Below are positions 1 to 64,000 of a stretch of 64,000 bases of DNA, piece by piece (position 1 is the stretch's first letter; every line of letters begins with the position of its first letter). The notes under the pieces were generated by a model. That model had not been told where the DNA came from. It was given only the letters and a program-made list of their open reading frames with translations, and ran no database searches. The position numbers and the translations under genes were made by a program. The stretch lies in contig NC_068986.1 in the NCBI RefSeq assembly GCF_001194135.2, forward strand, positions 81,612,834 to 81,676,833, read 5' to 3'. This DNA comes from Octopus bimaculoides. Its lineage: Eukaryota.

Positions 1-1344
1 ACCTAACTACACTCTAGCTGAAAAATATAGAATACCTCATAAGTAATATAAACATTCTAAATTCAGTGGCAGCATTAATGAAGATGTTATGCATTAATTT
101 AATGTGTTAAACTTATCTTTATTAATGTGTATCGAATTATACAAAGATATATACAAGATTTACACAAATATAAGAGTTAGAACTTGTGATCTGCCCATGG
201 ACCTTTATCATCATCATCATCATCATCATCTTTGGAAATTTTTGCCTGCAGCACTAAAAAGTTTCACCACCCCTGCTCTAGACTTTTTATAACTTAAGAT
301 ATAATTGTTGGGTTAATGGGCTCACAAAAATAGAGTAACTATGATTTGAACACTAAACAAACAAATTGTGTTATTTGATAGTTTAGAATGCTGAGAATGA
401 ATTTTCTCATTCCTATCTGGACTACAAGTAACATATGGGCTGATCAAGAACCTATGTATAGTCGCTCAATTTGGAATTGACTGTCAAGTATTCTTTAGAT
501 CATACCCTACTTTCTTAAGGAAAGGACGCGTCAGATAATGTAGTCTTATTGTGGTTTTATATACTCTTCAAAAGAAGGGATAGTCATAGTTGGAATGCTT
601 CTGATCACAGTTGAACTGGAGTTAATCAACAACAGCACACTGCCTGTATATATTATTTCATGTAAATCTGTATACCCAACAAACTGTTTGCTGCCTACAA
701 AAATATTTTTTGAAATCATGTGCAACATTAGAGTATTAGTAATAGCAGCTGTTTAACCATAAATTTACTGTATTAATCAACTATTGGGTAAAATTAACTG
801 TTCTGTGTTATTATAACATCTTTGTAAGCTAAATATCAAGTTTGAAGGTCTGAAACTGTTGTCAAAACTGCTAGAAATTAAATAATTCTCCTCTTTTATT
901 AGTAAAATTTCAGTTAACAAGTCAAAGGTATCTCCACTCTTTTGTATTTTTTTAATCAGACCTTCTAAAGAAGATAGTTTTATCATAAGCAATTATTTTC
1001 TTTCTTTAGTTTGATACGTTTAATAAAGGATTAGCATTGAAGATTAACATTTCCACATCAAAGAATTGTTATACTTCAAGATTACCAATTCTAAATTACA
1101 CAATCAATGGTTCTACTTAAATCTGTTAATGACTCACTCCATCATTCATTTGTACCATAATCTTAAATGTTTTAATTAGAGTCCTTACAAAATATTCTTC
1201 AAACACAGTGGCTGGTTTTATATTAATATTTTCTGAAAGTCTAAATATCCTGCTAATTGCATGTTTTATATTCATGGTTTCCTATCAGATTAAAATTATC
1301 TAATGTCGAACTAGCCAGTTGATTGATGAATGTAGCTGATATAT

Positions 1345-1856
1345 CATTATCATCATCATTGTTTAACATCCATCTTCCATGCATGCATGCATGGGTAGGA
1401 TGGTTGACAGGAGCTGGCCAGGTAGAAAACCACCCTAAGCTACTGTCTGTTTGGTAGGGTTTCTATGGCTGGATGCCCTTCCTAACACCAACCACTCTGC
1501 AGAGTGGACTCAGTGCTTTTTACATGGCACTAGTACAGGTGAGGTTAGTTTTGGCATGATTTTTACAGCTGGATGTCCTTCCAAATGCCAACCATGTCAC
1601 ATTGTGAACTGGATGCTTTTTATGTGGCACCAGCACTGGCAGGGTCACTAAGTAACTTGCAAGATAAAGAATTTTGAGAAGGCAGGAGCATTTGAGGAGG
1701 GGAACTTGTGTCTGAGGATCAAAGGTTAGTGTAACAGAGAGGCAAAAACAAGTGTCTTGCTATAACGGAAGGGGCATTGGAGTAAAGGTTAGAGTGTGAC
1801 AGAGAAACAGAGAGGCAGAAATAGATGTCTTGCTATAGAGAAGGTACATGGCTACC

Positions 1857-1887
<31 letters not shown>

Positions 1888-2140
1888 GTACAAGAAAAAG
1901 GACAGAAACAGGTGTACTAATGTAAAGGAGAGACTTGGTTATCTAGTCAGAGGAAAAACAAGAGAAGGAGAGAGAGAGTGATCAAGAATGAGGGCAGAAA
2001 TAGGTGTGCTGCTGTAGAGTGGGTACATGGCTACCCAGCCAGAGAGAAAAGCAAGGGAAAGAGAGAGGGAGGGAGGGAAACAGCAATGGTGCAAGAGAGA
2101 GAAGGTGGAGTGCCAGGGTATACTCACAAGTAACAAGGAT
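1345..2140 (+). mobile_element. Dispersed repeat (family C, CATn-headed, SINE-like) with GA-rich 3' extension
   Basis: (CAT)n then GTTTAACATCCATCTTCCATGCATG...GGCTGGATGCCCTTCCTAACACCAACCACT; the same motif recurs at about 7030, 12770(-), 24780, 25940(-) and 40930. Confidence 0.75.
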
Positions 2141-2599
2141 CAGAGTTCAGATGTGATGGTTGAGTAAGGAAGATGGAGGTAACTATCCATTAGATAGTTA
2201 ATCTGTTACAATTGATGAATACGATAACTGTTGTTGATCTCACTAAATTATTCAGTATAATTAAAATTCTATTTTCTTACTTTCCAATATTTGATTACTT
2301 TGGTACAACTGTTGAGTTTATCAATGTGGATACAGCACTTTTTTTCATAAACTGCTGTCTTCGTGATTAATTTTATATCCTGAATAATTTCTATTCAAAC
2401 ATATTTGTTACTTTCCTTGAGATACAGGGGAATATTGCTATGAACTTGTTACCAAAAGTATTTGTACCAGGACCTTGGTATGTTCATGGTGAGAAATATA
2501 AGTACAATTTTGATTTGGTGGATTGATAAATTAACTTTCATGACTGTGGAAAGAAGGAGATAGACATATAGCATAGAACAAAACTGTCAATTTTTGCAG

Positions 2600-3345
2600 A
2601 ACAATATTCTGGAGGCAATGTACCTGAATATGGCTGGTGAAGGACCCAACCAAACGCAGAGTGACCTGGTGGTGGAACAATACTGTAGACACATAATAAC
2701 AAAAAGACAGTCTTGAAAAAGAGGAGGCAGTTTAGAAAAATATCAAATAACTATTAAAAAAGAAGCTGAACATTAGATATACATAGCAAGAAGTGAGGAA
2801 GAAAAGAGGTTTGCACATATTCTGCAATGTGAGGATCAAAGGCATGAGCTGCTCAACGTTGCTAGACAGTGTAGTAGAGAAAGTCAATGTGTCAAGAAGT
2901 GTATATGAAATGATAACGATGTACTTGCTCTTAATGACACTGAGTTGCTACTGTGAAAGACTACTGAATGAGGAGAATGCATGGGAGAGAGAGAGATCAA
3001 GAGAGCCTGTATTATGTAGACTTAACAGTGATCAAGCATCAAAGATGAAAGCAAGATGGTAGATAAGAGCAATAAGGGATATGAAAGTAAAGAAACAAGC
3101 AGGGCCATTTGAGCCAGTCACCAGGATACTTGAAATACTTGGCAAAATAGGGCACAGGACAGTAACTCAAAAAATGAATCAAGTAATACAAGAAGGTGTC
3201 ATATCTAATGATTGATGCTGCAGTATCATTGTGGACTGCTACAACAGCAAAGAAGATGCACTAGAGAAAGGAAATTACAGAAGCATCAAACTGTTGGACC
3301 AAGTTTTGGAAGTGACGGAGACATGATGGTCAAGGCTGGTTTATG
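2600..3345 (+). mobile_element. Decayed RTE-clade LINE ORF2 fragment (linker to start of RT)
   Basis: Interrupted frames give WWNNTVD (about 2670), CERLLNEENAWERE (about 2950-2995) and DCYNSKEDALEKGNYRSIKLLDQVLEVTE (about 3235-3320), matching the RTE 'KGD...NYRGIKL' motif just before RT; many stops and frameshifts. Confidence 0.85.
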
Positions 3346-4400
3346 GCTAAATAACTTTGAGGAGAGTCTTAGTGAGATATGTGTCTTTACTTCAAGATTA
3401 GGGCTAGTTGGACAATTGCAGTTAGCTGGCGTAACTCCAAGAATGGTAAAGACATTGGGTTAATCTAGAAGAATGAGGAAGTGAGAGAGAGAGAGAGAGA
3501 GAGAGAGAGTGAGAGAGATTTCCTACCCGAGTAAGTGGAAGCTCTCACTGAAACCTTGGTAAATTCCATAAAAATGCAAGCATAACCTTTCGGCAAATTG
3601 TTTTAATGTAAAGTTCATTCCCTTTTCCCATAATTAATACTTGCTTAGCTTTTATATGTATTTGTAAAGCTATAAATTAAAAATTTTGGAGATAAAACAT
3701 GAAACTGTTATGATGAATCAAAAATATTTAGACAATTTTTCCAGAAAAATTTCTCTTTTTTTTATTTAAAAATTTTTTTTTACAGTTCCCTGTTCTAATT
3801 TTTCTTTCTATACGTCTGTAAAGTGAGCAGTGATTTATAGCTGCTTCGCATCTTAAAGTGATATTTGCATATAAATTGTTGCAGCTTTTTTGCACAAATG
3901 AAACCTTTTCCCTTCCATTAACCTCTCTGTAATAAAGCATATGTGCTAAATTACATAGAATGAAATAAGTTATTCAAGTTTCTTTGTTATGGCCACAGGA
4001 AAGTCTGAACTCCTAATCTTGTAGTCATTAAAATGACTTAATATTCCCTTTGTTATTCTGAATCTTCACCAAATTTAGTTCACTTTAACAAGTCTTAGAA
4101 GCTTGTTTAATGAATGAAAAATTTTCAGAAGCTCATCTTAATTAGTTGTAATTTTGAAATGAAAAATGAAAAATATTATGTTGCAAGTGATTTAAGTTTG
4201 TATTTTTTTTCTTGTTAAGATTGATTCTTTTAAAATGGTAACACAATTATTGACTTATCACAATAAACAACTATAAATCAATGCCTCTAGAGTTTTCTTC
4301 TATTAGCTTATTCTAATGTGGGAAAAGAAACCAAATTCTCTGTAAAACTGCCACTTTAAATAACAGACTAAATACTTTTTATTTAAACCTACTGCTTTAA

Positions 4401-4775
4401 CCCTTTCGTTACTATATTTCTGACCAAAATACACCCCTCATGAGTTTCGATTAAATTCTAAAATAATCATGAATTTAGACTAGTCTCATTAAACACCTGT
4501 AACTTTTTTATTTATCAACATATTAATGTGATATTTGGAACATAATTAAAGAAAGGGTTCTTAATCAATTCTATTGCATAATTTTTGTCTGAAAGTTCTC
4601 CACGTACTTGGTGGGGGTGGGGGTGTACTGCTAGTGTCTCTCACATGTAAATATTGGTTCAGCTTCACGAATCGTACTCGTTCATAATACTGGAAATATA
4701 TTCATCGCCAAAAGGTTCCTGATCGCTCCAGTAATTTGTTATTCTGGGTAACTGTCTAATAATAATATTTATGGC
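4401..4775 (-). mobile_element. piggyBac transposon remnant: TTAA target, CCC-initiated end and transposase fragment; other end lost in the N-gap
   Basis: TTAA at 4397-4400 then CCCTTTCGTTAC. Minus-strand translation IIIRQLPRITNYWSDQEPFGDEYISSIM, then after a frameshift RFVKLNQYLHVRDTSSTP and VRGE, matches the piggyBac 'LP...YWS...MS..RF.....LH..D' block upstream of the first catalytic Asp. Confidence 0.8.
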
Positions 4776-5479
4776 NNNNNNNNNNNNNNNNNNNNNNNNN
4801 NNNNNNNNNNNNNNNNNNNNNNNNNNNNNNNNNNNNNNNNNNNNNNNNNNNNNNNNNNNNNNNNNNNNNNNNNNNNNNNNNNNNNNNNNNNNNNNNNNNN
4901 NNNNNNNNNNNNNNNNNNNNNNNNNNNNNNNNNNNNNNNNNNNNNNNNNNNNNNNNNNNNNNNNNNNNNNNNNNNNNNNNNNNNNNNNNNNNNNNNNNNN
5001 NNNNNNNNNNNNNNNNNNNNNNNNNNNNNNNNNNNNNNNNNNNNNNNNNNNNNNNNNNNNNNNNNNNNNNNNNNNNNNNNNNNNNNNNNNNNNNNNNNNN
5101 NNNNNNNNNNNNNNNNNNNNNNNNNNNNNNNNNNNNNNNNNNNNNNNNNNNNNNNNNNNNNNNNNNNNNNNNNNNNNNNNNNNNNNNNNNNNNNNNNNNN
5201 NNNNNNNNNNNNNNNNNNNNNNNNNNNNNNNNNNNNNNNNNNNNNNNNNNNNNNNNNNNNNNNNNNNNNNNNNNNNNNNNNNNNNNNNNNNNNNNNNNNN
5301 NNNNNNNNNNNNNNNNNNNNNNNNNNNNNNNNNNNNNNNNNNNNNNNNNNNNNNNNNNNNNNNNNNNNNNNNNNNNNNNNNNNNNNNNNNNNNNNNNNNN
5401 NNNNNNNNNNNNNNNNNNNNNNNNNNNNNNNNNNNNNNNNNNNNNNNNNNNNNNNNNNNNNNNNNNNNNNNNNNNNNNN
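4776..5479. other. Assembly gap (N run); other gaps at 19781-19790, 39088-39453 and 43610-43722
   Basis: Runs of N, mostly bounded by (CA)n or telomere-like repeats. Confidence 0.99.
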
Positions 5480-5515
<36 letters not shown>

Positions 5516-6269
5516 TATTTCAGAGGAGGAGGAACAGAAATGATAAGCTATGATGTTCATGCTTTTTTTCTTCAAATGTTTTATTAACTGGAAAACAGGT
5601 TTGTTAACCTTCACAAGTGGTTACTTTGTCTATTAAGGGAACAGGATGTCTTCTGATGAGGTCATCTTTTTATTATCTCTGTGCCGTCCTCATAAAAAAT
5701 AATACAAAACTAAAATATAATTGGGCTTTAATAGACTTATGCACTTGAAACACCATTAGATTAAAATAACAAAATGTATATTTAAGACAACACTAGCTGT
5801 TGGAATTTGTCTCAGAGAAACTTCTGTTTGCTGGTTTCTATATAGGAACGAAAGTTCCAACCAAGCTCTGATTGACCAGTCTTGTCCTGAAGAGACAAAA
5901 TTAAGCCAAAATAGTGGTGTCTGTTGATGTCACTCAGTGTGAACTCTGATTTTTAAAGAAGTTTGAGACAAAATTCTACAGTTAGCACTGTTTTATACTT
6001 GTATATAGATTGTTTTATATACTGTTATAGTTGTCATGCAGCCCATGGTCAACTCTGATAAAACATATCTGAAGTCAAAAGCATTTCAGTTGTAACCATC
6101 CCGTCTGTTTAGGAGTCTTCTAAGGAGATATTATTATCTAATATATTCTTGCACATTTTGGGAAATAGCTGGGTGTGATTTGAGGGTGAATTGGTTCCTA
6201 TCTTGAGTAGGTTGAGTAATCACTTACAGGTTCTCTTATTGGCTTGTTCTAAAGTCTAGTGTTCAGTCG

Positions 6270-6590
6270 GTCATTGCTTTATGTCTTTCTTTTTCTCCCC
6301 ATGTTTGCATGGTTTGGATGTGTCTTCTCGAGTGCAGCATCTTACCACTTGTTGCATTCCTTTGTATTCTGTTATCCTTGGTCTTTGTATTCATCTGTTT
6401 CCTTCCACATGGATCTCTTGGCACTTCTTTACTTAACTGTTATCCTCCATACACATTTCATATCTTTATCAATGCAGTCTTCTCTCTTATACACAACAGT
6501 TAATTCCTCTTACACCCAGTTTTTCTCTCAAATAATTTGTATGTTCTTGTTCATACATAATAACATACCACATCCAGTGGAGTGTATCCA
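6270..6590 (-). mobile_element. RTE LINE 3' fragment
   Basis: Reverse complement reads LREKLGVRGINCCV*ERRLH... and ends ...GCTGCACTCGAGAAGACACATCCAAACCATGC, like the 3' ends of the RTE copies at about 24520-24770 and 50660-50930. Confidence 0.7.
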
Positions 6591-7028
6591 TTGATTTAAA
6601 TGTAAATTTAATTTTCTTCCTAGTTTCACATGAAGAAGTAGATCAATATTTCAAAGATCATTACATTTTGTAAATCTTTAAATCAGGAAAATTAATTCCC
6701 CAATACAAGGTTACCATAAATTGTATGTTGTTGGATTATTAAGATAGCCCACTGCTGGATTATTAATATATCCATTTTTTGCCTTACAATTATATACAAT
6801 ATTATATTTTGATATTTTTCTATAGAGAAAAATCAATATGTATGTGTAACAGAATATTGAAGTCAAATATATTTAGTATTTTTGTTTTGTTTAGTCATCC
6901 TTTCTACTCCATACAAAACTAGATGCTCATTAAATTTGTATGCTGATACAGAAATATACTTTTAAAATTTCAAACCCTTTGATATTGATTGTTAACATTG
7001 GTACAAGGTCTTATTATATGGAACAACA

Positions 7029-7720
7029 CATCATCATCATCATCATCGTTTAACATCCGTTTTCCATGCTAGCATGGGTTGGACGGTTCGACCGGGGTCT
7101 GGGAAGCCAGGAGGTTGCACCAGGCTCCAGTTTGATCTGGCAGTGTTTCTATAGCTGGATGCCCTTCCTAATGCCAACCACTCCGTGAGTGTAGTAGGTG
7201 CTTTTTACGTGCCACCGGCACAGGGGCTAGAGGAGGCTGGCAGCGGCCACGATCGGTTAGTGCTTTTTACGTTCCACCGGCACGGAGCCAGTCAAGGCAG
7301 CGCTGGCATCGGCCACATTCAGATGGTGCTTTTTACATGCCACCGGCACAGGTATTACAACTACAATTTCCATTTGATTTTTATTTTGATGTTGATGTAC
7401 TTGACTCAATAGGTCTCCTCAAGCACAGCAGGTCGTCCTACGATCCAAGGTACTTTTGAATGGGCTGGGGCTGGTTATGCGAAACTGGTGTAGGATATAT
7501 CTGTGGACTCACTTTATTTGTCAGCTCTCCACAGTCACAGCATATCTCCAGAGGTATCAGTCTTTCGTCATTGCCTCTGTGAGGCCCAACGTTTGAAGGT
7601 CATGCTTGACCACTTCATCCCATGTCTTCCTGGGTCTACCTCTACCCTGGATTCCTTCAACTGTTTGGGAGTGGCACTTCTTCACACATACAGTTGTATA
7701 AATCTAACCGAGTACTTGAC
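7029..7720 (+). mobile_element. Family C dispersed repeat, longest and least decayed copy
   Basis: (CAT)n-CGTTTAACATCCGTTTCCATGCTAGCATGGGTTGGACGG...; CpG-rich, with internal GTGCTTTTTACGTGCCACCGGCAC repeats. Confidence 0.75.
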
Positions 7721-7900
7721 TGGTACTTTATCAACTCTAGAAATATTGACAAATTAAATCAGCTCTGGCAAGATTTGAAGTTTGAACATAGACTTACGTC
7801 CTGCTGATTCTACTCATTCCCTGATTCTCTGGATTATTTCTTTAATCTCTGATTTAAAACAAAACTTTGTCCCAACTCATTTATATGAAAAGTTCTTTAA

Positions 7901-8115
7901 TCCTTTTGTTACTATATTATGTGAAATATACCACCTTTGCTTTATTTAATTTTTAAAATAATGAGGAATTTGATGAAATGACTTTATCATTAAGCTAGGG
8001 TATGGAACAAATTAGCTTAAAATTTTGATGGAAGATTTTAATTTAGATCACTTTCAAACAAGAAATTTGTGACATAGAAGCAGGGGTGGTCTCAAGTGGG
8101 TTGGTAACACAAGAG
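7901..8115. mobile_element. TTAA-flanked MITE (piggyBac-like non-autonomous element)
   Basis: TTAA at 7897-7900 and 8116-8119; imperfect TIRs TCCTTTTGTTAC ... GTAACACAAGAG; the left end resembles the 4401 terminus. A related degenerate copy lies at about 52100-52320. Confidence 0.75.
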
Positions 8116-9369
8116 TTAATAAATTTATTGGGTTCAATTTATCAGTCAATTTTGAATCCAATTAAATTGGATTAATCCATTTAATACCAACATGCTTTTG
8201 ATTACTTGCACTAATTGTTCATAGTTAAATTAAGATATCGAGCAAAATCTCATTATAACATTGATATAATGAGGTTAACACCAGCATAATTTACCAATAT
8301 ATAAAGTGGAAATATTTATTAGACACCACTAAAACCTTGATCATAATTCAAATGTAACTGTAATATATTAGCTTTAGAAATATATGGTTAAATAGTTGAA
8401 TCATATTTGTAAGAATGAGCTTGATACAACATGCTAACAAGTAAAAAAAAAAAAATTACATATATTCCATATAATTAATTGTTATAGCATGAATAGAATG
8501 CCTTGTGTAAGTTCTGATTCTGTTTGCACCGAGTTCATATTCTGCTAAAGTTAGCTCTGCCATTTATCCTTTTGAGGTAAGTTAAAAAGTACATACCTAT
8601 GATGGTGGATTAGTGAAACTAGAGTGGGGCAATCAGACCTTGATGCTTTGTGATATTTGTTTCAGCTCTTTGTAATTTGAGTTCATATCTTGGTGTCGTT
8701 TACTTGGTTGGTAAATTTAATCTAATGTCTATTTTAGCACCATCACTTGGCACCTCAGGTACTTTTAGCAAAGTGGACTCTGCTAAAGGTACCCAAGGCA
8801 CCAAGTTGCAAACATTAGGTCCAAACCGCCAGTGTGAGGATATCTTCCTCCATCCCTCCCATTCTATTTGAAGGCCCTATAGAGATTCATGGACATTGCT
8901 TTCCTTCCTAACTATAAAATGAAGAATAAATAGCAGTTAACATAAAATATAGCTGTAGCATTACTTCTACCCCTACTCAGTCTAAGGGTGTTGTCTTGCA
9001 AGTTACTTGGTGAACTCACTGGTGCCAGTGCGACAAAAAAAGTACCTAGTACACTTTGTAAAGTGGTTGTCATTTGGAAGAGCAACTGGCTGTAGAAACC
9101 ACGACATTGCAAACATTGGAGCTCAATGCAGTCCTCTGGCTTGTTGAATCCTGTTGAACCATCCACCCTGTAGCAGCATGGAAGATGGACATTAAATGAT
9201 GGCGATAGAATATAGTTGTGTAATGGAGATTAGTATATATTATGATTGTTGGGAAGTTGCTCTATATTATGTATAATATTTTAATACAGGCACGTAACAC
9301 TGTAGATGCTATTTTGCTATTGTACATGATTTTGTATAGTTTTGTATGAATACTGTTATACAGTAGATC

Positions 9370-9620
9370 ATAAGAGTATTGGATTTGGTAGACGGAAACT
9401 GAAAGAAGCCCATCATATATATATATGCTTGTGTGTCTGTGTTTGTCCCCACCACCATCACTTGACAACCGATGTTGGTGTGTCTACGTCCCCGTAACTT
9501 AGCAGTTTGGCAAAAGAATAAGTACTAGGCCAATAGGATAAGTACTAGGCTTCCAAAGAATAAGTTCTGGGGTCGATTTGTTCGACTAAAGGCGGTGCTC
9601 CAGCATGGCCACAGTCAAAG
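9370..9620 (+). mobile_element. Family B SINE, 3' part
   Basis: GGATTTGGTAGACGGAAACTGAAAGAAGCCC...GGGGTCGATTTGTTCGACTAAAGGCGGTGCTCCAGCATGGCC is the reverse complement of the copy at 13955-14335. Confidence 0.8.
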
Positions 9621-12600
9621 ATGGACTCTACATGATCAACTAACTTGCTAACAATTTCCAGAAACTACATCCTACTATTTAAAAAAGAACACATTAGATA
9701 ATATAGTTCAGTGTACACTAAAAAGTAAGACTGGATGGTCACAACTGGAATATTTTTGATTATAGCTCTGCTAGATCTGCACTGACTTCAGGCAGTACAA
9801 CATTTGAACTGTAAAACTAAAATTTGGTTTGATTAAATATAGTGCATATACTGAGGTGTATCCACAATATTTGTATTGAGGTTATAGATTAGATATAATG
9901 CATTGCCAGTGTGCTGTTAGTATTATTGGGGTATGTAATCACAATAGTTTCTGTTGCACTTTTATTGAAATGAAAGTCGGCTTCATAATCTGTTTCACTT
10001 TGAAGTTTAACTGCCTATTTGGTAGACAGAATAGTATATCTAAATGTGTTTCAATTCAGTTAAGTTATTCTGGCATACAAATCTAACTAACATAACTGAC
10101 TAAGAACACTACCTAGACTCACAATTGCTGTTCTAGTATCTCATTTGCTTTGCTACACAGGTTTAGCTCTCTAATCTTTTTAAAATGTAGCCTGAACAAA
10201 TAATTAATTGCCAGATGAATCTGAAGGTAGAAAAACAGCTGAGTAGACCCTCAACAGTGCTTCAGGTTTCTGAAACGTACTTTGTCTTTCGATACAATGG
10301 TGTTTTTTTTATATAATACCTATATTACATTTTAGAAATGATAGTAGTATGAACGTATAAAATGTACCACCACTCATGTAATACTTTCATAAGACTCCCT
10401 ATCTATAAATAAGTATTGTAGAAAGGTGCAACTCATTTCTATAAATAATGGCAAATTTGTATAATTGCTGATAATTTTTTAGCTCGAAGTACTGAGTTCA
10501 ATTTCTAGAGAGGATTGGACTCTACCAGTTTGACCTGATTTTGACATACCATATTGAAATAAACTCTTCTATGATGCAGTGTTACAGAAATCATTTCCTA
10601 ATACATGTGGTTCATGACAATTAGCTATACAAGTTCTCCTTGAACCATAAATAAAAGTAATGAATCTATTTTGTATTCAGTTAACATTTGTAACACATAA
10701 TGTTGTGCTACATAGGTTGTTGTATGGTTGGTGTAATTTATCATATGATAGGTTGTGTGTAGCATCAAACTTTGGTATAATGTAACTTGGAGTACAAAAC
10801 TCAATGTACCTTTTCTTAGGTGGTAGAGTAACTTGAGGAAGGTCAGCTGCTATTTTTAGAAAGTCGAGAAACCATGTAGATGCTGTCATATTGGATTTGC
10901 TAAAAATCCATCACTAGTTATTTCATTGTGAGCCCATCCATCATTGTTAAATTCAACACCATGATTGTTATCTACAGAGTAAATACATTTCTAAACATAA
11001 AAGTTTTTATTGGTAAAGCAAATAAATATATTGATTTGTTATTAACGATAAAAAAAGAAATTCAGAGACAAAACATTCCATGCCAGCATGAAACACAGAC
11101 ATTTAAGGAGGAGGGTGAAAATTTTTAGAAAGCTTGAAAGAACTATCAAGAAACAAAGTAATAATTAAACAATATATCATTGATATAACCCTCATCACAA
11201 TAAATCAAAATAAAAAATATTCATTATTAATGATGGTAGCAGTATCAGTTCAAATTAGCATTTTATATATCATTCTTAATGCAAATATACTATAGAAAGC
11301 CTAGAAACTGTGGTATTTGCCTCAAGAAAGCATCTCATACAGATGCATAGTGTTCAAAAACACAAAAGTATATCAGCAGTAGACAAAAAGCCTTCTAATA
11401 GTTGTGATGGGATCACTAAACATGTTTTTCTGCTTCTTTGAGCATCAGTAGCAAATGTCATTATTAACAAGCTTCTTCTAGTAACTGTATATTAAGAGAA
11501 ATTTAGCCTACAAATCATTAAAATATGGATTAAGAGACATTTTTCTTCAATTTTTACTTCTAGAATATACTTCCTTTAATTTAAAATAGTTTTAAATTTT
11601 TAACTGAGTTTTGTTGTTTGATTCTATTTTTAAAATTGTTTCTTTTAGTAATAACTTTTTTTCTTTCAGTTTCAATTTCTTTATTAATGAAATGGCATTT
11701 ACTCTAGGTCTATTATTATCGTTAATTTCTTGTTTAATTAAATTGAAATATAATTGATTAAGGCTACATTAGTATATTTCTGTAGCAATCAGTGTTAATA
11801 ACACAATTTACTTAGTGAGGCAACATGTAAATAAGAACTGTGTCTCTATTTTTTTGACAATTATTTGGAAAGAAAGAAGGGCATAATATTTTATTATTTA
11901 AACATTAAAAAAAAATTGGGGGGTACATTTCCACTGGTGGTTCAGTTGGAAAATCATATCTACATATTTTATCTAGCAATTTAAAAGTTAAGGAAAATAA
12001 GGTCCATCTAAATGGCTCTAAGAAAAAAATTTATTTCATCATTAATGAAAAGCTGACATTTATTTCCTGTATGAATAAAAATTTTAATATCTAGAAATAT
12101 GAAATAAATCATGTTAATGGTGATGCTTGAAGTAGATAAAGCTATAAATGTAGAATATTGGGTTAGAAATTCCCTTGGATTGATAAAGTCAAAGGCTGCC
12201 TGTGGAATGTGAACCCACTTTTTCTGTGGATATGACAGGCGTGCCAAAGACTGAAGATGAATTTACTGATGTTCTGTTTTGCAATTTCCTTGGGTGAAAT
12301 TACAGCTCTATATTTACCATGGTATTGGTGTGTGTGCATGTGTGCACATATATATTGATTTTAAGTTTTGGCACAAGGCCAGCAATTTCAAGGGAGTGGG
12401 TAAGTTGCTTATATTGACCCCAATGATCAACTGGTACTTATTTTATTGACCCCGAAAGGATGAAAGGTATAGTCGACCTCAGTGAAATAGCATGTACATA
12501 TATATTAGCAACTGTTTTGTTTATTTGTAATTAGCTAACTTTCAAAAAGTATGTTTGGAACTTCTATTTTTTCCATTGTTTTGATGTTTCTCTGGAACTA

Positions 12601-13277
12601 TTATTATAATTATTGAATGTTGCAACTTGACAGTGAGTATTGGACAAAATATCATCTGGTATTTAGTTATTTATCATTCTTGTGCTATTCTGTCTCTTTC
12701 TTTCATACTTTAATCCCCTCATCTAGCATAAAGCCATCTCCTTCTACTGTAGCTCCAATCAGTTGAAGAAGATCTTTTGCAAGCTACATGGTGATGTCAC
12801 TAGGCTGGTGCCATGAAAATAACCACTCAGTACACTTGGTAAAGTGGCTGGCGTTAAGAAGGGCATCCAGCTGTAGAAAACGTGCCAAAGGTTTGACATT
12901 GGAGAATGATCCAGTCTTCCTATCATATAGTTTAACCCATGCCAGCATAGAACATGTACATTGATGATGATGGTGATAATGACTTTCTGCATGGAAATCT
13001 TGCTGACACCAACTTTGGTGAAGGTAGGGTCACTGAAATACCAGTTGAGTACTGAGGTGGATATAATTGACTAATTCCACTCCTGCCAAAGTTCTTTGCT
13101 TTGAGCCTTTATGAGAAACAATTATGGTTCTTCACTTTTCATCCTTTAGGGATTGATAAAATAAAGTATCATTCTAGTACTGAAGTTGATGTAATCAGCT
13201 AAATTTCATCAAAATCTCTAGCCTTGTGCTTGTATCAAACAATTATTCATTGTTGTTGTTGTTGTTGTTGTTGTTAT

Positions 13278-13940
13278 TAAGGTGGCAAGCTGGCAGAATT
13301 GTGAGTATCCTGGACGAAATACTTGGCAGTATTTCGTCTGCCGCTACATTCTGAGTTCAAATTCTGCCAAAGTCGACTTTGCCTTTCACCCTTCCAAGGA
13401 CAATAAATTAAGTACCAGCGAAACACTGGGGTCGATGTAATCAACTAGTTCCCTCCCCACAATTTCAGGCCTTGTGCCTATGGTAGAAAGGATTATTGTC
13501 ATCATTATTAAAGTGGTAAGCTGACAGAATCGTGAACACGCCAGGTGGAATTCTTAGCGATATTTTGTCTGTCATTACATCCTGAGTTCAGATTCCACCA
13601 AGGTCAACTGTACCTTTCATCTTTCATTCTTTTGGGGTCGATAAATTAGATGCCAGTGAAACACTGGAGTCAATGTAATTGACTAGTCCTTTTCCCCCCC
13701 CAAAATTTCAGGCCTTGTGCCTGTAGTAGAAAGGATTATTATAATTATTGTTAAGGTGGTAGGCTGGCTGAATCATTGGCACGCCAGGCAAAATGCTTAG
13801 CAACATTTTATCCATCTTTATGTTATGGGTTCAAATTTTGCCAAGGTCAACTTTGCCTTTTAGCCTTTCAGGGTTAATGTAATCAACTTATACCCTCCAA
13901 CCAAATTTTCAGGCCTTGTACCGATAGTAGAAAAAATTTT
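13278..13940 (+). mobile_element. Three head-to-tail copies of tRNA-derived SINE family A
   Basis: Three units starting AAGGTGG...CTGGCAGAAT (A-box-like) with GAGTTCAAATTC (B-box-like) and ending CAGGCCTTGTGCC...AGAAAGGATTATT, separated by short (ATT)-rich spacers; starts near 13279, 13510 and 13752. Confidence 0.85.
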
Positions 13941-13954
13941 TATTATTAATTTAT

Positions 13955-14335
13955 TTATTTTATTTTACTTGTTTCAGTCATTTGACTGCGGCCATGCTGG
14001 AGCACCGCCTTTAGTCGAGCAAATCGACCCCAGGACTTATTCTTTGTAAGCCTAGTACTTATTCTATCGGTTTCTTTTGCCGAACCGCTAAGTGACGGGG
14101 ACATAAACACACCAGCATCGGTTGTCATGCAATGTTGGGGGGACAAACACACACACACACAGACACACATATACATATATACGACAGGCTTCTTTCAGTT
14201 TCCGTCTACCAAATCCACTCACAAGGCTTTGGTTGGCCTGAGGCTATAGTAGAAGACACTTGCCCAAGGTGCCACACAGTAGGAATGAACCCAGAACCAT
14301 GTGGTTGGTAAGCAAGCTACTTACCACACAGTATT
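13955..14335 (-). mobile_element. Near full-length family B tRNA-derived SINE
   Basis: Minus strand: CTGTGTGGTAAGTAGCTTGCTTACCAACCACATGGTTCTGGGTTCATTCC (A/B-box-like head), CCTTGGGCAAGTGTCTTCTACTATAGCC central block, internal (TG)n, AT-rich tail. Confidence 0.85.
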
Positions 14336-15337
14336 ATTATTATCATTATTGTTGTTGTTGTTGTTTTTATGTCACTGAGACAGTAGTTTTTTTTTTGTGC
14401 TGCTACACCTTACCAGTAATATCTGCTGTGTCTTCTGTGTTTTGTATTAACTGCAATCAGTTCTTGTGAACTAAAGTACCCCTCCCCAGTACTTTGGTGA
14501 ATTTATATAAGTGTGTGATGTGGCAGGTAAATGGCAGAATTGCTAGCTTGTTTGATCAAACTTGCAGTCTTTGGTTTTGTCTTCATATTTAGAATTCAAA
14601 TCCTGCTATAAAATTAGCATTGGGATTGATATATTGTAGGAAACAATATCTCAGCTTTTATTGACAACTGAAATCGATCCGGTACTTACTGTGTTATAGA
14701 ATTTCTCTTAATGCTGCCATGTTAATTACAACTGTCAGTACTTCTGTAAACTGGTACCAACTATAGGATTCTACATTTTGTAATAATTTCGCTTGGGTTT
14801 AACGTGTCGTGCTCATCAGTGCAAGGGAGACTACTGATACTGATCTCATTTTAAATGTTAAAATCTAGTATGTCTTGGGTTTTCTTCTTTACTCATCTCC
14901 TGTCTTTTTCCATTTCATTTCAATCCTACCTTATTATTCTGTGCTCGCAATATTAAACTAAATATTAATTTTTTTCATTTTAATCTCATTCACGAATTAT
15001 TTTGTGATCGACAATGTTTCCAATAAAGTTTTGAAGCCAGAAATTTTTTTTCATTTATAACAAACATCCGATGTAATTATGTCCCGTTATTAAGAATTGT
15101 CTCATTGGTTTTAAAAATATTTAATCGTTTTCAACAACCAAGTGTAGTGGGAAAATGTAACTTTCATAAAAACAAAAGTTTTCATAAGGTTTTATGACTC
15201 CAAGTATTAGATAGAATCTCAGGACTACAACACTTGTTATTTCGTAATTAGAGTAAGGACAGATATTCCTATGTGTAAATTTGTGGTAAGTTTCCAGTTT
15301 TAAATGTTCCTGTTGGGCCACAAATGTTAAGCTATTT

Positions 15338-15445
15338 CAGAAAGTTTCCATCTGTGTCACCGATTGGAAGGTTTCCACCTATGTCACCATTTGGAAGGTT
15401 TCCACTTGTGTCACCATTCAGAAAGTTATGACTTGTGTCACCAGT
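15338..15445. repeat. Four-copy 27-bp tandem repeat (consensus about TGGAAGGTTTCCACTTGTGTCACCATT)
   Basis: Units at 15338, 15365, 15392 and 15419, each exactly 27 nt, with substitutions but no indels. Confidence 0.9.
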
Positions 15446-16422
15446 CAAAGTTTACAAATTGATAAATTTCTTTTGATTTGTCCCAGATTTTCTTTAAGTC
15501 AATATTATTTTTCCCAGCTACATCTATACGTGGGTGAATATACATTTTGTGGTACTGCAGTTTGGCTTTCTTCAAGCCCACTCTGATATTACTTTTTGAC
15601 AAACTTCTCACATTGTTTAATGAAGCTAGTGATGTGATATTTTGCTTCCTGAACATTCTATAGATATTTCCACTACAATTAATCTATAATGGTTAACTTA
15701 CCTATTGAACAAATTTATCCCAGAAATTGGGTGACTGAATTAAAGAAAACAAAAATTCTCCCTTCTCATTTTGAGTAGATTTAAACAGAGTTGACTCTCT
15801 ATTCAGTGATACTGACAGTAGCGAGGGTATTGAGTGACTCTGGAGCGATGTTAATGAAATGGTTTGGCTTTCTGTATGATTTACATAATGATGCCACTTC
15901 ATATTTATAACAAAAGTGTATGTGGTACAGGAGGTTATAGAATTATATAGGAGTGTGTAAGTGTATAAGGTTGTGTGACAATGGGAGAAAAGTGTGGTCC
16001 TGATATATTTCCAGGTTGTGTAATGACGAAGGCTATGTAGTACTGATATATCATAACTGGATGTATCATACTGATTATTGAAACAGCTACATTAGGGGTG
16101 TGTATAAACCCTGTAATTAGCCTACATATCTTTTTAAAATATTCATGAAAAAGACTATATGAAATCTATTCTTGATGATTTTATAAAATTATGGGGTAGT
16201 GTAAAAAAAAAATTATAGAATTATATGTAAAATTTTTTTGAAAATTGATAAAAATTTATCCCAAAGAGAGAAGGAAAAAGAAATTTGTAAATGTAAGGGA
16301 GGTAACTTCAGTTATATTAAAAGATAAGCTATTCCATAACCGTCGGTGTGATCTTGTCCACACTTCACGGCTGTTAATATATTAAACAACTCACTAACCA
16401 GGGGTTAATCTTGTGACAGCAT

Positions 16423-16436
16423 GCGCGCGCGCGCGA

Positions 16437-16471
<35 letters not shown>

Positions 16472-16700
16472 AACCCCGCGCATACACACCAGTCCCGCGC
16501 ATACACATCAATCCCATGCACACACATCAATCTTGCGCACTAACACCAATCATATGCACACATACACCAATCACATGCACATATACACCAATCACACACA
16601 TACACACACCAATAACACGTGCATGCTACACATATCTCACACAACAAATATGCACACGACATATGCACACATTTGCTCACATTGCACACATAACTGGTAT
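16423..16700. repeat. (GC)n-(CA)n microsatellite decaying into ~21-bp ACACCAATCACATGCACATAT-like units
   Basis: GCGCGCGCGCGCG at 16423-16435, (AC)n at 16439-16470, then degenerate CA-rich repeats. Confidence 0.85.
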
Positions 16701-17149
16701 TTTTTTTTGTAGATATTTTCTGTATGTATAGTCACATTTATCATTGTATGGGTTAGAGACATCTGTGGGGATGAGGCGATGGACTTCTACCAACAATACA
16801 GAAGTTTGAATTTACTTGAGATGGGTTTTTCTTAAATTTATTTCTGTGCAGAATACTCAATTCTTCTAGATCCCTACAGTTTACTAATCAGTGGCTGGCA
16901 ATAGGTACTAGGCTTGTCCGGAGGGGTTATCTGTTAAAGACTACCCTACTTACCAGGGAAACATCTTCCATTTACTTAATACTACCTATAACCCACCCAT
17001 CCTGAGGTGAACTTCTACATGTACACTATATTTGTTGCTGTACTTGCTGTTTACTTTCATATTGCTGACAGCATTTCTGTACATTGTTTGTATGTAATAA
17101 GCCATTCACTTACTCCAAGCTTCCACAGGGAACACCAGATCACAGAACA

Positions 17150-17450
17150 AAGGACCTTGTTGAAAGCTTTTTCTACAGGCCAATGAAAGCTATTTGCAGT
17201 GGCTTACTTTTTTTTTTTTTTTTAGCTAACTACTTCTATGGCTGTCTTACATGAAAAAGGACATCAGTGGTAGTTCTCTGTGGTAGTAAACTAAACTGCA
17301 TCTCATCTAACCTCATTCTCTTCTTAATTAACTGGGCTATAACTCTTTCTGTAATTTTCATGAGCAGGTCCTGCAATTTCATACCTCTGCAATTACTTCT
17401 AAGGTCTAAGTGTGATTATGCAACCATCTTTGTAACAGTTATTGCATTGC
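17150..17450 (-). mobile_element. RTE LINE reverse-transcriptase fragment
   Basis: Minus strand RSNCRGMKLQDLLMKITERVIAQLIKKRMRLDEMQFSLLPQRTTTDVLF..., then KPLQIAFIGL*K.FNKV, equivalent to the RT 'AFVDLEKAFDRV' motif. Confidence 0.8.
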
Positions 17451-17611
17451 ATACCATATATGCTCGTGAAATACTTCTAAAGGTTATGTAACTTATGATG
17501 TCATCATAAAAAAATTTGCAGCCAAATCTCCAGTTTTATTTTGATCTTGATAGATGAAAAATACAAGGACCTATATCACTCTCTCTCTCTCCAATCAAGT
17601 TATTATCATTA

Positions 17612-17812
17612 TCCAGGCTGTGAGCTGACAGAATCGTTAGTATATATGCCTATCACTCCGTTCTGAGTTCAAATTCTGCCAAAGTTGACTTTGCCTTTCA
17701 TCCTTTCGGGGTTGATAAATTAAGTACCAGTTGAATACTAGGGTTGATGTAATCAACTCTTTGCCCCCCCCCCTTCACCAAAATTTCAGGTCTTGTGCTT
17801 ATAGTAGAAAGG

Positions 17813-17889
<77 letters not shown>

Positions 17890-17970
17890 GCTGGCCAGCT
17901 GGCAGAATCATTAATATACTGGGCAAAATGCTTAGCAACATTTTGTCTGGCTTTATGTTCTGGGTTCAAA

Positions 17971-18003
<33 letters not shown>

Positions 18004-18210
18004 GGCAGCAAGCTGGCAGAATTGTTACTACGCTAGACAAAATGGCTAGTGACTTTTCTTCTGAGTACAAATTCTGCCAAGGCTGACTTTGCCGTTCATC
18101 CTCTCAGGCTTGATGAAATAAGTACCAGTTGAACACTGGAGTCAATACAATCAGCTTACCCGCTTCCCCTAAAATTGCTGGTCTAGTGCCAAACTTCGAA
18201 CCCATTATTG
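17612..18210 (+). mobile_element. Cluster of family A SINE copies joined by long (TAT)n tracts
   Basis: Copies at about 17612-17815, 17889-17970 (5' part only) and 18000-18210; (TAT)n of about 24 units at 17814-17887. Confidence 0.8.
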
Positions 18211-19947
18211 ATATTATTAATTCTGGTGAGATATTTCACTTAACCAAGATATTTTTATATTTAACTTAATTAGGTAATGAAATATGTACATATTACAAAT
18301 ATGTACATAAACGTGGGTCTACATAAAAAAACCCCCCACCCCATATGCTCTGTAAAGTGGTTGGTATTAGGAAAGGCATCCAGCCATAGAAACCACTAGA
18401 ACTTGGCACAATCCTCTGTATGAATGTATGTTTTATGTATGTATGTAAAAATGTATCATAAACTGGTGGTAGATAGTGACTGTGTGAAATATTGGCATAG
18501 GATAATTTGGGAGGTTAGGTTAGACTTTACAATAACTAAAATGTTACTTAATTCTGACACTAATGTAGAATATTCCAACTTATACCAATGTAGGAAAGCA
18601 ACTATTAAACCAATGATAATGATGATGATTAATATAAAGTTATTATCAACTCTGCTAACTACATGAAGCATCTCACTCCTTCAAAAGAAGTGATATTACC
18701 TCCATAGATATAAAAAATATAGAGATTATATAATAATTGTAATTAAAACATATTCAGCTTACTTAAGAACCAAATTTTTAAACATGTTTATTTTTTCAAT
18801 ATGTGATGCTTTATTCTGTTTGTATTTATATTTCTGCTTTTATCTCAGTAAATGATTGTTTGAGAAGATATTGTCTTCAGAGATTAGCTGGTTCTCTTAT
18901 ATGTATTAATTATTAATAAAGTTGTTTTAATAAATTATTATCATAATTTGTTATAAGGATTAACTAAATCCATCTGTCTCTGAAAGTAATCTTAGAATTA
19001 TTGTAGCATTAAAAATAGAAATTGTTTTTTTTTACATTGCTGTGTTTCAAAATATGGATTATTTCATTAGAACTTAGATATTCTATCATTACTCTCTAAT
19101 TCCTTTCATGCTGTGTTTTAAACACACTTCCTTCCTATATTTGTTTGGATAAACTTTGACCGTTTACATATTCTTGATTTATATTTCCATAAGAAAATAT
19201 TAATTCCCTTTAGGTTCTAAAGAGTCTTTAATCTTGACTAATTCCTAACGACATGCAAAGCTATATTTCCCCCGATCAATAATATTTGATTTGTCCCTGA
19301 TAACATTTATTCTGAATCCTGTCTTTGTCTGTCTTAAGATATGTATTCTGATCAGTACTATTCTGCTGTATCTTTCAAACCCTCTCTCTGTGTTTGCCAA
19401 TTGTTTTATCTGTTTTCCACCTTTTATGAAAATCTATATCTAAATTTTGCAACATTTCTACACTTCATCTTTTATTTTTTTTTGTATTCTCAAATTATGA
19501 TAATCAGAATTACATCAAACGGACCATATGTATAGATACTGGTGGCTGTACTCAGTCTATGAGCTTAAGCCATTATATTCTTCTAAGACATTCCAGCCTT
19601 ACCATGTATTTGAACTTCAGACATATGAGCAGCTAGCTGGACAGCTAATCTACAATAAATTCTGATCTATATTTTAGAGATGAGGATTTCTGTACATTGG
19701 ATGGATGTGTCCTCATCTTGTTTGTTGTTACCACAACATTTCGGCTGATTTACTCTCCAGTTCTCATTCGTATTTTTTTTNNNNNNNNNNTCCAGTTCTC
19801 ATTCGTATTTTTTTTTTTTTTTGCTGATGTTATTATTTATTCAAGGCACTGCCTGGAATTGAACTCATTAAGTGCGTGAGTTAGTAGCCCACGCACTTAA
19901 CCATTACACTATATGCACATGGGCAATTATAGAGTGAATTTTAGGGC

Positions 19948-20523
19948 TTATAAACCTAATATTTTTATATCCTTTCTTAATACTGGTTCCCTTATTCTAC
20001 TCATATCTGCTCTAGGTTTGCTTAGGAGGTTGTTGTGTCCTAGCATATGTGCTGCCTCTTTTAGTTTATGTATTTTCCAGTGGTGTTCTCTGTCTATTAT
20101 TTTAACTTTATCCCACTGGGGAAAGTAGTCACCGCTTTTCCATGCATGATCTATACCTGGTTTTTCAGCATCTCCTTGTGTCACAGCTTTATGATGTTCC
20201 TCTACCCTTATTTTGAGTGGGCGGCACGTTCCCAACTTACCATAACTGCATAGGATGGAGTACACACAGTCTTTGGTCATATTCTCTTCTATTGGTGGTT
20301 TTACTTGAAGGAGATATTTGCGAAGTGTTGTATTACTCTTGAATACCATCCTGATATCATAAGGACTGCATACCTTTTGTATTTTTTCCAAGAGGCTTTT
20401 CATATAGGGTAAACAGACTGTGGTAAGTTTATGGGTTTCATCCTCTCTCCTCTTTCTAATTGGAGTGGATAGTATGTTTTTTGGGTAGTTGTTGCTTAAT
20501 AGATTGTTACTTAGCTTGATCAT
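19948..20523 (-). pseudogene. Penelope GIY-YIG endonuclease region (degenerate)
   Basis: LPYMKSLLEKIQKVCSPYDIRMVFKSNTTLRKYL...CVYSILCSYGKL-GTCRPLKIRVEEH...WDKVKIIDRE...KLKEAAH. The second 'YIG' motif appears deleted, so it is inferred to be inactive. Confidence 0.85.
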
Positions 20524-21349
20524 TTCTTCATGGTATGTATCAGGATCGCTACTTATATTCTTTGCTTGATGTTTTAGGCACTGAGCAATCTGATTCTTTA
20601 CACTGTATGGATGGTGGGAATTGAAGTTGAGGTATCGTCCAGTGACGGTTGGCTTGCAGTATACGAATGTCCTGTTATTAATACATCCAGGAACGCTAGC
20701 TGTTAGTCTTTTTCCTTTTCCATTGTGAACTGTATGGCTGGCTTTATTGAGTTGACATGATCTAGCAGTACTTGGACATCTTCTTGGTGGAGCTATAGTA
20801 TAAAGGTGTCATCAATGTATTAAAGCTATAGGGTTGGTTTTAGTGGTGTTGATCCTAAAGCCAAATTCTCAAAGTATTCCATGTATATATTGGCTATTAT
20901 CGGTGATAATGGCAAACCCATAGCTAAACCCTCATCCTGTCAATATATCTCAGTACCTTCTCTGAAGTAGGTAGTTTCTACACAGAAAGTCAACATTTCC
21001 ATCGAGTTCCCTATTGGTATACTAGTGCGATCTTTTAGATAGGTGTCCATCACTAGTTTTTCTTGAATCACTGATAGTGCTTCATCAGTTAGGATTTTGG
21101 TGAACAGACTATCACATATAGACTTACCATCTGGTTGGATCCAATAGGGATATCCTTGATCAATTCTGTGAAATGGGTGGAATGGGGGTATGCCCATGGG
21201 CATATAGCATAATGGTTAAGAGCGTGGGCTACTAACTCCAAGATTGTGAGTTCAATTCCAGGCAGGGCCTTGAATAAATAATAATAATAATATCAGCAAA
21301 AAGTACTTTAGGAATGAGAACCTAGGGTTGGGTTCAAAATTCTACTAGG

Positions 21350-21393
21350 ACATCTGATGAAGGCTGGAGAGTAAATCAGCCAAAACGTTGTGG
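21350..21393 (+). ncRNA. Minimal type I hammerhead ribozyme core in the Penelope terminal repeat (this copy mutated)
   Basis: CTGATGA (21354-21360), extra A, stem II GGCTG/CAGCC (21362-66/21377-81), AAAAC in place of GAAAC, palindromic ACGT stem III, short stem I. The left copy retains CAGCCGAAA (19738-19746, minus strand). Confidence 0.7.
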
Positions 21394-23769
21394 TAACAGC
21401 AGACAAAATGAAGACTCATATCTGTCCAATGTAAATAATGTGCTATAAATTCTGTAGATATTTGGCAACTGAGTGGATAATATGCTGCTGTACCTCTGAA
21501 TCAAAGATTGTAGGTTCCAACCATACTGCTAGCATTAGTTATGCTCCTAGGTTCACTGTTAGTTACACTCATTTCACAGCTCTGAACAGTTACCTTTGAA
21601 GACAATGAAAAGCTGCAGGTGTGGTTGAGAAGTTCGGTTTGCAACCTTGTGGTTTGGAATTCAATACAAGTGCATAACACCTTGTGTGACTAAAGCCTTC
21701 TAAGTGAATTTGATAGACAGGACTTTGAAGAAGCTGATCATGTGTGTTTGTGTCTCCATGATTTGACATTGCATGCTAATTGTCAACAAACTGTCACCAT
21801 CGTGCAAGCAGTATCATTCATTTACAGTCTTGCATGAAAACATATCCAGCTATTGAACTGTTTGTGCTTGAAAGACTATGGGAAATATTATGTTGCTTGG
21901 AAATAGGTGCAGTTTGGCACCTCAGTGAATTTTGTTCTGATCCATGCAAGCATGGAAAAGTGGGTGTCAAGAGGATTATGATGATATAATATAAACATGA
22001 ATTTTCAGAACTGTTGTGTACTTCCTAGATGTGATAATATGAATTTTACTCAAGGCTGCTTATAGTTAAAGGAGGGTAAAGTTGATTAAGTTGACTGCAG
22101 TATCCAACAGGTATTTATTTTATCAACTCTAGAAGGTTGAAAATCATTATCAGTTCTTGCAGAATTTGGACTCAAAATGTAGACGAACTAAATATTGTTA
22201 GAAATTTACATTAATGCTCTGTTATTTTTTTTCCCATCCAATTATCTTAGCATCATTGCAATACTTGGTATAAAGCTGTTCTAAAAAAATTGGGAAAAAA
22301 AAGACAACTATACATTTTAATTTTGAATTTTCCCTGTAATTTAACTTCCTATCAATTAGAATTTAAAATGAAATGGTCTATGCATTAATTAGAAGTTAAC
22401 TGTGTGAATAATTCTTTAATAACTGTAATTAGGCCACCTAAAAAAAAAAATTAACAAATCTGAATGTTGAAACAACTATGTCAAGTAGTTGGTATAAAGA
22501 TATTTTGAGAATAATTCCAAGATTATTAAATTGCTTCTGGTCAGGATTCCACATGCTGCCTGATAATCTACCTTGGATGCTTGAAATGGCTATTTTAGTT
22601 GTAGAATAATATTTCTACTTTTGGTGAATATAATCTGCTGACTGTTTGTTTCAAATAATTGGAATAAACTATTGCCAGCTGTGTGTATTTTAAAATATTC
22701 TGCCTTTAGAATAATCAGATCTATTTATCTGTGCAAAGCCTGCAAGTTTCCTACTCTTTTAAATATTTAAATGTATTGCCATTGAAGCATTAACAATCAA
22801 CGAAATTATTCAATGTCAAATCTGTGATTCAATCTTCACTGTAGGAAAGCCAATATCAAAGACTTGGTATGTTTTTCACTTTGAATAAATTCTTTAAAAG
22901 CCTCAATATGAATGAAACATTGCTGTTTAACATATTCCTATATATTCTAGCATTTTGTTTTTTAAGTGCAATACTTGTTTTTTAGACTTTAGTGTTTCTG
23001 TGATTGAAATAAAGCACAGCTTATTACTGAACTAAATTATAGCTGTAGGTGTGGCTATTAATTCTATAGCTGTAGGTGTAGGTATTTATTCTGTCCAACC
23101 ATATACTTTATTTCATGCCTTCTACACAGTTACTTTTATCAAATAAATCATTTTTTTATGTTCACCTATTTTAATTCCTCAAAATGTGTTGCTGCTTTCC
23201 AATTTCTCTCTTTTATTGAAAATAAAAGGGAAGATACTTTCGCATTTGATATATCTGTTTTGAGAGATTCCATTTGAATGTTAACCAAAATTTCCATATC
23301 TTTAAAATAGCTATGTAAACACATTTTGTAGAATTGATGGAATGGAAACCCATGTTTGTTACTATTTCATTGAACTTACAATCATGAAAAGTAAAATTCA
23401 GTCTGCTAGGATTAAAACTTTCGAAGAAGAAGAAGAACTAAAATAATCAGAAAGATTTAATTTTACACTCATGATGATGATGGAACCATAGAACTAACAT
23501 ATTGAAAATATTATTGTACAAATTTGGAAATTGATAAATAGATTTCATATCTACCAGAATGATTTAAATGTTTAATTATATTGAATCCTTCCTGGTGCTA
23601 TGATAACTCACTGCTTATCTTTAATTCTGTTATTGTTTCTCAAATAACATCTCAAATATACTTCTTGGAACTAATAATTCATCTTGAGAGTTGAATATTT
23701 AATTATACTTTAAGACATGAAAGATGGAGTTTATATTTTATTGCACAGCGAGAGTTGACAATTATTTTG

Positions 23770-24790
23770 GTGATGAATTTAGTATGAAGATAGGAATTAA
23801 TTAAGGCTCAGTCCTCTCCTTTTTATCATAGTCCTACAAGTCATCACAGAGGAGTTTAAGACATGGGAATTACTATATGCTGATGATCTAGTTCTCATAG
23901 CTAGATCTATAGGGGACTTAGAGAGGAAATTTCGAGTATGGAAGCCAAACCTAGAATCAAGAGGTCTTAAGGTGAAATTTGTAAAGACAAAGGTTTTAGT
24001 AAGTAGGAAAGAAGACAGGAATCTTGGATCTTCAGCATCATGCTTGATATACAGGAAAAAAGTAAGTATAACCACCATATGCTGTATACAATGTAAACTA
24101 TGGACACACAAGAGATGTAGTAGAATCACAGGCAGATTAACAGAGAAAGTAAGCTTTGTATGTAACAGTTGCACTGTAGCAGTACATAATATGAACACAC
24201 CAGAAATAGATTCTCTTAAATGCCCAGATAGCTCACTAGAAGTCAATAGCTTTTGTTATCTAAGGTATGTAATTAGTAGAGGAGGTAATTGTTCCAAAAG
24301 TATAGTAAGAGCTGGTTGGAAAAAGTTCAGGGACCTTCTACTGCTGTTGGTAACAAACTTTTTCTCATTCAGAGACTGGAAAATTGTATGATGCTTCTGT
24401 TAACTGCAATGCTGCATGGTTGTGAGACATAGGCCTTGAATGCAGAGGACTTAGCAAGCCTGGAGAGAAATGAAGCAAGTGTGCATGAATGGCACAGTAC
24501 AAGTATGCTGAAAGAAAAACTAAGCACAAGAAGAATCAGATGTAGTGTGCAAGAAAGAAGACTTGCTGGTTTAGTCATGTGGTGTGTTTGGATGAGGACA
24601 TTTGTATAAAGAAGTACTGACCACTTTAATGGAGCTTGTAGAAGAGGAAGACGTGAAGACCTAGGAAGATATGACACATGTTGAAGGCTGATTTTAGGAC
24701 CTTGAACATCAAGGAAGAGATAAGGGACTGGAATGAATGGTAATATGTAGTTCTTGAGAAGACCCATACAGTTTGATGAAAGTAAGTTCT
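23770..24790 (+). mobile_element. RTE LINE, RT C-terminal half to 3' end
   Basis: Open frame from 23807: LSPLLFIIVLQVITEEFKTWELLYADDLVLIARSIGDLERKFRVWKPNLESRGLKVKFVKTKVL... with YADD at 23876-23887; it continues through ORF 23972-24391, then decays. Confidence 0.92.
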
Positions 24791-24955
24791 GGAAGCAAAC
24801 TGTATCATCATTTAATGTTGTCCATGATGGCATGGGTTGGACAGATTGACCAGAGCTGGCAAGTTGGGGAGTTGCACCAGACTCTGGTTTGATTTGGCAT
24901 GGTTTCTATGGCTGGATGCCCTTCCTAATGCCAACCACTTTACAGAATGTGCTGG

Positions 24956-25115
24956 ATGCTTTTACATGGCACCACACTTTTATGTGTTTCCACACAGGCA
25001 TTTTTACATGGCATCGCGTGGGCACTTTTACGTGGTGCCACACAGGTGTTTTTATGTGGTGCCACATAGGTGTTTTTATGTGGTGCCACATGGATGCTTT
25101 TATGTGGCACTTTTA
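24956..25115. repeat. ~24-bp minisatellite expanded inside a family C repeat
   Basis: About six units of GGTGTTTTTATGTGGTGCCACA(C/T)A; the same motif occurs in fewer copies in the 7029 and 1345 elements. Confidence 0.8.
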
Positions 25116-27049
25116 CATGATTCTGCACATAGAAGTACCCATGTGTGTGTCTGTGTGTATACATATATCCAAAACTGAGTCCTTTGCCTAATTTTCTCCC
25201 CAAAACATCTCCACTATCCTTCAACTCTCTAACTGTAGTTTTTCCTTGATAGTGCTAAATTTTCTCAGTGTCCAGAACCATTTTATTTGATATCCATCCT
25301 TCATCCTCAATATTGTCCTCTTCATCCACATTTTACATTGACACTCCCCACCTGAGCCACCAAATGACCTCATTTCTCACTCTCCCAATGTACTATCTCA
25401 GCCTCCCCCCGTATATTCTTGCAACTTATCCAACCACTCAAAATCTCTTTCATCTTTCCCTCGTCTACTGTATCATCATTACCAGTCTGCATCTCTCCAC
25501 CCCCATCAGCATTGATCATCTCTACCCATTACTCATTATTCAGTACATCCATCCCTTAATCCTACCCAATCTCTACAGTTATCACCTACTCTTCCCTATC
25601 GCCCCTACCTATCATCTAATCAACACTTGTTCCTTCATTAATTATATTCACTGCTTCATCCATTCCCCATCTCTCTCTCTCCCCCGTTCACTCATCCAAC
25701 CTCTATCCATCTACATTCCTGGTACTTTTGCCCTTGTTCACTTTTTCTCACCTTGTACAGTGAGGGTTTATATAGACACCTCATCATTATTATTTTTATC
25801 TCTTCCTTGCTCCACCCTGATCATCCCCCACCCTCTCTTAAAAAGGTGAACAGCCTTGTGGCCCCTCTACTAGAAGAAACTTGTTCTGTTCTGGCCCTTT
25901 CACTGAAACTTTAACCCTTCCTAGCATAAAGCAGCATTACTTGGGGTTAATAGTCTTGCAAGCTGTATGATGACCTCATTAGTGCTGGTGGCATGAAAAA
26001 GCTCCCAGTACATGCAAAGTGGTTAGCATTAGAAAGGACATCCGGTCAAAGAAGCCGTGTCAAAGCTGACAGTGGAGCATGATGCAATACTTGGAGCCAC
26101 TGGATTGTGTCATGCTGTTCAACCCATGCCAACATAGAACAAGGATGTCAAATGATGGCGATGATGACCATAACATTAAAATTCAACATTGCCACCACCT
26201 AATAACTACTTATAAATGTATAAAATATCTTCAATGACAAAAATACATGACTATTATGTACCATCATAATTACTATGTTAGTTTCCATTCACCTTTCCTT
26301 CCATGAACACCACTGTAGATACTATCTAATCAAACACTTGAAGGTGGTAGTGCTATATTTGGACAAGGACATCTGCATAAAGTCAATTCTTTCCGAAATT
26401 ATATTCCACTATTTAACAAGTGGTAGGATGCATTGGATTGGGTAGTGTAGTTGTAGATACAGAAAGTCTCTAAAGAGATTTGATTGTCAGGACTGGAATG
26501 TCCATTATTTTAGATCTGTTCAGTCAAGTTTCATTGGGGTAGGTGGGGGAGGCGGTTAAAACAACGACAACAACAATAATTTCTTTAATTTCCTTGCAGT
26601 CTTCTTTTGAGTTAGACATCTCACAACTTTGTTCTTCATAACCAATAGCCACCATCTAGAAATGTGAACAGTGTTTGATTAAATTAGTCTGTGACAGGCT
26701 GTTACGGCTTACCACATCACAGTTCATTGTCTTGGATGGTTTCAGTGTTATCAATGTTGAAGGCATTACATACAACCCCATACTTCTATACAAATGCACA
26801 CTAACTACAGTGGCTATATCAACAATAATGACCAAAGGAAAGTGATCAGTAGCTCAGTAGTTATAGAAAGTTATCACAGTATCATGCAGAGCACTTTAAC
26901 ACTGTATGGGGACAGACCAGTTGTTCAAAAGACGCATCACTACTGGAAGAAAAGCAAAAAAATTATATTATAAATATAAATTCAATAAAATGATTACAGT
27001 TTAAATTATATTTGCGAAAAATTTTCTTAGGTGTACTCTCACTAGGAGT

Positions 27050-27350
27050 TTCCTTGGGCAAGTGTCTTTTGTTATAACTTCGGGCCGTCCAAAGCCTTGT
27101 GAGTGGATTTGGCTGATGGAAACTGAAAGAAGCTCCTTGTATAAATATGTGTGTGTATATATATGCATATGTACATGTATGTCTTTGTGCTGTGCTTGTC
27201 CCACATTATTGCTTAACAACCTGTGTTGGTTTGTTTACATCCCCATAACTTAGCACCAGATTTAAAATATAAGTACTAGGGGTCAATTTATTCAACTAAA
27301 CCCTTCAGTATGGCGACAGTCCAGTGACTAAAACAAGTAAAAGATAAAAG
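27050..27350 (+). mobile_element. Family B SINE (5'-truncated)
   Basis: CCTTGGGCAAGTGTCTTT...GCCTTGTGAGTGGATTTGGCTGATGGAAACTGAAAGAAGC...GAAACAAGTAAAAGATAAAAG. Confidence 0.8.
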
Positions 27351-29059
27351 ATGCATATGATTTTCTATGTTCAGTGATTATCAAGAAATAGCCATCACTA
27401 TGCAAATAAAAGACTGCACAGGCTTCAAAGCCTTGGCTGAAAGCAAATGATGTTCAGCTTTAATTTCCTTATGTATATTGGATTTCGAAAACTATATGTA
27501 GTTCTATAATCTAACTGTATATAATTAATTGAATTGCAACTGCAGACATGGCTGTGTGTCTATAGAATTTACTTTGTTACCATGTGATCTTGAAACCTAT
27601 CTCACTGCCTGCTATGTTGGGCAAGTGTCTTCTGTAGCCTTGGACTGACCAATGCCTTGTGTATGAAATTTGCAGATGGAATTTGTGTGGAAACCTGTTG
27701 CATGTATATGTATAATATATCATCATCATCATCATTATGTTCATTTAATGTCCACTTTTTCATGTTTGCATGGGTTAGATGGGAATTTGTTGAGGCAGAT
27801 TTTCTGTCACTATATGCATTTCCTGTCTCTAACCCTTAACTTTTTGCATGCAAGTTACAATTTCGCCATGAATGACTGGAAACTAACAAACACAGCACAA
27901 CACAAACTCGCAAGTACATACATGATGGGCTTCCTTCTGTTTCTGTCTACCAAATGCACTCACAAAACTTTGGTTGACTTTGGGGCTATAGTAGAAGACA
28001 CCAGCTCAAGGTATCGCACAGTGGAACTGACTCTGAGGACCAAATCATCCCATAGCTCTGAGTTGAAAAAAAATACTTAACTGGAAAAACGGGTAAGGGT
28101 TAGTAACACGAAAAGCATCTGGTTATAAAACAGTACCTCAATACATATTTATCTAATTCTTTTTAGTATGGAAAAATGTATGTAAAACCTGAAGGAACAA
28201 ACAGAATTGTCTACCATTTCAACTATTTAAAATGTTATCCCTTACATAGAAATTATGAAAACATGTACAGGTTGTAATAAACATTGTTTCAATGGCTATA
28301 TGTATGTAAAACAGAATTGATGAAACTTATATTACAGGTGCTTAGAGAAAAAATTTATTGACAACAAGGTGGATATTGAAATTATATATTCAAATTTGAT
28401 TTTCATTAGTTTAATGTTTTGTTTTAGAATGTACTTTCAGTTACTTTATTATAAGGATGACTACTTAAAAATAAAAGTTGTGAATGATGGAATACTTTAT
28501 TTGCATTGTTAGGCAGATATTCTCATCCTACATTTTGGGGCATTGTTAAATGGTTCAGTTTTCTAGAGAACATTCTTTGAAAAGGACAGCAACATGCTTA
28601 CATTAAACTTTGAGGAAAAGAAATGAAGGAATATGCCGAGTCCTTAGTTATAAATTTGTCCTATGCTGTCCAGATTATTTTGTCAAATGTTATGGTTATT
28701 TATTCACGTTGGGTTTGAATTAATCATGCATTATCTTTTAGCTTTGAAATTTCAATGATGTGACTGTACATTTTTAGAATGATGTTGTAGGGTATATGTG
28801 TGAGACCAGACCTGGCCAGTTTGAACATAAAACAGATTGAATATGTTGAGCCTGATATGGCCAGTTTAAATGCTAAAGGGCATTAAAACAAGTTCCATAC
28901 AAGAGGTGTATCGTGCTGCTAAAGAAAAAAGGGAGTTGGGAACCTGTATCCAACAAAATCATCACAGTGCCACTCATAACTTGTCACAGTTCAAGCCAAG
29001 TCAACAGTACTTCAGGTCTACATGTCAATAAAGGGTGTTGATGATGAAATGAAAGGGCG

Positions 29060-29275
29060 ATGAGCTGGCAGAAACGTTAGCACGCCGGGCGTAACGCTTA
29101 GTGGCATTTTGTCTGTCTTTATGTTCTGAGTTCAAACTCTGCCGAGGTCAACTCTGCCTTTCATCCTTTCAGGGTCGATTAAATAAGTACCATTTGCGTA
29201 CAGGGGTCAATCTAATCGACAGGCCCCCCCCCCTCCACCCAAATTTCGGGCCTTGTGCCTAGAGTAGAAAAGAAA
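29060..29275 (+). mobile_element. Family A SINE, well preserved
   Basis: GAGCTGGCAGAAACGTTAGCACGCCGGGCG...GAGTTCAAACTCTGCCGAGGTC...CGGGCCTTGTGCCTAGAGTAGAAAAG; CpGs retained. Confidence 0.85.
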
Positions 29276-30538
29276 TGAAAGTAAATATTTTCTTTCAGTT
29301 GAATGTCACATAAGAGGAAATATGTAAATAGGATATTGTAATTATTGTGGATGACTTTGTCCAGTGAGGACAGAGGAAAGTTGGATGGGAGGCTGCCATT
29401 GGCTTATTCTTAACAGTCGACAGAAAACCTATTGAGAGTCTTGGAATTCTGGACAAAGTAAAATCTCACAGTAACCAAAATGTTCTTAGATAGTAAATTA
29501 TTAGATAAGAAAACCTGAATTTCTTCCAGGTATTAGCTCATATATCAGCAGGCAATGAAAAAAATCTGTTTGAGACTTGTGTGATTCGAGAAGCAGACAT
29601 TAGTTCTGATCAATGCATGATTAAAGGCACTTTAAACATAAACAAAATAATTTCTTTTTTCAAATTAAAAAAAATATCCCAAAACCTTTTTGATATTTGC
29701 AAATTTAATGAAAGTTTCCTCATATTAGTTGCACTCCAATAACCAATATGTCGCATTAAATGCAAAAATGGATATATCAGTAAATTCAGACATTACCATT
29801 GAGAAAAAGAAGAAAGAGAGGAAAATGTCGAGAGCAGTAGATATCACTAGAGACATGAGATGTTATAATAGATAAGTGCTGGCTGAGAACAGAAAGTGAA
29901 GAGATGAACTTGAAGATAATGAAGATCAGCGCTAGAGAGGTAGAGAGGTGGAGTAGAAAGCAAGCATTGATTGTATCTTAATGTCACCATTGCTGTTTAT
30001 CAGGTCAGTCCTGTCAACACCATCATGATCATTATCAAAGTCATATCATTGTCATCACTGTCATTGTTGTCATGATCACCACCACCATTACAATCATTAT
30101 AAATGAATCAAGAATTAAAACTCTGGTGTTACATATGTTAGGCCACTACCACCGCTACTCTACTATCGTTGGAAGGGTAATTACTTTAATATTGTAAATA
30201 ACTATCTCCAGCATATTTGTGGTATCCCTGTATATTAATGGTACCTCAGTTTATTAGGAGTACCTGTTCACCATGATTTCTTTTGGTAATTGAACGAAGA
30301 AATGTCAGGCTAGAGCTGAGAGAGAGCATAGTGCATGCAGTAATGTTTGGTCCAACATAGTTGCACCAAACAGGATTAATGCTGCAGTAACAGCAGCTGC
30401 AGCAACAACAACAACAACAACAGTAGAAGCAATTGATTCAAAATAAACAAAATCTGACATTTAAAGTCAGGTTCAATATTAAATGACATTTGAGAGATTA
30501 AAATACTTCATATTCTTACTGTCATAATAATAATAATA

Positions 30539-30598
<60 letters not shown>

Positions 30599-31369
30599 TG
30601 GTGCAAATATCCCTCAGTGTGTGCATCACTTTTCATTGGTGTGTTTGTGTATGTGTATTTATTTCTTTGAGTTTAAGATAATTTTTGGTCATTTTAATTT
30701 TCTTTTTAAATTAGTCTTTCATGATAAAGTTCACACTCAAATTTCCTTTTATATTTCCAAGTTTCTGGAACACAGCTTTCTTGACTTACCAACACACACA
30801 CACACACACACACACACACCATGTAGAAGCTCCTTCATTGGATAGCAGACTCTGGTAAACTAGACAATATAAAGTGTATAGCTGCTGCTACTGTTGTTAT
30901 TCAGCTCTGCGATTAATTACATCTATGATCAGACATTCCAGCAATGACCATTATGTTTACTTAAGATTATCTACAACTACATTATTTCTTTATTTAAGGT
31001 GGTAGGCTGTGATTTCAAGGAGATTTAGCTGCTATTTCCAGCAAGATGAGCTGCCATGTAGCAGTTACTTTGTAGGTTGTGGTATTTTCAAGTTCAGTGT
31101 TACTCAGTGGCTCTGTAACAGCTGTTGCTGGTTCTTTCACTGGTTTTAACAATATACACTGTGGTATATCAATATTTTAATAGATGTTATGTTGATAATT
31201 TTAATGCCAGATTGAATATAGAAACTTGTTTGTATTTGTGTTTATTCTAATTAATCATATAATCAAGATAAACACAGTTTACTGTAAAGCTGTTTGTAGT
31301 TTTGAGTGACAGGTTTTGAGATTACAATAAAAACTTAAATTTCCATTCTTACTGCATATAGTTTTGTTG

Positions 31370-31527
31370 AGAATTCCACCCAAAGACAGTTCCACTTAAA
31401 AACAATTCCACTTAAAGACATTTCTACCCTTGAAGACATTTCCACCCAGTGACAGTTCCACCCAATGACAGAGCCACTTAAAGACATTTCTACTCTTGAA
31501 TGAGAGTTCCACCCAAAGACAGTGCCA
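31370..31527. repeat. Degenerate 16-19-bp minisatellite (GACAGTTCCACCCAAA-like), about 10 units
   Basis: Repeating GACA(G/T)TT(C/T)C/TAC...AA period visible throughout. Confidence 0.75.
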
Positions 31528-31757
31528 TACAGGGGCAATGCCTCATAAAATAAATTTGCACAAAGACATGCTTTTCTGTGTATGTATAAAAATGCAAGTG
31601 CTTTCCCAAATAAAATTACACTTTATTTTTAAAGCTCTGATGAAACTATAGGGTAATACTTAAGCATTCAGCTATGAGTGTATTGCAGCTTATAGCAGAA
31701 ACAGATGTAAGGTAATGAAGTTTATAGCCTAATTGTTTTTCCTTTGACATTTTAATT

Positions 31758-31869
<112 letters not shown>

Positions 31870-34800
31870 GTTTGTATGTATGAACACTCTCATTCATCTA
31901 TTTCTCATCATCATAATCACTTTTAATATTCATTTTCTATGCTTACATAGATCAGAAGGAATTTGTTAAAGCAAATTTTCTCGGGCTGGAAGGTCTTCTC
32001 ATCACCTCTACTCACCTGGTAATATTTCCAGACAAATTTTTCATGGAAGACTGAAAGCAAATAGCATTGCTTGTTTACAGTCATCAAATAATGTCAAGAC
32101 AAGAACACACACGCACACGCACATGCACACACACACATACAACTGGCTTCTTTCAGTTTCTGTCTGCCAAATCCATTCAAGGTTTAAGTCAGCTTTGAAT
32201 GGATTTGGCAGACAGTGGGGCTGGAAAAAAAACAAAAAAACTGGATAATTTGGTTGATGGCCAAGAATGTATTTACACACGTTCAAAAACTATATGTGGA
32301 TTATGATCATCACATAATCATCATTTTTATGGTCACCTTTTTCTCTTTTTCATGCTGGCATGGTTTGGCCAAGGCTTATTGTGGTAGTATTTTATGGCCA
32401 GATACATTTTCCCCTGTTGTCAACCTTTGTTTTCAAGTAAGGTACTTACTGTCTTGGTTTTTTTCACCTGATGAACTAGACAAGTTACAGCAGATACAAA
32501 CAATGACACTGCTTCCTAAATAGTGATATTGTTTTATGCTTATTTTTATGAGCAATGTTTATGACACACATGGGGGAAGACACAAATACATATGCACACA
32601 CACACAACATACTCCCCCCCCCCACACAATACAGCCACATATATGACAGACCTCAGTACAGTTAGCTTTCTACCAATTTTTGCCACAGGGTTGACCTGAG
32701 GCTATTGCAGAAGCCACTTGCCTATGATGTTGCAATAAACAAACCCAAAACTACAGGGTTATAAAGCAGACTTCTTAACCATGCAGCCATACTTGCTTTA
32801 TAATTAAATTGCCTATTCTTTTCATGTCTTTGTCACTTCTGTATTTAAAATATGGTATTAGTTTTGTCCAAAAGTGCCTAGAATTATAGTTATTTGCAAG
32901 CAAAATGTTTCTTTTGGTACTAAACTATCTCAAAATTTTTATTTCTAACTAGATATTCCAAAACTAAACAAAACTGGAAAATATCTTTATTAGTAATGTT
33001 TTTTCCTATGCGTGGAAAAAAAATTAAATGTGAATAGAAGTTCTGGTTTTATATCATAATTGAATATTGGAGTGACTAAAGTAACATTAACAGTATATAT
33101 AATTAACCCTTCAGCATGCAGATTACTCAGTTAAATGTAATGCTTATTTATTCACTGGGTTTTTTTTTGTTGTTTTTATTGTGCATTATCTTGTAACTTC
33201 CAGATTTTGATGATATCATTGTAAAAATAAATCACATCATCAAAATCTAGGGTAAGTATGAAATGCTGGATCATGACCAGTTTGAACATAAAACAGGTAG
33301 AATAGACCAGTTATGGTTGGTTTAATATTATCATTATTTAGTTTTTATATCAAAATCATTTATATGACAAAACATGAACTGTATAAGAAAATCTTATTTC
33401 TTAAGTTATATTTGTAATTTCTACAGATTTTCTGTGTATATAACATTATCTGTGAAAAATCCATTTTCATTCTTTTTACCATAGTGCTAAGTTCCACTTG
33501 AAATCTCTACTCTTAACATAGCTAAAAATTAAATTTTTTCATTGAAAGTTAAATAAGGTTATTAATTGAATTTTGTATTTGTTAGGGCTTCATTTTTAAT
33601 TCAAAATGAAAAAAAAAAATCAATGTTGAAAGTATCCACTGTTATCTTCATCATCAAACAGTATAACATACATCTCAAAATCTGAAATTAGTTATAAATG
33701 ATGCTGTGAAATTGGTTAGTTTTAGTAAATCAAGGCCACTGATTGCAAAAATGTTCAGTTATGTGAAAATATGGAGAGTCTGCCTGTAACTTTGTTATTA
33801 AATGCTGAAGTGTGCTGGTTATTGTGTTGAAAAATTCTGGTGATTTTCAAATTGCATGAAGAAATTATGTTTCTAAACATGCTTAGCTTTTAACCAAACT
33901 AAAAATTCTATGTTGAAGGATAAAAATTATTAACCTTAGTTATCTTTATGATAACTGAGGTTAACTATTGCCAATGCAGGCTACCAATATATTTTGTTTC
34001 ATTGACCAGAGTAAAATGAATGTACATAAAGTTATAAGTTGAAACTCTGGGATGATTTTATTGCTGAAAATCATGTCAAGTGTTTTGTAAACCCCCAGGT
34101 ATGCAAAGTTTGAGAAACTCTACTCTAGTTAGAGATAACTACATGTAAATTATTAATGTAAAATATCATAGTACATCCACATAGTATGTTGACTAATTTT
34201 AGTTATCTTCTTCTTATTGCCTTGTTGACTGATCAAATGTTTGAGATCAAATTACAATCTTCCTTGACTATTCCACATTTCACCCTTGAAGTGCTAGCAT
34301 ACATTTGCCATAGTGCATTTGCATGTGAGCTACAGTAATGAACCTGGACACGCTGACGTTCACATATATTCTGTGTTTTGGAATTCTGGCAGTGATTCTA
34401 ACCTGTTATTACAGTCCATTTATTGGCATACTGACAAATGGTATTGATAAATGCATTATTTATTACTTATAAAAGTAAAAAATAAATAAAACTCAAAATT
34501 TGGGACAAAACAGTTGCATCATTTTAATATTGTTTAATAAAAATCTCCAGATATTGAATATTTTATCACACCATTTCATTCTTTTTGTTGGAAGAATATG
34601 AAAATCTAATTTATCAGAAAATTTGCTATAGCAACGGTTTTCGTCTAAAATGTAAAGGATATATCATTATGTCAGTTGCTATGGTTACCATGAAGGCAGG
34701 AAGTTAGTATTTTTTACAGATCATTGCTGTTAAGTTGGAATTACTGACTTTAAATGTAAGAATAGTAACTTGTCCAGTTAGTTGGTTGTTGTTTCTCATG

Positions 34801-35456
34801 ATCTATTTTGATATAAGTAAACAAAGTTTACTCCTCACATCAACTTCTTGTGCCATTAGTGTCAGTTAATCGGAGAAAGATACTCAAGTATCTGTCTATG
34901 ATTAACTGAATGTTGTGATTCACTTCACTGCCACATAGTTCTAAGTTTGGGTTCACTGTATGATACTTTGGGAAAATGTGTATGTATATGTTTTCTTCCA
35001 TAATCACAGATTGACCAGTGCCATGTGAGTAGAATTTGGTTCAATGAAACTGCCTGGAAACAATGCAGAAGCTCTGTGTGTATGTGTGTGTATAAAACCA
35101 TACCAAAGCTATCACTTTAAAAGAGATTGTGGCCTCAGAGCATGTACCATAATTTTGCCAATTGTTTAAGTTAATGTCTGTAGATATACACACCCTGTCA
35201 GCCTCTTCCTTGCCAGAGTAGTTGGGATGTGACAGCTAGAAGGAGAGAGGGCTATACAAGTACTAGGCTGGCACTTATTTTCTTTTGACTAAACTCAAGC
35301 AATGTGAAATGAGATGTCTTACATAAGAACACAATGTGCTACCCTGTTCAGCAATCAAACCCATGACCTTGTGGTTGTGAGCCCAACATCCAAACCACTT
35401 AAGCCACATGCCTTCTCATATATGTATACCTATATATGTGTATCTATGTATACATA

Positions 35457-35517
<61 letters not shown>

Positions 35518-37310
35518 TTTTCTCATTGACTATTCCTCTTTTTCACTCTCCCTATGCTTTTCTCTTTCTTCTGATAAAATACATTGGAAATGTTTAGACT
35601 ATTTCTTTTTCCATTAATGCATACTATAATAGCTAATACTGTAATACTTGTTCTTTCTGTGTTGTCTTTCATTTACAATGTATATGGTATCTGTGTGTGT
35701 ATGTCTGTGCTTTGTGTCTCAGACAAAATAAGTATTTTGTGGCAAACTCATCCAATCCATGTCTATATAGAAAAGTAGATGTTGAAACAATGGTGATAGC
35801 AATGACAAGTCCCTTCTAAAATATTCCCTGTAAGATACCTTTCAGTCTTTGGCCTGTTAACTACCCTAGGTATATTGGAAAGCAGAAAGTTGAGCTGAGT
35901 TTAGCTAGGAACAGAGGGCAAATTGGAAGAGGGCAAATTCAAAGTATTTCACTTTATATATAGTTTTGTCCTTTTATGGTTTGAGTTCAAATCCTGCTCA
36001 GGTCTTTAGTTTCATCCTTGTGACACAGGTGAAATAATTAGCAGTCTACAACATGTGTCAGGATGGATGTGAGCAACTATTCCCTAAATAACGGTGCCCC
36101 AGCATGACCAATGATTAATTACTAAAAGCGGTAGAAAGATTAAAGAAATGTGATTTTATGATTTAACTATGAAATGTGTTATTTTTAACACCTGAGAAAT
36201 ATTGAAAGAAGAAAGATTTATTGTTCACAATAAATTGTGTTCACGCACACGTGTGTGTAATTATTTACTAGAAGAAGGTGACAGATGAATTACATGTAAC
36301 TGTGACCTCATGTAACAACACAACTCCAGTAGTTGTTTGAACTAGTTCCCCGTTGGCCTTGTTGAAGAAAAGATTAAACTGTTCATAATCAGAGAACAAA
36401 TAAAACTGAATACATCAAACCTAAATAATCTTCATGTTTATTACTGTCATTTACTTTTAAATAATTTTAAAGACAGATTGCCTTTTGAAATGTTGTTTCT
36501 GTCTGAGAAATAAAGTCTTATCACCAAAGCTCTGCTATGGAATTGTTCTTTAACTCTTTCTAGTCTAGCCCTACAGTATTCCATGTCAGAAATATGATAT
36601 AGTTACTGTGGAGAAATAAAATTGTTTCTAAGATGATCTCATTCAGTCATTGAATTTCATCTTAGAAATAAGAATTTTTAATGCTGACATGAAATTTTTC
36701 TCTGTGAAATGAGCATGACATATATCATGAAAATATAAAAGTTATTTTTTTGTCAATGGTTATTTAAAGAATGAAGAATGATTTTTTTTTTCTTAAATTT
36801 TACTTTTGGCCTTTAAATATGTCACCCAGTTCTATCCAACATATAATTTCCTAGTCAAGCAAAGGGTGTGTAGAAAATACTAAAATTGGTAACACAAATG
36901 TAAATATCTATGAACACTACTTTCTTCAGATAATAATAATAATAATAATAATAATTAATAATAATAATAATGATTTCTTTCAAAGGGTTTACATCAAGAA
37001 AAACATGGACAGTACAAGACAAAACATTGAATGTGTGTGTGTTGTGTGTAAACAAGTTTAACAAAAAAAGCAATAACACTTTAAGAATGTGCCCATAGTA
37101 GCTGTTAGGTTTAATAGCAGTTAGTGTAAAATGCATTCAAATACAAACCATCTTGATTTTATATATATTACATTTGTAGTTCATATTTTTGTTTGTGTAA
37201 TGGAATGATAAAAAGGGTGTATGCTTTATTATATCATAGAATGATTGGAAGGGTGTGTGTCTTACTGTGTATTGAAATGGAAGCAAGAAGGGTGTATTTC
37301 ACATACTTAA

Positions 37311-37530
37311 CCCTTTAGCATTCAGATTACTCCATCAAGCGTAATGTTTATTTGGTCACATTAATTTGAATTAATCATGCATTATCTTGTAGCTTTGGAA
37401 TTTCAATGACGTCAGTGTTTATTTTTAGAATGATATTGTAAAGTAAGTGTAACAGGCCAGATCTGGCCAATTTGAACATAAAACAAGTAGGATATCTTAG
37501 CTGGATATAGCCATTTTAAATGCTAAAGAG
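37311..37530. mobile_element. 220-bp TTAA-flanked MITE (second piggyBac-like family)
   Basis: TTAA at 37307-37310 and 37531-37534; TIRs CCCTTTAGCATT / AATGCTAAAGAG (11/12 match). Degenerate relatives at about 28660-28885 and 33109-33330. Confidence 0.88.
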
Positions 37531-37893
37531 TTAATATTTTAATCCTCAGACATGGCTCGATTTATGTCTGCTGGTACCATTGTACCAGCATGACATAATT
37601 TTAATACTATTACCACAGACACCACCACCAACTCCAACACCACTTGAGGTACATTATCAAGCCAGCCAATAGAGTGGTATGATACCATTACATATTGATT
37701 TCTAATGTAGACTCTTAGTCTCAAACTTGGAGAATGTCTATAGTCAATTAGATCTACCTCAGTACTCAACTGGTATGTTACTTATAGGTGCCATGCTCAA
37801 ATAGATGAAGAGCAAAGTCTATCTGGTATGATTTGAACTCATAATTTAAAGATGTACTTTTAGTAACACAGCATTTTATCCCTCATTCTGCTG

Positions 37894-38166
37894 ATTCTAT
37901 CCAATCCATTATCATTTTACCAGACATTCTGTCCAATCCACCACCATTTTGCCTCTCATTATGTCCAGTCCACCACCATTTTACCAGTCATTCTGTCCAA
38001 TCCGCCACCATTTTGCAAGTCATTCTGTCCAATCTACCACCATTTTGCCAGTCATTCTGTCCAATCTGCCACCATTTTACCAGTCATTCTGTCCAATCCA
38101 CCGCCATTTTACCTGTCATTCTGTCCAATCCACCACCATTTTGCCAGTCATTCTATCCAATCCACC
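37894..38166. repeat. 32-bp minisatellite, 8.5 copies (ATTCTGTCCAATCCACCACCATTTTGCCAGTC)
   Basis: Units start at 37894, 37926, 37958, 37990, 38022, 38054 (33 nt), 38087, 38119 and 38151 (partial); no spacers. Confidence 0.95.
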
Positions 38167-38819
38167 CCTTCCCTTGTAAAGTTGAGTATTGTACTGGTCT
38201 AAGGATAAAAGTGATTGAGATATAATGTCGCTACATTAGAGTAAGAGTTGTCAAATTGTTAGGGTTCTGGGTATTCTGCGAGGTGTATGTGGAGACAAAG
38301 AGAAAGAGAGCTTGGAGAGTAAATCACTTTAACATGAAAACAATAAAATACAGTGTTCAAAGCATTATTAAGGGACATTATGGTATTTCTTATGTCTTGG
38401 TTAGCAAAAAGAAATGATTGTATTATTTGGGAAGTGGAGCATGGCCGTCATTCTGTGTTCTAAGTAGAAATCTAACAGTCCTTCACTTGTTGAAGCTTCA
38501 AATGAAGCTTTCATCCTTCACCAATCAGTAAAATAGCTTCCAGCAATCTGTTTTATTCCCTATCATGTCCTTCTTGAAGTATGTTATACTAATCTGTCTT
38601 CATATAGAAATATCTGAATTGATCATCAGTTGCCTCTAAGACTTTTTCTTCCTAATGACTCTGAGAGTAAACGTCTAAATATTGTTTATTAAGCAAATTC
38701 TTGGGGATACCTCAGTGCAGTTTACTGTCAGAGTTTACTTATCACAGATCATTATTATCACTCTCCTTATTATTAAGGTGGTGAGCAGGCAGAATTGCTA
38801 GCACACTGGACAAAATGCT

Positions 38820-39045
38820 TATCTTTCATCTTTTACTTATTTCAGTCATTAGATTGCAGCCATGCTGGGGCACCTCCTTGAAGAATGTTTTTGTAGTCAA
38901 ATATATTGACCCCAGTACTTAATTTTTTGCTAAACTTGGTACTTATTGTATTGGCTTTTTTTTTTGCCAAACTCAGAAGTTATAGGAACATACACATGTA
39001 GATTCCAGTTGTCAAGTGATAGTGGGGTACAAACACAGACACAAA

Positions 39046-39087
<42 letters not shown>

Positions 39088-39453
39088 NNNNNNNNNNNNN
39101 NNNNNNNNNNNNNNNNNNNNNNNNNNNNNNNNNNNNNNNNNNNNNNNNNNNNNNNNNNNNNNNNNNNNNNNNNNNNNNNNNNNNNNNNNNNNNNNNNNNN
39201 NNNNNNNNNNNNNNNNNNNNNNNNNNNNNNNNNNNNNNNNNNNNNNNNNNNNNNNNNNNNNNNNNNNNNNNNNNNNNNNNNNNNNNNNNNNNNNNNNNNN
39301 NNNNNNNNNNNNNNNNNNNNNNNNNNNNNNNNNNNNNNNNNNNNNNNNNNNNNNNNNNNNNNNNNNNNNNNNNNNNNNNNNNNNNNNNNNNNNNNNNNNN
39401 NNNNNNNNNNNNNNNNNNNNNNNNNNNNNNNNNNNNNNNNNNNNNNNNNNNNN

Positions 39454-39499
<46 letters not shown>

Positions 39500-39647
39500 G
39501 GTTTCTAGTTTCTGTTTACTGAATCCATTCACAAGGCTTTGGTTAGTGCGAGGCTATAGTAGAAGACACTTGCCCAAGGTGCCATGCAGTGGGATTGAAC
39601 CCAGCACATGTGGTTAGAAAGCAAGCTTCTTACTACACAGCCATGCC
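38820..39647 (-). mobile_element. Family B SINE whose internal (CA)n has expanded across an assembly gap
   Basis: The 3' part (TTTCAGTCATTAGATTGCAGCCATGCTGG) lies left of (CA)n/N, and the head (CTTGCCCAAGGTGCC...GGGATTGAACCC...CTACACAGCC) lies right, colinear with the 13955 copy. Confidence 0.8.
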
Positions 39648-39799
39648 TAGTATTTTTTCTAGCTTTACATTCCGAGTTCAAATTCCACCAAGGTTGACTT
39701 TACCTTTCATCCTTTCAGGGTTGATAATATAAGTACCAATTGGACACTATCCCCCCACCCGCAAAATTTCAGACCTTGTGCATATTGTAGATAGAATTG

Positions 39800-39854
<55 letters not shown>

Positions 39855-40593
39855 TTAAGTCAAGCCTGTTGAGGTCAACTTTGCCTTTCGTCCTTTCATG
39901 GTAGATAAAGTACCAGTCAAGTATTAGGGTCATTTGTAATTAACTAACCCTTTCCCTTACCTCAGAATTACTGGCCTTGCGCTTGAATTAGAAACAGGCC
40001 AACTTTTTCAAGTTTCTTTTGAAAAGGAAAGTGGTGGTGGATAGGTTATTGCTGCTTCTTAACAAATTTGATTGGAAGGTGGAGGAGTTTCAAGCTTGGT
40101 CTGAGTGAATAGGTCTGCTCTAAACTTGCACTTTGTAGATGAGTGGAGGACAACTTGGGAAAGGGCACTCGCCTTAGGAGTTGGCATGACTGTAGTTTTG
40201 TGAGGTTTCTACAAGTAGCCCTCACAAGTCTCCCTTTATGGGAATATTTTTTTTTTTGCTTGAATTTTTGTTTTTCCCCTGTTATTTCCCTTTTTTACAT
40301 ACATTTTTTATGTAATCCCATACTATAGTGTCCTGTACTGTTATGTACTGTCCTTGATGTCTTTGTCCAACCTTGGTGTTAAAATAAAGTAAATGTCTTA
40401 TAGATCTGACAAAATACCTTGTGAAATTTAGTTACAGTGATTTATATACTGCTGAGAGCAACTTTGTTGTCCTAGGATTATTAAAACAGAACAACTGTCA
40501 AGTACTGGAGGTGATTTAATTGACTAATACCTTCTTTTGAATTTTTTTACAGTCTGCTTATGCTAGAAATTATCATCATCATCATCATCGTCG

Positions 40594-40627
<34 letters not shown>

Positions 40628-40628
<1 letters not shown>

Positions 40629-40845
40629 AAAGTGTTGAGTTGGCAGAATTGTTAGTGCGCTGAATGAAATGCTCAGTGGTATTTTGCCTGTCACTACATT
40701 CTGAGTTCAAATTCTGCCAAGGTTGACCTTACCTTTCATCCTTTAAGAGTCCATAAAATAAGTACCAGTTGAACTGGGGTTGATGTAATCAACTCATCTC
40801 CTCCCACAAAATTACTGCCCTTGTGGCCAAATTTGAAACCATTAT
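40628..40845 (+). mobile_element. Family A SINE preceded by (CAT)n(GTT)n; further copies at about 39660-39995, 47075-47310 (+) and 12355-12490, 52930-53120 (-)
   Basis: Shared TGGCAGAAT...GAGTTCAAATTCTGCCAAGGTTGAC...AAGTACCAGTTGA...GCCCTTGTG motifs. Confidence 0.8.
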
Positions 40846-43193
40846 TATTGTAGAAGAATGACTTGATCTGCTGTTGTGTTCATATGTGGTAGTTGTCATC
40901 GTTTAGCCCCAGGTTAGCTCCAAATAAGTAAACCTATCATCATCATCATCATCTATTTTCCATGCTGCACTGCATTGGATGGCTTGGCAGGAACTGGTGA
41001 GGCCAGGGGCTGCACCAGGTTCCATAGCCTGTTTTGGTTTGGTTTCCGCAGCTGGATGCCTTTCTTAACACCAACCGCTATGCAGAGCATACTAGGTGCT
41101 TTATATGTGATACTGTCACCAATGCTTTTTATATGGCACCATCAAAGGTATTTCAACTATGAGCATGCTGTTTTTCATATATATCCAAGACTAGGTAATA
41201 TGATATTTCCTTAATTTCACAAAGTGACAGTGTGATTTAAGGAAAATTTGGCTATTATTTCTAGCAGAGCAAGCAGCTATGTAGAGGCACCCTCATTGGC
41301 TAGAATATTGTTTTGAAAACTGACAAATAGTGTCAGTAATGGGTTGACTTCTGATAGTTGTGTGTCAACTGACATGCACTCTTGCTTTCAGTAACTTTCT
41401 CTGCTTCTTTATTTCATAAATATTCGTTAGAAATGGAGAAGAAAATGACTTCTCACCCCCGGTAGCAGAAAATGACATCTTTTAAGAAATCTTAAGCAGA
41501 CATTTATAAATAAAATCTAATTTGTGAGTTTATTAAATACAAGAATATTGATAATTCTTCTCTCAGTGTTTATTGAATCTGGCAAATAGTTTTCATTAAG
41601 CACACTATTTATTTTACAGGTGGTCAATACTGTGTTTTGAAAATTATTAGCAATAATTCAAGAGTTGTTTTTTTCTTTTGTGTGTGTGTATTTTCCTCTC
41701 TTTGACTAAGTATATATTTTTTTCATATCATCTATAATATTCACAGCATTTTAATTATTGATCATGCAGTGTTTCTCTCCCAATACTGACACCTTTCTTT
41801 TACAAACGAATGATAATTGTTTGAAATTTGAGCTGAAATATTTAAATTTAACAGTTCATATTAATTCTATTTGAAAACAAGTTCTTTCGTTGTACAGTTT
41901 CTCTGGATATTTTGTAAAAAAAGACAAAAAAAAAAATGAAATGTGTTTTCTGTGGCACTGGCTCCTAGTCTCTGATGAAAAGCATAAAGATTTTTTTCTT
42001 AACTAAATGAGTTAACTGTATTGTTCCTAGAAACTAACGACAATAGTCATCATTTCTAATACATTAGTTTTGCTTCAGGTAATTACTTTTTTTCTAATTA
42101 GATTCTAAGGCATGACAAATGCATTGTTGTTCTCATTTTTGTTTAAACTCCGCTGTTTGATATTTGGTTATAGCATTGTCTGAAATAGTAGTATACCTAT
42201 TGTTGTAGTCATGATGCCTACCAATTTAGTTTTTTACAATCTGTACTCATTCAATATGGATTTCAAAACAATAATGAAAACTTTCCTCTCTGTTTTCTAC
42301 AAAACTGTTCTATTAAAATGTTTTTAGTCTTGAAAATGAGTTTATTAATTATAGATTATTATTTATTTTTTTGGTGCTGCTGTTTGCATTGGCTAAACAT
42401 AGTTACTGAAATTTGGTATTGATGATCTGTAATGTATAATTAGTTGTGCTGTGTTTAAACTGATGCACATTGAGGTGGATTACAATTAGCTGGCACAATG
42501 TATTTTGAAACAGTCAATTGTGTAACTGTAGCCAGGCAAAACAAACTGATTCTGATTAGATCAGTTCAACTGGACATAATGCTAATGAGACTGACTGACC
42601 TAGAGCTGTAAGTTAAGGTGGTCTGTTGGTGTAACATTCACGGAACAGGAGATTTTAGAAACTTCTTCCATGCACTGTTTTCAAATTCCATGTCTGTGAA
42701 CAGACACCTAAATGGAAAGTATGTAGTATGTTTGATCCTAATAATTACTACTATGGCCAACAATATAAAAAGTAGGGAGTCTTTGGTTATATGAGTATGG
42801 TATTTTTAATACCAAAGGTATATTATTTGGATACATGTGTTGTTTTTTAGTCTACAATTATAAATGTGAAATTCTGTCTGTCCCATCTGTCCTGGACCCC
42901 TGCATCTCAATCTATATTTGCTCTACATAGTCATATCATACCTTTTTGGAATCAAGAGGATCCCAGGGTTGAAAATCTGCTCTTCATTTGGTACTTGAAC
43001 ATCCAGCATTGGGATCAGGTCTGGATGAGGATGTTATATGCTAACAGTTGAAAATTTAAATTTTAAATGAACAAAAATTTGTGAACTTATAAGTTTTTTA
43101 TTTAAACTGAATTTAAAGTAATACCATATTGGTTGGGTACCAATAAATGCTTTATTATTATTGCTCTCTTTAGTTTTGGGCCACAAGCCCAAT

Positions 43194-44119
43194 GGATCTT
43201 TGTGATTTGACAGGCAACATTTTTTTATGTAGTGTTTTTGGTACCGAAACACTTTCAAACTTCAAATACTTGTATATTTTGTGTTATAGAACAGATAAAA
43301 AATTTTGTATTCGAAGTTATTTCATGTAAAAAATTGTCGTATTTCGGTAATTTCAACCAATCACTGACGTCTATTGAGGTGAAAACAATTATGCCGTGGA
43401 ATATAAACAACGGTGTTACGGGATTTTTTCCCTTGAATAAAATTAGTGCCGTTGTTTGTCAACAAAAACTATCCGCTGTCAACAACAACTATCAGTGGTA
43501 TATTTTTCGTTTGTCACTGTTATTTATGACATCGTTCGTGCGTTTGTACTGGTTTTAGCTTTAGGGTTTTAGGGTTCGGGTTTTAGAGTTAGGGTTAGTT
43601 TTAGGATTANNNNNNNNNNNNNNNNNNNNNNNNNNNNNNNNNNNNNNNNNNNNNNNNNNNNNNNNNNNNNNNNNNNNNNNNNNNNNNNNNNNNNNNNNNN
43701 NNNNNNNNNNNNNNNNNNNNNNACCATAACCCTAACCCTAAAACCCTAACCCTAAAACCCAAACCCTAACCCTAAAACCCAAACCCTAACCCTAAAACCC
43801 TAACCCTAAAACCCAAACCCTAACCCTAAAACCCAAACCCTAACCCTAAAACCCTACTCGGGAATAATGATTATAATTAAACAGGGAATAACACACTTGA
43901 CACTGAACAGCACTAACTGTATTCAGCTGAATAGACGTTAGTGATTGGTTGAAATTACAGAAATACGACAACTTTAACATGAAATAACTTGCGATGTACA
44001 ATTTTTTGTTAAGAAGGTTAAGAGAAGAAGTTGTTTTATATGACACATTCTACCAGTGTCCCAAGTTTGAAAGTGTTTCGTTAAGAAAACAAGTGTTGCC
44101 CGTCAAATCACAAAGATCC
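43194..44119. mobile_element. Non-autonomous TIR (foldback/MITE-like) element with 7-bp TSD and internal convergent telomere-like arrays
   Basis: GCCCAAT direct repeat at 43187-43193 and 44120-44126. TIRs GGATCTTTGTGATTTGAC(A/G)GGCAACA match 25/26, with imperfect inverted homology for about 190 bp. Core is TTAGGG variants (43548-43609), an N gap, then CCCTAA/CCCTAAAA/CCCAAA array (43723-43856). Confidence 0.88.
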
Positions 44120-45269
44120 GCCCAATTAGCCCTGCACAGGAGCTAGCTTAAAAGTTTGCAAAGAGTGCAGCTTTTAAGCTAGTATTGTATGAAATCCTTA
44201 TGATTGACTAGCCTTTCACTTAGATCAGAGATGAGTTATCCCTCACTCTCCTTTAACTTGGTCAAGAGGTGGAAACTTTTTATCCACAGGTAAACTTTCA
44301 CTCTTGTTCTGTTTTGAAATCATCTGCTGAATGGTCATTAAATATCTGTTAAATATCTATGAATTTATATTTTTCTCACTGCAGATATATCAACGCACTT
44401 TCAATTCCTTCCTGGTACTAAAGTGTTTTAGTTAACTCCTGTCTTTGACCAATGGCAGGAGTATGGATTGGAGATGTATTTTTTTATATCAATGTATTTC
44501 TTTTTAACATCTACCTCCAAAAATGATCTTTTGTTTATCTTATTGTAACAAGAAATAGGAAGAAGAACCATAAGTTGGTACCACTTGCCGTGACAAAAAG
44601 AAGTAGTTTTGTATTTTTTAATATGGTCACGACAATGTTTATGCATGACGAAGCTTTGCATTCATGATCTGTCAGTTATAATACAATAGAAATTTTCTAG
44701 AATTAGCATTTGAGCTAACTTCTGGCATGAGACTCAATTTAAAATGATATTATAATAACCACTTCAGCTACATTTTATAGCAGATTGTTTTAGATTGACA
44801 TGTGGCTCTCGGTTTTTAAATGTTTAATGAAATTCTAGATAAGCCTGCAGCAGTAAGGTGACAGTGTGGAGACATCTTATTTGGTTCAGTAGATATTGAG
44901 TACTTAATGTAAATGATCTTCCACTGTGACACAAGATGTAATCTCAATATTTCACTTATTTATGAAGGGTAGTTTTTGTGCTCTTATTCAGTAATTTAAA
45001 AAAATTTATTTCCAAGATTTTCTGTTTTTATTAAAAAAAATTTTTTTTAAATAAATAAGTCAAGAGCCGCACATTTGATTTTTACAGATCTCCCAAACTG
45101 GCTGATGATTAGTCAGCACATCAGTGGGTCAATGTCTTTGGGTGAGATGTGTATGAACGGGGAACAAGGATTATGAGTGGCATCTTGAGCAGAATAAGCT
45201 CTACTAAAGATGCCACCCTAGAATCACTATCCAACCATACACAAAAAAAGACAAACCAAAAAAATTAAT

Positions 45270-45308
<39 letters not shown>

Positions 45309-47773
45309 ATGATGTGATATTCTGATACCAACACTAAGAAGCTGTTCAATTGGAAGGAAATGGAATGTTAGAAGAGATTAAGGTTCAGTAGATGAAGGCT
45401 AGGTATTCAGAGGGTCATCAATACATTAGATGGGACTTTGACCTTTAGTTCTCAGAAGTAGGAATCTAATTCATTCAAGTTTGATCTTCTGACCAGAGTT
45501 AGTTTTCTTTTTGTTTGTTTTGGCTAGTAAAAAAAAAAAAAAAAAAAATATTGTTTTGGTTAAGATATGTGAAATCACATCTTGTATATATAGCGGTATC
45601 ACAAGTTACCAATAATGCTGTTACATTTATACTTTAATAAATTATCAGCTGAACTGAACTCTGTCACTTCCAATACCTAAAGTTTTACTTTCTTCATCTC
45701 ATCTCCCTTCTGTATCTGTATGTGATTTTTATGGTGTTAGTTTATACATTACAGTATTACCTTCTTACAACTGAAATGTTGTATGTGTAAAACTTTTCAA
45801 CGCTTCAACATGGTGGTTTTACAGACTTTGTTTAGGTTATCTTTGTAGGAATTCCTTCATTTCCTTCCCTCTATTGATGTGAGGTTTCCAGTTTAGTTTT
45901 GATTATGGTAACACCAAAATGTTTTACTTTTGAAAAAGGTATTAGATATTGCTTGTAGACATAGCAGATATCAGTTATATTTTCAAATAAATAATCTATT
46001 CTTTAAAACTTTACCATTTCCTCCAAAGTGAAAGAGAACCATTTATTACTGCCAGTGACACAATTATAAAGAGATTTACGTTGTTTGTTCAAGTAAATCT
46101 GTTTGAAGTTTGGTTAGTTGTTATTGTGAAATGAATGGAGAAGAACTTTGAAATTTTCTATGAAGTAAAACTATTAAAATAATCTCTTGTTATCAGGGAT
46201 TATTCCCTGCTCCTGAACAAACATCGTTAAAAATCTTTTGAAGTTATATGGAAATGTAGTGAACACTATTATTGCAATTTACCAAATAGCACCCGACTAT
46301 TGTGAGTTGCAAGAAATGTGATGTAAGTATTCTGATATGGTATTATTAGTTTGAGAAATTCATGTATTTTAGTATGATACTATTAATTCTAGATATTTAT
46401 GTATTCTTATAGATCTCTGAAACCTGCTGACTGTTGGTTCTTGTTTTACCTCAGTTCTTACCTGCTTCTAATTGTGCTATTGCTATGACAGATTGGTACA
46501 GTCTATTGTTAATTAATGCATGTTAGTTTTATCAATTATAGACTCACTGATTACTGGATGATTTTGTTTTTGTCAACAACTTTTGAAAAAAAAAAAAAAC
46601 ACTGAAGATTATTGTTTGTTATTGTTGTTTAGTCCCCGTTCAGCCCTGGTTAAGCAGGTCAGTGATCAGTCATTCCAACTATGACCATCCCAACTTTGTA
46701 TCTGGGTCTACATTGTCTGTATCCTTCTTTTAAAACTGTATGGTGTGATCTGAAAGAAATTTAGTTGCTGTTTCTAGAAGCTTCCTTGAAGTTATTTAGT
46801 TTTAAACATGACCTCACTAAAGAGTAATAGAAATTCCTGACTCCTGTTGCTTGCTGTAAAAAAAGGACTTTCAGTTATCTTGTATATCAATAATTGGAAA
46901 ACTGTATATACCACGATTGGTTGTTGCCACTATCATTAGTATCATTGATGAAATACCATATATTGTTAGATGGCATAAAAGATGCAGCAGTATGTTAGAC
47001 ATACTCCAGTTTCAGCAGAACATATTCAGGAACAGCTTTTAATGTATCAAAGCATGTATTATCTAAAGCAACTTTCAAGGTGGTGGACTGGCAGAATTTT
47101 TAGCATGCCAGGCAAAATACTTAGTGGAATTTCTTCTGTCTCTGTCTCATTTCTTTCAGTTCAAATTCTGCCAAGGTTGACTTTGCCTTTTATTCTTTTG
47201 GGGTCAATAAAATAAGTACCAGTTGAGCACGAGGTGGGGGTGGGGTGCGTTGTAATCAACTTATCTCCTCTCCTGAAATTGCTGACCTTGTGCCAAAATT
47301 TGAAATCAATATTTAAAGTAACTTTACATATAGTGATTTTCATTTTTTTTTTTAAAGACTTTTTTTTTTAAATGTGCATATCATATCTCATCAAATATAA
47401 TAAATATCGGTAATATCCTGAGAACTGGAACCAGTTGACCATACTTATCAAAACAAAAAAAAACAAAAAAAAAAAAATTGACATGGAAGCAAACAATAAA
47501 CATACATTCATTCAGTTTTACATCCACTTTTCCATGCTGGCATAGGTTTGACTGAACTTGTCACAGTAGATTTTCTATGGTTGAATACTCTTCCTGATAT
47601 CAACTCTTAACTGTTTTCTAATGAAGGTATTTTCATTCTACTGAAAGTGAAACCACAGAATTTTTTGCTTGCTTGAAATTGTAGAAAAAAAGAAAAACAC
47701 TGCTTTCATTGAGATGGTGTTAATGAGGAAACCTGAAATGATGCATGCATCCAAAACATACACACACTCTCTT

Positions 47774-47826
<53 letters not shown>

Positions 47827-49479
47827 GGGCTCCTTTTCAGTCTCTGTCTATGAATTCTATTCACAAGGCATTGGTCTACCTGGGGCTATAGTAGAAGACA
47901 CTTGCCAGAGGTGATGAGTGCTGTGGTATTGAACCAAAAACAAGGGTTTGAAGCAAGCATTCTAACCTTAATCATGGCTATGCCTATGTAATGGTACTAA
48001 GCCAACTGTTACTGTTGGAGTTGAGCAGGGATTCACACACACACACACACACACATCTATGGAAGAAATTGTAGACCATTTTCAAAATGGTTTTAACAAA
48101 TTCTTCTTTTTGACTTGTAAGTAATGTTCCACTTTTGTGATGGGACATGTCCCTGTTTCCTTTTCTTAGCAATTCTATAACAAAACAGATATTGTTTATT
48201 GTTATGCCTGCATTTTGTAATGTTAGCATGAAAAGAAAGTCTTTTGTTGTTTTTATAAATTTTGACACTGGAAGTATTTTAACAGCTGGAAATATTTTCT
48301 ATTGCTAAACTATTAAACTGTTGGGATTTGTTTTCAGCTAGACTCCCTGAAGTAAACATTGTAATATACCAACAGATGCATGGTCACATTTTTCTGCATT
48401 TTACCTCTGCCCCTTCCTCTGTTTTAGAGAAATTATTTTGTTATTGGAGACACTATACCATCAGATATATTTGTAGTGAATCTTCAACAGTTGGTGAAAT
48501 CATTTGCTATTTATTTGTAGACTAAGCATATTAAAAACTTATTTACATATATTTCTTGGATGAATCATTACTAGAAGATTGTAAATTAATCTCATTGCTC
48601 CATAGGTTATCTGATCATCTGCAAGCACTATAGTTTAATATACATTGACGTGATAGAGTTTGACATCCAGATCTCCACCTTAACCCTCAAAGTTTTAATT
48701 ATCTTCTTCTGTAGTCTAATAGTAAAAAAAAAAAAAGTGTTCTTCCTTTGATCCCAATCTTGTCAGTAGAATTTGAGAATTTGATGTAACACAATCTGTT
48801 AAAGCCCATCAGATGTGTTTATAACTTTCTGTCTTTGAATTTCATTTTTATTGTTAATGAAAGAGAATGTAGGTGACTTATTGTCATCATTTTCTCTTTA
48901 GGTTAAATTAAAATGCAATAAGGCTCCATCATTACATAATACATTATTAACTAGTGTTAATAACATAATTTACTTCATTTGTTATCATTCACATAAAAAC
49001 TGAAAGTTTTTTTTTTTTTTTACAATTATTTAGAAATAAAGAGTGATATAATATTTCATTATTCAATCATTTTATTTTTTAATACTTGTGCACACTTTTT
49101 CTGGTGTTTTAGTTGGAGAAATAAATCTGCACATTTTATCTAATAAATTTAAAGGTTAAGAAAAATGAAATCCACCTAAATGGCTCAAAGAAAAAATTTC
49201 TTTCATTGTTAATGAAAAGGTGGCATTTATTTACTGTATAAATGAACGCTTGAATCTTTTTAGAAATATATTTACTCTGAAAGTAAAAAGCTTATGGGTT
49301 GTGATGTAATTTTCTTGTACTGAAATTACAAGTGATATATTTACAATGAATTTACTAGACACTTGATTGATAAATATAAAAAAATAATAATCCAGAATAA
49401 ATGACTGTGACAGCATGATATAAATATCTGGTGAGGTAGGACACATGATAGTCACCTGAATAGTTTAATCTAAATGTGA

Positions 49480-50935
49480 ATAGTTTAATCAGGAATAGTT
49501 TAATACAGGAAGAAATCATACTTGGTGACTGGTGCAGCAGCATAATTGTAAACTGCTACAAGGGCAAAAGTGATGCATTAAAGAGTAGAAATTATGAAAG
49601 TATCAAATTGTTGGACTTGGTTATGAAGGTCTCAGAGAATCAGTACAATTCATCAACAGAAGTTACATTAGATGAAATACAGTTACGCCTCATTCTGGGA
49701 AGAGGTATCACAGACACAAATTAACTGCAGGAGAAATATTTGGTTAAGAGTAAACCACCATATCACATTTGTTGGCTTGGAGAAGACCTTTGATAGGGTG
49801 CCATACTCTGAAATCTGGAGGTAATGAAGGAAACTATATGTTAATGAAGAGGTTGTCAGTGCTGTACAAGTTATGTACAAAAGTGTTGCAAGTAAAGTGA
49901 GTCAACAATAAATTTAGCATGAAAATAGAGGTTCATGAAGGCTCAATCCTCAGGCCCCTCCTATACAGGCAATTATAGAGGTGTTTAAGACTAGCCATCT
50001 GTGTGAACTCCTATATGCAGATAGTCTAGTTCTCAAAGTAGAATCTGTAGAAGAATTAGAGAAGAAATTCCAGGTGTGGAAGTAAAACCTAGAAATGATA
50101 GGTCTCAAAGTAAACTTAGCAAAGACTAAGGTGTCCATTAGGAGGAAAACAGACAGAACCCTGGTGTCATCAGGGAAATGGTCATGCTTGATAGGCAGAA
50201 AAGGAGTGGGTATGAGCTCCTAATATAAGCTAAGACTTATGATATGTTATAGAATCATGGGAAGATTAACAGAGGAGGCATGTTTCATATATTGTAGATG
50301 TACTGGAGCAATGTGCACAAAGAATACACTAGAAATAGACTCTTTCAAATGCTCATCTGGTTTATTAGAAGTAGTTGATAACTAGGTGATATTATTAGAA
50401 GGGGCGGTGACTGATCAGGAAGAATAGTAACCAGAATAAGAATTGGTTGGAGAAAGTTTAAGAAGCTGTTACCTCGATGGAGGTTTATTCTCTCAGGGTA
50501 GATTGTATGATGCTTGTGTTACAACAGTGATGCTTCATGGTAGTGACATGTGGGCCTTGGAAGGAGAAGACTTGCAAGTGTTATAACGAAATGAGGCTAG
50601 CATGTTCTGATGGATGTGTGATGGTAGTATATGTATAAATACTAGGGTACAAAAAGACAGAGAGAAAAAACAGGTTTAAGAGGAATCAGGTGTTGTATGA
50701 AGAAAATTAGGCAATGGTACGTAATGTGTATGGCAGATGATTGCTGCACAAGGAAGTGTTGTGTGCTCCAAGTTAGAGGAACTTGTTGAAGGGGAAGACT
50801 GAGGAAGATGTAGGACGAAGTTAAATAGCTGACCTGAAGATGCTGCATCTCATGAAGGCAATGACAAAGGACTGTACTAGTTGGTGATGTGTGGTATTGC
50901 AGAAATGATATCCACTCATAGCAACATGTACTCTA
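49480..50935 (+). mobile_element. Decayed RTE LINE, RT through 3' end
   Basis: DWCSSIIVNCYKGKSDALKSRNYESIKLLDLVMKVSE; FVGLEKTFDRVPY; ELLYADSLVL...EELEKKFQVWK; many stops; 3' end similar to the 23770 copy. Confidence 0.88.
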
Positions 50936-51134
50936 ACATGAAGGTAGTATTTAGAGGCTGCAATATTTGTGCCCCTCCTGGCCTGCATTTGCTGCTCCTG
51001 CACCTGACATCTTTAACCCCCCCCCCCATTTACTTATTGCTTACCTGCTTCTGCTCATCTTACCACTCATAGCCCTCCAGCTCAACTCTACACCACTTGT
51101 GGTGATCATATCGTCCCTCATTCCTCTTGTCCTT

Positions 51135-51262
51135 CAGTAGATCTATATAAAAGAAGCTACATTAGACCATTAGCTCTATATATAAGCTATATTAGACCAG
51201 TAGATCTATATATAAGCTATATTAGACCAGTAGATCGATATATAAGGAGCTACATTAGACCA
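51135..51262. repeat. Four-copy 30-33-bp tandem repeat (CAGTAGATCTATATATAAGCTATATTAGAC)
   Basis: Units at 51135, 51168, 51198 and 51228. Confidence 0.9.
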
Positions 51263-51662
51263 TAAGCTTACTGCTGTCCTGTCAACCAACAACACTATTA
51301 ACCTCTTTGTTAAATGGTTGGCATTAAGAAAAGCATATGACTGTAGGAATCAAGCTAAAAGACATGTACAAGTACCTAGACTTTGGAATCAGTAGTTCCT
51401 CATGAGAAATTTCTTGGACCATGATGACCTGTCCAACCCATCCCACTATGGAAAGCAGACATAAAATGATTACGATTAAAAATATAATTATACTATTTTC
51501 AGAAATAAAGGAAACCATTTTTATGTCTATCTGTAAAGTGTTTATGATATAAAGTTATCTGACAAATTGTATTTCTCTTCAATAATACTTGCAATATATA
51601 AACAGCAAACATGCTTTATTTCAGATAATTAATGTTATACAAGTCTCTATATTCATTTAGTG

Positions 51663-51995
51663 AAGGCACATGGCTCAGTGGTTAGAGCATCAGAGTCACA
51701 GTCGTGAGGTGGTGAGTTTGATTCCTGAACTGGTGTTGTGTATTGTGTTCTTGAGTAAGACATCATATTTCACATTGCTCCAGTTCACTCAGCTGTAGAA
51801 ATGAGTTGTGGCATCACTGGTGCCAAGCTGTGTCATCCTTTGCTTTTTCCTTGGATAACATCGGTGGTGTGGAGAGGGGAGTTTGGTATGCATGGGCGAC
51901 TGCTGGTCTTCCATAAACAACCTTGCCCAGACTTGTGCCTCAGAGAGGAACTTTCTAGGTTCAATCCTATGGTCATTCATGATTGAAGTGGGGTC
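51663..51995 (+). mobile_element. tRNA-derived SINE family D with a CORE-like central block
   Basis: Head TGGCTCAGTGGTTAGAGC (A box) and GAGTTTGATTCC (B box), then GTGTTCTTGAGTAAGACA...CCAGTTCACTCAGCTGTAGAAATGAG, which resembles conserved SINE central domains (superfamily assignment is inference). Confidence 0.7.
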
Positions 51996-54900
51996 TTTAC
52001 TCTTTATGTATGTGCATTTAATATGCTGAGGCTGAATCTGTTTCTTTTGCTCTGTGCCTCTGTCACAATGTCAAAAGAGCTGGTGGTCTCAACTCTTTTC
52101 TTTCTATACTTCTACTGAAATACATTGCTTTTGTTTCAATTAATTTTTGAAACTTATGAAGAATTTATTCTAATAACTTTGTCACTATGAAGCTGGTATT
52201 TGGAATATAATTTAACATGAAACTTTGATGGAAGGTTTTAATTTAGACCACTTTAAAACAGGAAATTTGTATCAAAGAACCAAGGAGTAGTCTCATGTGT
52301 TCTCCATTTCAAAAAGATTAAAAGGATTCAATGCATGTGAAATACTGTATGTTTGTGTGTGTGTGTATGTGCATGAATGTTAGATCCTGCATTCTTGTTC
52401 TTGTCTCCCAACTTAGAATTCCTGTTCTGTGCCATACATAGATTTCGAGAGAAGAGCTGCGGTGTTTTCGTTTGCCACAAGGTGGGCAAACTATAGAGAT
52501 GGTCATGTCATTTGATCTATATTATTGTCATCATCCTTTATAATTCCAAACGTCCTCACCTCGTGTGTGTGTGTGTATAAAAATGAACAGAGCTATCATT
52601 TGTCACTGTGTATATTGTCATACTGTTATCAGTTGTTACTGTCTATACTGTGACAGCCACCATTTTGCACTGATTATATTGTGACACTGCTTCTATTTGT
52701 CATTGTCTAGTCCTGTCTGCTCTTCATTTAAATTGGTTTTATCCATCTCATGTCTTCTCTTTATTCTAAAGGAAAATTCCTTAGAAAAGTCCGGTAAATT
52801 AAAGTCTTTGTAATTGGCAATGAGAGCAATTGCTCTGTCCTTATCTGAGACTCAGGAAGAGAAAGTAGTGGCATTTTACTGAAGTAGCAGTAGTGGTAGC
52901 TTTGATTACATGTTACAAAATAATAACCATTTCAAATTTTGGCACAAGGCCAGCAATTTCAGGAGCAACCCCAGTACTCAGCTGATACTTATTTTATCAA
53001 CCCAGAAGGAAAGGTAAAGTTGACTTTGGCAGAATTTGAATTCAGAACATAATGGCAGACAAAATGCTGCTAAGCATTTTGCTTGGTGTGCTCAACCATT
53101 CTGCTCACTTAACACCTTATGTTACAGAAAAATAACGATAACAGCAGCTTTGGTTACATGTTACAGTTAAGCTGCAGCCATTGTCTCTTTCTCTCCCTCT
53201 CTCTTTCTCTCCCTCTCTCTTTCTAGATAAAGGGCAAGAGCCAACAGCATTTTATCCATCCTACCTCACATTTGAATATATTGAACTATTTTATGGACAC
53301 TCTTACAGAATAATTTTTGCTAACACATTTCCAATTTCACTTTTACAGATTTAAGATTTTCTTCTCATCTACTTTAAGTTTGGTTATTTACCGTTTTACC
53401 TTACTGCAGTGCTATTACCTCCATCTAACAGTACAGTGGCAAAATATATTCTCTTCTACAGCATTTGCTGGATTTTTTCCCTTTCATCTTTGTTTAGGAA
53501 TTAGTTCTAGTTGTGTAATAATGCACCTTTCTGAAACAATCCTTACTTTCAAATGGAACAGTGACGTATTTCTTAGCTAATTACTTTAGAACATGTGGTA
53601 GAATGCCAGCTGTTATAGATTAGTGGCAATGCATATAAAACTCCTGCAGCTATGTTTGGTTAGAATTAATATTGTAATGGTATTGAAATGGTAAATATCA
53701 ACACCAAAGAAGCTATCAATGATTAATAAGCCAGAAGATTGAATCGTATTTATCCAATTTCCTTTCTAGATAATTCCTTCAGGCCAAACAGTTTGATATC
53801 TTTTGAAATGATTGATTTAGTGAGTTGATAGCTGTTACCTAACTGGTGATGCCATTAAAACCATTCACATAAGGTTTTATGATCAGACAGCCCTAACTAT
53901 GAATAATTGATGTACGGTAGAAGCTGTGCCAAAGATTTTTGGCTGTGGGGAATGTGGTGTTCACTGCATCTAAGAAATGGTACAGAGTGATTTAGTGGAC
54001 ATTCTAAGGGGATCGAATGTTGTCTAGGTTGTAGTATATCGTGTGTGCGTATGTGTGTGTGTATGTGCGTGCACACACACAGACACACACAATAGCTACT
54101 GTTAGCAGAGATCTAATGAATTTCTGCAGACTTTTATTTAGCCCCAAGCCATCTTGGACAGAGCCGGTGTTTTAGCTATGATCACCCTATCTGTTTTTTT
54201 TTTAAACATGTTTGAAGAAACCTGTAGTCACCATTGTGTTCATTTTTAAGATAGTAGCATGAGATTCAGCTGTTGTTTCCAGCAGATCAAGTAATTGGCC
54301 TTCCTTGAGATATTGTTACTGTGTAGAATGATCAGAGTGTGGGGATTTTGGGGGGATACCTTTTAATTTAAACTGTCCAAAGTTAAGATGGAATGGAAAT
54401 AATGAGAAAGATATGTAATAGTTAAATAAATATATGTAATTGTAGTAGATTAAAATGAAGAGACAATTAATGGTAGAGAGATTATGTGATCACAATCCAC
54501 AACAGGTGAGGGCTACAGAAAGTGGTACTATAGCCAGTATAATTTTTTCTGTTGGTGGTGACTAGCCAGTGTAATCATTTAGTTCACCGTTAATGTAACC
54601 AGAAAAACTTCAGCAATGCAACAGGATACTGCACTCCCACTCTCTCTCTATGTAAGTGTGTGTTGATAGTGTTTTAGCTTCTCTTCTACAGAATGTAATA
54701 GCTTTTGGTATAAACTATTTTAGATCAGATAAACACTGAATCAATGCCAATTTAATTGTGTGTGTGTGAGAAAGAGAGAGAGAGCTTTTCATATTCTCGG
54801 CATCACCCCCAGCAATGTAATCATGAATCACAGGTATAAGAATTTAATTAAAAATACAAATTGGGTTCGGCACAATTACTTTTCATGTTATATACTTGAA

Positions 54901-55087
54901 CTAATATATTGTCAGTATAATAGATCTAACATGTAACAAGCCTTGATTGATTCCTATTCCTTTCTCATGTTAAAGACACCAGTATAATCAGTAACAGTTG
55001 TTCACGAGGTGACAGATGGGGCTCGTGGCAGTATAATTCACTTTTCAGATGGGATCAAACTACTTCCTAAATACTATTTTTTAAAAA

Positions 55088-55500
55088 AGGGTGTGGTTGT
55101 AGGGTAAGAAATTTGCTTACCAATCACATGGTTCTGGGTTCAGGTCTACTGTGTGGCACCTTAGGTAAGTGTCTTCTGCTATAGCCCTGGGCAGACCAAA
55201 GCCTTGTGAGTGAATTTGATTTGGTAGATAGAACCTGGAGGAAGCCAGTTGTATACATATATGAATATATATCTGTGTGTGTATGTATTTGTGTTTGCCT
55301 TCCACTACCACTTGACAACTAGAGTTGGTTTGTTTATGTCCCTGTAACTTAGCAATTCATCAACAAAGACTGATAGAATAAGTACAACTAAAAAAAAAAA
55401 AATGCATTCTGGAATTTATTTGTATGACTAAAACCCTTCAAAATGGTCCCCAGCATGGCTGTTGTAGTCCAGTGAAAGAAACAAGTAAAAGATAAAAGGA
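55088..55500 (+). mobile_element. Near full-length family B SINE
   Basis: GTGTGGTTGTAGGGTAAGAAATTTGCTTACCAATCACATGGTTCTGGGTTCAGGTC...AAACAAGTAAAAGATAAAAG is the reverse complement of the 13955 copy. Confidence 0.82.
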
Positions 55501-56899
55501 ACTAAGTCTTCACCAATGCTTGTTGGTTTTCAGTGTGTGTGTGTGTGTGTGTAGGGGTGTGCGTGTGACATCACACTCTTTATATCATCACTTATGTCAT
55601 TTTTAAATTGCTGCAATTATTACTACTGCTGTTGTTGTTGCTACTACTATTACTAGTTACTTTATGCTGGTGTCCCATTAATAGATTGTAGCTGCTGCTA
55701 TTATTGTTGTTGTTGTTGTTGTTGATGATGTAACTGCTGTTGCCATCACACCACCACATACTAATGCTGTTAATGTTGCGAGCTGACGAGGGGACCTCTA
55801 TGTGTCGTTCTACCTGTTTCGAATGACAACAAAATCACTCTCAAATCACACCTTGCCATTTTTCAAACAGGAAGGTCACTCTGATTAATGTAGTTCACCC
55901 CCCACCTATCATACTCCTCCTCTTCCCTTTAGAAATACGGAATGATCACAGCTTGGCCTGCTTAGCCAAAGATTGACCTGCGGTTAAACGTTGATACCAA
56001 CAACAACTGTTAATGTTGTGTAAATAGTATAGGAGACTATTGTAGTTTGTTTTTTGTTTTCCGAGAAAAGGCATGAACACCTTGTATTCCATGCTACACT
56101 CAATAAATCTCAGATCTCTCATGAAAAGAAATCAGCATCGAAAGTGATGTCATTGTTGTGCCCTCTCAAATCGTCGTTGTCTGACTACTACTACTACTAC
56201 TACTACTACCACTACTACTACCACTACTACTACTTTCAATAATCGTTCTCCACCATCACCACCCTAGTATATCCAGCTATCATAAAATACACTCACACAC
56301 ACCCAAGAACATATACACAGTGAGATCGCAGTTGTTGTTTAACCCTCGGTCAGTCTTGAGTAAGACCACGATCATTTCTAGTTTCTTTTATTTCAAGAAT
56401 AGTCCACCTCACTGCGGTGTCATCAAATGCCATAAAATACCTCTTGATGGCACTGAAATCAATTACGGGGTGTAGGTGGTTGTGGTGGTGGTGACGCCGT
56501 ATATGTTGGGTTGTCCATCTCTAGTGATCAAAATGCCCTTTATTAAAATTGTAGGGTGTCGATCGTGATGGTTAAGGCGGTGGTATGGTATGGTTGTACT
56601 GGTTATCGTAGTGGCTACGGTTGCAGTGGTGACGGCTGTATTGATTGTGGTTAGTGGTGGTTGTATTAACTGTTGTTGTTGTGGTGGTGGTGGTAGTAAG
56701 AGGTGGTCGTGTTGACTGGTAATTGTTAGTGATGGTTGTGGTAGTTGTGCTGATGGTGGTGGCGGTTGTGGTGGGTGTGGTAGTTAGTAGTTGCTGTGTT
56801 GACTGTGATTGTGGTGGTGGTAGTAATGTTTATGGTGAGATGGTTCTGGTGGTGGGGGGGTGGGGTATGGAGAGGTGTTTATGTTGATGGTGGTATTGA

Positions 56900-57420
56900 T
56901 AGCAGCAACAATGGTGGTGGTTTTACCGTTTTCATGGTTGTGGCTTTTTCAATCAGATTCCGAGACTGCTGCTGCCGCCGCCGCCGCTGCTTATTCACCA
57001 ACATAATTTGGTTTGGCTCCTTTCATTCACCGCACATCCACAACTCTCTAACACAGACACACTAACTCTTCCCCCCTCTCTCTCTCTCTCTTACACATTG
57101 ACGTTCTCATTTCTCTCTCTCTCACACACTCGCGCGCGCGCGCACACACAATATTCAGAAACTGAGCGATTTCACGTGTTTCACTCACCAAATCGGTTAT
57201 TGAAAGAACGCGAGGGTGAGAGTGAATTGTTTGACTGAAGGTCCACGTGTGCTCAGTACAATATCTCTGTTCACTGTCCATTGTGGTCAAGCAGAAAGTG
57301 ACCTCTTTGAAGTTTATTAGCTGACCATGTTCAGCTGGACCCTGACGCTTGGTAGTTAAAGGCTGCCGTCGCCGCCACCACCACCACTGCTACTGCTATT
57401 GTTGCTGCTGCTAGTGCAGA
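56900..57420 (+). promoter_or_regulatory. Candidate promoter / 5' UTR of the gene starting at 57728
   Basis: CpG-rich relative to the window; (CT)n-(CG)6-(CA)n tract at about 57070-57150; two CACGTG E-boxes (57173-57178, 57244-57249); (GCC)n/(ACC)n runs; lies directly upstream of the coding exon. Confidence 0.55.
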
Positions 57421-57727
57421 TGCTACTGTGAACAACAGCTACTACAGAGGCACTACTATTACTACTATTACAAGTATTATTGTAGTAAGAACTAACTATA
57501 AAGAAAAAGACAGACGAAGAAGTAGAGAACACGGGACGTCAGTTGCTGGGAAGTGGAAGACTTCATCCCCATCGTGGCTGCTTCTATTATTCCAGATTGG
57601 TTGGTCCTTAATACCAAACACAATAGGTTGATTAATTGTAAGGGAGCGGTGGTGTGGCAGTGTTATAACAGCCCTATCTACTGGCAGCGATACTGCAACA
57701 CACGGCTGACCCTTGCAGCGCTTGGGA

Positions 57728-57982
57728 ATGGGCAATCAGCTGAAAAAAATTCGGGAACTTGGAGGAGATGCTGTTCGAAGAAGTGGTCTTACCAAGGGAG
57801 ATTCTACGGATAAACAGGATGAAGGGAAAGAGCAGGATGGGGCTTCTTCTGCAATGGTTCACCAATCATCAGTTGATGTACCGTCAACTACAGAGGAATT
57901 AACAGACGGTCGACAATCTTATACCAGTGCAGTGGATGTTACCATTGAGAATAGTGGACAGGATGTGGACAACACTGACCAG
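57728..57982 (+). CDS. First coding exon of a host gene (85 aa: MGNQLKKIRELGGDAVRRSGLTKGDSTDKQDEGKEQDGASSAMVHQSSVDVPSTTEELTDGRQSYTSAVDVTIENSGQDVDNTDQ); product unidentified; acidic, likely disordered N-terminus
   Basis: GGAATGG start context (G at -3 and +4); 255-nt open frame with protein-like composition and higher GC; ends at CAG|GTATTT donor (phase 0), after which composition changes to (CA)-rich intron-like sequence. No convincing phase-0 exon 2 found before 64000. Confidence 0.8.
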
Positions 57983-59934
57983 GTATTTCATACACATGTG
58001 CCTATTCACACACTCATACGCATACGCATCGCTGCAGGTTTTCTACTTCGTGTTTATTTATGTCCCCTTCGGTAAAAGGAAGAGAGAAGCCCCTAAGGGT
58101 CAGTGAGTTGATTACCACAGAAATATGGGAGGAAGGGGGATGAGAAGCGGGTAGAACTCTTTCAAGTAACTTGAATGGCTGTTGTCACTATGACATCATC
58201 CACTTTCATCTGGCAAACAATAACAACAACAGCAATATTGTTTAAATAACTTTTCCTGTTATTGTTCCATACGATGTCCTCTATTTACATACAGTCTGTA
58301 ATAACTGTGGGTGACCAGCAGTCAGTCTGTCGCCAACAACAATAATAATATTCTGCTCATCTCTCAATACAATAAATATTTTTACACGACTTAACTAAAA
58401 CTGCTACACGTTATATATACATTCATATATACACACCTATACATAGTTGTATTCATACAAATACGCCTTCGTATAGTGTGTGTATGTGTGCGTGCGCGCA
58501 CATATAGCTATCTAACTTATATTTACACACACACATATCTTCAAATCTTAACACAATAACTATTGTGTATGTTTACTCACTCACATATCTGATCCTAGTC
58601 ACCCACCCACATTACTAGGTGGAGAACAGTGAATAGTGGGATAGTTGGTGGTGGTGATGAAAGAATCCGTGAATGATTCATTAGCAGCGGTGTTACTTGT
58701 AGGATCAACATTAAAGGCGTGGGTACTTTGAGTATCGGGAGTATTTGGTAGTTATGTCAACATTATTCATTGCTGACATACCTGTCATATTCACGGCTTC
58801 AACATTCCATAGTTTTGTAAATCACACACACACACCAACAACAACCACCACCACCACAGCCATATGTCAGCATCGTATAGTGTTTTTCACTATCTTACAT
58901 GTGTGTTTGTATACAAATGTGCGTGTTTATACTGTACGGATATGTATGTATACTGTATAAATGTGCGTGTGTATATATACTGTACAAATGTGTGTATGAA
59001 ATTGTGCGCGCGAGTTTATGCTGCGAAACTGTTTATATTGTATAAGCATGTATGTTTGTGTGTTTATTGTGCAAATGTGTATGATTAAACAGTACAAGTA
59101 TGTATGTATTTATAAAATGCAGGTAAGTGTATATTGTGCAGTATGCAACATATAATTACACACACACCTCTGCAGGTGTGTGTATATATGTGAGGTAGCC
59201 ATGTCTGGAAGTAAGGTTCTTCTCATTTCCAACCCATCATTACATAGACAACCATTTGATATCTACATTGTTTTGACTCACCTCTTAGCTTCTTCAACGA
59301 ACTTCACCTGTAATTAATCTCTTAACTGTTCAAGAAAAATATATTTAACTGATTCATAGAAATGGCAGTAACATTTTCTATTTCTCTTCGTCTCTTAACT
59401 CAGTTTTATCACAACAACAACAACCTCTATATCAAGAGCAACAGTAATCTCCTTCAAAGCAACAGCAACATTATCCAATCAACGCCACCACCACCACCAC
59501 CTCCACATTCACAACAGTGACTATCCTTATCATTAATTCCTCCATCATCACACCACAACTGCAATAACCACCCAGTCATCTCTAGCTACCCCTATAACAT
59601 CAACACCAGCATCAATAAGATCATTAAGATCAATGCAGTTTCTGTTACTGGATCAGTTTTCAAGTGATTTCAATGACAATCTCTTGAGTTCTTATATTTC
59701 AGTTACTGTTGAGAATATTTGTAATGTCATTCATTAATCTCTTCTTGTTCTCTATTCTAACCACCCCTACCTCTGTCTGCCCATCTGTCCGTCTCTCCCT
59801 CTCTCTATTTTTTTTAGCCACTCTACACTTCTCTATTTCTCTCGCTGTAAATAGACAGAGCTCTAAGAGCTCCCCACCAGAAAAAAACAAAAAACAAAAA
59901 CAAACAAAATAATACAAAGGTATGTAAAAGAAAC

Positions 59935-59950
59935 ACTACTACTACTACTG

Positions 59951-60010
<60 letters not shown>
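59935..60010. repeat. Compound (TAC)n-(TGC)n trinucleotide repeat; similar tracts at 56183-56232, 30524-30595, 39803-39852 and 63625-63672
   Basis: Directly visible. Confidence 0.92.
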
Positions 60011-60011
<1 letters not shown>

Positions 60012-60479
60012 ATGTTTTCCCTAAGTAAAACCAAGCCAAGTTTTGTGTTCCTTGTGAACCTTCAATAGTTTGTTCCAGGATTGTATTTTCTACAGCATTG
60101 AAACTACTGTTCATATGTACAGTGCCTAGTTGCATTATTGTCTGCATGCATGTTGCATATATAAATGGAATGTGTTGGGATATTCATTCCTGATCTCTGC
60201 TCTTTGTGTTCAAATTCCTCTAGGGCCTACTTTGTCTTTCTTCATTTTTGGCTTTGATACAAAAGAAAGTACTGGCACCCATGACTGATGCAGCTCTCTT
60301 TTTCTTCAAGCTGTCACATTGACATTTTGTCAAGTGTGGGAGGGTTATGAAAATATCTGTGCAGGTACATATCATGCAAAAGCATAATATATGCTGCCAA
60401 CTTACATTTGCTTGCAATTGATGGCTGTAGTGTATATTAGTCCTGGAGTTGTGGTCACATATCTAACATCTTTTCCTTG

Positions 60480-60715
60480 GCATTTATAGAGATTGTTTCC
60501 GTTTTCAGCCCCCATATTCCAGATTTTCATATTTGGATATTTTCCCCACTTCATTCAGAGATATATTATCATCTGTTGGACTGATATATTGATCACTATT
60601 CACTCTGGTGAATATCCCTGAAAGCAATATCTGATGAGTTTGCTGTGATCTTCTTGCCTGTGTGATTCGATAAAATTCACAGTATGGATAGTCTCTCAGT
60701 CTGTTTCTTTTCATC
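60480..60715 (-). mobile_element. Remnant of the restriction-like endonuclease (RLE) C-terminus of an R4/Dong/NeSL-type non-LTR retrotransposon
   Basis: Three frameshifted minus-strand pieces, SIL*ILSNHTGKKITANSSDIAFRD, ISPTDDNISLNEVGKISKYENLE and GLKTETISI, follow the RLE pattern ILWD..I.TD..I.ANRPDIV..D / D.S.P.D.N...KE.EK..KY..L / W....T.PI. Confidence 0.65.
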
Positions 60716-61509
60716 TCTCTCTCACTCTTTCTTTGTAAATATATATACACACGCATTCACACACATACACTTACAGGTGGACACAATGCAACTGTTTGTT
60801 TTTTTTTTCTTGACCTCCACATATTCTGCAGTTATTTTTTGTGTTTTTTTGGTAGCTTCTAATAAGGCGGCTTTTGTCTCAACTTGCTATCAAAAATTCA
60901 TTGGCTTCCATTTTAAGTCCTCCACTTCATAGCAGTGCTTTATTATTTTTTGTCCATTTTAATTTTGTTCAGTCTTGTCAGGTGCCAGCCATGTGGGGGG
61001 AATTTCTTGCCATCATCTTAACATGGTATTCTATAGTTCCATTTACAGCTTAGTTTTGTTTTTTTTCTTTTTCTTTTAACAGTTTTGTTGCTCCTCCATC
61101 CTCTTCAGAGCTGTCTGTTAACCTCAGCTTCTGTAATTGTGTTGGATTTCTTGGAGACAAGAAACAACAGCTTTTGTTCTGTTCATGTCTTCAAACAATT
61201 TATATAAGTTTCTATTTAATCTTTCCTCCACATGTTTACCATCCTAGAAGACTCCCATCTACCTGTCTTTATTTGTGGAAAATGTTAATTTTCTGTCAAC
61301 ATTCTGCACTACAAGGTGCACCTCTATGTTCTTGTAGGTGTGTGCACCATTTTCTTTCTGGAAATGTAAGAATGTTTCTGTTACATTAGCTTTGTTGGAG
61401 ATCTGTTTCATTTTGTGGTTGGAAGATTTGCAATATGTTGTGTAGTGCTTGTGTTTTGTAGTTGCTGTATATGTTGCATTATTTAAATATATTATTATCA
61501 TCATTTTAG

Positions 61510-64000
61510 GTCGAATTGTTGGAGCAATGGTAAAAATTCTGTGCAGTATTTATTCTGGCTTTACATTCTGAGTTCAAGTGCCATCATGGTCAACTTTGCT
61601 TTCTATCCTTTTGGGGTCAATAAAATTAACACCAGTTGAGCACTGGGGTTGATGTATTTGACTAGCCCCCAGATTTCAGACCTTGTGCCTATAATAGAAA
61701 GGATTATTGGCAAGCTGGCAGACTCATTAGCACGCTGGGTGAAATGCTTAGAGGTATTTCGTCTGCCGTCACTTTCTGAGTTCAAATTCTGCTGAGCTCA
61801 ACTTTGCCTTTCATCCTTTTCAGGCGTTGTGCCTACAGTAGAAAAGATTATTATTTTTATTATGTAGTTTTATTTTTATTGCTTACTTTCAATTTACTTC
61901 AAACAACAGTTCTGTATACTTTGTATGTAATCAATGTATTTTCTGTTGCATTGACATTACATAATGTGTATGTGTGGTACCTAGTGGTGTTGCTTTCTAG
62001 ATGTGTATATTTCTAAGTCTTGGAATTTTGGTTATACATGCACCTTCATCTTTTTTAATCATTGCCAAGGTACCCTTTTAATATAGGGATTGTTTCTGTT
62101 TTCACAGTTCACACTCAGTTTACAAGATATTCATGTTTGAATAATTTCTCCATTTCCTTTAGAGATATATTATTGTCTGTTAGGATAGACACTTTGATTA
62201 GGAGGTACTTCCTTTCCTAGTGGTTCTTCGCAACAATGTCAGGTGCATTAGCCTTGCTCTTTCTTTTTGTGTGGGTTTATATCTTAAGAATATGGCTACT
62301 TTGTCATTTTATGAGATCTTTTTTATATTGCCTCTTTTCTCTTCGTATTTCATAATGCTGACATAATTTGAAATATATAGCTATTATTATTGTTGTTATC
62401 ATTACTTTTGGTTAACAGAATCACTAGATCATCAAACAAAATGCCTTATGGTATTTTTTCTGACTCTTTATGGTCCCTCAGTAGTCAGTAAAATAAAGCA
62501 CCAGTCTAGTACCGGAGTCAATGAAATTGACTTGGTCACCTCCCCACACAGCTGAAATTGCTGGCCTCATGCCTAAATTAAAAACTATTATCAAAATGAT
62601 TTGGAGTTTCTAGCAACACACATTTTTATGAACCTCTGAGTGTTTAAAAAATTATTGTACTTTTAATACGATTTTTTGTTGTGTTTGGGTGAAGTTGTTA
62701 CATCGAGAAGTGAAAAGTATTTCCTTTACATTTTGAAACAAATATATTTTTGCCATCAGACAATTTTGATAATATCTGTAAGCTTGGACTGAGGCAGCAG
62801 TAGTAACAGTAGCAGTAATAGTAGCAGTAGAAGAATGCTCCCACTACAGCGGTAGCAATATATATGCCCTTCTACAAATTTAACATTAAAAAAGGGATAA
62901 AATGATATTTGAACAAAAGGAATCGTGGGCTATTTGTTGGCTCCATGGTGGCAGTATGTCACAAGGGAGTGTCTCCTGGCCTAAAAATTTCATCCAGGGC
63001 TAGGAAAAAAGTGATGAGAGATTTTCCTCTGCTTTTCATAAAATGGGGAAGTGGGAGGTACCATCAAATGTTCTTTAGGGCCTTTGGAAACCTCCATCTA
63101 AATTTTTATGTTACTGTGTGTCCATCACTTCACTATATCTCTTGTAATTCCTTTGTATGACTGAATGGACTCTTGTGGAAAAATATGGGATAATAATAAT
63201 GATTTGTGATTCATACACAAGGGCAGCAGTTTTGAGGGAAGGGGTTAGTTGATTATATTAAAGTACTTGACCAGTACTCTCTTTTAATCCCGAAAGGATG
63301 AAAGGCAAAGTTAACCTCAATGTCATTTGAACACAGAACATAAAAGGCTGGAACAAATGCCACAAGATATTCTCTTTGACTCTAACAACGATAACAATAT
63401 TAATAGTCCTTTTTACTAAAGGCACAAGGCCTGAAATTTTGGGGGTTAGGGTAAGTTGATTACATTGACCCTGTGTTTCACTGGTACTTAATTTATCAAC
63501 CCCGAAAAGATGAAAAGCAAAATCAACCTAGGTGGAATTTGAACTCAGAATGTAGAGACAGATGAAATGCTGCTAAGCATTTTGCTTGGCATGCTAACGA
63601 TTCCTCCAGTTCACCACCTTAAGCAATGATAATAATAATAATGATAATAATAATGATGATGATGATGATGATTAGGCAACAGAGTAAATAGTATTGTTAA
63701 AGTGTCAAACAAAATAACATGCACTGTTTGTTTTCGTTCTTTATGTTCTGGTTTCAAATACTACTGAGGCCTTTCATTTTTACAGAATTGTTATGATAAA
63801 AAATACATGTCATGTACTGAGGATTCACATTGACTAACTCCTTTTAAAACTGCTGGCTTTGTGCCTGAATTAGAAACCATAATTATTATTATTATTGCTG
63901 GTAGAATTGTTAGCTAGTTGGATATAATACCTCATAGCATTTCTGAAGACACATTATGCATCAAGTTTGAATCCCACTAAGGTCAAGTTTGCTTTTCATC
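61510..64000. mobile_element. Cluster of family A SINEs in both orientations: + at about 61510-61705, 61707-61855, 62410-62590, 63895-64000; - at about 63200-63345, 63360-63625
   Basis: Family A motifs and their reverse complements (GGCACAAGGCCTGAAATTT...CTGGTACTT...GAATTTGAACTCAGAA). Confidence 0.8.

What the first reader, a model, noticed from the sequence alone, without database searches (positions are those of the whole stretch)
43187..44126. Transposon carrying head-to-head telomere-like arrays that mimics a telomere-telomere fusion
Seen: G-rich TTAGGG variants run inward from the left arm and C-rich CCCTAA variants from the right, the 5'-(TTAGGG)n-(CCCTAA)n-3' geometry of end-to-end fusions. 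However, the whole is bounded by 26-bp TIRs (25/26), about 190 bp of diverged inverted homology and an exact 7-bp TSD (GCCCAAT). The right array has higher-order structure alternating 14-bp (CCCTAACCCTAAAA) and 20-bp (CCCAAACCCTAACCCTAAAA) units. The arms are CpG-rich, suggesting youth. GG-initiated TIRs with a 7-bp TSD do not fit the common superfamilies neatly (from general knowledge). Inference: a DNA-transposon family that distributes interstitial telomere-like, G-quadruplex-competent palindromes, which could bind telomere proteins, seed telomere addition at breaks, or be misread as fusion scars in the heavily rearranged coleoid karyotype.
Basis: partly seen in the sequence, partly recalled or inferred. 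Interest (0 to 1): 0.82.

Follow-up and report, generated by a model that had tools for sequence, protein, structure and literature searches.

The report
Foldback transposon with telomere-like inner repeats
This is one insertion of a small non-coding cut-and-paste DNA transposon, built as a long imperfect palindrome with telomere-like mini-repeats at its centre; it looks like a chromosome-fusion scar but is not one, and it is a fairly ordinary kind of mobile element.

Summary
An exact 7-bp direct repeat (GCCCAAT) flanks 26-bp terminal inverted repeats (25/26). Inside these are about 200-240 bp of diverged inverted arms. At the centre, G-rich TTAGGG-like units on the left face C-rich CCCTAA-like units on the right, across a 113-N gap.

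All telomere-like dimers in the 64-kb window lie inside this element. The arms are CpG-rich (o/e 0.8-1.5, against 0.24 for the window).

A small correction: the right array is a 54-bp higher-order unit (14+20+20), 100% identical over 2.4 copies. It is not a strict 14/20 alternation.

The termini and target-site duplication rule out a telomere fusion. The architecture is that of foldback-type elements such as Galileo and Tetris: long, internally repetitive inverted arms, copies made of two arms only, and unequal repeat numbers per arm.

A 7-bp duplication is not an orphan. Galileo and 1360 of the P superfamily make 7-bp duplications. Every array unit also matches the loose THAP-domain consensus TXXGGGX(A/T). 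This is a lead, not proof.

No second copy, transposase partner or empty site could be found with the databases available, because none holds cephalopod DNA. Family status, superfamily and continuity across the gap therefore remain untested. Moderate interest.

The parts
43187..43193 (.). Left copy of the 7-bp target-site duplication, GCCCAAT
   Evidence: Identical to 44120-44126. It is also the right arm of a 6-bp-stem mini-palindrome in the target: TTGGGC 43176-43181 / GCCCAA 43187-43192.
43194..43219 (+). Left terminal inverted repeat, GGATCTTTGTGATTTGACAGGCAACA
   Evidence: only two matches in the window, 0 expected; the match extends to 33 nt at 91%.
43194..43391 (+). Left arm, the part with inverted homology to the right arm
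   Evidence: (E=8e-27). Weaker similarity continues to about 43430.
43296..43360 (+). Two tandem subterminal units of about 31 bp in the left arm (core AAAAAATTGT...GT[T/A]ATTTCA)
   Evidence: TRF period 31, 1.9 copies. (4-way alignment with the two right-arm units).
43330..43391 (+). Best-conserved inner block of the arms (62 nt, 89% complementary to 43914-43975). It contains CCAATCACTGACGTC.
   Evidence: 87.5% identity, against 73% in the rest of the arm.
43392..43550 (+). Left-arm segment, largely without a counterpart on the right. CpG-rich. Contains a 20-bp-spaced direct repeat TGTCAACAA[A/C]AACTATC.
43551..43609 (+). Left telomere-like array, G-rich strand on +. Degenerate 14-bp units (TTTTAGGGTTAGGG type).
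   Evidence: (period 14, 84% match).
43610..43722 (.). Assembly gap (113 N, estimated length) at the symmetry axis of the palindrome
   Evidence: Its content is unknown.
43723..43856 (+). Right telomere-like array, C-rich on +. Units of 14,14,20,20,14,20,20 bp form a 54-bp higher-order repeat at 100% identity.
   Evidence: Four canonical G4 motifs on the minus strand.
43857..43913 (-). Right-arm segment between the array and the homologous arm. Only weak similarity to the left arm.
43914..44119 (-). Right arm with inverted homology to the left arm. Includes two units of about 31 bp at 43945-44010.
44094..44119 (-). Right terminal inverted repeat. It has 1 mismatch to the left TIR, CG on the right against CA on the left.
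44120..44126 (.). Right copy of the 7-bp target-site duplication, GCCCAAT

Best explanation
A single insertion of a non-autonomous, foldback-type class II (TIR) DNA transposon, about 0.93 kb as assembled.

Shown:
- Sharp 26-bp inverted termini.
- An exact 7-bp target-site duplication.
- Long, imperfect inverted arms, each with two subterminal repeats of about 31 bp.
- Tandem arrays of a 14/20-bp telomere-like unit that run inward from both arms and meet at the centre.
- No coding capacity in what is sequenced.

Inferred mechanism:
- A transposase encoded elsewhere binds the termini and subterminal repeats, excises the element, and inserts it at a target cut with a 7-bp stagger. Repair of that stagger gives GCCCAAT on both sides.
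- The head-to-head geometry follows from the arrays being part of arms that are inverted copies of each other. No telomere biology is needed.
- The arrays then grow and shrink independently in each arm by slippage or unequal exchange. That explains a 100% homogeneous right array facing a degenerate left one.
- As in Galileo, such inner tandem repeats most likely act as extra transposase-binding sites.

Superfamily (about 0.25-0.3 probability):
- The most likely mobiliser is a P-superfamily, THAP-domain transposase.
- P is the classical superfamily that makes 7-bp duplications.
- Every array unit (TTAGGGTT, TTTGGGTT) fits the THAP consensus TXXGGGX(A/T).

The near-perfect central palindrome also explains why the assembler broke there.
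For: - TSD and TIR.
- Arm homology.
- The TIR is kept far better than the rest of the arm: 25/26 against 144/193 plus 36 gap columns, Fisher p=0.012, or p=0.0026 with the TSD included. The arms were therefore already diverged when the element last moved, and only the ends are constrained, as expected of a mobile element.
- Subterminal repeats in both arms.
- Arrays confined to the element.
- With the gap removed, the element folds into one hairpin, -175 kcal/mol, z=-17.9.
- No Pfam domain and no protein relative for the longest arm ORF in 5.8e9 or 1.84e9 proteins.
- Literature: 1360 and Galileo make 7-bp TSDs (PMC3698922).
- Literature: the foldback structure arises repeatedly in different superfamilies (PMC4079207).
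- THAP consensus from PMC10824691 and PMC3464256. There are 23 matches in the element against 1.7 expected.
Against: - Only one copy is known. No other copy was found in the window or in the metagenome, prokaryote-genome or viral collections. None of these holds cephalopod genomes, so the negative result is weak.
- No autonomous partner and no empty site were seen.
- The centre is unread.
- The THAP match is an automatic consequence of any TTAGGG-like array and of a loose motif.
- From my own recollection, unverified, P-type ends begin with CA. This element's ends begin with GG.
- Mutator-type foldback elements make 8-10-bp TSDs, so the element fits neither named foldback lineage cleanly.
Confidence: 0.75

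Rival explanations
1. The arrays were acquired secondarily. An ordinary inverted-repeat transposon broke in the middle, telomerase healed both ends, and the two healed ends were rejoined. This gives (TTAGGG)n-(CCCTAA)n inside the element. On this reading the arrays are private to this copy or a sublineage and are not a functional part of the family.
For: The geometry, with the G-strand running 5'->3' towards the centre from both sides, is exactly what two telomerase-healed ends would give when joined. TTAGGG is the only experimentally determined cephalopod telomere motif (PMC13218726).
Against: No run longer than two perfect hexamers exists. The units are 14 and 20 bp, organised in a 54-bp higher-order repeat with TTTTAGGG and TTTGGG variants. 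This is unlike fresh telomerase product. If the arrays belong to mirrored arms, this orientation has a 50% prior anyway.
Confidence: 0.1
2. Assembly artefact. The scaffold join across the 113-N gap is wrong, because halves of two different copies were joined or a false palindrome was made by the assembler.
For: The gap lies at the centre and its length is only an estimate. Palindromes and tandem arrays are classic sources of misassembly.
Against: Halves of two different copies would not share an exact 7-bp flanking duplication (about 6e-5 by chance). A false palindrome would have near-identical arms, whereas these are about 75% identical with 36 gap columns and unequal lengths.
Confidence: 0.07
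3. The gap hides a larger middle domain, possibly a transposase gene, so the element is autonomous or much longer than it appears.
For: The gap length is an estimate. Foldback elements can carry middle domains (PMC4079207).
Against: The estimate is 113 bp. Both gap edges are still inside the arrays, and the left array is at least 75 bp shorter than the right, which by itself would fill most of the gap.
Confidence: 0.05
4. A true relic of an end-to-end chromosome fusion or sister-chromatid fusion.
For: Head-to-head orientation of telomere-like repeats.
Against: The inverted similarity stops abruptly at 26-bp TIRs that are flanked by an exact 7-bp direct repeat. The flanks beyond show no inverted similarity. 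The arrays are short and are not canonical telomere.
Confidence: 0.02

Closest known systems
Galileo (also Kepler and Newton) of Drosophila, the foldback-like member of the P superfamily
   Same: 7-bp target-site duplication. Long inverted arms with internal tandem repeats. Many copies consist of two arms only. Repeat number differs between the two arms. Assemblies leave N-gaps between the arms (PMC3573991, PMC4168063, PMC3688188).
   Different: No sequence similarity was tested or expected. The host is an octopod-like mollusc. The arms are much shorter (about 0.4 kb against 0.3-1.2 kb or more). The inner repeat unit is 14/20 bp and telomere-like, against about 210 bp in Galileo. No THAP transposase has been linked to this element. 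The TSD GCCCAAT does not resemble Galileo's GTANTAC.
Foldback elements of the Mutator lineage (Drosophila FB, Tetris, nematode Tm1)
   Same: Domain layout: unique flanking domain, then tandem-repeat domain, then centre. Non-coding copies. Tandem repeats can seed satellite arrays (PMC4079207, PMC3169594).
   Different: Those make 8-10-bp duplications. This element makes 7 bp.
Tandem-repeat-containing MITEs of molluscs (pearl, DTC84). From my own knowledge plus the citation in PMC4079207.
   Same: Short non-coding mobile elements of molluscs with an internal tandem-repeat core.
   Different: Those repeats are direct, not mirrored, and not telomere-like. Several were later linked to Helitron-type elements, which lack TIRs and TSDs.
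Head-to-head interstitial telomeric sequence at a fusion point, such as human 2q13 (from my own knowledge)
   Same: 5'-(TTAGGG)n-(CCCTAA)n-3' geometry with degenerate repeats.
   Different: A fusion site has no TIRs and no TSD, and it is flanked by two subtelomeres.
Ciliate telomere-bearing transposons (Tetrahymena Tel-1, Oxytricha TBE). From my own knowledge; TBE is also named in bioRxiv 10.1101/2025.03.17.643836.
   Same: DNA transposons that carry telomeric repeats.
   Different: There the repeats sit at the outer ends. Here they sit at the inner centre.

Membership tests
Class II TIR DNA transposon, non-autonomous (MITE-like) | Terminal inverted repeats | tested here: met
   26 bp, 25/26. 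Only these two sites in the window, 0 expected.
Class II TIR DNA transposon, non-autonomous (MITE-like) | Target-site duplication directly abutting the TIRs | tested here: met
   GCCCAAT, 7/7.
Class II TIR DNA transposon, non-autonomous (MITE-like) | No transposase coding capacity | tested here: met
   No Pfam hit. No relative in 5.8e9 or 1.84e9 proteins. Caveat: 113 unread bases.
Class II TIR DNA transposon, non-autonomous (MITE-like) | Multiple dispersed copies, or an empty site proving mobility | not testable with these tools
   No copy in the window or in the metagenome, prokaryote or viral scans. No cephalopod nucleotide database is available.
Foldback-type architecture (FB, Galileo, Tetris) | Inverted arms make up most of the element | tested here: met
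   Hairpin fold z=-17.9.
Foldback-type architecture (FB, Galileo, Tetris) | Tandem sub-repeats inside the arms, inward of a unique terminal domain | tested here: met
Foldback-type architecture (FB, Galileo, Tetris) | Small or absent middle domain | tested here: inconclusive
   The centre is the 113-N gap.
P superfamily (P, 1360, Galileo) | 7- or 8-bp TSD | tested here: met
   7 bp. Literature values from PMC3698922 and PMC4168063.
P superfamily (P, 1360, Galileo) | Mobilised by a THAP-domain transposase | not testable with these tools
   No autonomous copy is available.
P superfamily (P, 1360, Galileo) | THAP-binding sites in the subterminal or repeat regions | tested here: inconclusive
   23 matches to TXXGGGX(A/T) against 1.7 expected. 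The motif is loose and any TTAGGG array matches it.
P superfamily (P, 1360, Galileo) | Terminal nucleotides like known P-type ends | not tested
   The reference TIR sequences are not in the texts held, and Marzo 2008 is not held. This element's ends begin with GG.
Mutator/Foldback superfamily | TSD of 8-10 bp, typically 9 | tested here: not met
   7 bp. Values from PMC4079207.
hAT superfamily | 8-bp TSD and YARNG-type termini (from my own knowledge) | tested here: not met
   7-bp TSD. No 8-bp register gives a match. The ends begin with GGATC.
Dada superfamily | 6-7-bp TSD and insertion into snRNA or tRNA genes (from my own knowledge) | tested here: not met
   The TSD length fits. However, no RNA gene lies in the flanks (Rfam; ARAGORN).
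Telomere-telomere fusion scar | Head-to-head arrays flanked by two former subtelomeres, without TIRs or TSD | tested here: not met
   The orientation fits. TIRs and a TSD bound the structure.
Telomerase-mediated short interstitial telomeric insertion at a repaired break | Unidirectional, near-perfect hexamer run (from my own knowledge) | tested here: not met
   The arrays are bidirectional. The longest perfect run is 12 bp, and there is a 54-bp higher-order repeat.

The most novel reading that the evidence does not exclude
Octopod genomes harbour a family of P-like, THAP-mobilised foldback transposons. Their transposase-binding arrays are telomere-repeat look-alikes, perhaps because the DNA-binding domain recognises TTAGGG-type sequence. 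On this reading the family scatters head-to-head interstitial telomere-like palindromes through the genome. These would be hairpin- or G4-prone fragile sites, possible decoys for telomere-binding proteins, and false 'fusion scars' in synteny studies.
Probability: 0.12. Interest if true: 0.65.

Novelty: new member of a known kind. Interest (0 to 1): 0.35.

Why it matters
Interstitial telomeric repeats, especially head-to-head ones, are routinely read as footprints of chromosome fusions in chromosome-scale assemblies. This locus shows that a mobile element can produce the same signature, so such sites should be checked for TIRs and TSDs before they are used as rearrangement evidence in cephalopods.

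If the family proves abundant, it would also be the first foldback-type element described in a cephalopod, as far as my searches of the paper library show. It would then be a source of hairpin-prone sites that break assemblies.

As a single copy with an unread centre, it is otherwise an ordinary non-autonomous transposon.

Tried and rejected
Searches that led nowhere:
- Other copies in the window: blastn with word size 7, and the TIR with 3 mismatches. Nothing beyond the element itself.
- A paralogous empty site for the reconstructed target in the window: none.
- The TIR (22-mer) and the conserved 29-nt arm core against metagenome contigs: 0 hits. The TIR against GTDB genomes and IMG/VR: 0 hits.
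- The longest arm ORF (108 aa), used as bait for ORFs called on other copies: 0 hits in the 5.8e9-protein search and 0 in the 1.84e9 representative library. This test has little power. The window's own ORFs are not in that collection, and the nearest unbiased ORF calls come from species only about 71% identical at a coding exon.
- The three extra loci fetched (O. sinensis and ENA ERZ21867824, 60 kb in total) hold no copy.
- Pfam on the arm ORFs: nothing.
- Rfam and tRNA scan of the flanks: nothing real. This removes the Dada-type target.
- Enclosing larger inverted repeats: none.
- Literature searches for transposons carrying telomere-like repeats gave no direct precedent. The hits on beet, pine, a slug and nematodes were irrelevant.
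- An exact-protein look-up of the Penelope-like ORF to name the host failed.

Ideas rejected:
- An 8- or 9-bp TSD register: no alignment works.
- A palindromic target-site motif: not visible at this single site.
- Dating the insertion from arm divergence: invalid, because the TIR is conserved far better than the arms.
Full report
**What is in the sequence**

- GCCCAAT occurs at 43187-43193 and again at 44120-44126.
- Directly inside these lie GGATCTTTGTGATTTGACAGGCAACA (43194-43219) and its reverse complement with one mismatch (44094-44119).
- With up to three mismatches this 26-mer occurs only at these two places in the 64-kb window; none is expected in dinucleotide shuffles.
- The terminal match can be extended to 33 nt at 91%.
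- No 8- or 9-bp register gives a direct repeat, so the duplication is 7 bp and the element begins with GG and ends with CC.

**The arms**

- Left 43194-43391 and right 43914-44119 are inverted homologues: blastn E=8e-27, 69% over 219 gapped columns.
- In a MAFFT alignment they are 74.6% identical outside gaps, with 36 gap columns. Weaker similarity runs to about 43430 / 43880.
- Each arm holds two tandem units of about 31 bp, at 43296-43360 and, reverse complemented, at 43945-44010.
- A 62-nt block is conserved at 89% and contains CCAATCACTGACGTC.
- The left arm has about 110-160 bp with no right-hand counterpart (43392-43550).
- The TIR is kept significantly better than the rest of the arm: 25/26 against 144/193, Fisher p=0.012, or p=0.0026 if the 7/7 duplication is counted.
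- The arm divergence is therefore not decay since insertion. The arms were already different when the element last moved, and only its ends are constrained. This is what a mobile element looks like. It also rules out a false palindrome made by an assembler.

**The arrays**

- On the + strand the left array (43551-43609) is G-rich. It has three degenerate 14-bp units (TRF period 14, 84% match) followed by still more degenerate sequence up to the gap.
- The right array (43723-43856) is C-rich. It parses as 14,14,20,20,14,20,20 bp, from CCCTAACCCTAAAA and CCCAAACCCTAACCCTAAAA. This is a 54-bp higher-order repeat, 100% identical over 2.4 copies. It is not a strict 14/20 alternation.
- TTAGGGTTAGGG with at most one mismatch occurs 14 times in the window, against 0.16 expected. 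All hits are in 43569-43849, with + strand hits on the left and - strand hits on the right.
- The longest perfect telomeric run is two hexamers. 63% of the right array is perfect CCCTAA.
- The repeats are thus telomere-like, not telomere. TTAGGG is the only experimentally determined cephalopod telomere motif (PMC13218726).
- Canonical G4 motifs occur only on the minus strand of the right array, and nowhere else in the window. The left array needs an 11-nt loop to qualify.
- With the gap removed, the single strand folds into one long hairpin, -175 kcal/mol, z=-17.9. Hairpin or cruciform formation therefore competes with G4 formation.

**The gap**

- The 113 N (43610-43722) lie on the symmetry axis. 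I cannot read across them.
- Three points support continuity and orientation indirectly. First, the exact 7-bp duplication and matching TIRs sit on opposite sides of the gap; halves of two different copies would share a 7-mer with probability of about 6e-5. Second, the same 14-bp repeat family abuts the gap on both sides in mirror orientation. Third, the left array is at least 75 bp shorter than the right, which would fill most of the estimated gap.
- A near-perfect central palindrome is also a known cause of such breaks. [quoted passage not shown]
- Reading frame is not an issue. The longest arm ORF (108 aa) has no Pfam domain and no relative in 5.8e9 proteins or in 1.84e9 representatives.

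**CpG**

- Window CpG o/e is 0.24. The non-array arms have 1.49 (left) and 0.79 (right), and the 1-kb flanks 0.04 and 0.23.
- Twenty CpGs in 620 bp is above the 95th percentile of same-sized windows. It is matched only by two island-like stretches at 14.6-16.4 kb and 56.9-58.4 kb.
- Together with the perfect duplication this fits a fairly recent insertion, or an unmethylated one. The only TIR mismatch is CG against CA. One copy cannot be dated.

**Host**

- The species was not identified.
- A Penelope-like remnant (19658-21183) is 78% identical at DNA level over 1.57 kb to Octopus sinensis chromosome CM016859.1.
- Six or more short interspersed repeats of the window recur in that 20-kb O. sinensis locus at 75-90% identity.
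- The host is therefore an octopod or close to one. This supports 'coleoid' without naming the species.

**What it is**

- TIRs plus a TSD make it an insertion of a class II DNA transposon, not a fusion scar. Beyond the TIRs there is no inverted similarity.
- The layout runs from a unique terminal domain, through tandem repeats further in, to mirrored arms that meet at or near the centre, with no coding capacity. This is the foldback architecture described for FB, Galileo and Tetris (PMC4079207, PMC3573991).
- The literature also documents copies made of two arms only, different repeat numbers in the two arms, and experimentally shown secondary transposase (THAP) binding sites in Galileo's tandem repeats (PMC3573991, PMC3688188).
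- The head-to-head geometry therefore needs no telomere biology. If a one-directional array belongs to an arm, the mirrored arm carries it in the opposite sense.

**Superfamily**

In fact 7 bp is what Galileo and 1360 of the P superfamily make, while P itself makes 8 bp (PMC3698922, PMC4168063).
- Mutator-type foldbacks make 8-10 bp (PMC4079207), so that lineage fails the test. hAT (8 bp) also fails.
- Dada (6-7 bp, from my own knowledge) fails because no snRNA or tRNA gene lies in the flanks.
- THAP domains recognise TXXGGGX(A/T) (PMC10824691, PMC3464256). TTAGGGTT and TTTGGGTT both fit, giving 23 matches in the element against 1.7 expected.
- That is a suggestive link between the TSD length and the nature of the repeats. 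The motif is loose, however, and any telomere-like array satisfies it.
- I rate a P-like mobiliser at about 0.25-0.3. The general statement 'non-autonomous foldback-type TIR transposon' I rate at about 0.75.

**What could not be done**

- No tool here searches cephalopod DNA.
- All substitute searches were negative but have low power.
- Literature searches found no description of a DNA transposon with inner head-to-head telomere-like arrays. This is absence of evidence in a partial library.

**Verdict**

It overreaches on function and on the claim that the element is unclassifiable.
- It is a new member of a known kind, the foldback-type non-autonomous elements. Its practical lesson is that head-to-head interstitial telomere-like repeats should be checked for TIRs and TSDs before being read as fusion scars.
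- Interest is moderate, 0.35.

Noticed in passing
window 19658-21183 (-), ORF 19948-20523: Remnant of a Penelope-like retroelement with a GIY-YIG-type C-terminal ORF. It is 64% identical at protein level to Octopus sinensis LOC118763458, and 78% identical at DNA level over 1.57 kb to O. sinensis CM016859.1. Pfam itself gave no hit.
   Followed up: partly
window 9380-9619, 13949-14315, 29056-29220, 40637-40846, 55113-55492, 63423-63620: Short interspersed repeats, SINE-like in size. They recur several times at 75-90% identity in a single 20-kb Octopus sinensis locus (L004). This is the best evidence here that the host is an octopod.
   Followed up: partly
window 57728-57943 (+), within the CpG-rich stretch 56900-58400: Probable first coding exon beginning MGNQLKKIREL, a possible N-myristoylation start. 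Only the ORF part is conserved (75% DNA, 71% protein) in contigs of three public sequencing runs: ERR14857104, ERR14857105 and SRR29271487. The transposon lies about 13.6 kb upstream of it.
   Followed up: partly
window 14600-16400: A second CpG-rich stretch (o/e up to 0.85, against 0.24 for the window) with no ORF of note. It ends in a (CA)n-rich region.
   Followed up: no
window 23972-24391 (+): ORF with a PHD-finger-like Cys/His pattern (Pfam PHD E=2.6e-4, below the gathering score). Probably part of a decayed retroelement.
   Followed up: no
window 4776-5479 and 39088-39453: Both larger assembly gaps are bordered by (TG/CA)n microsatellite. As with the gap in the palindrome, the assembly breaks at simple or self-complementary repeats.
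   Followed up: no
window 43176-43192 and 44143-44182: The target site is itself a mini-palindrome, TTGGGC-CACAA-GCCCAA, whose right arm became the TSD. A perfect 12-bp-stem hairpin (CTAGCTTAAAAG ... CTTTTAAGCTAG) lies 17 bp to the right of the insertion. Whether the transposase prefers hairpin-prone targets cannot be judged from one site.
   Followed up: no
window 43362-43380 and 43925-43943: The best-conserved stretch of both arms contains CCAATCACT[G/A]ACGTC. It resembles a CCAAT box next to a CRE half-site. It may be a transposase-binding site or a promoter-like module; untested.
   Followed up: no
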